A stretch of DNA of 64,000 nt. It comes from Octopus vulgaris. Lineage: Eukaryota. The position numbers and the translations under genes are program-made. The DNA lies in assembly GCA_951406725.2 (NCBI GenBank), contig OX597823.1:30256001-30320000 (forward strand), in the 5' to 3' direction. Of this stretch, positions 1-64,000 are shown in pieces. Under the pieces are notes generated by a model that did not search any database, was not told the DNA's origin, and saw nothing but the letters and a program-made list of their open reading frames with translations. How positions within the stretch are numbered: position 1 is the first letter of the stretch; each line of letters starts with the position of its first letter.

Positions 1-780
1 TGTAGCTCTCAACCCACTTCGTGAAGGCCGCCATGCACATCCTCCAAAGTTTAGGTATTCAGGACAGTTGTTACGGCTCCCATCTTCTCAATGTTTTCAA
101 AACGGAAGTTCCAGAGTTTCTCTTTCATCTTGGAAAACAGCAAAAAAGTTATAAGGAGCAAGGCCTGGATTGTAGCAAGAATAAGGGGCAGTTTTGATGC
201 AAATCATCGTCAAATAGTTGGTTACCAGTATACTCATCACTGAGCACCCGGGAATCCAACTTTGCACGAAATTTACGCATGTTCAGATTATCATGATTAA
301 TTCTGGGTATTGTCTTTATAGGCACACGACGGTCTTCCTCTTGAAAATTACGTATTTTCTCATCTAGCTCTAATGTCCTTACGTCCTTCTCCCTCCCACA
401 CCTCTCATCACCTCTCATCGCCTCTCACCTCCACTCAGCCATCCTTGAACCTCTTATTCCAGCGGAAAAAGTTAATCCATATGCAGTCGGAAGCATTTCA
501 CAAGTTTCCGTTGAATTTTTACCCAGTTTACACAAAAATCTGTTGCACAGTGACCTTCCAAACGTCCTAACTGCATTCGGCAAACTAGTCAGCTGTGATA
601 AGCAGTTTTTAGTAGGATGTGTTCAAAATGCTATTACAACCAGCTCCTTCAAGGTAGAATTTTTTAAAATGTTGGCAACTCAGCTTATCACGTGTATAGT
701 AATGGCAGACTTAAATTGCAAATATTTTGGACAGTTATAACAAAAAAAAAAGTCCCAATAATTCTAGAATGCTCCTCGTA
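1..780 (-). mobile_element. Decayed, internally deleted mariner (Tc1/mariner) transposon; runs off window start
   Basis: Minus-strand fragments read FCVKLGKNSTETCEML, FRWNKRFKDG..DERCGREKDVRT, MRKFRAKLDSRVLS (WVPRxL-like) and YNPGLAPYNFLLFSKMKEKL (YSPDLAP-like). TIR-like end tacgaggagcattc at ~767-780. Confidence 0.75.
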
Positions 781-1327
781 TATACACAGGCATAAATGTA
801 ACTATACACACGCACGTGACCTGTGACTAAGTTTCCCACCTCACCGCTTTTTGCCACCGGACGCTTATCTTGTCGGTCAACATCTATCTCCTCTCTCTCT
901 GTTTCTCTATATCCATTCAGGGCTTCTTCCAGCTGTTACCCATCATTGAAGTCTGTTTGGCCGAAAGGCCGTATTTATTCCGTCTTCGTCAATTGTTTTA
1001 CATCACATTTGTTTATTTTCGTATGTCCAACCTGTGTTGGTCTGCTTACTCGATCTCTAATTCTCCCTGGCTGGGTGGGTGTGTATGTGTAGTGAATGTA
1101 TGTATACACACACGCACACACACACTGATATATATATATATGTTAAAATGAAATTACGATGAACGTAAACAAACAAATGAAGTTTGCTTTAGAAGCGTTG
1201 AGATGTCTTAGAAAGTTAAAGAAGTGATTTTAAATTCTCAAACGCAGGATAACGCTAATAATATAGCCTGAACAGGATAAGTTACCCTTAGTTTGCAGAA
1301 AAAAGTGTTGGCGACCGGCTATACCTA

Positions 1328-1408
<81 letters not shown>

Positions 1409-1424
1409 GAAATTTGCAGATAAA

Positions 1425-1565
1425 CAAAAGACGAAGACAGGTGTATTAGTTAGACGGGAAGGTGAGAAAGTCTTTTACGTTTCGCGTCTACGCTCTTCAA
1501 CAGAAAGGAACACGAGGAGATAAACAGAGGGAGAATTAAAAGAAAACTTGTGGATTTAGCGGTCG

Positions 1566-1570
<5 letters not shown>
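1425..1570 (-). mobile_element. Penelope-like pseudo-LTR fragment with variant minimal hammerhead (1472-1507)
   Basis: Minus strand reads cttt-CTGTTGA-agagcgtagacgc-GAAA-cg-TA-aaag. Same family as 2860-3020. Flanked by (TA)n. Confidence 0.5.
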
Positions 1571-1599
<29 letters not shown>

Positions 1600-1660
1600 T
1601 AGTAATGGTAAGACAACAAAAGAATGAATGTGACCTCGATATTATGTAAATTGAGGAATT

Positions 1661-1890
1661 TATCTGTAATATGATATGTGACAATTATTCGGTTGCCATC
1701 ATTTTTTACTTTCTCCTCTTCGGATTTCCCCCCTTATTTAATGCTCATTCTAATAGCTCTTTTGTTTGTTTTAATAACGGTCAAATACATAGTAATTTCC
1801 CTTTGTTCAACGGTCATTTTCATAGCATTATTTTGATTGCCTCAGAGTCTTATTATGGCAACTAAATAATTGTCACATATTATATTACAG

Positions 1891-1893
<3 letters not shown>
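1661..1893. repeat. Small element bounded by ~39-bp inverted repeats, within microsatellites
   Basis: tatctgtaatatgatatgtgacaattattcggttgccat (1661-1699) is the reverse complement of 1855-1893 with 3 mismatches. Confidence 0.75.
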
Positions 1894-1944
<51 letters not shown>

Positions 1945-1949
<5 letters not shown>

Positions 1950-2820
1950 CACTTATGAGGCTCTCATAAGTGCTACTGGTAACATGGAATCCAGTAAAAC
2001 CTGTTGCATGGTCGGGTTGTCGGGGACTAAACCAGCACCCTTACCAAGCTACCCTGGTGGGGAGGGTTGCTAGAAACCCAGCAGGATTAAAAACAAGACC
2101 TGTTGAAAGATCAGATAAACCTAGTGCAGGCTCAATGGCTATCTAGCAATAGCACAGGTACGCAGAATTTCTGGGATGGTTTCCAATGTGCTAGAAGACT
2201 ACTGGGAGAGGGGCACCCCTCAGCTTCTGTTGAAGCATGTCTCTAGGTGAAGGTCATTCTGATATAAAAGCCAGATATGCAGGGAATGGCATTGGACATT
2301 TTGGGGATATTTGGTTTGTGCTAGAGATCATGGCTCTCCCATATCCCTGAGCTTGCGACTCATATTGGCACCAGACATCTTGCTCTGGCATGCCTCTAGA
2401 TAATGTCAATAAAGTAGAGAGGGTCTATGAGGTGTCGTGCAAGCCTTATTAGACCTAAAACTCTGCACAGGCATTGCTGACATCTACTAGATATATCGTG
2501 TTTTTTTATGCACGAGGCTGACTGGGAGAGCAATGCCTGTCATCGCCACAGATGGAGGAAGCAGGTTAAGATGGGGGCCGACACCTTTGAGGAGCACGTA
2601 TTCTACATGAAGAATTTAAGCGTGCTGCTCGAAAGTGCACTGCTAGTGTAGTGAATGGGGAAAGCTTGGTTTGCAATGTTTGTAGTCGTGTATGCTTGTC
2701 AAGATCAGGGCTCATTAGCCACCAATGGAGCCGCAAATTCAAAATATAAGTTAGTCCTAGTGTGTACAATGTTCCTGAAGGTCAGCAATGGTCTTCCTCG
2801 GTCACGAGTAGACGGCCATC
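1945..2820 (+). mobile_element. RTE-type LINE derivative (5'UTR-like part joined to 3' end)
   Basis: ~2665-2735 encodes LVCNVCSRVCLSRSGLISHQ, a C2H-type finger typical of RTE ORF ends. It is followed by a short 3' UTR and (TA)n. Confidence 0.55.
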
Positions 2821-2844
2821 ATATATACATATATATATAGTGAG

Positions 2845-3200
2845 AATTTACAACAACAAAAAAAGACGAAGGTGTGTGTGTAAACAACAAACAGATGTAG
2901 TAGTTTAACGCTTAGGAAGTGAGAAAGTCTTTTACGTTCCAAACCTACGCTCTTCGACAGAAAGGAACACAGAAATAAACGGAGAGAAAATAGAAAAAGG
3001 GTTAGTGGCTAGCGATCTAACATGGCGAATGCCGGACAGAGGGGTCACACATGGGTGCTAGGAAGAAGGGAAGGTAATAAAGTAGTGGAGGTGTGTGTGT
3101 GTGGTTCGAATGTACAGAAGACAAAAGATAAAGAAAGTTGAGGGAACAACAAGCAGGTGTATTAGCAAGACGACCGGGAAGAATGGAAAATTCTGATGGA
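2845..3200 (-). mobile_element. Penelope-like pseudo-LTR fragments with degenerate hammerhead (2929-2964)
   Basis: Minus strand reads cttt-CTGTCGA-agagcgtaggttt-GGAA-cg-TA-aaag. Clearly similar to 1425-1570. Confidence 0.45.
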
Positions 3201-3699
3201 TTACTCTATACTTTTGTAAATTACAAATTTATTATTCTTAAATAGGAATATTGTTGACAGTGACTTCGCAGTTACGGCTAGCTAAGTCATCGTCGAACAG
3301 CGTTGCATTAGAGTTAGTCTTGCTTTTATGTAGCCTCTGTTGAGTTAGAAGTCATTTTTGGGAGTGTGTATTTTAAATCAGGAAATAACCTACAACAATT
3401 AAAGACAGGACCAGCCTAAACTTAACACCTGCCTACGTTCTTTTGTGAAAGGAACTTGACACACCTAATTACTGGACTTTGTACCCTTGACCCTTATAAA
3501 TGTCAAAGCAAAAGGATTAAATCTAAAAGCAAGGAAAATACTGTCACGCCCAATGAAAGGGAAACACCTGCAAGTTTATTTACAAAGTGTTACATGCATG
3601 AATGAATTCTAAATTCTAATAACATAAACACAAATTTAACCATGAGAAATTTTACCAAAACACCTTCCCATAACACCACCCCCACTAACACAATATATA

Positions 3700-4533
<834 letters not shown>

Positions 4534-4725
4534 CACCATCGCTTGTCCCCACCACCATCGCTCGACAACCGATGTTGGTATGGTTACGTCCCCGTAACAT
4601 AGCGGTTTAGCAAAAGAGATTGATAGAATAAGTATTAGACTTACAAAGAATAAGACCTGGGGTCGACTTGTTTGACTGAAGGTTGTGCTCCAACATGGCC
4701 GCAGTCAAATGACTGAAAGTAAAGA

Positions 4726-4799
<74 letters not shown>

Positions 4800-4807
4800 G
4801 TCTGAAT

Positions 4808-4853
<46 letters not shown>

Positions 4854-4904
4854 AATTAAATTTATTTCCTTTGGAGGTTACTTTTGACTAAATATCCTAC
4901 ATTT

Positions 4905-6070
4905 TTCAGGAAACATCGAACATTTTCATTTTCGTTCCCATATGTAGTTTCAGAAATTATTCCCTTGTGGCCCGCACACTTCTTCCATCGGTGTTGCAGT
5001 GCTTAGATCCAATTGGTGAAGAAGATATCATCTTGTTGGCCACAAAAATCTTCAGCTGCAGATATGACGTCATCATCACTGTGACACTGATTCACAGCCA
5101 AGTGTTTTTGTTTTTTTTCGTGTTGGAGAACTGATGATAATCAGATGAGGCCAAAATCAGGAGAATAAAGAGAGTGCTCAACAAGTTCAAATTCACAGTT
5201 ATTGCACAGCAGTCATTGAAAGCAAAGACTTGTGTGCTTGGGAATTGTCCTGATGGAACAAGACCCTTTCGTGAGTTTTCCTGGCCGTTTGGTCTTGGTG
5301 GCCTTTTGTAACTGCCTCACCAAGTTGGCATAGTACTCTCCATTAATGGCGTGGCCCTTTTGGAGATAATCAATAAACACTATGCTTTTTGCATCCCAAA
5401 AAACTGGCACCATTGCCTTCCATTCACATGAGACAACCTTGGCTTTCTTTGGAGAAGTGTTTCCACTGCGTGGATTGTCTCTTTGTCTTAAGCTCAAAGT
5501 GATGAAACCAACATTTCTCCTAACTTAGGAAACGTTCAAGGAAACCAGTTAGATCTGCTTCAGACAATGTCAGATTTTCCCGTGGTGTGATCAGCTTGGT
5601 ACACTTTTGAGCTGGTTTCAGAAGACATGGCACCCACCAAGCAGAAACCTTTGTCATGCCAAGTTCATTGTGCAGAATACTCTCAACTCTCTCAGTGAGA
5701 TATGCTAATAACATTAGCAATTTGATTTATAGCCAATCGCCAGTCATTCATTACCATGCATGTAGGGAATATGATCAATGTTTTACTCGATGGTGGAGTT
5801 GCAAGGCGTCCAGACGTTGGATCACCTTCATGATTCTTCCTTCCCCTCTTAAATTCAGTTTCCCACCTTTGCACTGTTGATTAGCTAAGCATCATCCCTG
5901 AATATAGTAACTATGTCCGCAAGAATGTCATTGGGAGATAAATCCCTTTTTTGCAGGTACTTGATAGCACCACAATGCCCAAATTCAGTCCATTTTCAAG
6001 AGAATTCGCTACCAGTTGTCTATGAAGTGTTCTTTGAACAGTCAGATAACAGTTTTTCTGGATAAAAAAC
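4905..6070 (-). mobile_element. Decayed mariner transposase (pseudogene)
   Basis: ORF pieces QRWETEFKRGR, ILHNELGMTKVSAWWVPCLL and VFWDAKSIVFIDYLQKGHAINGEYYANL. Multiple frameshifts. Confidence 0.85.
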
Positions 6071-6121
6071 AATGCTTTTTTTAATAAGAGGAGTTGAAAT
6101 TAATTTATGCAAGATTTCACA

Positions 6122-6292
6122 AATGCTTGGCGGTGTTTCATCCGTCTTTACATTCTGAGTTCAAATTCCGTTGAGGTCGGCTTTGCCTTTCATCGGGGTC
6201 GATAAATTAAGTACCAGTTACGTACTGGAGTCGATCTAATCGACTGGCTCCCTCCCCGAAAATTTCGGGCTTTTGCTTAGATTAGAAAAGAA
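6122..6292 (+). mobile_element. SINE family A (tRNA-derived, core gcctttcatcctttcggggtcgataaattaagtaccag)
   Basis: B-box-like gagttcaaattcc and the conserved core shared with more than 25 copies in the window. Confidence 0.85.
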
Positions 6293-6656
6293 TTTAAATT
6301 AGATTTATTTTTGTATTTTGAATGGACTGTGGCCGCCTTATTATAATTCATGCATATTATTATATAGCTCTCAATTGGGGGCAATATATAGTTGTGAAGG
6401 AGGTAACACTGGGGGTCGATGCTATCAACTTACACCCTCCCCTAAAATTTCTGACCTTGTGCCAAAATTTGAAACCTGTATTAATATACAATCTTTATTA
6501 CCTTCATGATAGTATTATTCCTTTATAGTCAGCCGATTAAATACAGCCGACGAAATAGACCCCAAAAGGTCTACGAACCACTTAGATTATTACTTCACTG
6601 TACGAGGTTGTAAGCCAGGAAAATAGACAGCGAGAATTTATAAAATAACTTGGATA

Positions 6657-6720
6657 GTCCTAAATCTATAGATTTCACGGTTTGAGTTATTAAAAACACT
6701 TTCCGATCATCAGTGGCGAC
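6657..6720 (-). ncRNA. Candidate type I hammerhead ribozyme (imperfect stem I)
   Basis: gtcgcca-CTGATGA-tcgg..ccgt-GAAA-tctataga-TT-taggac. Canonical core, 3-bp stem II, palindromic stem III. Confidence 0.5.
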
Positions 6721-7376
6721 ATAAATAAATGAAAAATAAATGAAAAATACATTATACATACCGCCATAAGGGCAAAATAATGTATATGCATTCCGGACGT
6801 ATCCACGAATTAAAATCCAAGCGCCTATTTCAATCATGTGCTTATTTGCTCAGTATAGTAATTATGTATAAAATCCTAATTATCATAATTATGTATAAAA
6901 ATATCCTAATTATGTATAAAAAATATATATTAATCCACTCCTATAACATATTTACTGCAGAACTATTCTGAGTAACGTAACAAATTTACCCTAATCCTAA
7001 CACCCCTCCTCAACTTCTACTCTATTACACCTCTCATTCACCCTTTACCTCTCTAAATAACTCCATTGCGTTTTACCCCCAAAGAGACGTTGAACCCAGG
7101 CGTTTTATTTTTTTTTATTTGGATTCAATTTTCTGGGTTGCATCTTTATTTCCCTTTGAAATTTCGTAAAGATTCGCTGAAATGTTTGTTTCCTGACAAC
7201 CAAACATGGACGCCTATAACCAGCGCATATGTTGATAAATTGCAAATAGTATTGATAAACATACATTCAGCCTCATTGTGTAAATAAACGGTGTGGCTAT
7301 ACAACACTGATAACTCTGCAAAGACGAACACAAGATGGCTCGGCAACATTCACTGCACTCTACACACGCACACACG

Positions 7377-7422
<46 letters not shown>

Positions 7423-7469
7423 GCACATACACACATACACGCACACACACATACACACACACATACAAT

Positions 7470-7502
<33 letters not shown>

Positions 7503-8544
7503 TGGTACACATGTGCGCAGCTACGCAGGCTATAGTTACAACACAGTGTTTGCTCCTACAAAGACGTGCCTGGGAACAGTTCGACTAGTTTCAACTGGAC
7601 TACATACACACGCACGCATACACGCATACACGCAGGCACACACGCATGCACGAAGGCATGCATGCTCGAACACAATGATTTCTCTGCTCGTCTCATGACC
7701 TGTCGCCTCTTTATACATTTCCTGGTGTCAAATTATCTCTGCTGAATCAATATCAAATGACGGTAGATTACATGTAGTTACCTAGCAACCAGTCTTCTAT
7801 TGCAAATAAATAAAACTACGATGGATCTATAAACCAAAGTTAAGATCAATGATTTGTGAGTCGTTTAATGCTCTGTTTGTATATATTTATATATATTTCA
7901 CTCTTTTAATGTTCCTCAATGGAACAAAATGATATTGCAGAGTTTCTACGAGACATCACATTACGTCTAAACAGTGTTGTTATGGCTAGTGATCAAGGAT
8001 TTTTATTTCTAGATTGCCATACGTGTTGTGTGTTGTGTTCAGGCGGTTGTTATGTTCTTTAATGTTATATTGTGTATAAAGGTGTTGTTATACCCCTTAT
8101 ACCGCACGCACGCACACACTTACACACACACACACACACACACAGTCTCTCTTTTTTTCTTTCCCTCTCTCTCTCTCTCTCTCTCCCACGCCTTCTTTTT
8201 CATGGTCGAGAGAGAGAGAGAAAGACGCTCCAGTAAATTGAAGAACAGAATTCTTTAATGATAATAACAGCTTTAGGTCTTTATAAGCAGAAACGAAAGC
8301 CACAAGGAGTTTCCGGTGTGACTGCTTACCGAACAAACGTCTTCATTGTGCGCTGCTATCTGGACGACAGATGAAAAACGTCGAAGCAATTTAGAAACAA
8401 TATTTAATCGGTTAACAGATAAGACCTTTCAAAAGTGCCATAAAGAAAAATGAATCTTTTTTTGCCTTTTTTAATCTTGGTTATACTTTTAGCGTATCTG
8501 GCAAAAGTCTTATTGGAGTAGATGAATATGCTTTAAAATATACT

Positions 8545-8680
8545 TTTCTCCTCTAGGCACAAGGCTCGAAATTATTGGGGAGCGGAGCCAGTCGATTAGA
8601 TCGACCCCAGTACGCAACTGGTACTTAATTTATCGACCCCGAAAGGATAAAAGGTAAAGTCGACCTCGGCGAAATTTGAC
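8545..8680 (-). mobile_element. SINE family A
   Basis: Reverse-complement core ctggtacttaatttatcgaccccgaaaggataaaaggtaaagtcgacctcggcg. Confidence 0.85.
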
Positions 8681-9959
8681 CTATATATATATCAGAAATT
8701 AAATACTTGAGACTGATAGAATGAGTATCAAACATCAAAGTAAGTAATACAAAAACGATAAGTACTGGGGTGGATACTTTCGATTAAAACCCTTCAACGC
8801 GGTGCCCCATCAGGGCCATAGTCCAATGATCGAAACGAGCAAAAGATAAAAAGATAGAAAGAACATAATAAGTTTGACTCTTTTTTATTTAGAATTAATG
8901 ACAACGACTGTATCAGTCTAATGATCAAAGGATCACTGACAAAGTTTAGATTAGATAAAACCATGAGAGCCTGAGATTGCTGAGCTCTCATATTACAACG
9001 AAAGTATGTCGCTAATTTGTCACCAGCCAGAACAGTTCTATTACGATGAGAGAATAGAGCTGAACGTTCATTTTTGGATCATGCGTGTAAAACAGTGAAT
9101 GGACATCGATACCGATACTCGCAAGTAAATTAAGAAGGAGTATCTATTACAATCATTTTTCATAAATTTAATACATTCTTTTTTCTTCTTTTTCCCCCTT
9201 AATTTATTGCTGATTACAAGCCACTAGTAGACATACTCTCACCGGATAAAAACATACCTATACGTCGCAGTCAACAACCGCAATGCTGGATGATATTATC
9301 AGTGTCGTTCAAATATACTGTATGATGTAAAGCTTTGAAGCAACACGAAAACACTGATGCATGAACAAGATTGCTGATTGGACTTCATTAATTACGGCTT
9401 TAACGAAAATGTCATAAAAATTTGTATTCTATCTGGAAGAGAAATACATTATATTATTGATGGAAGTCTCAATGGAATATTGGTTACCATTAAACTGGTA
9501 TTCTATTGAACCGGAGCTGAAGTCTGATAACGACATTATTCGATTTCAACAATTCCTCGATAATGGTTGGCCAGCAAACAAAACAAAATAAAATGAAGAC
9601 AAGCATTTAAGAGAACATTGGATAAAACGAATTGCAATCAATTATCACGGGAATTTGTTAATTTTTGCAGTCCAATGTTCTTATAGTAATTATTCCTAAA
9701 ATATTCCACAATAAAATGTTGACGCTACTCCAAGAAGGCCATTACACGACTCAAATGAACGAAACGACCCGTAGATACTGCAACTGACCAAAATGTTATC
9801 TGTTACGGATGCGGGAGTCAGATTTAGTCCTGTATGACGATCAGGTTTTATTACATCTGGACCCAGGCAATGAAAACATCGACTGCATCAGAATATGTTT
9901 AATTAAAATGATGCTTATTTTCATTGATCATTTCCCGAAATTTCTATTTATGACAACAA

Positions 9960-10290
9960 CGCTAACAACAGCGGGAAGTGTAATCTCCCAAAAGAGCTGT
10001 TCTTCACTCCTGCTCCAGAGCGTGGGCTGCGGGGTCACTCCGAAAACCTCTATCTACGACGTTTTCATCTCAATCAAAGGAGAGGGGCTTTCTCCGTCCG
10101 GGTTGCGGATCCGTGGAATAAGCTGCCGGACGAGATAGTGAAGATGCCGACGACTGCTCGGTTCAAAGTCTCTCTTGACCAGAAATGGCCTGAACTCTTT
10201 GTATGACCACCCTCTCTGTACATAACTCCCTGTCCCCCTACATGACATTGCTTTTGCTTTTTGAGCCAATAAAAATTGAATTGAATTGAA
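9960..10290 (+). mobile_element. CR1-type LINE 3' end inserted in the Gypsy integrase
   Basis: RGHSENLYLRRFHLNQRRGAFSVRVADPWNKLPDEIV..RFKVSLD followed by aataaa and an (attga)n tail. Confidence 0.8.
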
Positions 10291-10858
10291 CTTACAGTTG
10301 AAACATTGATAATATTCCGTAAAACTATCTTTACAGGACTGTCTGAAATATTTATACCCTTAAATGGACCTCAATTTACGTCATCACAAATTTTGCAATG
10401 AAATGGCAATTCAGCATTTGAAGTCATCTGTCTATCACCCGGTTTTAAGGGGTGAATCAGAACGCTTAGCTTACACAAGGAATTCCTTGTAAATTATTCA
10501 TTGATAGGAAGTCAATCAAATTTTTTTTATCGTTCTGTGCATTATCCAGCATTGAACGGAAAATCGTCAGCAGAAATGCTTTACGGTCAACAACTATAAA
10601 TGATTTTGCCATTATTATTACCGCCCAAAATATCAAATGCAGAACAGATAAACAGTTTCAATAAATTATATACGGATGATTAGCATTTATCAGGGATTAT
10701 CGAAACAAAAATAGGTCGATTTGCAGCACGGTTGCTGAGAAACTCGGTTCAAGGGTGTACTTAATTCAAAGAGATGTCAACAGAAACAGCACCAGAGTCA
10801 CAATCGCTAACATCTGGAACCATTGCGGATTAGACATACACTGGACAAATTCAATGAC

Positions 10859-10907
<49 letters not shown>

Positions 10908-10908
<1 letters not shown>

Positions 10909-11165
10909 TCAATTCAAATAAGCAAACAATTAAAAAATACAGAGAAAAACAGAAAAAATCGAACGTGACGTGAACAAGAAATATATTAATTAGACGTTCG
11001 GTGAAGGGGCAGAGTTATTGTTAACGTTTCAAGTATAGCTCTTCGTCGGAAACAGGAAAGTCCAAAGAGAAAGAATGAAAATTAAGGAAACATCGCCCAG
11101 TCCATATGCAGTTATATTCCTGAACTGACCGGAAGTGGAAGGAGAAAGAGAAAGTGGTTTCTGGT
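10908..11165 (-). mobile_element. Penelope-like pseudo-LTR fragment with variant hammerhead (11019-11054)
   Basis: Minus strand reads tgttt-CCGACGA-agagctatactt-GAAA-cg-TT-aaca. Bounded by microsatellites. Confidence 0.5.
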
Positions 11166-11256
11166 AAAGGTGAGTGTGAAGATGGTCGGTTTGTGTGTGT
11201 GTGTTGGTAGCGTGCGTATGCATGGTAGCGTGTGTGTATGTGGCAGTAAATATATA

Positions 11257-11298
<42 letters not shown>

Positions 11299-11303
11299 TA
11301 TGT

Positions 11304-11363
<60 letters not shown>

Positions 11364-11659
11364 TCAATGAGAATATTATATACTGAATTTATATTGAGTG
11401 CTCAATTGTATCAAAGTATTAATACTATTAAAGTATTTATGTATTTAATACGAGCAATTATATATATTTTATAATATATTATTATTAATATCATGAAATC
11501 AATATTAGAAAATTCTTCAGAAGGATATATACGTGTGTAAAATAATTGTTGAATTAAAAATATAAATATATATATATATAAAACAAATATGTAAATATGT
11601 ATAAGTATAAATATATAATATACATGACATTTTAAAAGTTTTGAATTAAGTTTTTAAAG

Positions 11660-11751
11660 TATCTTACGAACGTTTCGCAGAAGTGCTGTCCCTGTAATGG
11701 AACCCTATATTGATAAGTATTTGTAGACAACTCTTCTGCTCTTCAGAGATA
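11660..11751 (-). ncRNA. Type I hammerhead ribozyme with extended stem II
   Basis: tatct-CTGAAGA-gcagaag...cttctgc-GAAA-cgttcg-TA-agata. 5-bp stem I, perfect 7-bp base of stem II with G10.1-C11.1, GUA triplet. Confidence 0.8.
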
Positions 11752-11888
11752 TAAAATTTGAATTTTATATAATGTATCGAATGGTAGTATTTTATAAATA
11801 TGAAGTAATACTATAAAGTGGTGTTATAGTATTACTTCATATTTTTAAAAGACTACGATTCGATATATTATACAACATTCAAATTTTA

Positions 11889-11980
11889 TATCTCTGAAGA
11901 GCAGAAGAGTTGTCTACAAATGCTTATCAATATAAGATTCCATTATAGGGACAGCACTTTTTCGAAACGATCGTAAGATA
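11889..11980 (+). ncRNA. Type I hammerhead ribozyme with extended stem II (mirror copy)
   Basis: tatct-CTGAAGA-gcagaag...ctttttc-GAAA-cgatcg-TA-agata. Palindromic stem III. Predicted cleavage after 11975. Confidence 0.75.
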
Positions 11981-12014
11981 ATTTAAAAACTTAATTCAAA
12001 ACTTTTAAAATGTA

Positions 12015-12424
12015 CTATCTATATCTATAAAACAGTCCTTGGACGAAAATTGTATGCACATTTTGCTTTGACGGTTAATGACGGCCAAACCGAGGCTAGG
12101 ATCGAGCTGAAAATTGGCAGGGACACTAAATGCGTGGTGAGGATGAGAGCCGCGATGGTTAAAATTCGCAAGCTATAAAGATGTGGTTGCTATGGCAAAA
12201 ATAATGAGTTTTATCTCTCTATAACGACGTTTGACAGCTTCGTCTCTCTGTCACTCTTACTTCCACCACCTCTTCCACTGTACGTCTGTCTGTATCTATA
12301 GAAAGCGTTGACAGCCGCAAAAGTTTAAATATTGCCGCCACGGGTCTTTTAGAACGGTGAATTATTATCGCCCACCACCATCGCACAATCATAACAGATA
12401 TTATTAATCAGATATATTGTGCTA

Positions 12425-12504
<80 letters not shown>

Positions 12505-12627
12505 ATGTATATATATGTGTGTGTGTGTGTGTATAAATATATATATATAATGTATTTATATATATATATATATGTAGACATGTATATATAATGCGTATAT
12601 ATGTACATATTTAATGCGTATATATAA

Positions 12628-12666
<39 letters not shown>

Positions 12667-13374
12667 GTGCATATGTGGTCGGATTGAGCTGAAAATATGC
12701 ACACCTATGTTAAAAGTGCTAGCGAGTTTGCATGGGAACTTTGAGTTTGCTCAATTGAAAGGCATGGCTTCTAGGGCAAAATTCTTCATCTTTTAAAATG
12801 TGGCCCGCTTAGAGCCGAGTGAAATCGCGTTATAATACCGAAACACGTAAAACAATAATAAACTATTTTAATCCCGAGCAAGACTGTGTATATCTGTCTA
12901 ATCTATAAAATGAAGAAGGCGAATGTTGATACAAATTGGATTTTTATGTAAAAAGGGGTCTAAATGAGGCTGGAAACGGATTAAAATTTACAGGAGTGGG
13001 TAACTTGAGGTAAGAAATTGATTTGGAGACGTTTTGGGGGCGCCATAGTGGTTGCTTTGGTGTGAAAACGGGCATTTTATTGATTTTGGGGGACACTTGG
13101 TGGCTTAGATTGGACACCTTTTGTCCGATTTCAATCAAATTTTCAACATGGTATGGTGGAAGCGGATTTGTATTTTGAGCGCGGAAATCTAATTTTTTAT
13201 AAATGGGAGATAGATAGATAGAGAAAGATAGAGAGTAAGAGAAAGCGAGGGAGAGTCCGAGAGAAAGGAGAGAGAAACAAAGAGGGTGAATGTGGCGATA
13301 AGAAACAGAAAGGAAGCAACAGAAAGTAACAACCACACCCTCACGGGCGCATAGAGCGGGTCACTTTAAGCTAG
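12015..13374 (+). mobile_element. Two tandem non-autonomous Helitron-like elements (about 12015-12900 and 12901-13374)
   Basis: Both start with tctataaaa-type ends. First ends cccgagcaagactgtgtatatctgtcta, second ends cgggcgcatagagcgggtcactttaagCTAG followed by T. The block is absent from the mirror arm and has no TSD. Confidence 0.65.
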
Positions 13375-13536
13375 TACATTATATATTTATACCTATACAT
13401 ATTTTTTATATATATTTATATTTTTAATACAACAATTATTTTACACACGTATATATCTTTCTGAAGAATTTTCTAATATTGATTTTCTGATAATAATAAT
13501 AGATCATAAAATATATATAATCGCTCGTGCGTATGT

Positions 13537-13733
<197 letters not shown>

Positions 13734-14237
13734 GTAAATATATATATGTATATATGTATGCATATACATTCACTTCATACACGCCAGCTCAATTTGATTC
13801 GTTCTCAGTCGAAAGACACCTGTTGTTATTTCTTGTTGTTTGTATTCGTAATTTTGTACCATGTTTTTTGTCTTTGTTCTTACAAAGGGGTCTAATGCTC
13901 ATAGCTTATACTTTTTGGTGGGCAACCAGATCGAACCAGATCTCAAGTGTAACTGCCCGAAATGGTCGTGACATCTGGCACTTCACTTCACGAAAGGAGG
14001 CCACGAATGATCCATCTTTTTTTTTCCTGTCCTTCTAATTGTCGTCTCTCTTGTTCACTTTTGAATCGTCTATCTGTCTGAATGTTTTTATTGTCCTCTA
14101 TTGCGTTTTTGTTCCATTTTTATATTTATATATCCATCTGTACATATATATTACTCTACCACTGGTATTTGAGTACTCTTTTTTCCATCTTGTTTCACAT
14201 TTATGTGTTAACTCCGGTATATATATATATATATATA

Positions 14238-14380
<143 letters not shown>

Positions 14381-15088
14381 CATATATGTATATGTACGTA
14401 TAAAAATTCCTTGTATGTATATTTCACACGAATTTTTGTCACTTGCAAATCACGTGCATTTGTCTCCATCAAAGTTGCTGCAATGCTAAATGAATACAAT
14501 TGGATAAAAGTCGAAGAACAAGCTTTACAAACGTAGCAGTTCTGTAACGTGTTACTGGTTATCGTATTCCAGCTCAGAATACTGATTTAGGAAATTTTAT
14601 CATATTTTTATATTTAAGTTTTGATATAGATTTTAAAGATGTAACACAATATACTTCAGATATAATTTCTTGAATTTTTTTGCACCGAATCCAATGCGAT
14701 GAAGTCAATAGATGTATATTGATATATTTACTTTAAATCTAACAGCCAAGAATTGAATTTCCTGGATATTACTTTTGAATAAATCAATATACTTTCTTAA
14801 TAAAAAGCCAATAAAAATAACTGAATTGTATCCGCAAATTCACTAGCTTTTTCAAGAATATTATTAAATATCTTTGCAATGAAATGTATCACTGAGGCTT
14901 TCTAGTGGAGACGTTTCCAGAGAGAATTTTGAACACTACAACTAACTTTCAGGAAGTGTGGAATTATCGAATAAGTAAAAGACCTAACAGAGTGAAACCT
15001 ACAAATTTCCCCCAACTAAACAAAGCAAAATACATCTTCACTGGTATAATACACGTTGCATATCACGTGTCAAAATTTGTTCTTCAAA

Positions 15089-15655
15089 TTATTACACAGG
15101 GATTTCCTGTTCTTCAACAATTACCACAAAATAATGAGCCAAAATAAATTATATTATATACGGTATTAAGGCAGAGTGCTGGAAGAATCGTTAGCACTCT
15201 GGACGAAATGCTTAGTGGTATTTCACCCGTCGCTACGTTCTGAGTTGAAATTCCACCGGGGTCAACTTTGCCTTTCATCGTTTCGGGATCGATAAATTAA
15301 GTACCAGTTACGAACTGGGGTCGATGTAATCGACTAGCCCCCTCCCTCACAAATTCAGGCCTTGTTCCTATAGTAGAAAGGATTATTACACAGAGATTTC
15401 CTGCTCTTCAACGATTATCACAAAATATTAAGCCAAAATATTATACTTGGTGTTAAGGCGGAGAGCTCGCAGTTTCGTTAGCATGTCGGGCAAAATGTTT
15501 AACGGCTTTACATTCTGAGTTCCAATTCCGCCGATGTTGACTTCGCCTTTCATCCTTTTGAAATATTTACCAGTTGCGTACTGGGGTCGGTGTAATCGAC
15601 TTATCTTCTCCGCCGAACTTTCTGGCCTTGCGCCAAAATTTGAAATCAGTATTAT
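15089..15655 (+). repeat. Tandem duplication of ~80-bp flank plus SINE family A (two units of ~290 bp)
   Basis: attattacacagggatttcctgttcttcaac at ~15089 recurs as attattacacagagatttcctgctcttcaac at 15383. Each is followed by a SINE A. Confidence 0.8.
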
Positions 15656-16124
15656 TCTCAATGGTTTTGTGGTCTGCGCAATTTTGCCCGAGTGTTACGC
15701 CAAGGGAGGTAATAACTCGAATGGAGAAATAGAGAGAAAGACAAGAGGAAGACAGGGGGACCGAGAGATACGAAACAATGAAAAATTAGAAAGAGAAAAC
15801 ACGAGAGAGAGAGAGAGAAGTGGAGAGTCTATATTATTTTGCATTTATGCGTTCAAATCGAAAGCACAGTCGAAATGCTTAACATAATGAAACAGTATCA
15901 CGGTCTATAAGTTTATGCATTAAAGATATATTGATAGCTTGTTAAATAACCAATAGCTGTGGATATTAGAGTTTTATCTTTTATGTGTTCCAGACCCAAG
16001 GCTGTGACATGCTGGGGGCGCCGCCATTGTATATCATTTTCTTACTAGGTTTAAATATTCATCGGAATTATTGGAGTAGACAGATCCATACATCGACAGA
16101 AGGAAAAATATATATGATAGTTAA

Positions 16125-16137
16125 TTAGTTAGTTAGT

Positions 16138-16198
<61 letters not shown>

Positions 16199-16265
16199 GG
16201 ATGGATGGATGGATGGATGGATGGATGGATGAATGGATGGATGGAGATGGATGGATGGATGGATG

Positions 16266-16328
<63 letters not shown>

Positions 16329-16376
16329 GGATGGATGGATGGATGGATGGATGGATGGATGGATGGACGGACGGAC

Positions 16377-16424
<48 letters not shown>

Positions 16425-16509
16425 GGATGGATGGATGGATGGATGGATGGATGGATGGATGGATGGATGGATGGATGGATAGATAGATGGATGGATGGAT
16501 GGATGGATG

Positions 16510-16576
<67 letters not shown>
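16125..16576. repeat. Compound (GATA)n/(GATG)n microsatellite
   Basis: Direct inspection. Confidence 0.95.
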
Positions 16577-16577
<1 letters not shown>

Positions 16578-16761
16578 CGTAAAACAACCCAACATCGGTT
16601 GTCAAGCGGTGGTGGGGACAAACACAGCGCACATGCACGCACACATATATTAATGTTTGCTTTTATGTTCGGTTACAATAAAAACAATTTTTACCGTCCT
16701 ATAATGGCTTAGTTGGCCGAAACTTCGAAGTTAGTAGCAAGGATATACTTGTTTAAGAATA

Positions 16762-16842
<81 letters not shown>

Positions 16843-17200
16843 GCAGGAGGTGGTGGTCCCTGCTGTACTCTTTCACCACTCTTTCTCCCACTCTTTCTTC
16901 TGTTGGCCTGCTCGCTTAGCCAGCGGGGTGGCGTCATTCGAAGGCTAAAACAATGCGAACGCAGTGTGACCAGCGATGTGTAACAACATCTGATGGTCTG
17001 GTCGGTCACGTGATCACGTGATATATATACATATATATACAATTGGCTTTTTTCAGTTTCCGACAACCAAATCCACTCACAAAGCTTTGGTCGGCCCGAG
17101 GTTATAATAGAAAACACTTTACCAAGGTGCCACGCAGTGGGACTAAACACGGAACCATGTGGTTGGGAAGCAAGCTTCTTACCACTAAGCCACGCCTATA
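16577..17200 (-). mobile_element. SINE family B (tRNA head, core ccttgtgagtggatttggtagacggaaactgaaagaagcc, internal microsatellite) with nested insertions
   Basis: Head at 17040-17197, tail piece at 16577-16625, unrelated insert at 16840-17020. Confidence 0.75.
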
Positions 17201-17749
17201 TGTGAATAAGTTGTGTTTTTAAAATTTATCTTTTATTTCTTTAAACTATAAAAAGTATCCCCCATCTTTCAAACATATTAACAGACATCGATTATATTCA
17301 AAAATACAGTTTGAGATTAAATGGTGGGGTTTCAAAAGAACGTTTTTGAAATTTTTTGCTTGTGTTTAACATATTAACATCATGCTTTCGAACATGCTGA
17401 CTTACACCGTGGAATTTCTACGGATCCGCTACTATTATTTCACCATCTGTAATTCCTTACAAATGTTTAGATCCAATCTAAATTCCGAAACAAAATGACA
17501 ACTAAAACACATGTAACTTCAGCTGCGCCAATTCCAACATCTGCCGTTTCCAGGGAAAATTCCAAGCAACGGAATTTCCCAATATGTTACGGTTAAAACT
17601 ATCAGTTTTCCTTCGTCTACTGAATTAACCTCCAAATCTCAACAAAAAAAAAATGATTGCATTTAGCCATTATTCATTTCGTTTCTTTGTATTCCAAGCA
17701 GAATGGCTTCATCTTTTTTTTATCTTTGTAACTATGGTCTCTAAATATT

Positions 17750-17982
17750 TATTTCTTTATTGCCCACAAGAGGCTAAACATAGAGGGGACAAACAAGGAC
17801 AGACAAAGGGATTAAGTCGATTATATCGACCCCAGTGCCTAACTGTCATTTATTTAATCGACCCCGAAAGGATGAAAGGTAAAGTCGACCACGGCGGAAT
17901 TTGAACTCAGAACGTCGCGACGGGCGAAATACCGCTAAGCATTCCGTTCAGCAAGCTAACAATTTTTCCAGCTTGCTGCCTT
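17750..17982 (-). mobile_element. SINE family A
   Basis: Core and tRNA-like head in reverse orientation. Confidence 0.85.
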
Positions 17983-18308
17983 TTCTAAATTAGTTTTGAT
18001 ATCAAAGGGACGAAATGGTCTCTAAATATTTCAAACATACTAAACTAAGGCTAAGTACTTTGTACTTTAGAATCATGCAAAAGTAGATTTTCCAACCTCC
18101 AACAATTCATTAACTGTGCCGAGAGAATTTCGATTTACAGGCATCTGATTCCAACAAAATTTAAAATATTCCAAGCCTATAAACTTTTCAAATACGTAAC
18201 CCTTACATCTTTTTTTCTGAGCCAGCGCTAATCCTTCCTCCAAAATATATTACAAATCGTTAGCTTATCTTATTTATCCATTTACTCTGAAGATTAAGCT
18301 CAACTATA

Positions 18309-19112
18309 AAGCTGGCAGAATCGTTAGCACGCCGGGCGAAATGCTTAGCGGTATTTCGTCTGCCGCTACGTTCTGAGTTCAAATTCCGCCGAGTTCGACT
18401 TTGCCTTTCATCCTTTCGGGGTCGATTAAATAAGTACCAGTTACCAGTTAACCCGTTTGTCTGTCCTTGTTTGTCCTCTCTGTGTTTAGCCCCTTGTGAG
18501 TAGTAAAGAAATACGTATTTCGTCAGCCGCTACGTTCTAAGTTCAAATTCCACCGAGGTCGACTTTGCCTTTCATCCTTCCGGGGTCGATAAGTTAAGTA
18601 CCAGTTAGGCACTGGGGTACATATAATCGACTTAATCCCTTTGTCTGTCCTTGTTTGTCTTCTCCATATTTAGCCCCCTGTGGGCATTAAAGAAATAAGA
18701 AACGTTAGCACGCCGAGTAAAATGTTTAGCGGTCTGTCTTTACGTTCTGAGTTCAAATTCCAAAGGCCGACTTTGCCTTTCATGCTTTCGGAGTCTATAA
18801 ATTAAGTACCAGTTGCGTACTGGAGTCGATCTATCGACTGGCCCCTCCCCCACAATTTAGGGCCTTGTGCCTTGAGTAAAAAAAAGGATACATCACTATA
18901 GATATTGCTTTCAAATTTCGGTACAAGGACAACAATTTCGGGGGAGGGGTAAGTCAATTAAGTCAACCCCACTGTTCAACTGGTGCTTATTCTATGAACC
19001 TCGGAAGGTAACGTCGGCCCCGGCGGCATTTGAACTCAGAACGTAAAGTCGGAAGAAATTCCGTTAGCCCTTTTTTTTCCGGCGTGGTAACGGTTCTGCC
19101 ATTTCACCACCT
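18309..19112. mobile_element. Cluster of SINE family A: three tandem plus-strand units, then one inverted copy (18905-19112)
   Basis: Repeated ctgagttcaaattcc..gactttgcctttcatcc cores. The last copy is reverse complement. Confidence 0.85.
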
Positions 19113-19224
19113 TATGTTTCCTTATAAATGTTACATGTTTATCATTTTTATATCGCTTATCCATGTACATTGTTATTTATTCGATACTGATGATGATGAT
19201 GATAATGGTTCCATTGTCAATTCT

Positions 19225-20028
19225 AAAGATGAGTGTTCACCAATTCGATCATCGGAACTGCTTACAAATGGAATTAACGTGTAAGTGGCTGAGTATTCCA
19301 AATATAAGTATACCTTTAATGTAATTCTCAGGCTCAATGAACGTGACACTACGTGACAATGCTACACTTTTGAATTACGGACACAACCCAAGCAGCTTCC
19401 GTCTCCCTTAATTTCACTCATAAGTTTGAGGTCAACCTGATGTTATGTGAAAACATAGTTGACCGAGATACCATACAATAAGATCAAACGTGAACCCTCG
19501 TGAATGTGAAACAAATTTCTGAACCGCTCAGCCATACCTACGTCCATTTATGATGTTCATTATATTCTCACTGTTGTCATTCGTTATTTTAATTGGTATT
19601 TGTTAATTACGCTAGAGACAGTTTCTTAATTCGATATTATTATGTGCGCAATTGTCTAAATTCTGTAGAGACAGCGATTTTCATGTAACTGACGTGTGTT
19701 GTAATTTTATTCTATCAATGCATATACTCTTTTATTAGTTTACATAAGTACCACCAGCATGTCTTAATTATGCCGTGTAGAATTAAATGGGATAAGAGAA
19801 TCGACATTAGTGGATTCTGAATGTTAATCCGTTTCGACATATAGTGAACAATATATTGAAAGGGTCAGCCTCTGGACACATTCTGTGTCACGCTGAATCT
19901 CTCAGAGAACTATGTTAAGGGTACGCGTGTCTGTGGAATTCTCAGCCACTTGCTCGTTAATTTCATGAGCAGGTTGTTCCGTTGATCGGATCAACTGGAA
20001 CTCTCGTCGTCGTAAGCGACGGAGTACC
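19225..20028. mobile_element. Two convergent copies of another short interspersed repeat (19225-19378 +, 19855-20028 -)
   Basis: aattaacgtgtaagtggctgagtattcca versus the reverse complement of tggaattctcagccacttgctcgttaatt. Confidence 0.6.
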
Positions 20029-20034
20029 ATATAT

Positions 20035-20162
<128 letters not shown>

Positions 20163-20502
20163 CGGATCTAGTCCGTTTGGTTGCCAGCATCAATTCTATT
20201 CGAATTCATATTCAGTGTAACGATATACTTTTATAGGCTAATGAATGGCGTGAAAATCATTTTCGTTATAAATCAATAAATAGTTAGTAGTAATGGAAGT
20301 TTGAAAATTTTGGGTAATTTTAGCCAATCGCAAGCTATAGACACATTCATACCTGTTTCCATAGTAACAAGCGGAACATGAAAACTCTTTTGTCCGCGAG
20401 TAAGCACATGTTAACAAATATATTGAAACCACTTGTTTACTCATCTGTTGACAACTAAGCATGTGAATTTATTGCAGACAGACAGACTGACATCAGAGAA
20501 GC

Positions 20503-20585
<83 letters not shown>

Positions 20586-21371
20586 CAGACAAATAGACAG
20601 ACAGACAGATCGATAGATCGATAAATATAGATTCCTGTACTAAGTTACCTCGTTCACTGCTAAACTATATAATAAAATACATGAAATATAATAAGGCGGC
20701 CACAGTCCATTCAAAATACAAAAATTAATCTAATTTAAATTCTTTTCTACTCTAGGCAAAGGCCCGATATTTTGGGTGGGAGGGGCTTAGTCAATTCGAT
20801 CGACACTAGTACGCAACTAGTACTTAATTTATCGACTCTGGAATGACGAAAGGCAAAGTCGACCTCGGCGGAATTTGAACTCAGAACGTAGCGGCAGACG
20901 AAATACCGCTAAGCGCCCCACCCGGCGCGCTAAAATTCCAAGTATTATCACTTATTTTGTATCATCCTACACCCAGTTTAGTAATACTATTGTTTATATT
21001 CGTCGCCATTCTACTACAGTCACCTTGACCTCACAAAATCAACCAAGTCGATCTCACCACACCTTTTTTTTTTATCCTTCCTCATTTCTATACAATTCGG
21101 ACAATATATTTACAAACGTGCCCCTCCCTTATTTGTCCTCTTTCTATCACCAGCTCCTATGACTCTAAGCTTTCTATTTTTAGCTTCTTTTGTTGTCCTA
21201 TCCCCTTCTGGTCTATTCATAATCATCATTTACGCAATACTATTTTTAGCCACCACACCATAAAGACAGTACAACATATATATATATATTCTTTTCTTTT
21301 TTTTCTTTTATTTCTTTCCGTCATTTGACTGCGGCCATGCTGGGGCACCACCTTTTAGTCGAGCAAATATA

Positions 21372-21456
<85 letters not shown>

Positions 21457-21541
21457 TAGAGAGAGAGGGAGAGAGAGAAAGATTACAGTGCAATACAGCT
21501 GTTGTTACCTCCTCTCTCTCTCTCTCTCGCTATATATATAC

Positions 21542-22097
<556 letters not shown>

Positions 22098-22335
22098 CTA
22101 TATTGTTTATCTTTATTATTTTTGGATTTTCCTTTACTTTCACTCTGCGGCGCTTGTATTCACAAAATTTAGACTATTCTTTAAGTCACAAATTGGGTCA
22201 CACGAATGACATGATATGTTTGGAAAGAGATCATAGAGCAATGCCTTATATATCCCATTTAACTCATTTCATTCTTACACCTATTTATTATACTCGGTCT
22301 ACAAACACCAGTTTGCACAATCTAGGTATTTTTAT

Positions 22336-22573
22336 TGTTGTATTTGGGGATGGCCATATTATTATTATTTTTATTTTATTTATTTTTTTGCCAAATAAAC
22401 ACATGCACTTTGTATTTGTTCTTCACTCGTTTATTACTGTTCTTATTTTAAGTCATGTCCATTGTCCGGAAATCTTTCGTCACACACCTGAGACCTCTTC
22501 AGCGACACTTTTCGTTTTCGTGTGTGCACTTGTTCCACTTACCCCATTTTGCTCTTCTAAGATGTCTATTTAG
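22336..22573 (-). mobile_element. ~240-bp hammerhead-bearing insertion (Penelope pseudo-LTR-like)
   Basis: Absent from the mirror arm, where ctaggtatttttatttcccatata is contiguous at ~24424-24446. Confidence 0.7.
22463..22507 (-). ncRNA. Candidate minimal type I hammerhead ribozyme
   Basis: tgtcg-CTGAAGA-g-gtc(tcaggtgtgt)gac-GAAA-gatt-TC-cggaca. Stem I has a single bulge. Confidence 0.6.
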
Positions 22574-24738
22574 TTCCCATATAATCTCGATGTAAAAAAA
22601 AAAACATTATTTCATTATATAACATTTCACGTAATTTTTATCTTTCACTCTTTTTAACTATTTACCTATCCAACCATTTATTCATGTCCAAATTTTCGTT
22701 AATCCGACTGTATCTCTTCTTCCTGATTAATTCCAAAATTTGAAACAAGGCCAGAAACTTCGGAGACGACGAGAGTCGATTATTTTCCCTAATTAATAAT
22801 TAATAAAATCCTAATTAATAAAATCTTTAAAGAGTTTGTTCCGAACACCTTTCATCCCTGAAGAGATGATAAAATAAGAATCAGCTTAGCACTGGCATCA
22901 ATGTAATTGAATTCCTCCTTCCCTCAAAATATCTGGCATTGTACCAAAATTCGAAAGGATATTTTATTGTTTTAAAATATTTGAAGGATTATTTTGTTTT
23001 ATCAGTTGAGTGTCTTAAAAGCGATTTTGTTTTCTTAATCGAAGTCTGATTTCTTTATACTCCAACGTTTTTCACTTTGCCTTTGACTTAATTCCATCAT
23101 TACATTAATGCCTTGACCTAATTTTAGCAAACACTTATTCCCTAATTTATTGGCTGGCCAACGGTGTCAATGGAGGAGGTACGCCTATTACATTGGCCAC
23201 AATGTTCAACTGGTATTTATTTAATTGACCCCCGAAAGGATGGAAGGCAAAGTTGACCTCGGCGTATTTTCAACAGAGAAAGATGAAGGGAAATGCTGTT
23301 CAGCATTATGCCCGGTACAGTAACATTTCTGCCACCTCACCGCCTTACCCCAAATTTATTGATCAATAACATAATATCAATTATTTTCGTAATTAATTTA
23401 AGTAATTTCTTACCTGTTTACTCTTCTTCACTAATATTTATTCCATTCATCTTTTATAATTAAATGTGTTAAAATGTCCGAACTTGCATTAAAATTCTTC
23501 TCTTCTGATATGAAAACAATTTACAACGCTACTTAATTACTTCCTTTTATTCAGAAATCTAACTTCACTTTATGGAACATCTTAGATTTTTTAATTCTCC
23601 TCTCACGTTCTGTCTTTACCAAGACTCCCGCTCACATTTCTCTTTTCTGCTCTTATTGATCAATAAATTTGGGGTAAGGCGGCGAGGTGGCACAAATGTT
23701 ACTGCTTAACGGCATTTCCCTTCATCTTTATGTTCTCAGTTGAAAATACGCCGAGGTCAACTTTGCCTTCCATCCTTTCGGGGTCGATTAAATAAGTACC
23801 AGCTGAACATTGTGGTCAATGTAATAGGCGTACCTCCTTCATCGATACTGTTGGCCTTGTGTCAAAGTTCGAAGCCAATAAATTAGGGAATAAGTGTTTG
23901 CTATAATTAGGTTAAGGCATTAATGTAATGATGGAATTAAGTCAAATGCAAAGTGAAAAACGTTGGAGTATAAAGAAATCAGACTTCGATTAAGAAAACA
24001 AAATCGTTTTAAAGACAATCAGCTGATAAAACAAAATAATCCTTCAGATATTGGAAAAAGAAAATATTTTAAAACAATATAAGATCCTTTCGAATTTTGG
24101 TACAATGCCAGGCATTTTGAGGGAAAGAAGAGCCAGTGCTAAGCTGATTCTTATTTTATCAATGTCTTCAGGGATGAAAGGTGTACTAATTAGGATTTTA
24201 TTAATTATTAATTAGAAAAAATAATCGACTTACGTCGTCTCCGATATTTCTGGCCGTGTTTCAAATTTTGGAATTAATCAGGAAGAAGAGATACAGTCGG
24301 ATTAACGAAAATTTGGACAGGAATAAATGGTTGGATAGGTAAATAGTTAAAAAGCGTGAAGGATAAAAATAACGTGAAATGTTAAATAATGATATAATGC
24401 TTTTTTTTTTTTAAATCGAGGTTATATGGGAAATAAAAATACCTAGATTGTGCAAGTGGATGTTTGTAGATCGAGTATTATAAATAGGTATAAGAATGAG
24501 ATGAATTAAATTGGATATATAAGGCATCATTCTATGATTCTTTTCCAAAGATATTATGTCATTTCTGTGACCCAAATTGAGAATTAAGGAATAGTCTAAC
24601 TTTTGTGAACATAAGCGCTGCAGTATGAAAGTAAGAGAAATTCAGAAATAATAAAGATAAACAATGATTATATTTGTATGTATGTAGAGAGAAGGTAACA
24701 ACAGCTATACATATTGTACTGTAATTTCTCTCTCTCAC

Positions 24739-24773
<35 letters not shown>

Positions 24774-24822
24774 CATACATACATACATACATACATACAT
24801 ACATACATACATTCATACATAC

Positions 24823-24869
<47 letters not shown>

Positions 24870-24950
24870 ACTGTAATTTCCAAAATTCGAATAATTCACA
24901 ATTCTGAAACATGCCTGGTTTCAATGTTTTGGATATGAAATTGTGAACCC

Positions 24951-25055
<105 letters not shown>

Positions 25056-25074
25056 ATAGTAGTAGTAATAGTAA

Positions 25075-25130
<56 letters not shown>

Positions 25131-26120
25131 AACGTACAAGCATTGGTGGTATGACTAAGATAGGTGAACGGTTTTTATGGTGCGGTAGCTAAAAATAGTA
25201 TTGCGTAAATGATGATTATGAATAGACCAGAAGGGGATAGGACAACAAAAGAAGCTAAAAATAGAAAGCTTAAAGTCATAGGAGCTGGTGATAGAAAGAG
25301 GACAAATAAGGGAGGGGCAGCGTTTGTAAATATATTGTCCGAATTGTATAGAAATGAGGAAGGATAAAAAAAAAAGGTGTGGTGAGATCGACTTGGTTGA
25401 TTTTGTGAGGTCAAGGTGACTGTAGTAGAATGGCGACGAATATAAACAATAGTGTTACTAAACTGGGTGTAGGATGATACAAAATAAGTGATAATACTTG
25501 GAATTTTAGCGCGCCGGGTGGGGCGCTTAGTGGTATTTCGTCTGCCGCTACGTTCTGAGTTCAAATTCCGCCGAGGTCGACTTTGCCTTTCGTCATTCCA
25601 GAGTCGATAAATAAAGTACCAGATGCGTACAAGTATCGATCGAATCGACTGGGCCCCTCCCACCCAAAATATCGGGCCTTTGCCTAGAGTAGAAAAGAAT
25701 TTAAATTAGATTAATTTTTGTATTTTGAATTGACTGTGGCCGCCTTATTATATTTCATGTATTTTATTATATAGTTCTCATTTGGAGGGAATATTTAGCT
25801 GTGAACGAGGTAATTTAGTGGTGACATTTAGTAGAGATGACCCGGAAGTTGTTCCTCTTCGATTACTATAGCAAACAGCAGTTGCTTTCTTCAACTGAAT
25901 ACATGTCGTTGGTTGGTTAAAATTACCCAAATACGACAACTTTAACACGAAATAACTTCTAAAATACGAAATTTTGTCAAAAATGTTGAAAGTGAACCGA
26001 GTTGAGCGTGAGAAATTACACCAGTATACCAAGTTTCAAACTGTTTAGTTAATTAAAAAAAATAATTAAAAGATCTGTGAGCGAAACTAAACAGATCCCG
26101 AAAATAACTGATGTTAAATA

Positions 26121-26218
<98 letters not shown>

Positions 26219-26373
26219 GAGTGACTGTGTGGTAAGTAGCTTGCTAACCAACCACATGGTTCCGGGTTCAGTCCCACCGCGTGGCATCTTGGGCAAGTGT
26301 CTTCTGCTATAGCCTCGGGCCGACCAAAGCCTTGTGAGTGGATTTGGTAGACGGAAATTGAAAGAAGCCTGTC

Positions 26374-26433
<60 letters not shown>

Positions 26434-26646
26434 ATGTGTGTGTATATGTTTGTCTGTGTTTGTCCCTCTAGCATTGCTTGACAACCGATGCTGGTGTGTT
26501 TACGTCCCCGTCACTTAGCGGTTCGGCAAAAGAGACCGATAGAATAAGTACTGGGCTTACAAAGAATAAGTGCCGGGGTCGATTTGCTCGACTAAAGGCG
26601 GTGCTCCAGCATGGCCGCAGTCAAATGACTGAAACAAGTAAAAGAG
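26219..26646 (+). mobile_element. SINE family B, full length, within (GATA)n
   Basis: A-box and B-box-like head (gtgtggtaagtagc, ggttcagtcc), core and tail. Confidence 0.92.
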
Positions 26647-26709
<63 letters not shown>

Positions 26710-26723
26710 GTAGATAGATAGAC

Positions 26724-26798
<75 letters not shown>

Positions 26799-27269
26799 CA
26801 GATAGAGTGATAGGTAGATTGACTGATAGATAGATAGATGGAAATAGCTAGATAGATAGATAAATAGACAGATAGAGACAAACAGACCCTTACCTCAATT
26901 ATCTTACATGCTCAATCGCCCAGCATCAACTTGTAATAAATAATAATTATATTCTTATATTCTTATATAATACATCCATTTACAGCTACTTTTACTTCTC
27001 TAATAGACTGATGATTAATCTTATCAGCTTTCCTCATTCATTTATCATTTATTCATTTAGACATTTTCTCATTTCATTCCTTTCTATATTTACGCACATT
27101 TCTAGCTATGAACTTGTTAGTGTTTTTTTTTATTCCTTCTTTATTTAGAATCCGCATCAACCAAACAATCTATTTTCAACCACCTCCCACATGATCTCAT
27201 AGGAATCACTCAGACATGTCCTGCAGAATTTTAGCAAATTATCAACTAAATTATTATTATTATCATTAT

Positions 27270-28830
<1,561 letters not shown>

Positions 28831-28888
28831 TGAAGCGGGGTGTGGTGGGGAAAAATATGACAGAATCGTTATAGCTTCGAAAGTACCA

Positions 28889-28964
28889 ATATCATCATCA
28901 TCATCATTATCATTATTATTATTATTATTATTGTCGTCGTTGTTGTTGTTGCTGTTGTTGTTGT

Positions 28965-28996
<32 letters not shown>

Positions 28997-29113
28997 CTGT
29001 TGTTGTTGTTGTTGCTGCTGTTGCTGCAGCAGTTGTTCCTGTTGTTGCTATTGCTGCTGCTACTGTTGCTCTTGTTGTTGCTGCTGCTTCTGCTGCTGTT
29101 GTTGCTGCTGCAT

Positions 29114-29146
<33 letters not shown>

Positions 29147-29398
29147 TTGCTGCTGCTGCTGTTGCTGTTGTTGTTGCTGCTGCTGCTGTTGTTGTTGTGG
29201 CTGCTGCTGCTGTTGTTGTTGTTGCTGCTGCTGTTGCTGCAGCTATTGTTGTTATTGTTGCTGCTGCCGGTGCTGGTGGTATTATTGCTGCTACTGCTGT
29301 TGCTGCTGCTGCTTCTGCTACTGCTGCTGCTGCCGTTGTTGTTGCTGTTGCTGCTGCTATTGTTGTTGTTGCTGCTGCTTCTGCTACTGCTGTTGTTT

Positions 29399-29428
<30 letters not shown>
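28889..29428. repeat. Cryptic trinucleotide repeat (GTT/GCT mix)
   Basis: Direct inspection. Explains the poly-L and poly-A/V ORFs. Confidence 0.95.
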
Positions 29429-29429
<1 letters not shown>

Positions 29430-29707
29430 CTATTTAGGCCCTTCCTAATTGCATTCATATCTAAGCATGTCAGAGTCTTATGCATAAAACTAATTCTTTT
29501 GCCATTTTGTGTGAAGCTGGTTTTACTTAATTTTCTTCCCTTTCCATAAGTTTATTCTTTTTTTCTTTCTTTCGATATCAATTTCTGCTTCATTTACTTC
29601 CCTTCCTCTCTTCCACCATTCTAATTTGATATTTCATCATTATTTTATTTTCATCATCATCATCATCATCGTCCTCATCATCATCATCGTCCTCATCATC
29701 ATCATCG

Positions 29708-29756
<49 letters not shown>

Positions 29757-29975
29757 TAATATCATCATCATAGCGAACAGTGTCTCCAAATGTCCAATAA
29801 CCACCGGTAATGCCAGATAATTGTAACTTATTATTTAACTTCTTATTATTGGTTTCAAATGTTGGCACAAGGCCAGCAATTTCGAGGGAGGGGGTAAGTC
29901 GAAATGTTGAAGAGCAAAATCGACCTCGGCGGATTTTGAACTCAGAACGTAAAAACGGACGAAATCCCGCCAGCT

Positions 29976-30504
29976 AATTTTTTTCCCACGAGAGTTCCAG
30001 ACTCCAATAATGAACTCATTTGCATACAGCCAATCAGAGCTCACTTTAGACCTTGTTGTCAAGTTAATAAACACACACTACCAAGCAAACTCAAGACGAA
30101 GAACGGTGTTGTAAGTCGACCGATCGCTAAGTTATGCCTAAAGCAATTAGATAGATTTGCATCTATACCTATTATCAGATTTTGTTAGGGCCCCCATATG
30201 GTAAAGATGTGGATGGGAAAATGTGGGTAGAGGGTGATGTGCTAGCAGCCCTCACCCCTTACTGTTTTAGAAAGTAAACAACAACACAAATAACTACGCA
30301 GAGGTAGCCATGGTTGGAACAAGAACAAGAACAACAAGCATTATTAAAAGAGAAAAGAAGCATGGTCATTCCTTACCCGAGTGACCTTATCTTATCGCCC
30401 ACCAGTTGTTATGCGCTCATAAATCAGTTTGATAGTTAAGATCTGATTGGGTGCATGCAAATGAGTTCATTACTGGGGTCCGGAACTCTCGTGGGGAAAA
30501 AATT
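29976..30504. mobile_element. MITE-like element with ~63-bp TIRs inserted into a SINE A
   Basis: 29976-30038 is inverted relative to 30442-30504. SINE A halves lie on either side (29850-29970 and 30515-30560). Confidence 0.7.
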
Positions 30505-31354
30505 TCGCATCTCACCAAACATTTTGTCCGGAGCGCTAACGATTCTCTCAGCTCGCCACCTGATAACTTATAGTAACTTGATGAACCCATCCGCAAAAAA
30601 AAAAACAAAAAACCAAAAAAAAACCAGAAACGCAAGTCTCATGTTTCATACATATTTTTCTTCCTGTTCTTATGCTTAAATTTACAAATCTCCATAACAT
30701 CATTTTATCATGTAAAAAATACTAATTCTGTTTCTGATTTCTTTCCATAGTTGAGACGCAACATTTGAACGTTCTTCATTATGTTAATGAAGACGACATA
30801 ATCGAAACATTTAACGTAATGGAGAACGTTCGAGTGTGAACGAAATATGTCGTCGATTTTGTTCCTTAGATTCTTTAAAGTATATCACTTGAGATATGCT
30901 ACGGATACCAATTAAGTCTCCGATTTCTTTCTTGACAGCACAACACTCGAACGTTCCGATTGTGTATCCAGTTTGTTCCATAGCAAAGTTCTTCCACGCA
31001 TAACAAGCCAAGTATTTTACTACGCAAGAGATTTTGATTATGTCTCCGATTTCGTTCCACAGTTAACAGTCGAACTAGATTAATTAAATTATGTCTCCGA
31101 TTTTGTTCCGTAGTTAAAATAGCTTAAAACGGAACAGTCGAACTAGTTTCTAATTATCATGTATGTCTCCGATTTCTTTACTAAATTGCTTAAAGCGTGA
31201 CACAGAATGTTAACGATTTCAATTCTGCCTTCGGTTTTTATTCTATACTTAAGATTGTTTAATGTGTAACGCATATTCGCTTCATCATGTTAAAAATATC
31301 GATCACATCTTCGATTTCGATTTTATTTTTAACTGTTTGGTGTGAAAGTGGGTG

Positions 31355-31504
31355 GGTGGGTAGTAAATAGCTTGCTTACCAACCACATGGTTCCGGGTTC
31401 AATCCCAATGCGTGGCACCTTGGGCAAGTGTCTTCTACTATAGCCTCGGGCTGACCAAGCCATGTTAGCGGATTTGGTAGACGGAAACTGAAAGAAACCC
31501 GACG

Positions 31505-31558
<54 letters not shown>

Positions 31559-31745
31559 TCCCGTCAACATCGCTTGACAACCGATGCTGGTATGTTTACG
31601 GCCACGTCACTTAGCGATTCGGCAAAAAGACTCCGATAGAATAAGTACTAGGCTTACAAAGAATAAGTCATGGGGTCGATTTGCTCGAGTAAAGGTGGTG
31701 CTCCAGCATGGTCGCAGTCAGATGACTGAAATAAGTAAAGAGAGA
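31355..31745 (+). mobile_element. SINE family B
   Basis: Head, core, (TG)n and tail all present. Confidence 0.9.
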
Positions 31746-32780
31746 GTGCTCGTGCCCTTTACTATGGTAGATCAACACGTACATGAAAGACACGAACTGG
31801 GAGAAGCGGTGTTTTGAGAAGGAAGAGTTAGCGTTAGTGCTTTGTATAAAGCCGAGGAAGTAAAGAGACGGGAGGGTAAAGGAGATGTGGGGGTCAGATT
31901 ACCTGAGTGGTGGAGCCACATAGCTATGTAACATATTGGGGGAGAACCTCTTCGGTTACGAATGACCGTGGAATTTGCATCTAGAAAGTTCCCCTCCAAG
32001 GCACGAGTCTGGGCATAGTTGTTTATGGAAAACCTGTAGTCGCCTATGCATAAAAGCCTCCCCTCTCCATGCCACCGATGTTATCCAGAGGCAGAGGCTG
32101 ATATAGCTTAGAGCTAGTGATTTCGCACTGGTGCCATTTCTACAACCGTGTGAACAGGAGCAACTTGAAATAAAGTGTCTTGCTCAAGAAGACAATACAT
32201 AGCCCGGTCCAGTAATCGAACAACCTCACGATTGTAAATCCGACGCTTTAACCACTGAGCATCCTCACAGGGTGACATGTTATATGCTAAGTAGATGAAT
32301 AAAATATTGTTTTTAATATGGGTTTATAAGGCCTGAAATTATGTGCTGGGGTAGATAAGTTGATAAAATCACCATCAGTACCTAATTGACGCTTTATATT
32401 TATCGATCACCGAGGAACGAAAGGCAAAGTTGACCTCGTTAGGATTTGAACTCAGACTGAAAACAGTCGTCGAAGATAGGAGATAGGGAGGAATAGAAGA
32501 GAAGAAATGAAGGTAACCCAAACGGAAAATGATTAGAAATAAAAGAGAAACAATAAAAACCACCAAAGTTCAACAAAATAACAATACAAAAACCCACAAT
32601 TTCAATGTTCAATACACACACACACGCACACACATACACACATACATGTATACATGAGTGTGGGGTGTCTGTGTGCGCGCTTGCGTTATATATGTATGTA
32701 AGTATAAAGTAAAAAGCATTCTCACATTAAACGACACTTTATATATTAAACTGATTTACTAAAAGATGAATGCTGGATAT

Positions 32781-32827
32781 CTATCACTGAGGAGCCCATA
32801 GCGGACTGAAATCATGTGATCTGCCAG
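32781..32827 (+). ncRNA. Degenerate hammerhead-like motif
   Basis: ctatca-CTGAGGA-gcccatagcggact-GAAA-tcatgtga-TC-tgccag. Core intact, stems I and II mismatched. Confidence 0.35.
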
Positions 32828-33404
32828 TGCCGGCGGCCGTTGCAGACGATTCTTGTTTATCAACGATATAAATACGAGTGATTTTACGCACCATGAGTCC
32901 TTATGAGAGATCTCCTCGAGGTAAATAACGCACCTAATAGAGGTTTTCGAATACAACATCCAAGTGAAGTAGATCAGAATCACCCTGTTTTTCTTTAGTT
33001 CCCCAAAAATTTCTTCGTCGCCATATTATTTTGATTAGAATACTTAATAGCATACAAATATATTTTAAAGCCGCTATATTAGTTTATTTTTAATTATTTA
33101 TCTTTGTTTTTGTTTTTTAATTAATAACGCTCACGCTTGTAAACAAATATATTTAAATTCAGTCTTACTTGATATGTGATTCTGAATATACATTAAAAAA
33201 TTTTACTGTGGAGATTCTTAGCCAGAAAACAATGAATTTTTATAATTTTATTATGGTCAACAATTGAAACATTTGTTTGTGATCTATATTTAATATTTAT
33301 TACTTATTATATTGTAATATCTTGTATTGTGTTATATTATTATAAGAATATAATATAATATATTATGGTAATAAATTTTAAATTTTAAGTTTTGAATTGC
33401 CAAT

Positions 33405-34858
33405 TGAAATGCCAGTACACCGCTGCCAAGACGCCTCAGAACAAGTCTGGCATACAATTGTAAAACTCGTAGGGCAGACCATCCAGACCCGGCGATTTGT
33501 CTCTCGAGCATCCTGCCATCGCATCCCTCACTTCCGACGCCGTGATGGCACCTTTGCAGCACTCTTCCTCTCTTGCCGAGAGTCGTGGCAGGCTGTGCAG
33601 GTAGGCACTGAAGTCCACCCTGCGTTCACGATCACCACTCTTCCCGTACAGTCGGGCAAAATGCCGCTGAAATGCCTCGCACATTTTGCTGGGCACGAGC
33701 AATTCGCGTCCTTGTTAGTCTAACAGAGACCGAATGGTGGCTTTGTTGACCTGCGGCGCCTCCGCCACCCGGGCCTCTCTCGCGGCTCCAACACCTTCCA
33801 TCCTTAGAGCACGCATCCTAGCCCTGACAGCACACCCTTCGTGTTTTGCGTTGAAGTGTTGGTCGAGGGTCAACCTCGCCGCCAAAACGTCGGATGCCGC
33901 TTCTTATTGCCTCTTCTAACTTCTTAACTAACTCACCCTCTACTCTAATTCTATCTACGGCTAGTGCCTTACTATATCTTATTGCTTCTACTTTTACTGC
34001 TCTCTTGAGGGCGAACCACCATTTGTTGTTGACAATGGTTCCCATCAAAGCCCTCTTTACTAACGTGCTGATTCTGTCTCTGAAAACCTGTCTGGACGGG
34101 AAAGATGCGTTTAATTTCCAGTAACCGGGACTCTGCCTATGTGCCTTATCTAAGTCTAGCGTACACGTCACGAATTTGTGATCCGTGTAGCTGACTGTGT
34201 GGAATTTTGGACATCCTAAACTATCCCTATCTACTGTCCTACACAGTATCCTATCTAGATACGATCTCGACGACCCACTGCGGTTGCTCCATGTCTACGT
34301 TGGTGCATTTTGGTGGTCGAGTCGGTACCTGTCAGACAGCTGGAATCGCCTGAGCCACTCTCTGAGGCATTTGCATTCCCGTCTGTTTTTGTCTCTCCCC
34401 ACATAGTCTAGATGCGTGTCCAAGGTAGCATTCCAATCCCCCACTAAAAGTAAAGGACGAGACGTTCCCAGGAATACTTCTAGACGTCGAAAGAAGTCCG
34501 GCCGACCTGTTAAAGGTGGTGCATAGACTGCTAGGAGTCGAAAAGCGCACTCATGGCTGCCGTCGACATCCAGGACAACCAGCCTACCCTCCGGGTCTAT
34601 GAATATCGTCTTGACATTGAGATCCAGACTCTTGTGAAAAAGTACTGCCGTGCCACTACCGCTCATCCTCAGCAGACAGGGAGAAAAATAAATGTTAAGC
34701 TGTCCGCCAAACATGGACTTTAGGGCCCGTGGTTCATGGAGTCTGGTCTCACTTATGGCTATGATTCCCAAATCGTGTGACTTGATGTCATTTAGGAGGT
34801 ACCCTTGTTTCCAAGGAGACCCCAAGCCACGCGCATTCACACAACCAATCTTGACCAT
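33405..34858 (-). pseudogene. L1/Tx1-type ORF2 N-terminal part (APE endonuclease and linker), truncated at the start of the RT
   Basis: CVNARGL, AISETRL, AVYAP, VGDWNA, SYLDRI, TDH, GYWKLN and KSPGLDGLPYEFY. Stop at 34295, frameshift near 33895. Confidence 0.92.
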
Positions 34859-34936
34859 GATCCTATTGAGATGTGTGCTTTAAAAACACAAAAAGAAAGG
34901 TACAGAGAGTACACTGATGCGTCTTGGAGAAGGTTT

Positions 34937-37071
34937 TTATAAAGTTTTTTCGATAAGTATTTTTGCCCCCCCCCCCAACCACATTTGGAAAGAGGGCTTT
35001 GAGTGTGTGGTGTTGTGTTTGTGTGATGTGTAGTATCTTGATGTGTTTCGGTGGTGTAGTGCGTGGATGGTTGTTAGTTTTGAAATCATCTTCACAGATG
35101 CTTGTGTGGCTGTGATGTACTCCATTAGTTTTGAGTTTTTTGTGTCTATCGCAGATAGCATTGTGTGTGTTTTTGTGGTGTTGGTGCTGGTTTGGTTGTG
35201 CAAGGGGCTTTCAGGGTTTACATATCTGCCTGCTTTGGTTGCAGTTGCTTGTTTGTTTTTTTATCTTTTTCTTTTACCTCCGGTGGCTATTTGCCATTCT
35301 GTTGCGCTTTCATCGTTATACGAAATGTCTGACGAATCAGAAAGGGGTAAGGGCAAAGCATCTGGATCTGTTTGTGTGATTGTAGGTATTATTGTGGTGT
35401 GTGGTGTGTGTGTTGTTGAGTGATTTGGGAGTAATAATTGTCTCTTCTTCTGGGTGCTTGTCTTCTTGGTAGTTATTCTTGGTGTTGGAGTTGGCTTATC
35501 TTTAGTTGTTGTTGTTAGTGGTGTTCTTTCTGTTCTTGGCGCAGGTGGTGGTGTTGTTTGGTTGGGTTGGTTCGTTCGTGGTTGCTTTTCTTGCATTTCC
35601 GTGTATAGCTGCTTGATCAGTCGTGCATACTGTGATGTGGGTAACAATGCTGGCTTTTTTGGTTTTTCCTGTGGCTATTGTTGTTGTTGTTGTTGTTGTT
35701 TCGCGGCAGATTTGCAATCCTTTTTAAGGTATGCTTCACTGCCGCATATATAGCAGCGTGGTCGTCTGCCCTCGACCACTACATACAATTTGTGGTCTTC
35801 CGATAGATGTATATGGGTGGGTATTGTATTTATGGAGCCTTGATTAATCTGGAGAAGAATCTCCAGTCTCTTTCCCACACAGTTTTTCTGTTCTGAAACA
35901 GCAATTTGTAGGCTATTTACATCCGCCATTTCGACACATATGGCTGATGTTACCCATAGTGTGTCTGCTATTGGAGGAACATTGTTGATTATAACTTTTG
36001 TTACCCTCTGACCAAGGTAGCTGGGTATCAATATTAGGTCGTCTGAATGAAGAGTTAGCGTTGAGAATTGTTTTGCTAACTTTTCATTTTGAAATACCAC
36101 ATGTACATGAGCAAACTTGTGCCACCAAGTCACATACTCTTTGCACCCCCAAATAGGGCGAAGGCATTTTTCAATTTTGTCTGTATTTGCTTTTTTTTGA
36201 CTTTTGGTTGTGCTGTTTATTATTTTATATATAATTGTTTTGTTTTTTTGCGTCATCTAGTATATGTTGTGGTACATTTAATGCTTTTGTATCTTTTATC
36301 TGCTGTGCAGTAAACGATACTATTGTCTTTTTTGTTTTATCGCCTCGGCGAAATTTGTTGTTATTTTGTTATTGTTGTTGCTGGTGGTGGTGTTGGTGGC
36401 AGATGCGACAGTTGTTGGTACATTTGGTGTATGGTTGTTGATTGTGTAACTAGGAAGCGGTGGAAAATTGTTTACATAATTTGCCCCAACGTTTGAACAA
36501 ATTTTGGCAATTCGTTTGGTGGCCGCGACTTTTTCTTTCTCTCCTTCAGTTGTTGGTGGTGGCAAAGGCTGGAGGGAATTGTTGTTATTGTTGTTATTGT
36601 CGTTCTTGGTGGTGGCGGTGGTATCGGTAGCAGGGGAGGCAGCCGTAGCAGCAGATATTGAAGTGGTGGCGTTGGTATTGACGATATGGTCTTCGGTGGC
36701 GGTGATGGTGAATGGCCTTGCGACCTTGGTTTTGTTGTTGTTGTTGCTGTTGTCGTTGGTGATGGTGTCGGTAGCAGAAGAAGCAGTTGTATAGCCGAAG
36801 CCGCCGTGGTGGTGGTGTCGGTGTTGATGGTGGAGTCATTGGTGGAAGTGATGGTGGATGGCCTGGGGACCTTGGTTTTGTTGTTGTTGCTGTTGTTGAT
36901 GCTGATGGTGGTGGTGGTGGTGGAGTTAGTGGCCAGGTTCAACGAATAGTGGCGGGAAACCTTGCCCTTTTGTTTCTGTGGCTTTGCTGGCGTCACGCTT
37001 GACTTGCGCGCTGGCTTTGTGGTGACCAGTAACGATTTTTGAAAATAAATATGGCTAAAATCAAACCACAA
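34937..37071 (-). pseudogene. L1/Tx1-type ORF1 (Thr/Pro-rich low complexity, RRM-like part, zinc knuckle), disrupted
   Basis: VVVEGRRPRCYICGSEAYLKKDC (CX2CX4[H>Y]X4C) in ORF 35675-36256. Lies directly upstream of ORF2 on the same strand. Confidence 0.75.
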
Positions 37072-37246
37072 ATCCTTTCAGAATTTTTTAAATTTTGCCC
37101 ACAAAGGGGCGAAATTTTGTGTGGATGTTAGTGAAGGTATGAGTTGGGTGTTGTACACCTTTTAGACATAAAATGTTTGACAATAAACGATTTTAAACGT
37201 AGAAAACGACCAGCTTACTTGGAGCCCATTTGACTTGCGTCCGTCC

Positions 37247-37355
<109 letters not shown>

Positions 37356-37373
37356 CATACATACATACATAAT

Positions 37374-37439
<66 letters not shown>

Positions 37440-37590
37440 CAATATCGTAAAGTGAGAATGAGTAACAAATACTGAATTGGTGTTGGGGACTCGTTTTTTA
37501 CCAACACGCTTAAACAATTGTGAAGATCCCTTCACATGAAGCCATTGTTTGCCTGTTAACCCACAAATAAAGCATGTGTATATGTATATG

Positions 37591-37648
<58 letters not shown>

Positions 37649-37731
37649 GGTCCCGGGTTGATTCGGGGTTAACCACAGTAAGTAAGGTACTCAATACATA
37701 GCAGAGTAAAATTAATTTATTATATAGAAGG

Positions 37732-37782
37732 AGCTTCTACAGGACTAGTACTGTTTCATTCAAGAGAAATCTTCAGGAAGCT
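37732..37782 (-). ncRNA. Type I hammerhead ribozyme (left tip of palindrome)
   Basis: agcttc-CTGAAGA-tttctcttgaat-GAAA-cag(tactagtc)ctg-TA-gaagct. Perfect 6-bp stem I, 3-bp stem II, GUA triplet. Confidence 0.8.
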
Positions 37783-38164
37783 ATTTAACAAGAATTGTAT
37801 TAGCATTTATACATTTAGGCAGGTTTAAAGGAGTGGTGGTGGGGGACTTTTTTGGGGGTAGGCATAGCGCAAAATATCATACTTGGGGGAGTGGTCAAGG
37901 AGTCAGTGGTAAGTTAGATGAAAGAATAGATAAATAAAAAAATAAAATAATAAAATTAAAAAAAAAAAATTAAAAAAAAAAATAAATAAATAAAAAAAAA
38001 AAATAATAAAATAATAAAATAATAAAAAATAAAAAATATATATAAAAAATATATATATAAAAAAATATATATATAAAAAAAGGGGGGATAGAGTTATAGG
38101 TAAATAAGGAGATTCTCACTTATACCTATACACATATGTATACGTATCTACACACATATATATA

Positions 38165-38206
<42 letters not shown>

Positions 38207-38518
38207 TATACATATATACACATATACATACATATCTACATACACACATACATACACCCGCCCACATATACAAATTTATACACATGCCCATGCATATACC
38301 TGTCTACACATACACACACGTATATATGCATACACTCACTCCCATGCATGCACGCATACACACATGTATATATATACACACGACCACACATACATATATA
38401 CACAGAAAAATATATATTCATACGCACATACACTCATGCACACACAACACACCTAGTTCCCTATATACACATATTTACACCTATATATACATACACCCAC
38501 ATACACATATGTACATAT

Positions 38519-38550
<32 letters not shown>

Positions 38551-38649
38551 CACGCATACATATATATACATGTGTGCACATACATACATATACACATATA
38601 CATACACACACACATACACATGTGTACCTATACATACCTACACATACAC

Positions 38650-38694
<45 letters not shown>

Positions 38695-39115
38695 CCAATA
38701 CAGGCCCATTCCCTAATTTTAATTTTATTATCTTCATTTATTACTTTTGTTATCTTTGATCGCTAGAGCTAAGGATCCTGGCTATGGCAGCATGTCCATT
38801 TGTCTGTCTACTAGAAGGCAAGTACTCATTCCCGCACGCACACTCATTAGCACGTACATTCACCCATTCGTACACTCATACACATACACGTACGCACGTG
38901 TTATATTCATACATACAAACATCTACATACGTTCACGTATATACACATACGTACTGTACCTACAGATCTGTGTCTACACTTTAGGAGGCTAGTCTATACA
39001 TATACACCAATAAACATACATATATATATATATATACACATATACATACACACACACACATATACTCCTACATACAGATACATACCTATATATATATACA
39101 TATATATACATATAT

Positions 39116-39153
<38 letters not shown>

Positions 39154-39356
39154 ATACATACACACACACACATATATACACACACATACATACATATATA
39201 TACATACACAAACATACATACACACATATATATATATATATATCACACATACACACACATACATACATATACACACAAACACATACATACGTATACATAC
39301 ATACATACATCCATACATCCATATTACATGTATTTATATGCATACACACACCCCCA

Positions 39357-39391
<35 letters not shown>

Positions 39392-39887
39392 TCACACATA
39401 CATATACAAATATACGCACACACATACATACATACATGTATACGCATACACGCACATACACATATACATGCGTACCCATACACGTGCACACACGCACGTG
39501 CATCCATATATATACACACACACACATATATACACGTGTGCAAGCATACATACATACTCATACACGCACACATACTTACATATACATATATGCACACACT
39601 TACACACATATATACATACACATATACATGCATACGTACATATATGCATACATACACATACACGCACATACACATATACATGCGTACCCATACACGTGCA
39701 CACACGCACGCGCATCCATATATATACACACACACATATATATGTGTGCAAGCATACATACATACTCATACACGCACACATACTTACATATACATATATG
39801 CACACACTTACACACATATATACATACACATATACATGCATACATACATATATGCATACATACACACACGCGCACTCATATATATAT

Positions 39888-39921
<34 letters not shown>

Positions 39922-40021
39922 CATATATACACATACATATACATACACACATACATATACATACACATACATGTGTATGTGTATGTGTATGTATATGTAT
40001 GTGTGTATGTATATGTGTGTA

Positions 40022-40077
<56 letters not shown>

Positions 40078-40566
40078 TGAGTGCGCGTGTGTGTATGTAT
40101 GCATATATGTATGTATGCATGTATATGTGTATGTATATATGTGTGTAAGTGTGTGCATATATGTATATGTAAGTATGTGTGCGTGTATGAGTATGTATGT
40201 ATGCTTGCACACGTATATATGTGTGTGTGTGTATATATATGGATGCGCGTGCGTGTGTGCACGTGTATGGGTACGCATGTATATGTGTATGTGCGTGTAT
40301 GTGTATGTATGCATATATGTACGTATGCATGTATATGTGTATGTATATATGTGTGTAAGTGTGTGCATATATGTATATGTAAGTATGTGTGCGTGTATGA
40401 GTATGTATGTATGCTTGCACACGTGTATATATGTGTGTGTGTGTATATATATGGATGCACGTGCGTGTGTGCACGTGTATGGGTACGCATGTATATGTGT
40501 ATGTGCGTGTATGCGTATACGTGTATGTATGTATGTGTGTGCGTATATTTGTATATGTATGTGTGA

Positions 40567-40605
<39 letters not shown>

Positions 40606-40823
40606 TGGGGGCGTGTGTATGCGTATAAATGCATGTAAGTATGGATGTATGGATGTATGTATGTATGTATGTATACGTATGTATGTGTTTGTGTGTATAT
40701 GTATGTATGTGTGTGTATGTGTGCATATATATATATATATATATGTGTGTATGTATGTTTGTGTATGTATATATATGTGTATGTATGTGTGTGTATATAT
40801 ATGTGTGTGTGTGTATGTATGTA

Positions 40824-40854
<31 letters not shown>

Positions 40855-41277
40855 ATATATGTATATATATGTATATATATATAGGTATGTATCTGTATGT
40901 AGGAGTATATGTGTGTGTGTGTATGTATATGTGTATATATATATATATATATGTATGTTTATTGGTGTATATGTATAGACTAGCCTCCTAAAGTGTAGAC
41001 ACGAATCTGTAGGTACGAGTACGTATGTGTATATACGTGAACGTATGTAGATGTTTGTATGTATGAATATAACGCGTGCGTACGTGTATGTGTATGAGTG
41101 TACGAATGGGTGAATGTACGTGCTAATGAGTGTGCGTGCGGGAATGAGTACTTGCCTTCTAGTAGACAGACAAATGGACATGCTGCCATAGCCAGGATCC
41201 TTAGCTCTAGCGATCAAAGATAACAAAAGTAATAAATGAAGATAATAAAATTAAAATTAGGAATGGGCCTGTATTGG

Positions 41278-41324
<47 letters not shown>

Positions 41325-41744
41325 GTGTATGTGTAGGTATGTATAGGTACACATGTGTATGTGTGTGTGTATGTATATGTGTATATGTATGTATGTGCAC
41401 ACATGTATATATATGTATGCGTGTATATGTATATATATATATGTACATATGTGTATGTGGGTGTATGTATATATAGGTGTAAATATGTGTATATAGGGAA
41501 CTAGGTGTGTTGTGTGTGCATGAGTGTATGTGCGTATGAATATATATTTTTCTGTGTATATATGTATGTGTGGTCGTGTGTATATATATACATGTGTGTA
41601 TGCGTGCATGCATGGGAGTGAGTGTATGCATATATACGTGTGTGTATGTGTAGACAGGTATATGCATGGGCATGTGTATAAATTTGTATATGTGGGCGGG
41701 TGTATGTATGTGTGTATGTAGATATGTATGTATATGTGTATATA

Positions 41745-41788
<44 letters not shown>

Positions 41789-42089
41789 TATATATATGTG
41801 TGTAGATACGTATACATGTGTGTATAGGTATAAGTGAGAATCTCCTTATTTACCTATAACTCTATCCCCCTTTTTTTATATATATATTTTTTTATATATA
41901 TATTTTTTATATATATTTTTTATTTTTTTTTTTTTTATTTATCTATTCTTTCATCTAACTTACCACTGACTCCTTGACCACTCCCCCAAGTATGATATTT
42001 TGCGCTATGCCAACCCCCAAAAAAGTCCCCCACCACCACTCCTTTAAACCTGCCTAAATGTATAAATGCTAATACAATTCTTGTTAAAT

Positions 42090-42140
42090 AGCTTCCTGAA
42101 GATTTCTCTTGAATGAAACAGTACTAGTCCTGTAGAAGCT
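42090..42140 (+). ncRNA. Type I hammerhead ribozyme (right tip of palindrome)
   Basis: Identical to the left copy. Predicted cleavage after 42134. aataaa lies 11 nt after the motif. Confidence 0.8.
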
Positions 42141-42184
42141 CCTTCTATATAATAAATATATATATATATATATATATATATTCT

Positions 42185-42577
42185 TTCTTTTATTTGTTTC
42201 AGTCAGTTGACTGTAGCCATGCTGGAGCACCGCCTCTAGTCGAGCAAATCGACCCCAGGACTTATTTTTTGTAAGCCTAGTACTTATTCTATCGATCTCT
42301 TTTGCCGAACCGCTAAGTTACAGGGACGTAAACACACCAGCATCGGTTGTCAAGCCATGTTGGGGAGACAAACACAGACACAGAAACATATACACATACA
42401 TACATATATATATACATATATACGAAGGGCTTCTTTCAGTTTCCGTCTACCAAATCCATTCACAAGGCTTTGGTCGGCCCGAGGCTATAGTAGAAGACAC
42501 TTGCCCAAGGTGCCATGCAGTGGGACTGAACCCTGTGGTTGGTAAGCAAGCGACATACCACACAGCCACTCCTGCGC
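42185..42577 (-). mobile_element. SINE family B, full length
   Basis: Head gcgcaggagtggctgtgtggta on the minus strand, core and tail. Confidence 0.9.
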
Positions 42578-43495
42578 ATATTTTATTCACACATACGATG
42601 ATATTGACATTGACAGAAATACACTGTAGTCCCTCTTGGACACGTGACAGCACGTCACATATTGAACGTTATATTTTTGCAATCAAGCCTAAAGCAAAAC
42701 TAAAACAAAATACTTATTGAATAAAACGAATAATTAGTCCCCAAGCACTCATGATGCGACTGAAAGTATCGATCATGTCATATTTCTGTGAAAGATATTT
42801 CGTATTTGATCAGCGGCTAACCTAAAATGTTATTATAGTATTATGTCCCAATGAAATGTGTCTTTGTTTGTTGTTATGAGTAACACAGAATTCTAACCTT
42901 AGAAAAGATTGCATCATGGGGTGAATATAGAAAATACTAATTTTGTTTCCGGTCAATTTATGTGATTCCACACAAGAAATATTGGAGGAAAATACCAAGC
43001 ACAACTTTCACTAAATACAAACATAACAGGTCTGCTGCTAAAATTGTTTGGAGTAGAAAGGGAAAATTACGTAGTTATAGAGGTCAAATGGTCTGCAAGA
43101 TGTAAACATCAGCTTCAATACCGATGGGAATAATTCCACTTGATAATTCCACTTGACTAGTTCCAGAGTACATCTCACGGATACTTTGGGATACATAGTC
43201 AGTGATATTTCTGGGGCCTCAGAGAGTGCCGGGTCTTTCAGCTTCAAAGTTCCTCGCTCAGTTGACCCAACTGGAGTTGATCAGGTCCTTCCTTGTATCC
43301 GGGTAGCAGCAAACCACCACCACCACCACCACCACTACTAGTCTGACCTCTTTATACAAAAACCTTTTCTACAGTTATAATAATGGAAATTATGGCCCTC
43401 CTCTTTGTTACATGCCTAGCTCCAAGCCCAATCAAAGGTTTACAGAATGAATGAACGCCCAATAAAACCCCCTACAACCCACTACAATTGCCACG

Positions 43496-44187
43496 CAGCG
43501 CTAGATCAACCCTTAAGCAAAATAAGCGCGTGCTTAGGGCATCAAGGGACGGAGGCACCACAGAAATGAAAATGGTTTACGGCACGAAAGAAATCACTTT
43601 AAACTTTGCTAAAATAATATTCGTAATGCCTTATCTCTACTAAGTAAGGAAGCAGAGGTTTTATGTAAAATTAATTTTAATGATATCATCAAATACTTTA
43701 TAATTAAAAAAAAAAAAGAAACGAAAGAAAAAACTTTTCAAATATAAATAAATTGGAAGTATAAAAAATAAACATCATTTTCCATCTTATATACACATAC
43801 ATACATATATATATATACATATATACGACGGTTCGAACCCAGAACCATGTGGTTGGTTAGCAAATTATTTTCGTTTATATTTTGAACCATTTATATATTT
43901 TCTTGAGTGCACCAAAACCTTAGCTTAGCTTCATTTTGAAAAATAAAAATTTATTTTATGGTTTATTATTCTTTTACTCTTTTACTCTTTTACTTGTTTC
44001 AGTCATTTGACTGCGGCCATGCTGGAGCACCGCCTTTAGTCGAGCAAATAGACCCCGGGACTTATTCTTTGTAAGCCCAGTACTTATTCTATCGGTCTCT
44101 TTTACCGAACCGCTAAGTGACGGGGACGTAAACACACACCAGCATCGGTTGTCAAGCAATGCTAGGGGGACAAACACAGGCACACAA

Positions 44188-44222
<35 letters not shown>

Positions 44223-44460
44223 CATATATACGACAGGCTTCTTTCAGTTTCCGTCTACCAAATCCACTCACAAGGCATTGGTCGGCCCGGGGCTATAGCA
44301 GAAGACACTTGTCCAAGATGCCACGCAGTGGGATTGAACCCAGAACCATGTGGTTGGTTAGCAAATTATTTTCGTTTATATTTTGAACCATTTATATATA
44401 CTTGAGTGCACCAAAACCTTTTAAGTGTTTAGGGCCTCTATGGGTCTTAATCCGGCCCTG
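43496..44460. mobile_element. MITE-like element containing a SINE B (43970-44362, -) and an ~85-bp direct duplication
   Basis: Ends cagcgctagatcaac and ttaatccggccctg are weakly inverted. 43835-43920 is repeated at 44336-44420. Confidence 0.5.
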
Positions 44461-44958
44461 CCTACTGGTCCTCGTTTCTGTACTGCTCTAACCGCTCCTG
44501 GTGTTTAGTAAGCTTCCACTCCTGAGCTCCCCTTCTATGTCCCTCACAGGGCACAGTCATTTTCCTTATGATCACCAGTCTGGTGGAATTTGAGGTTATC
44601 ATGTTTGCGCTGAGTGTTGTTGGTAGGATTTGATCTGCGAACCTTAACTGTTCCGCAACATTAGTAGCAACTGTCACAGTAAAAATCTGCAAGAGCTACG
44701 GTTTCCTGGCAATAAAAAAATGTAACCAGATTACAAGCGTTTGGGGAATGCAGTCTGTTAGGGGAACAGTAAAAATAGGCAAGATTTTTCTTAAGTTTAA
44801 CATTTAACAATCATTGTGGTTATAAACCAAATTCCAACTAATTCATTTTTATGGCAAGAATACATATAATTGAAGATACACACACACGCAAATATATGAA
44901 GAACATATGTATAATATTATAGTAAACAAAGACATGCACATTTACACACACGCACACG

Positions 44959-45013
<55 letters not shown>

Positions 45014-45392
45014 CATGAATGCACAGATGTATATGTATACATATATCTAAACGCAGGCATGTATTTCTAACATGAACTTAAAATGAGTGACAACAGCAGT
45101 AAAATTAGGGAAGTATTTTGTGTTTATGATATGCACAGTTGGAATATTCTCAAAGAGGCCAAGGAATGAAGTTATGTTTGTCTGTTAACCCAAATACGGT
45201 AGAGAGAGAGGACGGGAATATGAAAGAGAAGGATGAAGAGAGAGGGGGAGGGAAGGGATAGAAACAGTAGAGTAAGAAAGGGATGAGAGAGAGAGAGAGA
45301 AAGAGAGGAACAGAGAGGGTGAGAGAGGTCAACATTTATAACCACTGAACAATTTCACATAACCGTTGTCACCTTTAATGAATAAATTATAC

Positions 45393-45430
<38 letters not shown>

Positions 45431-45696
45431 CCCACCCACACCCATACACACACACACTATATATATGTGCGTGTGTGTATACATAGATATTCAAACACAT
45501 ACACATCTATTGAGAGGAATGTTGAAATAACTAGCTTTAGTTTCAATGTTTTCTTTGTTTACATGTTGCTGTTATTGTACTTCCAGCTCCCTGAATTTAA
45601 ACGGTAATGGAACAACACTCTTTATGATACGTTCTCCACTTACTTTCATCATCATCATCATTATTATTATTTTTCTTTTAACATTTATTATTTCGG

Positions 45697-46374
45697 TGGC
45701 GTGCTGGCAAGATCGTTAGCACACCAGGCAAAATACTTTAAAATATTTCATCCGTCATTACGCCCTGAGTTCCAATTCCTCCGATGTCAGCTGTGCTTTT
45801 CATTATTTCGAGGGTGATAAAGCAAGTGTCAGCTGAACACTGGTGTCGGTGTAATCAACTTGCTCCTTCCTCTCCTCTGAAATTGCTAGCTTTGTGCCAA
45901 AATTTGAAATTATTATTGATGATTTGACCCAGGTTACGTTGTTATTCCTGATAAAATTTGTGGGTAGCAGGTTACTGCTTGTAGCCTTAGGTATCCACAA
46001 AGCTTTCAAAAGTCTTTCAAGTGCATAAAACTATCCTGATAAACTTTCTTGTCCCTAAGAGGAAATTTTTCTGTAGAAGCTCAACAGGACATTCTATTCC
46101 AATTTCCATCAACCGTTTTTCTATATATCATGATCGTAGGATTGTGGTTTCGATTCCTGGACCGGGCGACGCGTTGTGTTCTTGATCAAAACACTTCATT
46201 TCACGTTGCTCCAGTCCGCTAAGCTGGCAAAAATGAGTAACGCTGTGATGGACTGGCGTCCCGTCCACCTGGGCAACACATATGCCATAGAAACCGGGAA
46301 ACCGGGCCCATGTGCCTGGCTAGGCTTTAAAAGGGCGCATTTATTTATATTTATTTATTTATTTATTTATTATC

Positions 46375-46434
<60 letters not shown>

Positions 46435-46683
46435 TCTTTTTATTACAGGTTTTGTTGGAGCTCCTGGAGTCTTATATGCATAAAGGGCTTGCTACCTGAA
46501 GCATACGGTACAACGCTATCCATTCTTTTCAACTAATACTTTCCTGATTATTCTGGCCGTGCCAGGAGGCAAATCTTCGGCCGCGGTTGAATTTACCTTT
46601 CAACCTTTCAGAGTCGATAAAATAAGTACCAGTGGAGCACCGGAGTCGATGTAATCGACTTACCCGCTCCCCCGAAATTTCAG

Positions 46684-46775
<92 letters not shown>

Positions 46776-46776
46776 T

Positions 46777-46817
<41 letters not shown>

Positions 46818-47459
46818 TATTATTATTGATTTTTATAATAATTATTATTATTAAGGCTGCGAGCTGGCAGAATTGTTAACACGCTGAACGGAATGCTTAG
46901 CGGTGTTTCACCCGTTGCTACGTTCTGAGTTCAAATTCCGCCGAGGTCAACTTTGCCTTTCATCCTTTCGGGGTTGATAAATTAAGTACAAGTTGCGTAC
47001 TGGGGTTGATCAAATCGACTGGCTCCCTCCCACCAAAAATTTCAGGTCTTGTGCCCATAGTAGAAAGGATTATTATTATTATTATTTTCTTTTTTTTTTC
47101 TTCTTTCTTCAAATTTTCTTCCGTTTCTCGCCGAGTGTTTTCCGTACACCTAGGGCAGAGAAGCTCATTGTATGCATTCCCAGATTACACATGCAAATTC
47201 ATAGGTCAAATATATATTTAAAAAATTAATAAATAAATAAATTCATGAATGGATGTTGCTTTCACAGCGATAATGCTCTTCTCAGTACATGAGCCGTTCC
47301 AGTTAATACGATTTTTTGCACTTCCTGTAGGGATGGTAAGCCTGGAATCATTTTCAAATAGGTTCCAGTACCTTTTTTTATCATTCCTAGAGATTCTACA
47401 ATCACTGGTATTGAAGTCACCTTGAGATGCCACATTTTTTCATTTTCTATTAGCAAGTC

Positions 47460-47525
<66 letters not shown>

Positions 47526-48306
47526 GCTGTTGTTGTTGTTGTTCTTCTTCTTCTTCTTCTTCTTGTTATTGTTGTTATTGTTGTTCCTGCTGTTGTTGTT
47601 GTTGAGACGGCGAGCTGGTGGAATCGTTAACGCGCTGGACAAAATGCTTAGCGGTATTTCGCTCGTCGCTATGCTCTGAGTTCAAATTCCGCCGAGGTCA
47701 ACTTTGCCTTTCATCCTTTCGGGGTTGATAAAATAAGTACCAGTTATGCACTGCGGACGATGTAATCGATTCATCCCCTCTCCCCAAATTGCTACCCTTG
47801 TGGCAAAATTTGAAGCAGTTATTATTATTATGATTGAATGAGAGAGAGAGAGAGAGAGCAGTGCATGCCATCAGAGTGACACTGAGGTAAAATATACAAA
47901 GCCCAGTATACCCATCATGACTACCCGTCTGATAAGGGTACACCAGGCACATGCATCACAACCATATGTACGCGACATTTTGATCTCATATCAAGATAAA
48001 CAGCGCATGAACTTGCAGGTGGGGCCCAGTTAGAATTTTCTTCTGGTCGAGTAACCCATCACGCTCAAAAGCTCCTTGAATAAGGGTTGTTTAAGGATGT
48101 TGAGCGAAACACCCATGTTTCCAGAGGTAAATTATTCAAACCCCAAAGAATTCCTCTCAAATCATGGCTATGATTCTCCCCCACTACTTCTGCTCCTGAT
48201 CAGAGATGCACATATCGTCAGCCACAAAGAGGACATGCTCAACTGGTTAAGGTCAAACAACTGACAAGCAAATCTGTGCTGTTGAGCAGAATATTTGCTG
48301 TAGCCC

Positions 48307-48348
<42 letters not shown>

Positions 48349-48585
48349 CATCATCATCCATCACCATCATCATCATTATTAAGGCGGTGAGCTGGCAGAA
48401 ATGTTAGCACGCCGAGCGAAATGTTTAGCGGCATTTCGTCCGTCTTTATGTTCTGAGTTCAAATTCCGCTGAGGTCGACTTTGCCTTTGATACTTTCGAG
48501 GTCGATAAATTTAGTACCTGTTGCGTACTGAGGTCGACTCACCCCCTCCGCACAAATTTCAGGCCTTGTGCCTATAGTAGAAAAG
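45697..48585 (+). mobile_element. Five SINE A copies (45697-45910, 46575-46682, 46853-47070, 47607-47815, 48381-48585) between (ATT)n/(ATC)n tracts, plus other SINE-like pieces
   Basis: Conserved heads and cores. Most copies abut (ATT)n. Confidence 0.8.
47100..47460 (-). mobile_element. Second, diverged R4/Dong-type 3' end in (TAA)n
   Basis: KDLLIENEKMWHLKVTSIPVIVESLGMIKKG..VQKIVLTGTAHVLRRAL, homologous to the ORF at 27368-27607. Confidence 0.8.
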
Positions 48586-48586
48586 G

Positions 48587-48688
<102 letters not shown>

Positions 48689-49308
48689 TATTGTTGTTGT
48701 TCTTGTTGTTGTTGTAGTGTTGTTGTGTATTTTTATTTCTTTAACCTCGTCTTACAATGTCTCGTATTCTTCGTTCTTTGTTTATTTAGACATTAGCGAT
48801 TTGATCGTCACCCGATGATGGTGTTTTTTTTTTAAGATATCTATACGAACAACAACGACAACAAAAACATCAACAGCGGCAGCAATAACAGCAACAACAA
48901 CAACAACAACAACAAGGCAGTTGTTAGTTCCAGAGGCCACATCATGTAACATTGCTGACGATGTCATGAGATAGCTGTGTGTGAAAGACTGGAATGTTGG
49001 TTAAGAACGAACGGAGATGGTCGAGAGATAGGAGCAGATGAGGATGAGGGGTGTCGTATAAATGGATAGGCGGAGTGGAAGGAGTGAGGGTGGGTTTGAT
49101 GAAAACAAAGAGCTAATTTGTATTTTGGTGACATAAACTCTTGTCCTGCACCCCACTCACATACGGGCTTAGTGAGCTGCGGGTGTGGTGGTAGTGGCGT
49201 GCGAGCAGAGATAAGAGGGTGACGGGGGGTTTTCATCATACCCCCTACACCGGATTTTGGCATACACCCCCTCAAAGACTTTGACATACACACATACATG
49301 TACACACA

Positions 49309-49362
<54 letters not shown>

Positions 49363-49523
49363 GTTTACGTGTGAATGTATAAATGTGTGTGTATATATAT
49401 ATATATATACATGTGTATATGCATATATATATATGTATATATATTATATATATATATATATATACATACACATACATACATATATGTATATACATATATA
49501 TATATATATGTGTTTGTGTATAC

Positions 49524-49557
<34 letters not shown>

Positions 49558-49585
49558 ATGTATATAAATATATACATATATATAC

Positions 49586-49659
<74 letters not shown>

Positions 49660-49743
49660 TTGTATGTGTACATGTATACATATATAGATGCATACATATG
49701 TGTGTATTTGTATTACATTCATGCACATATAAGCACACATATA

Positions 49744-49795
<52 letters not shown>

Positions 49796-50046
49796 GTATT
49801 TGCGTGTGTGTGTGTGTGTGTAAATTAGCTGGCTATGATTATGTGTGCCAGTGTTTGTCGGTTTTGACCTAACACCAAGAAGGTGATAATATTCAAATAA
49901 ACAAACCAACCAAAAAGATAAGAAAACCCACACCATCACAATGACACACGCCAACACAAACATGTGCGTATGCACACACACACAAGCACGCACACTATAC
50001 ACACCACATCACACACACACACACTTACACATACACACATACACCA

Positions 50047-50092
<46 letters not shown>

Positions 50093-50101
50093 CACACACT
50101 G

Positions 50102-50235
50102 AGGGTGTTCAAAAAGTCTCTCCGCAGTAAGAATTTTATGACAAAATAAATATATATAGGATGATACGAAAGAACGTATTAGACTTTACAAGACTTTAAA
50201 AAACTTGATAAGAGGAGAGACTTTTTGAACACCTT
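50102..50235. mobile_element. ~135-bp MITE with mariner-like TIRs
   Basis: ggtgttcaaaaagtctctcc and ggagagactttttgaacacc form a perfect 20-bp inverted repeat. Confidence 0.7.
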
Positions 50236-50552
50236 GTGTCTGTGTGCGCGCGCGCGCGCGCGTGTGTGTGTGTGTATACGTGTATGGATATATCTGTGTG
50301 TCTGTGTATGTATTTGTGTTTTGGGGTTGACACAAGGCCGCCTGTTAAAACAACACGAGTGAGCGGTGTAAGTGATAACTGAGCCAAAGAGTATAAAATA
50401 TAGGATGATAACATTCTGTAGGAGACTTAACGTTGCATGGTGGGAACATTTGCTGACTGTTGTTTTTTTCTAATAGGGGCCTTCTGGAGGGCGTGTCTGA
50501 GAATACTGCCCCTGCGAATCTCGCAGAAATAAGCGGACGACGAAGCTGGCTT

Positions 50553-51006
50553 GATGGATGGATGGATGGATGTATGTATGTATGGATGGATGGATGGATG
50601 GATGGATGGATGGGTGGATGGGTGGATGGGTGGATGGATGGATGGGTGGGTGGATGGGTGGATGGATGGATGATAGGTAGATGCGTGGATGGATGGATGG
50701 ATGGATGGATGGATGGTTGTATGGATGGATTGATGGATGGGTGGATGGGTGGATGGATTGGTGGATGGGTGGATGGATGGATGGATGGATGGATGGATAG
50801 ATGGGTGATAGGTAGATGCGTGGATGGGTGGATGGATGGATAGATGAAAGGGTATGTGTGTGGGTGGATGGATGGATGGATGGGTGGATGGATGAATGAT
50901 GGATAGAAGGATGGATGGATAGGTGGATTGATGGATTGGTGGATCGGTGATAGGTGGATGGATGATGGATGGATGGGTGGATGGATGGGTGGGTGGATGG
51001 GTGGAT
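50553..51006. repeat. Degenerate (GGAT)n satellite
   Basis: Direct inspection. Confidence 0.92.
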
Positions 51007-51448
51007 CAATATGCTCGACTAAAAAGACGCCGAAATTGGAGTCCCCGGAAGGTCGTAGCAAAATGATACATATGTACCAAATTATGAATATATACATGTT
51101 GCATGTTTACATACGTTCATACAATTCTTACTTATGTGTGTATTAGTGTGAAGTCGCATGATTCACTTGTTAGAGCGTCGGGATTACAATCATGACGTGA
51201 GTTCGATTCCTGGACCGAATTGTTCATTGCGTTCTTCAGCAAGACACACATTATTTCACGTTGCTCCAGTTCACTCAGCTCTAGAAATGAGTTGTGACGT
51301 CACCGTATCGGCCCCTTTGCCTTTCCCTTTGAATAACCCCAGCACTTTAAAAAAAAACTCTGGTACTTTATCGGGCTCTTTGCCGCATCGTTATGTCTCG
51401 GGAACGTAAGTAAACAAACATCGGTTGTCAAGCGGTGGGTGTCTTTCA

Positions 51449-51565
<117 letters not shown>

Positions 51566-51584
51566 GTATATATATATATGTATA

Positions 51585-51965
51585 TCTCTCTCTATATAAA
51601 CGGCAGTTTGTCTGTGCGTTTTCTGTGTGTCTGTTTTCTCGTACCCTCACCCTGACCACGGCTTTCAACCGATTCTGATGAAACTTGACACACACATAGC
51701 CCAATGTCATAATTCAAAACTAACGCAGCGAAAATTTTGAAAAGTTCCCCCAGTTCTGAAAAAAATCGATAAATTCGACATGGGGTCGAGAATCAGAAAC
51801 CCAAACCACAGACCGTCTAGGGGACGCAACTCCACCTTTTTTAACTCTCAAAAAAATTTACCATAATTTTTTTCCATTTTTTTGCTATTTTTTGGCTATA
51901 ACTCTCTAAAAATGCTTTATAGTTATTTCCCTTACAAACCTGAGCAACGCCGGGCGATACTGCTA

Positions 51966-51966
<1 letters not shown>
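51585..51966 (+). mobile_element. Non-autonomous Helitron
   Basis: 5' TC, 3' CTAG, subterminal hairpin cctgagcaacgccggg (51939-51954). Inserted between A and T in (TA)n. Confidence 0.85.
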
Positions 51967-52041
<75 letters not shown>

Positions 52042-52060
52042 GTATATATATATATATATA

Positions 52061-52750
52061 TAAAAAAGGAAATGAAGAAAATGCTGACAAATAATTGAAG
52101 TAATTTAAGTAATTTAATTAGGTGAAAGTTCTTTTTACCGGTTGCGCATTTGTTATGCTTATCAAAATATAAAAGAGAGATTAGAGTCTGTCTCTTATAT
52201 GTGAAAAAAAGAGGCTCCAGAGTTGTTTTGGATTTGCTTGGTTTCGCGCCTAAAATTTTGATTGGTCATTATGAAGGGGTCACGTGAATGTTTGAATGGA
52301 AGTTGGTGTTGGGGTAAGAAAAAAGGCTCCAGAGAAGTTAAAATTTGGCTAGTGTCCCGCCTAAAATTTCTTATTGGCCATAATAAAGAGGTCACGTGAA
52401 TGTTTAGAATTTTCGAAAATAGTGTTGTTGAAAATTCTTATTGTTCAGGCTGGTCAGTAGACGTCATGTGGATATTTTAAATAGCTTTTTAGCGCGTAGT
52501 TAGGGAGTGTATTTTCCGCTTGACTGGATAAGTAAGTTCGTTTAGAACAGGGAGAGCTGTATGTATGTATGTGTGTGCGCGCGCGCGCGTGTGTGTGTTT
52601 ATATGTATGTTGGGGCGCGCGCGCGTGTATATATGTGTGTGTGTGTGGGTACAATTTTCACGGTAAAAACCGGTAAAAAGAACTTTCACCTAATTAAATT
52701 ACTTAAATTACTTCAATTATTTGTCAGCATTTTCTTCATTTCCTTTTTTA
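52061..52750. mobile_element. Element with perfect 83-bp terminal inverted repeats in (TA)n
   Basis: 52061-52143 is the exact reverse complement of 52668-52750. Internal ~110-bp imperfect tandem pair at 52204-52405. Confidence 0.85.
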
Positions 52751-52784
52751 TATATCACCACTCGTGTTCGACATCTCCTTTTTT

Positions 52785-52853
<69 letters not shown>

Positions 52854-52870
52854 GTATATATATATGTATA

Positions 52871-52929
<59 letters not shown>

Positions 52930-52933
<4 letters not shown>

Positions 52934-53583
52934 CGGGCTTCCTCACAAAATTCACTCCCAAGACATTGGTCCGATAGGGGCTATAGTAGAAAACACTTGC
53001 TCAAAGTGCCGCGCAGTGGAGCTGAACCCGAAACTCATGTGGTGACAGATTGAGTTTCTTAATCACTCAACCATAAAGTGAAATATGAAAAAGAAATCAT
53101 TTAAAAAAAAAAGCACGGCAGAGAAAGGGAAAGTGAGAAAAAAAGGGTGAAAGAGAAAAGGATGAGAGGTAGGAAATGACAAGGATTAGAAATGAATGGG
53201 AAGAGAAAAACAAAAGAGATAGTGAAAATTGAAATACAGTGCAGAAAAGAACAGGATTTTCATTATATTATATAATGTATGGAACATGAATGACACATAT
53301 TTTCAAATATAGTAAATGCTAAAGTGGAAAAAAAAACAACAAAAATAATGAATAAATAATGTTGTAAACTGATAGAGTTAAATGGAAGGTTTGGTGCAGA
53401 CGATAAAATGATGTAAACGATAAATGTAAAATGAGAGAAGCAGACGTCAAGCAGATTGAGGCAGATAAGGATGAATTTTAAAACTGTACGTTGACTCATA
53501 AATATTGAGGCTTAAATCCAAACACTTATACGTACATGCATACATACATACATACGTGTATGTACACACACAGGCACACACAC

Positions 53584-53617
<34 letters not shown>

Positions 53618-53989
53618 GCAGGAGTATTTGTGTGGTAAGAAGCTTGCTTCCCAACCACATGGTTCCAGGTTCAGTCTCACTGCGTGGCACCTTGGGCAAA
53701 TGTCTTCTACCACAGCTTCGGGTCGACCAAAGCCTTGTGAGTGGATTTGGTAGACGGAAACTGAAAGAAGCATGTCGTATTTATACATATATATGTATGT
53801 ATTTGTGTATCTGTGTTTGGCCCTCCATCATCTTGACAACCCACTGAGGTGTATTTATGTCCCTGTAACTTAGCGGTTCGGCAAAAGAGGGCGATAGGAA
53901 AAGTACTAGGCTTACAAAGATTTTTTCGACTAAAGGCGGTGCTCCAGCATGGCTGCAGTCAAATGACTGAAACAAGTAAAAGAATAAAA

Positions 53990-53990
<1 letters not shown>
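52930..53990. mobile_element. Divergent pair of SINE B copies (52930-53075 -, 53617-53990 +)
   Basis: Family B head and core motifs. Confidence 0.8.
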
Positions 53991-54030
<40 letters not shown>

Positions 54031-54085
54031 AACACAAATATATTATATATGTATATTATATATGTATACATTACATATATTTATA

Positions 54086-54136
<51 letters not shown>

Positions 54137-54189
54137 GCACACACATATAAATATATGCACGCACGCACACACGAAACTTTATAAACATT

Positions 54190-54893
54190 GGCTTCGATCT
54201 TTGGTCAAATACCAATAATTTCAGCGTTGGTGGGGATGTCTAAGTCGATTACATCGACCTTAGTGCTCAACTGGTACTTATCTAATCGACCCCGAATGAA
54301 TAAAGGCAAAGTCAACCTCGACAAAATATGAACTAAGGACGTAAAAACAGGTGAAATACCGCTCAGCCTTTTGCCCGGTGCGCTATCAATTCAGCCAGCT
54401 CGCCTTGATCTTTATAAAATATTTATTTCTTTTTTGCTCACAGGGCGCTTAACACAGAGGGGACAAACAAGAATAGACAAAGAGATTAAGTCGACTAAAT
54501 CAACCCCACTGTGTAACTGGTACTTGTTTAATCGACCCCGAAATGATGAAAGCCTAAGTCAACCTCGGCGGAATTTGAACTCAGAACGTAACGGCAGACG
54601 AAGTACCGCTAAGCATTTCGCCCGGCGTGCTAACAGTTCTGCCAGCTCGCCGCCCTTTTCAACTTTCTACTCTAGGCACAAGGCCTGACATTTCGTGGAG
54701 GAGGGGGGCAGTCGATTAGATCGACCTCAGTACACAACTGGTACTCAATTTATTGGCTCCGAAAGGATGAAAGGCAAAGTCGACCTTGGTGGGATTTGAA
54801 CTCAGAACGTAGCGAGAGGCGAAATACCGCTAAGCATTTTGCCCGGTGCGCTATCGATTCAGCCAGCTCGCCGCCTTGATCTTTATAAAATAT
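54190..54893 (-). mobile_element. Three tandem SINE A units; first and third share the same flank
   Basis: ttttgcccggtgcgctatc..cagccagctcgcc..ttgatctttataaaatatt occurs at ~54368-54423 and ~54837-54894. Confidence 0.85.
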
Positions 54894-56506
54894 TGCAATA
54901 CGCCAATACCTTATACACCGTAACATTATATCATATAATGTTATATATTTTTGTTATCATATAATATATTATATTAAATTATATTATATTATATTATATT
55001 ATATTATATTGTATTGTATTATATTTTGTTGCGCTATGTTATATTATAGAAGAGGCATTAGTCTCTGTGTTATGTTACGTCATTCGATATCGCCTTTCCT
55101 ATGTCTGTAGAATGTTTTCTTCCAATGTTTATAGAAATAATACATATACATAACCGATATCTCTGAGGTTTATTGTTTTGTTTTCGTTAGATCGTATTCG
55201 TGGGTGTCTCTGTAATTCGAGGTGTCAGATGTAGTGAATCTTATGTTCTTGCGATGGTCATTCAGTCCTAGAGCAGACTTAATCAAGCAACCGTATACAT
55301 GATCAAAAGCATTCCAGTTTTCGCCATATTTTCTATTGTTTTTCAGACATAATACACCAACAACTACGTTAGCAGCTCTGCCCTTCCTTTTTAGGGCAAT
55401 GGGCGATGTTCCCTCTAACTTGTTGCTGTGGGTGTTGTCAGAAATTTGCCTGTTTGCAAATTTTGTCTTTCTATGCAAAGTATGCGCGCATCCATGCGAG
55501 GAACAATCGCTCATATTTCTTCAGTTGAAAAATCCAGTTTCATCTTGAAAATCTTGTGCGCACATTTTCTTCTTATAAAACATGTGTGCGCGCACTCAAG
55601 CGCACTTCTAAGGGAAGACTGAGCTAATGGTTCTCAATTTTTTTCTTTTCTTTTTTTTTTTCTCTTTTTTTCATTTCAGAGCAAATCAAAAAAATATCTT
55701 GATTCACTCTTTGCATAAAGCCGAAGAATGTATTCAAAAGGTATTGATATTTTTTAACCTGTATTTAGAAATATTTTAAACTACGAAAAATTATAATAAA
55801 CTTCAAAAAAACTTTTATAAATTAAATGAAATGGGGACTGAGTAAACATGACTTTATATCAATAATTTGAATTTCAGTTTATATTTTTCATATTTCTTCA
55901 ATAATTTATTAATTTTCGCAACCCAGTCATCTGAATCTCGCCGCACCTCAATGGAATACACTACTTGGGTCTTGTTACCTTACGCTGTGGCTTGAGAGAT
56001 AGTTGTCTGCTCTCTTCCTAAAAGGTTGACTGACCACTTCTTAGAGAGTGGTTCTTACCCTGGTCAGAAGCACCCTTTGTGGCCCTGTGAGCTCATAAGT
56101 GTAGGGGCGGAAAATATCAAGTGTGTACTGTGGGAAGCGTTATGTATTTTGAGGAGTCGCAATTTTCCTTTGAAATAAAACATTGAAACCAAGTACAATG
56201 CTTATAGTTTAAACACATTTTCAAACACGTCTTGTCAGTATTGAATATAAGTTAGAGTTTTGTGTTATCAGTGGGCTGCAACATGACCAAAAGATATCCC
56301 AAAGTTTAATTCAATTTCACTTTAAACCTTCACATTAAGTAATTTCTATAAAATGTTAACATAGGGGGAACTAACCGACGTAAATATCTAACAGAAACAT
56401 GGATAACAAACCACTGTGAGGAATTAGTCTTATTTTCATGAAAAGTATTTCTGTTATTTGTTTTTCCATGAAAGAAAAGCATGTCATCAGTTCACTTGCA
56501 GAGAAA

Positions 56507-56572
56507 GTTCACCGTAAGGAATGTTCATCGTAAGGAATGTTCACCGTAAGGAATGTTCACCGTAAGGAATGT
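56507..56572. repeat. 16-bp minisatellite, 4 copies (gttcaccgtaaggaat)
   Basis: Direct inspection. Confidence 0.9.
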
Positions 56573-58007
56573 ACACTGAAATCCTTGACTGCACGTTTTG
56601 ATCTCTATTACTTTCGTTTTGCTTTTCTTTTTTTTTTCAATAAAATAGTGTTTAACTATTAATAGTGAGACACTGTGGATATATTTTCTAGGTAAACTTA
56701 CCTCGCGGTGAGGAATGCGAAGTGATGTGTTTGTAAAATGCTGTTCTATGAAAGAAACGAGTGAACTGCAAAAAACTTTGAGAGCTTCTGATCAACAATT
56801 ACTGCAACAACTTTATCCTCCTTGTTTTTTTTTTCTTTCTTTTCTTGTGTGTGTGTGTGTGTGTGTGTGTGTTTAGTTAGTTGGTCACTGGGTCTCACTC
56901 TTTACTTTCTTCTCTCCCTTTTATTCTTTCACAGGCCGGTTCATTCGAACTCGAATCAAAAACTTTTTCGTTAACTTCGTGTATTCTGAAATGTTATTTA
57001 TGTATTTTAGTCACTGAATATGAATATTCTAAAAGAAGAGGAAGTTATTAAGTGCCTCTCTAAAAGATAGTAGAGCATTGGGTTCAAATGAGTTGTTTGC
57101 TTTTTACTCGCTTGCCTAATTTAGAGCAAACTAACAAAGTATTCGGAGGTACTCAGTACATAAAAATTAATTAATTATAAAAAGTTATTTATGTACATTT
57201 TAATCTATGATGGTTAATATAAATTTATTAGAACTAGAGGAAGTTATTAAGTACTTCTTTATTTAATAAATTTATTCAAGGAAAAAATTCAACGGAAAAA
57301 TGTCGAAAACATCCTCAAGGGTTAATAATTACCACTTCAGATTGTGTTTTGACACATTTTAAAATATATTTATTGTTTTTACGACGCAACCAGCTGCGCC
57401 TCGCGGCACATCAATGTTAGGCACTACTTAAGAGCCATAGTGGTAGGGTGTAGCCTAAGGGATATTTTCCTGATCTATTTCTAGCGGACTGAGTGATTCA
57501 CAGAGAGTATAATGCTCTGTGTGACTTGTGTAAATATATAAATATATTGTGGGCAAGTGTACGTGGAGAATGCTGCTGGTGTGTTTCCATTTGAGTTATG
57601 AGTTTGTGTTTAATTATATGAAGATACGTGGTTAAGGTTGTTGCACTCACGGGCGTCAGATTATGGGTTCGATTCTCGTACCGTGCAGTGAGTTGTGTTC
57701 TTTAGCGAAACTCATCATTTCCACTTAATCTAGTTAATCACTCATTCCTGATCTGGGAATGAAACCCACGGTTTTGCGATCGTTGGTGGAACACCTCAAC
57801 CACTGAGCGACACGGCTTCACGGTACTACAAATGGTGGAAATTAAGGGGATTTACATGAATGGTTGATACCAAGAATTGGACAGACTTAAAAGACAATGA
57901 ATGTACGGTAAAGAACAAGACGGCGGTCTATGGTATTGTACTTGTTGAGAGTGTGCGATATATGGTGATGACGTTGTTGGTTTTGTTAGGGGTGATGCGG
58001 CTGCAGT

Positions 58008-58064
<57 letters not shown>

Positions 58065-58479
58065 CGACGACGACGACGACGACGATGATGATGAAGAAGT
58101 CGATGGTGATGATATAAATGTGTAGTAGTGTCGTTTAATTGGTGTATATAACTATGTACTCGTGTGCGTTTGTATGTATGCAAGCCGTATAGCATATTAT
58201 TAAGTGTCGTATGTCAGAACACCATCCAGTCTTCTGTTCTCTTTGTACCAATGTCCAGTCGGTTCAACTGGCTGTCCAGGTCTTCATTGAGTCTATGTCT
58301 CACATTGTACAGTTCCACGTTTTACTGTTTTGTCGTTTCGTTGTCGGTTTCCTTTACGGTCGCCACCAAGACTAGATATGCATATCGAGTTTTACAAAGA
58401 TAAATCTGTGATCTGTCCAGCGTTCTGCTTTTGTCCTCTTAACATACCCCTGTCCCGTCTCCTGACAATGATCTCAAAT

Positions 58480-59016
58480 AGATGCCAATGTTTTCCGCCT
58501 TGACGCATTCAGGACATCTTTTAGCTGTTGGGCAGGCGAACGTCATCACCTGGCAAGACAAGGCCCCAGATATGGAGACCCTCCATCGAGCTGATCTGTC
58601 AAGCATTTATACGCTCCTGAGAAAAACACAAGACAAGTGGGCAGGCCATCTTGTTCGAATGCTTGACACAACTCTCCAAGAGACTGTTTTACAACGAACT
58701 TGCAGAATGTAAGCACATGCGAAGCAGACAGAAAAAACACTTCAAGGATACACTCAAAGCCTCGCTGAAGAGCTTTGAGATCAACCATGACACCTTGAAA
58801 ATGCAAGACCGCCCTGCCTGGCGAAAGGTACCACGTACTGTGAACAGAACAGGATTGCAAGGGCACAAAGAAAACACGCCCTCAGTCCCAGTTGACCACA
58901 AATCCCTGACTTACGGTAGAGCCTTTCTAATGCGTATCGGACTGATCGGACAAACCGTGCCCCGTCTTCTTCACCCATGTGATGTCCGTGGTTATCGTCG
59001 ACTATGACAGACGACC
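58480..59016 (+). mobile_element. RTE-clade LINE 3' fragment
   Basis: ITWQDK..KWAGHLVRM, frameshift, then LSKRLFYNEL..RQKKHFKDTLKASLK..QDRPAWRK..RIGLIG. Confidence 0.85.
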
Positions 59017-59018
59017 TA

Positions 59019-59901
59019 CGAGGCCTGATCAATAAGTATCCGGACTGTTACCATAGTAACGAAGCTAAAGCACATAGATTAAAGCCGCTTGACAAAGATT
59101 GACCTTGAACTCTGTTGTGAATGCGCACTAAGTTTTAACGTTCTAGCTCACTTCTGCTCTTTACAGCAGTACTTGGAAGGAAGGTGTGTAGCATGTGATC
59201 GCCGCATTGGCCATGATAGGAAAAGTTTTCATGGTGATACCTGCTCAGAGGCCTAGGCAAGGTTGCAGAAAGAGTATGGATAGAAGTGTATGAGCAGCAC
59301 ACAAGTCTATGAGTGGTTCAGACATTTCCAAGATGGCCGAAAAAATGTCAATATTGACGAACATTCTGGGAGACTCGCAACCAGCAGAACAGGGAAAAAC
59401 ATTACAGATGTGCGTGCAGCTGTGAGGGGAAGTTGTCGAATCTCCATCCATAATTTATCAGAGGTTAAGCAGATTAGTTACAGTATAATTCAGTCCATTA
59501 TCACTGAAGAGTTGGATATGAGACGCGTGTCTGCCAAGTTTGTGCCAAAACTGCTTTCAGCTGACCAAAAGGACACTCACGCTTTAGTTGCACAAGATCT
59601 CCTTGATTGTGTGGAGAACGATGTAAACTTTTGAAACATTTGTGTAGGTTGTCTGAGCAGGTATTGCCAAGCTTTTGGCAAAATTTGATGCAGATTCTCA
59701 GCTCGACTTTCTCTGCGACGATCGCATTCTATATACGTTCCTTCCAAGCACTGCCGTAAAACAACAGAAGTGAGCAAGAACATTAAAAATTGTGCGCATG
59801 CACAACAGAGTTCAAGGTCATACTGTGCCGAGCGACTTTACGCTGCATGCTTTTGCTTCGTTACTATGGCAACAGTCCGGATACTTATCGATCAGATCAT
59901 G
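59019..59901 (+). mobile_element. Mariner-derived non-autonomous element with very long inverted ends and TA TSD
   Basis: TA-cgaggcctgatcaataagtatccggactgtt ... aacagtccggatacttatcgatcagatcatg-TA. ORF 59290-59634 has VYEWFRHFQDGR and MRRVSAKFVPKLL. Confidence 0.88.
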
Positions 59902-60530
59902 TATTATTGATTGATGTTTATGTATATAAGATTATCTGTCCGTATGTCGTCTTCCTGTGTTCCAGTTGTTTGTAGAAGACACTTTATTTAGACATTCTGT
60001 TTATATAAATCCCCTTTTTAACCTAATCCTTAATTATTTTATCCGACGTTAATCATAGTAAATGGGGATAACGCCCATGGCTTTTGCGTCTCTACTTAAT
60101 CGCACCCTTTCCATCAAAGCTGAAACAGATGTATCTGATACTCTGCCTACCATCTTCTCGGTAATAATGTGAGCTGGCAGAAGACTCGGGTAACTGATAC
60201 GAATGCTTGTAGCAGAATCAGTTTCATTAAGGATACCGATTGAGCAAATGAGAGAGAGAGAAAGAGAGAGTAATTCAGCTATATCAAGTACGGCATAAAA
60301 TCTTGACTTATTTAAATTATCACTGTCTCTAGAGGATATATTATAATTACGAAATAGCAATTAAGACCAGTTCCATTTGAGAAGGGCAGATAATTTCAAG
60401 ATTCAAGAACTCACAAGAGATGACCTATCATGAAGAAAAAGTAACTCACTCCGCTACCCTTTTTCATCATTACAATAATCCCTCTCCCAATTATGCTGTC
60501 AATAAGTTTACCAAAATCAAACCGAAAATA

Positions 60531-61818
60531 TTGGGTTGTCCGGAAAGTTCGTGTCGATTTTTAAAGAACAGAAAAATGTCAATAAATACTTGCCATTACA
60601 TACATTTTTAATCAACCAAAAATGAACCATTTTGTTACACAATGCGTCTCCATCTTTCCTTTAACTTGAAAATACCCTCTTCCCAGAAATGAGGTGGTTT
60701 TATGGCAAAGAATTCATCAAGGTATCTTTTTACGTCATCCAAGATATTGAAATTTTTACCATTATGACTATTCTGCAGAGACCTGAATAAGTGGAAATCC
60801 GAAGGAACAATATCTGGTGAACATAGAGGGTGTGATAACACATTCCAGCCGAGCAGCAGCAATTTTTGTCTGGATCCCAAAGAAACGTGCGGTCTCGCAT
60901 TATCATGTTGGAAAACAACATTCTTCCGGTTAGCCAATTCTGGACGTTTCTCTTGAATTGCTGCTTTTAACTCGTCCAGTTGTGTGCAGTATTTCTCAGA
61001 ATTAATTGTCTGGTTACTTGGGAAAAGCTCATAGTACAGAATTCCTTTCCAATCCCACCAGACAGAAAGCAAGACTTTTTTAGGATGAAGAACCGCTTTT
61101 GGGGTGGTTAAGGGTGGCTCATGTCGCTTACTCCAGGATCGCTTTCTCTGAACATTTCGGTAGATAATCCATTTCTCATCACCTGTCACAATTTGCTTTA
61201 AAAAAGGTGCGTTTTCATTCCGTTTATAAAACGAATCACAGATGGAAATGCGATCCAAAAGGTTCTTCTCACTCAACTCATGTGGTACCCAAACATCGTA
61301 GCGCTTTGTGTACCCAAGCTTTACCAGGTGCTCATGAACGACGGATTTTGATAGGTTGAGGCTTTCTGCCAATTCTTGGGTTGTGAAATGTGGGTTATTC
61401 TCAATTAATGACTTGATTTGGTCATCATCTGTAGTGGATGGTCTGTCTGGTCGCTCTTTATCAATAAGGCTACATCCTCCAGCTCGGAACCTTGCAAACC
61501 ACTTCCGTAAAGTTCTTTCGGATAAAGAAACATCACCGTAAACTGTGCATATTTCTTTGGTTGCTTGTGAGGCATTTTTCCCTTTACGGAAAAAGAAAAG
61601 CATCAAGTGCCGAAAATGAACTTTCTTATCTTCTATTTTAAATGGTTACAGAATTAAAATAGGTTGTAGGAGCATAAACCTTCTTCCACGAAAAGATAGC
61701 TTAAACTGTGCTCTAAATGGAGGTGGAGTCAAATCCTATTTTATGAACTCAACCATGTTCTAAAATAAGTCGAAAGGTAAGCTACTATAAATCGGCACGA
61801 ACTTTCCGGACAACCCAA
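60531..61818 (-). mobile_element. Full-length mariner transposon (1288 bp), probably mellifera-subfamily-like
   Basis: 30-bp TIRs ttgggttgtccggaaagttcgtgYcgattt with one mismatch. TA TSDs at 60529-60530 and 61819-61820. Confidence 0.96.
60635..61606 (-). CDS. Mariner DD34D transposase, nearly intact
   Basis: WVPHEL, TGDEKW, HDNARPH and CSPDIVPSDFHLF. Presumed original start reads ATA (61634-61636), and the TAA stop appears ~9 codons early. Confidence 0.85.
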   Translation of the reverse strand: MMLFFFRKGKNASQATKEICTVYGDVSLSERTLRKWFARFRAGGCSLIDKERPDRPSTTDDDQIKSLIENNPHFTTQELAESLNLSKSVVHEHLVKLGYTKRYDVWVPHELSEKNLLDRISICDSFYKRNENAPFLKQIVTGDEKWIIYRNVQRKRSWSKRHEPPLTTPKAVLHPKKVLLSVWWDWKGILYYELFPSNQTINSEKYCTQLDELKAAIQEKRPELANRKNVVFQHDNARPHVSLGSRQKLLLLGWNVLSHPLCSPDIVPSDFHLFRSLQNSHNGKNFNILDDVKRYLDEFFAIKPPHFWEEGIFKLKERWRRIV

Positions 61819-62803
61819 TAAAACACCAGACTTAAATGGATGACTCCCAAGCTATATACAAAAAACGGGTAAGACTTGGATCCTTGGATCCAAGCAGTGA
61901 GATTATTCGATAAAAATACTGAAATGCAATTTGGGATACATAATTATGCAATGCTAATTATACAGAAGGTCCGGAAGATAAACTTTGTCATAAAATTAGC
62001 ACAAAACATTAGATCGCTGTGGAATAATGAAGGAAACGAATACCTAGGAATTGTGCAAAATCTTTTCTACTCTAGGCACGAGGTCCGAAATTTTGGGGGA
62101 GGGGGAGTCGATTAGATCGACCCCAGGACGTAACTGGTACTTAATTCATCGGTCCCGAAAGGATGAAACGCAAAGTCGCCCTCGGCGGAATTTGAACTCA
62201 GAACGTAAAGACAGACGAAATACCGCTAAGCATTTCGCCCGGCGTGCTAATGTTTCTTATTTATTTATTGCCTACATGAGGCTAAACATAGACGGGACAA
62301 ACAAGGACAGACAAACGGATTAAGTTGATTATATCGACCCCAGTGCGTAACAGGTACTTATTTAATCGAACCCGAAAGGATGAAAGGCAAAGTCGACCTC
62401 GGCAGAATTTGAACTCAGAACGTAACAGCAGACGAAATGCCGCTAAGCATTTCGCCCGGCGTGCTAACGATTCTGCCAGCTCGCCACCTTAAAATAATAG
62501 GATAATGGATGGAGAAACGAAAGAGAAAATCACTAAAGAGTTCAAGAGGAGAATAAGGAATTAGGAATTAGGAAACAAAATTAAATGAAGAGAATATCAT
62601 TTAAGCAATAAATACATGGCTTATGCCCCAATATTGAGACTTTCTGATCCCTTCCTAAAATAAACAGAAACCGAGCTACAGAACTTGAACGCAACTGGAA
62701 AACTGCTCACAAAGATTTCGGGAGACTAACTGCTACCAAACCTCAAGATAACATTCCAAGCTTCATGATGATGATGATGATGATGATGATGACGACAATG
62801 ATA

Positions 62804-62840
<37 letters not shown>

Positions 62841-63287
62841 CGACGACGATGTACCCAATGATTATGATGAGGAGGAGGAAGAGGAAGATGAGGAAGGGGA
62901 TGTCGGTGACAACAACGACGATGATGATGCTGATGATAATAATAACAACAATAACAATTCCACTTAACTTAATTAGAACACATAACTGTTCCGTTATGAT
63001 CAAAACATTTGCCGGCCCTCGCACACACACACACACACTCACTCTCACACACACACACACATATACATACACATACATAAGTACATATATAACTGGGTAC
63101 ATACTTACCTATAAAGCATTTGCACGCAGATACTATAGGCGAATCATAAGCATATACATGCATAAATACACACACACATACACAAACACATACACACATA
63201 TGTATGTAATATGTATGATGCATGTGTATGCGTGTGCGTACACACACACATCCCCCCTCTCTCTCTCTCTCTCTCTTTCTCTTTTTG

Positions 63288-63417
63288 CTTACCAGCCACA
63301 CGGTTCTGGGTTCAGTTCCACTGCGTGACACCTTGGGCAAGTGTCTTCTACTATAGCCTCGGGCCGATCAAAGCCTTGTGAGTGGATTTGGTAGACGGAA
63401 ACTGAAAGACGCCTGTC

Positions 63418-63485
<68 letters not shown>

Positions 63486-63680
63486 TTGTCCCCCACCCAT
63501 CGCTTGACAAGCGATGTGTTTACATCTCCGTAACTTAGCATGTCGGCGAAACAGAATGATAGCATATAAGTACCAGGTTTACAAAGAATAAGTCCTGGGG
63601 TCGATTTGTTCGACTTAAGGCGGTGCTCCAGCATGGCCGCAGTCAAATGACTGAAACAAATAAAAGAATAAAAGAATAAA
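63288..63680 (+). mobile_element. SINE family B
   Basis: Core, (TG)n, tail and (aaagaata)n end. Confidence 0.9.
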
Positions 63681-63713
63681 TTTATATATATATATATTTA
63701 TTTATAGAGAGAC

Positions 63714-63744
<31 letters not shown>

Positions 63745-64000
63745 GACAGACAGAGAGAAAGAGATAGAGATATGTAGACAACCATTCAGGCAGGCAGGCA
63801 AGCAGGCAGACAGATAGATAAACATTATACACAGTCATATATTCATATCTGTATCTATATAGATGTGTATGTACGTGTATGTGTATATGTATGTGTGTGT
63901 GTGTGTGTGTTTGTACTTCATTTATGCCCCATATGTTACGCAAGCATCTACGCATTCAACCAGTAAATGCAACGCCTACACACTGTTTCTTTAAGTTTCC

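Follow-up and report, generated by a model that had tools for sequence, protein, structure and literature searches.

Penelope-like elements (PLEs) are the closest described systems to the locus reported here. In the passages of PMC8557442 on which we draw, the general traits of PLEs include a 5' end that bears an inverted, 5'-truncated copy, hammerheads in the pLTRs and a bias towards microsatellites, and the tail measures 30-40 bp and is often found at one end only. Inverted pLTRs and 3' extensions are used as curation cues (PMC8969392, in part). Head-to-head is the commonest inverted arrangement according to the relevant sections of PMC3846280, where palindromes at the junctions are taken as self-priming. 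PLE hammerheads, as described in part of PMC4209133, are minimal type I motifs with a helix I of 4-5 bp, a helix II of 7-8 bp and a palindromic helix III; pairs of them lie on opposite strands, 100-700 bp apart, and their cleavage is low and dimer-dependent. PAc extends both target strands in vitro, and the tail equals the distance between two RT start sites (PMC11167929, excerpts). In the portion of the supplement to PMC13282606 used here, 190 PLE families together account for 6.83% of the genome of O. vulgaris.

The palindrome that we describe lies in a 64,000-nucleotide stretch of Octopus vulgaris DNA, which we call the window. It is PLE-like on every structural test that we ran; the assignment is structural, a coding parent with an RT plus GIY-YIG ORF being the class-defining feature. 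The architecture has already been published for PLEs, and the locus is a decaying transposon remnant. We consider it highly probable that two 5'-truncated pLTR copies were left head to head when a PLE, or a non-autonomous derivative of one, inserted once into a TG/TA microsatellite.

Pen2 and Pen3 of Adineta vaga, which are EN+ PLEs (parts of PMC3846280; schematic in PMC8557442), share with our locus the head-to-head 5'-truncated copies, the junction palindrome, the tail at one end and the simple-repeat targets. Our locus differs from them in having no ORF between or beside the repeats, a tail of 89 nt rather than 30-40, and an unreadable target-site duplication (TSD). The minimal hammerheads of metazoan PLEs, as far as the excerpts of PMC4209133 describe them, resemble ours in the CUGANGA/GAAA/UH core, the 5-bp helix I, the basal 7 bp of helix II, the G10.1-C11.1 pair and the palindromic minimal helix III. 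Opposite-strand pairs 100-700 bp apart are known from Schistosoma (same excerpts). In contrast to those motifs, helix II of ours is lengthened by another stem of 7 bp with a large loop at its apex, and positions 9 and 10.1 have no unpaired base between them. The 63-nt spacer between the core halves compares with 7-17 nt in one published descriptor, 35-50 nt in 'half cores' and 35-nt loops in a plant PLE. This spacer and the 89-nt tail are the departures from what is in print.

In Poseidon PAc from Anolis carolinensis the hammerhead precedes two alternative 3' ends, which delimit the tail, an arrangement that our element probably shares, and the targets are AT-rich, as here; the PAc ORF starts at stem II, whereas no long frame follows the ribozyme in our element (PMC11167929, excerpts). 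Hydra-clade PLEs (Penelope-13_HM, Hydra-1_Obim) share the (TA)n preference and are listed as similar also in the distance of the hammerhead from the 3' end (about 90-430 nt); unlike ours, their helix II is short and has a small loop (parts of PMC8557442, Files S1-S2). For Penelope-13_HM the same supplement lists hammerheads on both strands, owing to a 5' copy in inverted orientation. The octopus Naiad and Hydra families in the part of that supplement used here do not match the palindrome family. Identity with Naiad_Obim, Ovul and Omin was rejected, as their consensus 3' ends look unlike ours by eye and the motif look-ups gave no matches.

Geometry of the palindrome and the inserted element

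A palindrome with arms of about 370 bp around a 7-nt loop at 11817-11823 had been proposed from a reading of the sequence alone, and two methods recovered it. An independent repeat finder returned the inverted repeat 11618-11816/11824-12022 with a 7-nt spacer. Alignment with the insert removed paired 11450-11816 with 11824-12017 plus 13375-13528, that is, arms of 367 and 348 nt. The arm alignment left 89 nt unpaired on the left arm only (11361-11449), close to the one-sided tail of about 90 nt in the earlier reading; the outer edge of the tail sits in a TG repeat, where its placement is uncertain by 1-2 nt. The spacer is closed by a 2-nt microhomology of 11815-11816 with 11824-11825, which may have served as a primer. 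The features are collected in Table 1.

Table 1. Features of the palindrome and its flanks, in window coordinates.
Feature	Position	Strand	Evidence
(TG)n microsatellite, left target flank	11255-11360		sequence
89-nt 3' tail, part of the repeat family, left arm only	11361-11449	-	arm alignment, contig depth
Left tail-bearing 5'-truncated copy, pLTR-like; takes in the loop and the next two bases	11450-11825	-	arm alignment, contig ends
Type I hammerhead motif, left arm	11660-11751	-	core 11746->11665, predicted cut after 11665
7-nt spacer, part of the left copy's parental sequence	11817-11823		repeat finder, contigs
Right inverted copy without tail, 5' part	11824-12017	+	arm alignment
Type I hammerhead motif, right arm	11889-11980	+	core 11894->11975, predicted cut after 11975
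1357-bp non-autonomous Helitron-like insertion	12018-13374	+	ends, left arm as empty site
Right copy, 3' part; end equivalent to 11450	13375-13528	+	arm alignment
TG/TA microsatellite, right target flank	13529-13735		sequence

The target site is microsatellite or AT-rich on both sides of the palindrome. The microsatellite flanks had also been recognised from the sequence; the left one is (TG)n and the right one a TG/TA repeat. With simple repeats on both flanks, a TSD is unreadable. The ORFs in the arms are short or of low complexity and none is convincing; outside the ribozyme, the GC content of the arm is 14-19%.

With the insert removed, the arms are identical at 322 of 348 positions and differ by 14 transitions, 12 transversions and 3 indels (K2P 0.079). 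These 26 substitutions and 3 indels, together with the 1357-bp insert, part the two arms and bear out the earlier judgement that the palindrome is old and real and no read artefact. A calibration of JC 0.09 to 25 My is quoted in PMC13282606 (in part); if it applies, and if gene conversion has not intervened, the arms would have separated some 11 My ago.

The insert begins with 5'-TC, ends with CTAG-3' and lies between A and T (A/TC ... CTAG/T) without a duplication. The ends that define Helitrons are 5'-TC and CTRR-3' at an A/T target with no TSD (PMC4778049, excerpt). We name the insert Helitron-like because its 3' hairpin is weak, the subterminal structure at 13337-13361 amounting to about -4 to -5 kcal/mol. 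There is no second copy within the 64-kb window. The sequence-only reading had placed a later Helitron insertion of 1.36 kb in one arm; the insertion is present, but it starts at 12018 and not at 12015, the earlier start being 3 nt early. The Helitron-like element entered the right arm after the palindrome had formed.

Two predicted hammerheads on opposite strands

The outward-facing hammerheads of the earlier reading agree in their coordinates with ours, and the core and helices I-III follow in order. Helix I ends at 11751/11660 (-) and 11889/11980 (+). Both arms have a 5-bp helix I, the CUGAAGA and GAAA core segments, a helix III of minimal length and a cut site at GUA, and helix II consists in both of 7 bp, a 1x1 loop, another 7 bp and an apical loop. 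Helix II is unusually long, the core halves being separated by 63 nt. In the left motif the first core half occupies 11746-11740 and GAAA 11676-11673; its helix III palindrome is lost through a change at 11670 that is private to this copy, the palindromic base being present in 97-100% of the family depth. In the right motif, with its first core half at 11894-11900, the 8-nt self-complementary segment of helix III is intact, and two changes, at 11960 and 11962, weaken helix II. A second CTGAAGA heptamer occurs at 11515-11521 (-), in the 3' part of both arms, either by chance or as a decayed second ribozyme; it has no downstream GAAA partner and no descriptor match.

Our hammerhead descriptor, composed after the motifs had been seen and therefore favourable to them, gave four matches in the window: the two described here and two in an element at 37646-42157. 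It gave none in 5000 dinucleotide shuffles of the arm and none in 60 shuffles of the window. Rfam returned no hammerhead family among the 11 matches at E<=10 in 11600-12020, nor for the whole window among the 150 of 220 matches listed, probably because helix II is long. Its miRNA matches, with scores under the gathering cutoff, were rejected as hairpin or microsatellite noise.

All 13 core bases agree between the arms, a zero difference that is uninformative (p=0.36). Mismatches between the arms number 7 in the 92 positions of the hammerhead and 19 in the 256 elsewhere (Fisher p=1.0): the hammerheads decay at the same rate as the rest of the arm, with no extra conservation. The open-core folds lie 3.5 and 3.8 kcal/mol over the minimum energy; minimum-energy folds of homodimers were set aside, as they do not single out the active dimer. 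As the motifs are on opposite strands, no single RNA has both and they cannot act jointly. Folding of a read-through RNA, whichever strand it comes from, puts the core in a duplex with the antisense arm, and 88% of 11600-12017 is paired (about -250 kcal/mol). The predicted hammerheads are most likely dead at this locus.

Across the family to which the arms belong (see below), the common stem variants at 11660, 11677 and 11686 preserve pairing by one-sided changes, according to column-wise counts over the 40 of 49 variant rows listed. The minor variants at 11668, 11676 and 11731 (0-11%) disrupt pairing among the variant rows listed (40 of 49). No two-sided stem change is visible among these 40 of 49 rows, in which column counts cannot reveal covariation.

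An abundant repeat family in public contigs

Twenty of the 24 sequencing runs listed match part of the stretch, none with half its words; they span 14 studies and six organism labels. Contigs of four of the 24 runs were placed on 11361-11870 at 80% likeness. Three DNA runs with three organism labels contributed 940, 795 and 418 contigs matching arm and tail. Over large parts of arm and tail the depths sum to 10,000-100,000, compared with about 15-125 in single contigs listed, and over the tail they sum to 36,000-72,000 in one of these runs (X1); summed depth is not a copy number, and one run may be the source of the window. The arm and tail form an abundant repeat family. The zero depth at 11548-11615 is a gap made by the repeat filter, and a further run, guessed to be RNA (X17), has five contigs on the tail only and is uninformative on expression.

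In X1, the depth falls about 100-fold towards the centre of the palindrome, from 117,868 at 11735-51 to 1,254 at 11820-36. Divergence instead of truncation could explain this drop, and at 11793 there are loose ends that resemble diverged homologues. Contig ends continue beyond 11825 in at least eight contigs of X1, six of X4 and three of X10, among the 20 of 240 loose-end rows listed, and they share a non-palindromic, AT-rich continuation. Since contigs extend beyond 11825 in all three DNA runs, the left copy's parental sequence includes the loop and the two bases that follow it. The palindrome centre is the truncation point of this copy and not a fixed hairpin. The possibility of one hairpin centre at the same position across copies, raised by the earlier reading, fails here, as contigs in all three DNA runs pass through the loop into non-palindromic sequence. 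No contig joint is listed at the centre, so the junction has not been seen in another individual.

Two of the six contig joints listed connect opposite strands, both at 11450/11451. These joints, X1 11451->11510 and X10 11450->11514, come from two organism labels and lie at near-identical places. They suggest other short inverted copies, or copies inserted into one another, at the end of the short arm. Of the loose ends at 11459-11471, two read into TA/TG repeats and one is a possible diverged homologue. These observations lend moderate support to 11450 as a second recurring 3' end of the family; contigs cannot tell truncation from divergence, and the end at 11361 is at the border of the stretch compared.

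The left arm departs from the family at 11 near-fixed sites. The right arm has the family base at eight of these, shares the rare base at two (11660 and 11723) and has neither at one; the polymorphic sites 11677, 11700 and 11795 were set aside from this comparison. The shared rare alleles indicate that both arms derive from one template, although subfamily structure or gene conversion could also account for them.

Origin of the palindrome and its neighbours

The single insertion that we favour would have proceeded as follows. The PLE RT/endonuclease would nick the microsatellite, and cDNA would start at the end of the RNA tail (11361). Reverse transcription would cross the hammerhead and halt at 11825, about 80 nt beyond the ribozyme core. 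The 3' end of the cDNA could then fold back on 2 nt across the 7-nt loop and copy itself as far as the second family end (the equivalent of 11450), which would leave the tail single. The + strand of the window would thus represent one molecule, made up of cDNA, loop and copy. Such a fold-back of first-strand cDNA accounts for two copies that lie head to head and are truncated at nearly the same point, for their common alleles and for the presence of the loop on the tailed arm, and we put the chance that this was the route somewhat above even. Alternatively, both nicked target ends may have primed cDNA on one RNA, from two start sites, with the products joined by microhomology. This twin priming explains better why the short arm ends at a family end, and we rate it a little below even. 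Under the single-insertion model the hammerhead would be a passenger of the pLTR; by analogy, the parent hammerhead probably cuts a tandem precursor RNA as a dimer, via its palindromic helix III.

The element at 37646-42157 follows the same PLE plan. Its hammerheads, 37776->37738 (-) and 42096->42134 (+), are identical between the arms and have a short helix II, in the layout of the Hydra-clade motifs in the part of PMC8557442 File S2 used here. Its tail, about 68 nt long, is confined to the left arm, and (TA)n lies on both sides. As its outer 215 bp are 99.5% identical, it is much younger, and its tail indicates that long tails may be common in this genome. The two elements had been described as dissimilar, in line with our blastn comparison; the best local alignment is a 38-nt T-rich stretch. 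An alignment score against the 37646-42157 arm that exceeded those of all 300 mononucleotide shuffles was discounted because of this stretch. The sequence-only reading had further claimed that ribozyme-tipped fold-backs arose independently in at least two families and point to a recurring mechanism. We agree with the recurring mechanism; a new architecture of independent origin is not supported, the layout being that of published head-to-head PLE pLTRs. The two families would share it through a common mechanism of transposition, the PLE hammerhead lying in the 3' part.

A third, nested palindrome occupies 20663-25776, with outer 612 bp that are 97% identical, inner arms of 83-84% and a spacer of about 283 nt at 23370-23652. 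A match of about 26 nt in inverted orientation was noticed by eye just beyond it (20637-20662 versus 25795-25820). The descriptor finds no hammerhead in this palindrome, which implies that inverted duplications here arise by other routes too. The window also contains an open 336-aa Mos1/mariner transposase frame at 60635-61645 (-) (Transposase_1, E=1e-28; HTH_48) and, at 33400-36300 (-), a fragmented LINE-like remnant in which 34295-34879 encodes an AP endonuclease domain (Exo_endo_phos, E=1.6e-07). Pfam searches on 10 of the 147 window ORFs returned only these AP endonuclease and mariner transposase domains, and none of a PLE; no RT or GIY-YIG ORF could be linked to the palindrome from this set. 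Dispersed SINE-like repeats of 100-230 bp and dense microsatellites occur window-wide (for example at 15168-19101, 21668-22098 and 26219-26654), as is typical of octopus genomes.

Among the other explanations, we regard as unlikely a stand-alone hammerhead retroelement of about 450 nt, retrozyme- or SINE-like and without a PLE ORF of its own, for which the fold-back would be a local accident of integration. The steep fall in family depth, within about 90 nt upstream of the hammerhead, the low GC content outside the ribozyme and the lack of a convincing ORF are all compatible with such an element, and retrozymes have been proposed as PLE derivatives (bioRxiv 10.64898/2026.07.22.740005, in part). 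Non-LTR retrozymes, as presented in excerpts of PMC7229834, are also short, non-coding and low in GC, with a type I hammerhead and a weak helix III. However, they are defined there as head-to-tail tandem repeats, whereas our locus is head-to-head with a tail. Moreover, copies of our family extend upstream of 11825, and none of the six contig joints listed goes back, although rare forms drop out of contigs.

Slightly less probable still is an ordinary genomic inverted duplication, by replication or repair fold-back, of a solo copy already in place. The shared rare alleles and the 2-nt microhomology would fit it equally, and the nearby 20663-25776 palindrome shows that such duplications occur. 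Against it, the duplicated segment consists of element sequence only and stops at 11450, the site of both opposite-strand joints listed, and the unrelated element at 37646-42157 also has a one-sided tail.

Taken in its strong form, the idea of the sequence-only reading would amount to a palindromic mobile unit, foldback/MITE-like or passing through a hairpin intermediate, whose ends are defined or released by outward ribozymes. The symmetry, the ribozyme on each arm and the recurrence of the plan in a second window family speak for such a unit, but the centre is not fixed in the family and the ends are asymmetric. The ribozymes are on opposite strands, with their cores paired to the antisense arm in either read-through RNA; each has a lesion and neither extra conservation, and their cut sites lie 215-304 nt inward of the ends. 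We consider this explanation very improbable. Perfect fold-backs are a known long-read artefact, but an assembly or read artefact is practically ruled out by the substitutions, indels and insert between the arms and by the family bases in the right arm where the left differs.

The single PLE insertion therefore remains our preferred reading, and the family that it involves is undescribed in the literature that we searched; Repbase, Dfam, the O. vulgaris library and the bioRxiv supplements may contain it. Look-ups of short motifs gave no matches in the portions of the supplements to PMC8557442 and PMC13282606 used here, the former with six motifs (five from this element and one from the 37646-42157 element). 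Pattern scans of metagenome contigs and viral contigs returned no loci.

A palindrome whose two arms each bear a hammerhead is the signature of a PLE, and the present case shows that a high-copy family with a long-helix-II hammerhead escapes standard searches. The clean junction, with its parental loop, 2-nt microhomology and tail on the same arm, could help to show how the inverted repeats and tails of PLEs form. A bolder generalisation, which we think doubtful, is that this is an abundant PLE family with an active extended-helix-II hammerhead missed by Rfam and descriptors, and that in its many short head-to-head insertions the spacer always lies on the tail-bearing arm. If true, some PLE lineages called hammerhead-less or 'half core' may have hammerheads, and the spacer rule would be direct genomic evidence that the inverted ends of PLEs arise when first-strand cDNA primes itself, a point on which the PLE cycle is not yet settled.

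What the first reader, a model, noticed from the sequence alone, without database searches (positions are those of the whole stretch)
37648..42157. 4.4-kb non-coding palindrome tipped at both ends by outward-facing hammerhead ribozymes
Seen: two ~2.2-kb arms fold about ~39971 with almost no spacer. Each tip carries the identical motif agcttc-CUGAAGA-stem II-GAAA-cag(uACUAGUc)cug-UA/gaagcu, followed by AAUAAA. The left arm has an extra ~67-nt tail (37648-37714), and both ends abut (TA)n. The body is complex CA/TA low-complexity DNA with no credible ORF. Known: Penelope-like retroelements carry minimal type I hammerheads with palindromic stem III loops in their pseudo-LTRs, can have inverted pseudo-LTRs, and have a 3' tail extension. 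Described retrozymes have direct, not inverted, ribozyme repeats. Inference: this is a non-autonomous fold-back ribozyme element. Transcription of either strand gives essentially the same RNA, a ~2-kb hairpin with a self-cleaving 3' end. It could be mobilised in trans by a Penelope RT and would be a strong ADAR or Dicer substrate.
Basis: partly seen in the sequence, partly recalled or inferred. Interest (0 to 1): 0.88.

Follow-up and report, generated by a model that had tools for sequence, protein, structure and literature searches.

The report
Head-to-head Penelope (Hydra) retroelement stump
This 4.5-kb DNA palindrome is two back-to-back, shortened copies of the end of a very abundant protein-coding Penelope-type jumping gene, a known insertion layout, but its thousands of sister copies suggest that the element's RNA likely begins, capped, at the first base of the hammerhead motif and is likely copied twice, once from each side of the target cut.

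Summary
The palindrome, both hammerhead motifs, the one-sided tail and the (TA)n flanks are real. It is not a separate non-autonomous fold-back element. It is a 5'-truncated, inverted insertion of a young, autonomous Penelope-like family (713-aa RT + GIY-YIG ORF with Hydra-clade motifs; 5.1-5.7-kb unit). Its arms are the last 2.2 kb of that element's ~3-kb microsatellite-rich 3' region. The genome holds 1,726 exact copies of this hammerhead core. Of the first 100, 64 sit in outward-facing pairs 48 nt to 10 kb apart, and none faces inward within 12 kb. The layout is published, and the scan found it before on other DNA. Family statistics add a mechanism. At least 1,484 arms stop at the hammerhead's 5' edge, 29 nt behind a TATAAA. 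18 of 22 arms joined there directly to (TA)n carry an untemplated G, the cap signature. At most 24 arms start at the cleavage site. The tail sits on the longer or shorter arm equally (14:17). Inferred: twin target-primed reverse transcription of capped, uncleaved RNA. Cleavage, transcription and editing are untested.

The parts
37579..37645 (.). left (TA)n target microsatellite
   Evidence: sequence; 179 of 185 terminal ends in the fetched loci abut (TA)n (5 unclear, 1 other)
37646..37714 (-). 69-nt tail = the element's 5' UTR downstream of the hammerhead; its end is the outer inferred RT start site (nt 137 of the predicted RNA)
   Evidence: continues into the ORF in full-length copies; 2,283 exact tail-to-TA ends in the genome
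37715..39971 (-). left arm: last ~2.2 kb of the element's microsatellite-rich 3' region, element sense on the minus strand
37732..37782 (-). type I hammerhead motif, left copy; predicted cut between 37738 and 37737; 37782 = predicted transcription start
37805..37811 (-). TATAAAT, predicted TATA box of an outward-facing promoter
39969..39974 (.). head-to-head junction (ACATGT); the two arms end about 8 nt apart in a TG/TA repeat
39972..42157 (+). right arm: same 3' region, sense on the plus strand, tail-less end at ATAATAAAT (inner inferred RT start site, nt 68 of the predicted RNA)
   Evidence: 95% to L105 7348-9616
42061..42067 (+). TATAAAT, 29 nt upstream of the predicted start
   Evidence: 29 nt in 163 of 172 long arms in the fetched loci (overlapping loci counted twice)
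42090..42140 (+). type I hammerhead motif, right copy; 42090 = predicted capped start; predicted cut after 42134; loop III holds self-complementary ACTAGT
42151..42156 (+). AATAAA, possible polyadenylation signal (untested)
42158..42181 (.). right (TA)n target microsatellite, followed by a SINE-like dispersed repeat

Best explanation
This is a 5'-truncated, head-to-head insertion of an autonomous Hydra-clade Penelope-like retroelement into a (TA)n repeat, most likely made by two separate target-primed reverse transcriptions, one from each nicked strand. Shown: the arms are the 3' region of a family with a 713-aa RT + GIY-YIG ORF; sister insertions face outward, vary in length, carry the tail on one arm, and have both arms of one haplotype. 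Inferred: (1) the family's RNA starts, capped, at the first base of the hammerhead, 29 nt behind a TATA box, so the 182-nt 5' UTR is hammerhead, inner RT start (nt 68), outer RT start (nt 137), then AUG. (2) The RT-endonuclease cuts both target strands; one 3' end primes at the tail end and the other at the tail-less site. (3) The two cDNAs grow toward each other, stop, and join at their 3' ends through short complementarity. Priming in the 5' UTR gives ~205-bp mini-palindromes that run off the cap. Priming in a downstream copy of a read-through transcript gives long ones such as this one. (4) The template is the uncleaved RNA. This copy is most likely an inert product, apart from two predicted outward-facing promoters.
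For: Identity: tip has 1,206 candidates, 40 of 40 scored at 99-100%; full-length and tandem copies with the ORF sense to the hammerhead; Hydra motifs (vs PMC8557442). Layout: 32 outward pairs, 0 inward, within 12 kb among the first 100 exact matches; 59 of 61 simple pairs have one tail. Twin priming: tail on the longer arm 14, shorter arm 17 of 31 (p 0.72); a short arm cannot copy a tail its partner lacks; arms share haplotype, 93 concordant vs 18 discordant, random pairing 18.7 vs 65.7; PAc cuts and extends both strands and starts RT at two sites that bound the tail (PMC11167929). Capped start: 1,484 arms break at -46 to -43 vs 1,920 that run through; 243 loci with the exact AGCT-centred junction; 18 G, 2 A, 0 C, 2 no extra base at (TA)n joins, where the template has T; TATAAA at -29; extra G as a cap mark in L1 (PMC11702581). 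Uncleaved template: 36 arms lack A before the cut site, at most 24 compatible with a start there (hand count). The fold junction at the hammerhead edge is also in contigs of three public runs from three studies (X1, X12, X18).
Against: No RNA data show the start, the cap or cleavage. No reads were laid across this locus. About a quarter of long pairs (12 of 44), this one included, are near-symmetric, more than independent truncation would give; a shared broken RNA 5' end or fold-back must be added. Later deletion across a symmetric centre could also give the 14:17 split. About half of the G-before-AGCT junctions equal a perfect palindrome minus one A and could be assembly error; the (TA)n joins and double-ended junctions cannot. 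The patterns are blind to some bases by design. Pfam finds no RT or GIY-YIG domain in the ORF itself; clade assignment rests on motifs and homologues, not on a tree.
Confidence: 0.7

Rival explanations
1. Same element, but one cDNA is made, folds back on itself and is copied; the endonuclease then trims one end (giving the tail-less arm), and later deletions make many centres asymmetric. This is close to the self-priming idea of Arkhipova et al. 2013.
For: Both arms share one haplotype, including a private change on both arms of C3:50607785/50608787; 12 of 44 long pairs are near-symmetric; the tail-less end lies in an AT-rich site with ATT, the PAc cut motif; PMC3846280 proposes self-priming.
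Against: 17 of 31 asymmetric pairs have the tail only on the shorter arm, which needs extra deletions.
Confidence: 0.2
2. One reading: a non-autonomous fold-back ribozyme element that is transcribed as a ~2-kb hairpin with a self-cleaving end and is copied as a unit in trans.
For: The two motifs are intact and identical. PLE machinery can act in trans on pseudo-LTR-flanked cargo (PMC3846280). The 243 identical mini junctions could in part be copies of copies.
Against: No second fetched long pair shares this fold point; centres differ. The body is simply the autonomous element's 3' region. Predicted promoters face outward. Arms starting at the cut site are rare. No sense-strand A>G excess. Mini-palindromes occur in two subfamilies and with many junction variants.
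Confidence: 0.06
3. Assembly artefact: a fold-back long read produced the mirror image.
For: The assembly has small errors: most copies are one C short in a run that contigs of 4 of 4 public runs show longer. No read was laid across this locus.
Against: The two flanks differ; only one arm has the tail; both ends stop at the family's exact termini; the arms differ at 13 sites; fold junctions of the family are present in contigs of public runs.
Confidence: 0.04

Closest known systems
Hydra clade of C-terminal EN+ Penelope-like elements (Craig et al. 2021, PMC8557442; read: passages, section 15, supplement part 2)
   Same: RWK-like motif, DKT, CxCX5C linker, no CCHH, CxxC and CxH in the endonuclease, canonical hammerhead near the 3' end with the same U...U flanks on stem II, (TA)n target; Penelope-13_HM is listed with a 5'-truncated inverted copy
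   Different: Listed Hydra families are 1.1-3.0 kb; this unit is 5.1-5.7 kb because of a 2.8-3.6-kb microsatellite-rich 3' region. The hammerhead differs from Hydra-1_oBim, has a 4-bp stem III with an 8-nt loop, and none of five short motifs of this family was found in the supplement text.
Inverted pseudo-LTR insertions with one-sided tail in EN+ PLEs (Adineta vaga, PMC3846280, passages; Drosophila virilis Penelope, PMC2377424, passages)
   Same: Head-to-head arrangement, palindromic junction, tail on one side, partial tandems
   Different: Tail is 69 nt rather than 30-40; arms reach kilobases. The D. virilis promoter is internal and TATA-less with an intron ending at helix I, whereas here a TATA box and an extra G place the predicted start at helix I itself.
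PAc (Poseidon, Anolis) in vitro mechanism (Frangieh et al. 2024, PMC11167929; read: parts 1-2 of 4, passages)
   Same: Two RT start sites bounding the tail, AT-rich target, both strands cut and extended, hammerhead cleavage not needed
   Different: In PAc the start sites lie inside the ORF; here they lie in the 5' UTR. The passages read do not derive inverted insertions or map a capped start.
PLE hammerheads (Cervera and de la Pena 2014, PMC4209133; read: parts 1-2 of 4) and non-LTR retrozymes (Li et al. 2026, 10.64898/2026.07.22.740005; read: part 1 of 5)
   Same: Type I motif with palindromic loop III; that paper already notes dual motifs 100-700 bp apart on opposite strands
   Different: Retrozymes are direct tandem repeats without an ORF-bearing parent of the same sequence; here the repeats are inverted and the parent is autonomous.

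Membership tests
EN+ Penelope-like element (parent family) | Single ORF with RT and C-terminal GIY-YIG endonuclease, flanked by pseudo-LTRs in partial tandem | tested here: met
   713-aa ORF in frame in L100; tip-tail-ORF-3' region-tip in 12 copies; DIED/MGA/YRDD and VY..YIG motifs; 41% full-length identity to P0037, which carries PF01541; direct Pfam scans negative
EN+ Penelope-like element (parent family) | Inverted 5'-truncated copy and one-sided tail | tested here: met
EN+ Penelope-like element (parent family) | Target-site duplication | tested here: inconclusive
   cannot be read inside (TA)n
Hydra clade | RWK motif, DKT, CxCX5C linker, no CCHH, CxxC and CxH around conserved E and N | tested here: met
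   RWR 38 (RWK/RWR in homologues), DKT 116, CNCHDKTTC 567, one C only between VY and YIG, CDLC 667, CMH 695 vs PMC8557442
Hydra clade | (TA)n insertion and hammerhead near the 3' end | tested here: met
Hydra clade | Generally short (<3 kb) | tested here: not met
   units 5,104-5,743 nt in the 11 copies where it could be measured; a tendency in the paper, not a diagnostic
Hydra clade | Phylogenetic placement with named Hydra RTs | not tested
   named reference sequences were not held as stored proteins
Type I hammerhead ribozyme | Conserved core, three stems, NUH cleavage triplet | tested here: met
   (canonical fold -7.3 vs MFE -8.5 kcal/mol; GUA triplet); Rfam negative
Type I hammerhead ribozyme | Self-cleavage | not testable with these tools
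   needs an in vitro assay; genomic copies rarely start at the cut
Non-LTR retrozyme | Direct tandem repeats, each with a hammerhead, no coding parent | tested here: not met
   inverted arms; ORF-bearing parent
Non-autonomous fold-back family copied as a unit | Same internal structure and centre at many loci | tested here: not met
   centres differ among 44 long pairs; only the mini class shares a centre

The most novel reading that the evidence does not exclude
This family is a genomic record of the Penelope insertion cycle. Its mRNA starts with the hammerhead at nucleotide 1; the RT-endonuclease primes two cDNAs from opposite target strands at two sites in the 5' UTR; and they run off the cap and anneal through the self-complementary AGCT or the cap-derived C, seeding the genome with many hundreds of minimal double-hammerhead palindromes. 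The ribozyme would then act at the cap end as a switch that decaps the element's mRNA (removing nt 1-45), rather than as a 3'-end processor.
Probability: 0.5. Interest if true: 0.65.

Novelty: new member of a known kind. Interest (0 to 1): 0.4.

Why it matters
The single palindrome is ordinary. The family matters because the way Penelope-like elements form inverted ends and tails, and what their hammerhead does, are named as open questions in PMC8557442. A young family with thousands of near-identical arms gives exact, testable coordinates for the RNA start, the two RT start sites and the junction chemistry. It also places over a thousand predicted outward-facing promoters and hundreds of long inverted repeats across this genome.

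Tried and rejected
Rfam: no match at gathering score; the E-value listing showed only simple-repeat miRNA, snoRNA and sRNA models. Pfam and PDB sequence searches of the ORF gave nothing relevant. A structure prediction was submitted but had not finished, so no fold search was run. Programmed frameshift between RT and endonuclease: 45 of 53 rows show the shorter C run (overlapping loci counted twice), but contigs of 4 of 4 public runs carry one more C, so I read it as an assembly error. Nematis clade: my first guess from recalled motifs, dropped. LTR-like strand transfer from the cap to the downstream copy: predicted G scars at -46 in long arms were absent (0 G among 3 substitutions, 0 insertions). 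3' splice site at TAG/CTTCC as cause of the hotspot: rejected because no shared upstream exon appears and arms begin G-AGCTT. RNA-editing footprints between arms: none. Expression: no RNA holder listed on record; contigs cannot show starts or strand, so this says nothing either way. Chimeric subfamily A/B mini-palindromes were not counted genome-wide; none was seen among the small loci read. Literature: searches found no paper deriving a capped start or twin priming for PLEs from genomic junctions; the library lacks most subscription papers, and unread supplement parts of PMC8557442 (58 of 59 parts were only term-searched) and bioRxiv supplements may bear on this.

Full report
Observation. The left arm (37715-39971) and the reverse complement of the right arm (39972-42157) align with 2,137 matches, 13 mismatches and 143 gap columns, the gaps lying almost wholly in simple repeats. 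The axis is inside ACATGT at 39969-39974. Both tips carry the same 51-nt type I hammerhead motif, facing outward, and these are the only two sites in the window that pass a core-plus-stem-I scan. Rfam does not detect them, and the monomer is no more stable than shuffles. The canonical fold is 1.2 kcal/mol above the minimum, and the ACUAGU loop allows a predicted dimer. The tail is 69 nt (37646-37714). Both ends abut (TA)n.

What it belongs to. The window lies in G000, a 2.8-Gb genome. The tip has 1,206 first-look candidates; all 40 scored are 99-100% identical. Exact patterns give 1,726 hammerhead cores of this subfamily and 2,283 tail ends running into TA, with 0 control matches. Longer copies carry RT and endonuclease sequence in the same sense as the hammerhead. 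Twenty loci fetched around the RT 5' region show the full unit: hammerhead, tail, ORF, a 2.8-3.6-kb TG/TA-rich 3' region, hammerhead again, often in tandem. The window's right arm is the last 2.2 kb of that 3' region (95% to L105). The ORF is 713 aa in L100. Most assembled copies are one base short in a C run between RT and endonuclease, but contigs of 4 of 4 public runs show the longer run, so I treat it as assembly error. The protein has 1,080 homologues at E <= 1e-20 among 7,993 scored and every motif that Craig et al. give for the Hydra clade (PMC8557442 passages). Pfam does not recognise it directly; support for RT and GIY-YIG comes from motifs, a weak match to an RVT_1-positive PLE RT (E 1e-6) and a 41%-identical homologue annotated PF01541. 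Its hammerhead differs from that of Hydra-1_oBim in the paper's supplement.

Layout across the family. Among the first 100 exact cores on contig C1, 32 pairs face outward within 12 kb, 3 neighbours are same-strand and none faces inward; spacing runs from 48 to 10,265 nt. In the fetched loci I found 75 outward pairs and dropped 14 (5 inside tandem arrays, 9 with low k-mer cover). Of the remaining 61, 59 have one tail, one has two, and one scored as none has a mutated tail. This is the published PLE layout: inverted 5'-truncated copy, palindromic junction and one-sided tail (PMC8557442; PMC3846280; PMC2377424); opposite-strand hammerhead pairs are noted in PMC4209133. Centres differ among long pairs, so this palindrome is not a unit that is copied as such.

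How the palindromes likely form. Both arms point their 3' ends at the target, as two target-primed cDNAs would. The arms of one insertion share a haplotype (93 concordant, 18 discordant minor-allele sites; random pairing 18.7 and 65.7). Among 31 clearly asymmetric pairs with one tail, the tail is on the longer arm in 14 and on the shorter in 17. A short arm copied from its partner could not hold a tail the partner lacks. Frangieh et al. showed in vitro that a PLE protein cuts and extends both strands and starts RT at two sites bounding the tail (PMC11167929). I infer twin priming. Against it: 12 of 44 long pairs, this one included, have spacers of 50 nt or less, and later deletions could blur a fold-back origin.

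Where the RNA likely starts. The commonest short insertion is a ~205-bp palindrome folding at the hammerhead's 5' edge, in two subfamilies. 243 loci have the exact AGCT-centred junction. At least 1,484 arms break at -46 to -43 from the cut, against 1,920 that run through -55. In the first 100 rows (hand count), 77 begin AGCTTCC: 26 are perfect palindromes, and of the other 51, 42 have G before it, 7 A and 2 C; T, the template base, was excluded by the pattern. Where such an arm joins (TA)n directly, 18 have an extra G, 2 an A, 0 a C, and 2 no extra base. An extra G marks a reverse-transcribed cap in L1 insertions (PMC11702581 passage). TATAAA begins 29 nt upstream in 163 of 172 long arms. The same junction appears as loose ends in contigs of runs X1, X12 and X18. 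Only 36 arms lack A before the cut site; 12 are mutated whole hammerheads, so at most 24 could start there (hand count; A-preceded starts are invisible). I infer a capped RNA that begins with the hammerhead, stays uncut when used as template, and has its AUG 182 nt later (12 of 12 copies). A strand transfer from the cap left no scars.

The predicted promoters face outward, so they would not transcribe the hairpin. No host exon was seen in the window. Arm differences are few (85 clean substitutions in 45,389 columns of 40 pairs) and show no editing bias. Read-through hairpin RNA remains possible and untested.

Earlier notes of the scan. A sequence look-up found nothing. Word and place look-ups show the same layout in other genomes, elsewhere in this genome and at 11361-13528 of this window; one note reports the same break at stem I in another genome. 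I had seen the hotspot before reading it. No note held the cap and TATA terms.

Verdict. Real, and a new member of a known kind. The locus is ordinary; the family-level junction record gives a specific, testable account of PLE insertion. Interest 0.40.

Noticed in passing
window 20663-25776: Nested inverted repeats: 20663-21273/25165-25776 (97%), 22102-22336/24432-24665 (86%), 22569-23369/23653-24437 (84%); no hammerhead in my scan; possibly nested fold-back or MITE insertions.
   Followed up: no
   Followed up: partly
window ~33800-37100, minus strand: Decayed LINE-like element with an endonuclease/exonuclease/phosphatase domain, directly downstream of the left arm's predicted outward promoter.
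   Followed up: partly
window 60638-61645 (-) and 59025-59895: Mariner transposase ORF and a mariner-like remnant with ~180-nt inverted ends.
   Followed up: partly
window 51967-52850: Element with ~180-nt inverted ends (90%) between long (TA)n tracts and an internal direct repeat.
   Followed up: no
L042:1640-8352: A different Penelope-like element (730-aa RT ORF, RVT_1 hit, linker motif recalled as Neptune-like) as a 99.6% inverted pair.
   Followed up: no
L157; L152-L171: A second subfamily (loop III TTCTAGTC, weaker predicted dimer) and a third variant in L157 share the tail end and the hotspot.
   Followed up: partly
L092, L094, L095, L106, L109: Tandem arrays and copies with a shorter 3' region; all units of one insertion share the short form.
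   Followed up: partly
L036/L037, L094, L102: Copies of the family inserted into (TA)n tracts of their own 3' region, giving nested palindromes.
   Followed up: no
L040, L049, L053, L123 flanks: Four unrelated hammerhead-like motifs in flanking DNA.
   Followed up: no
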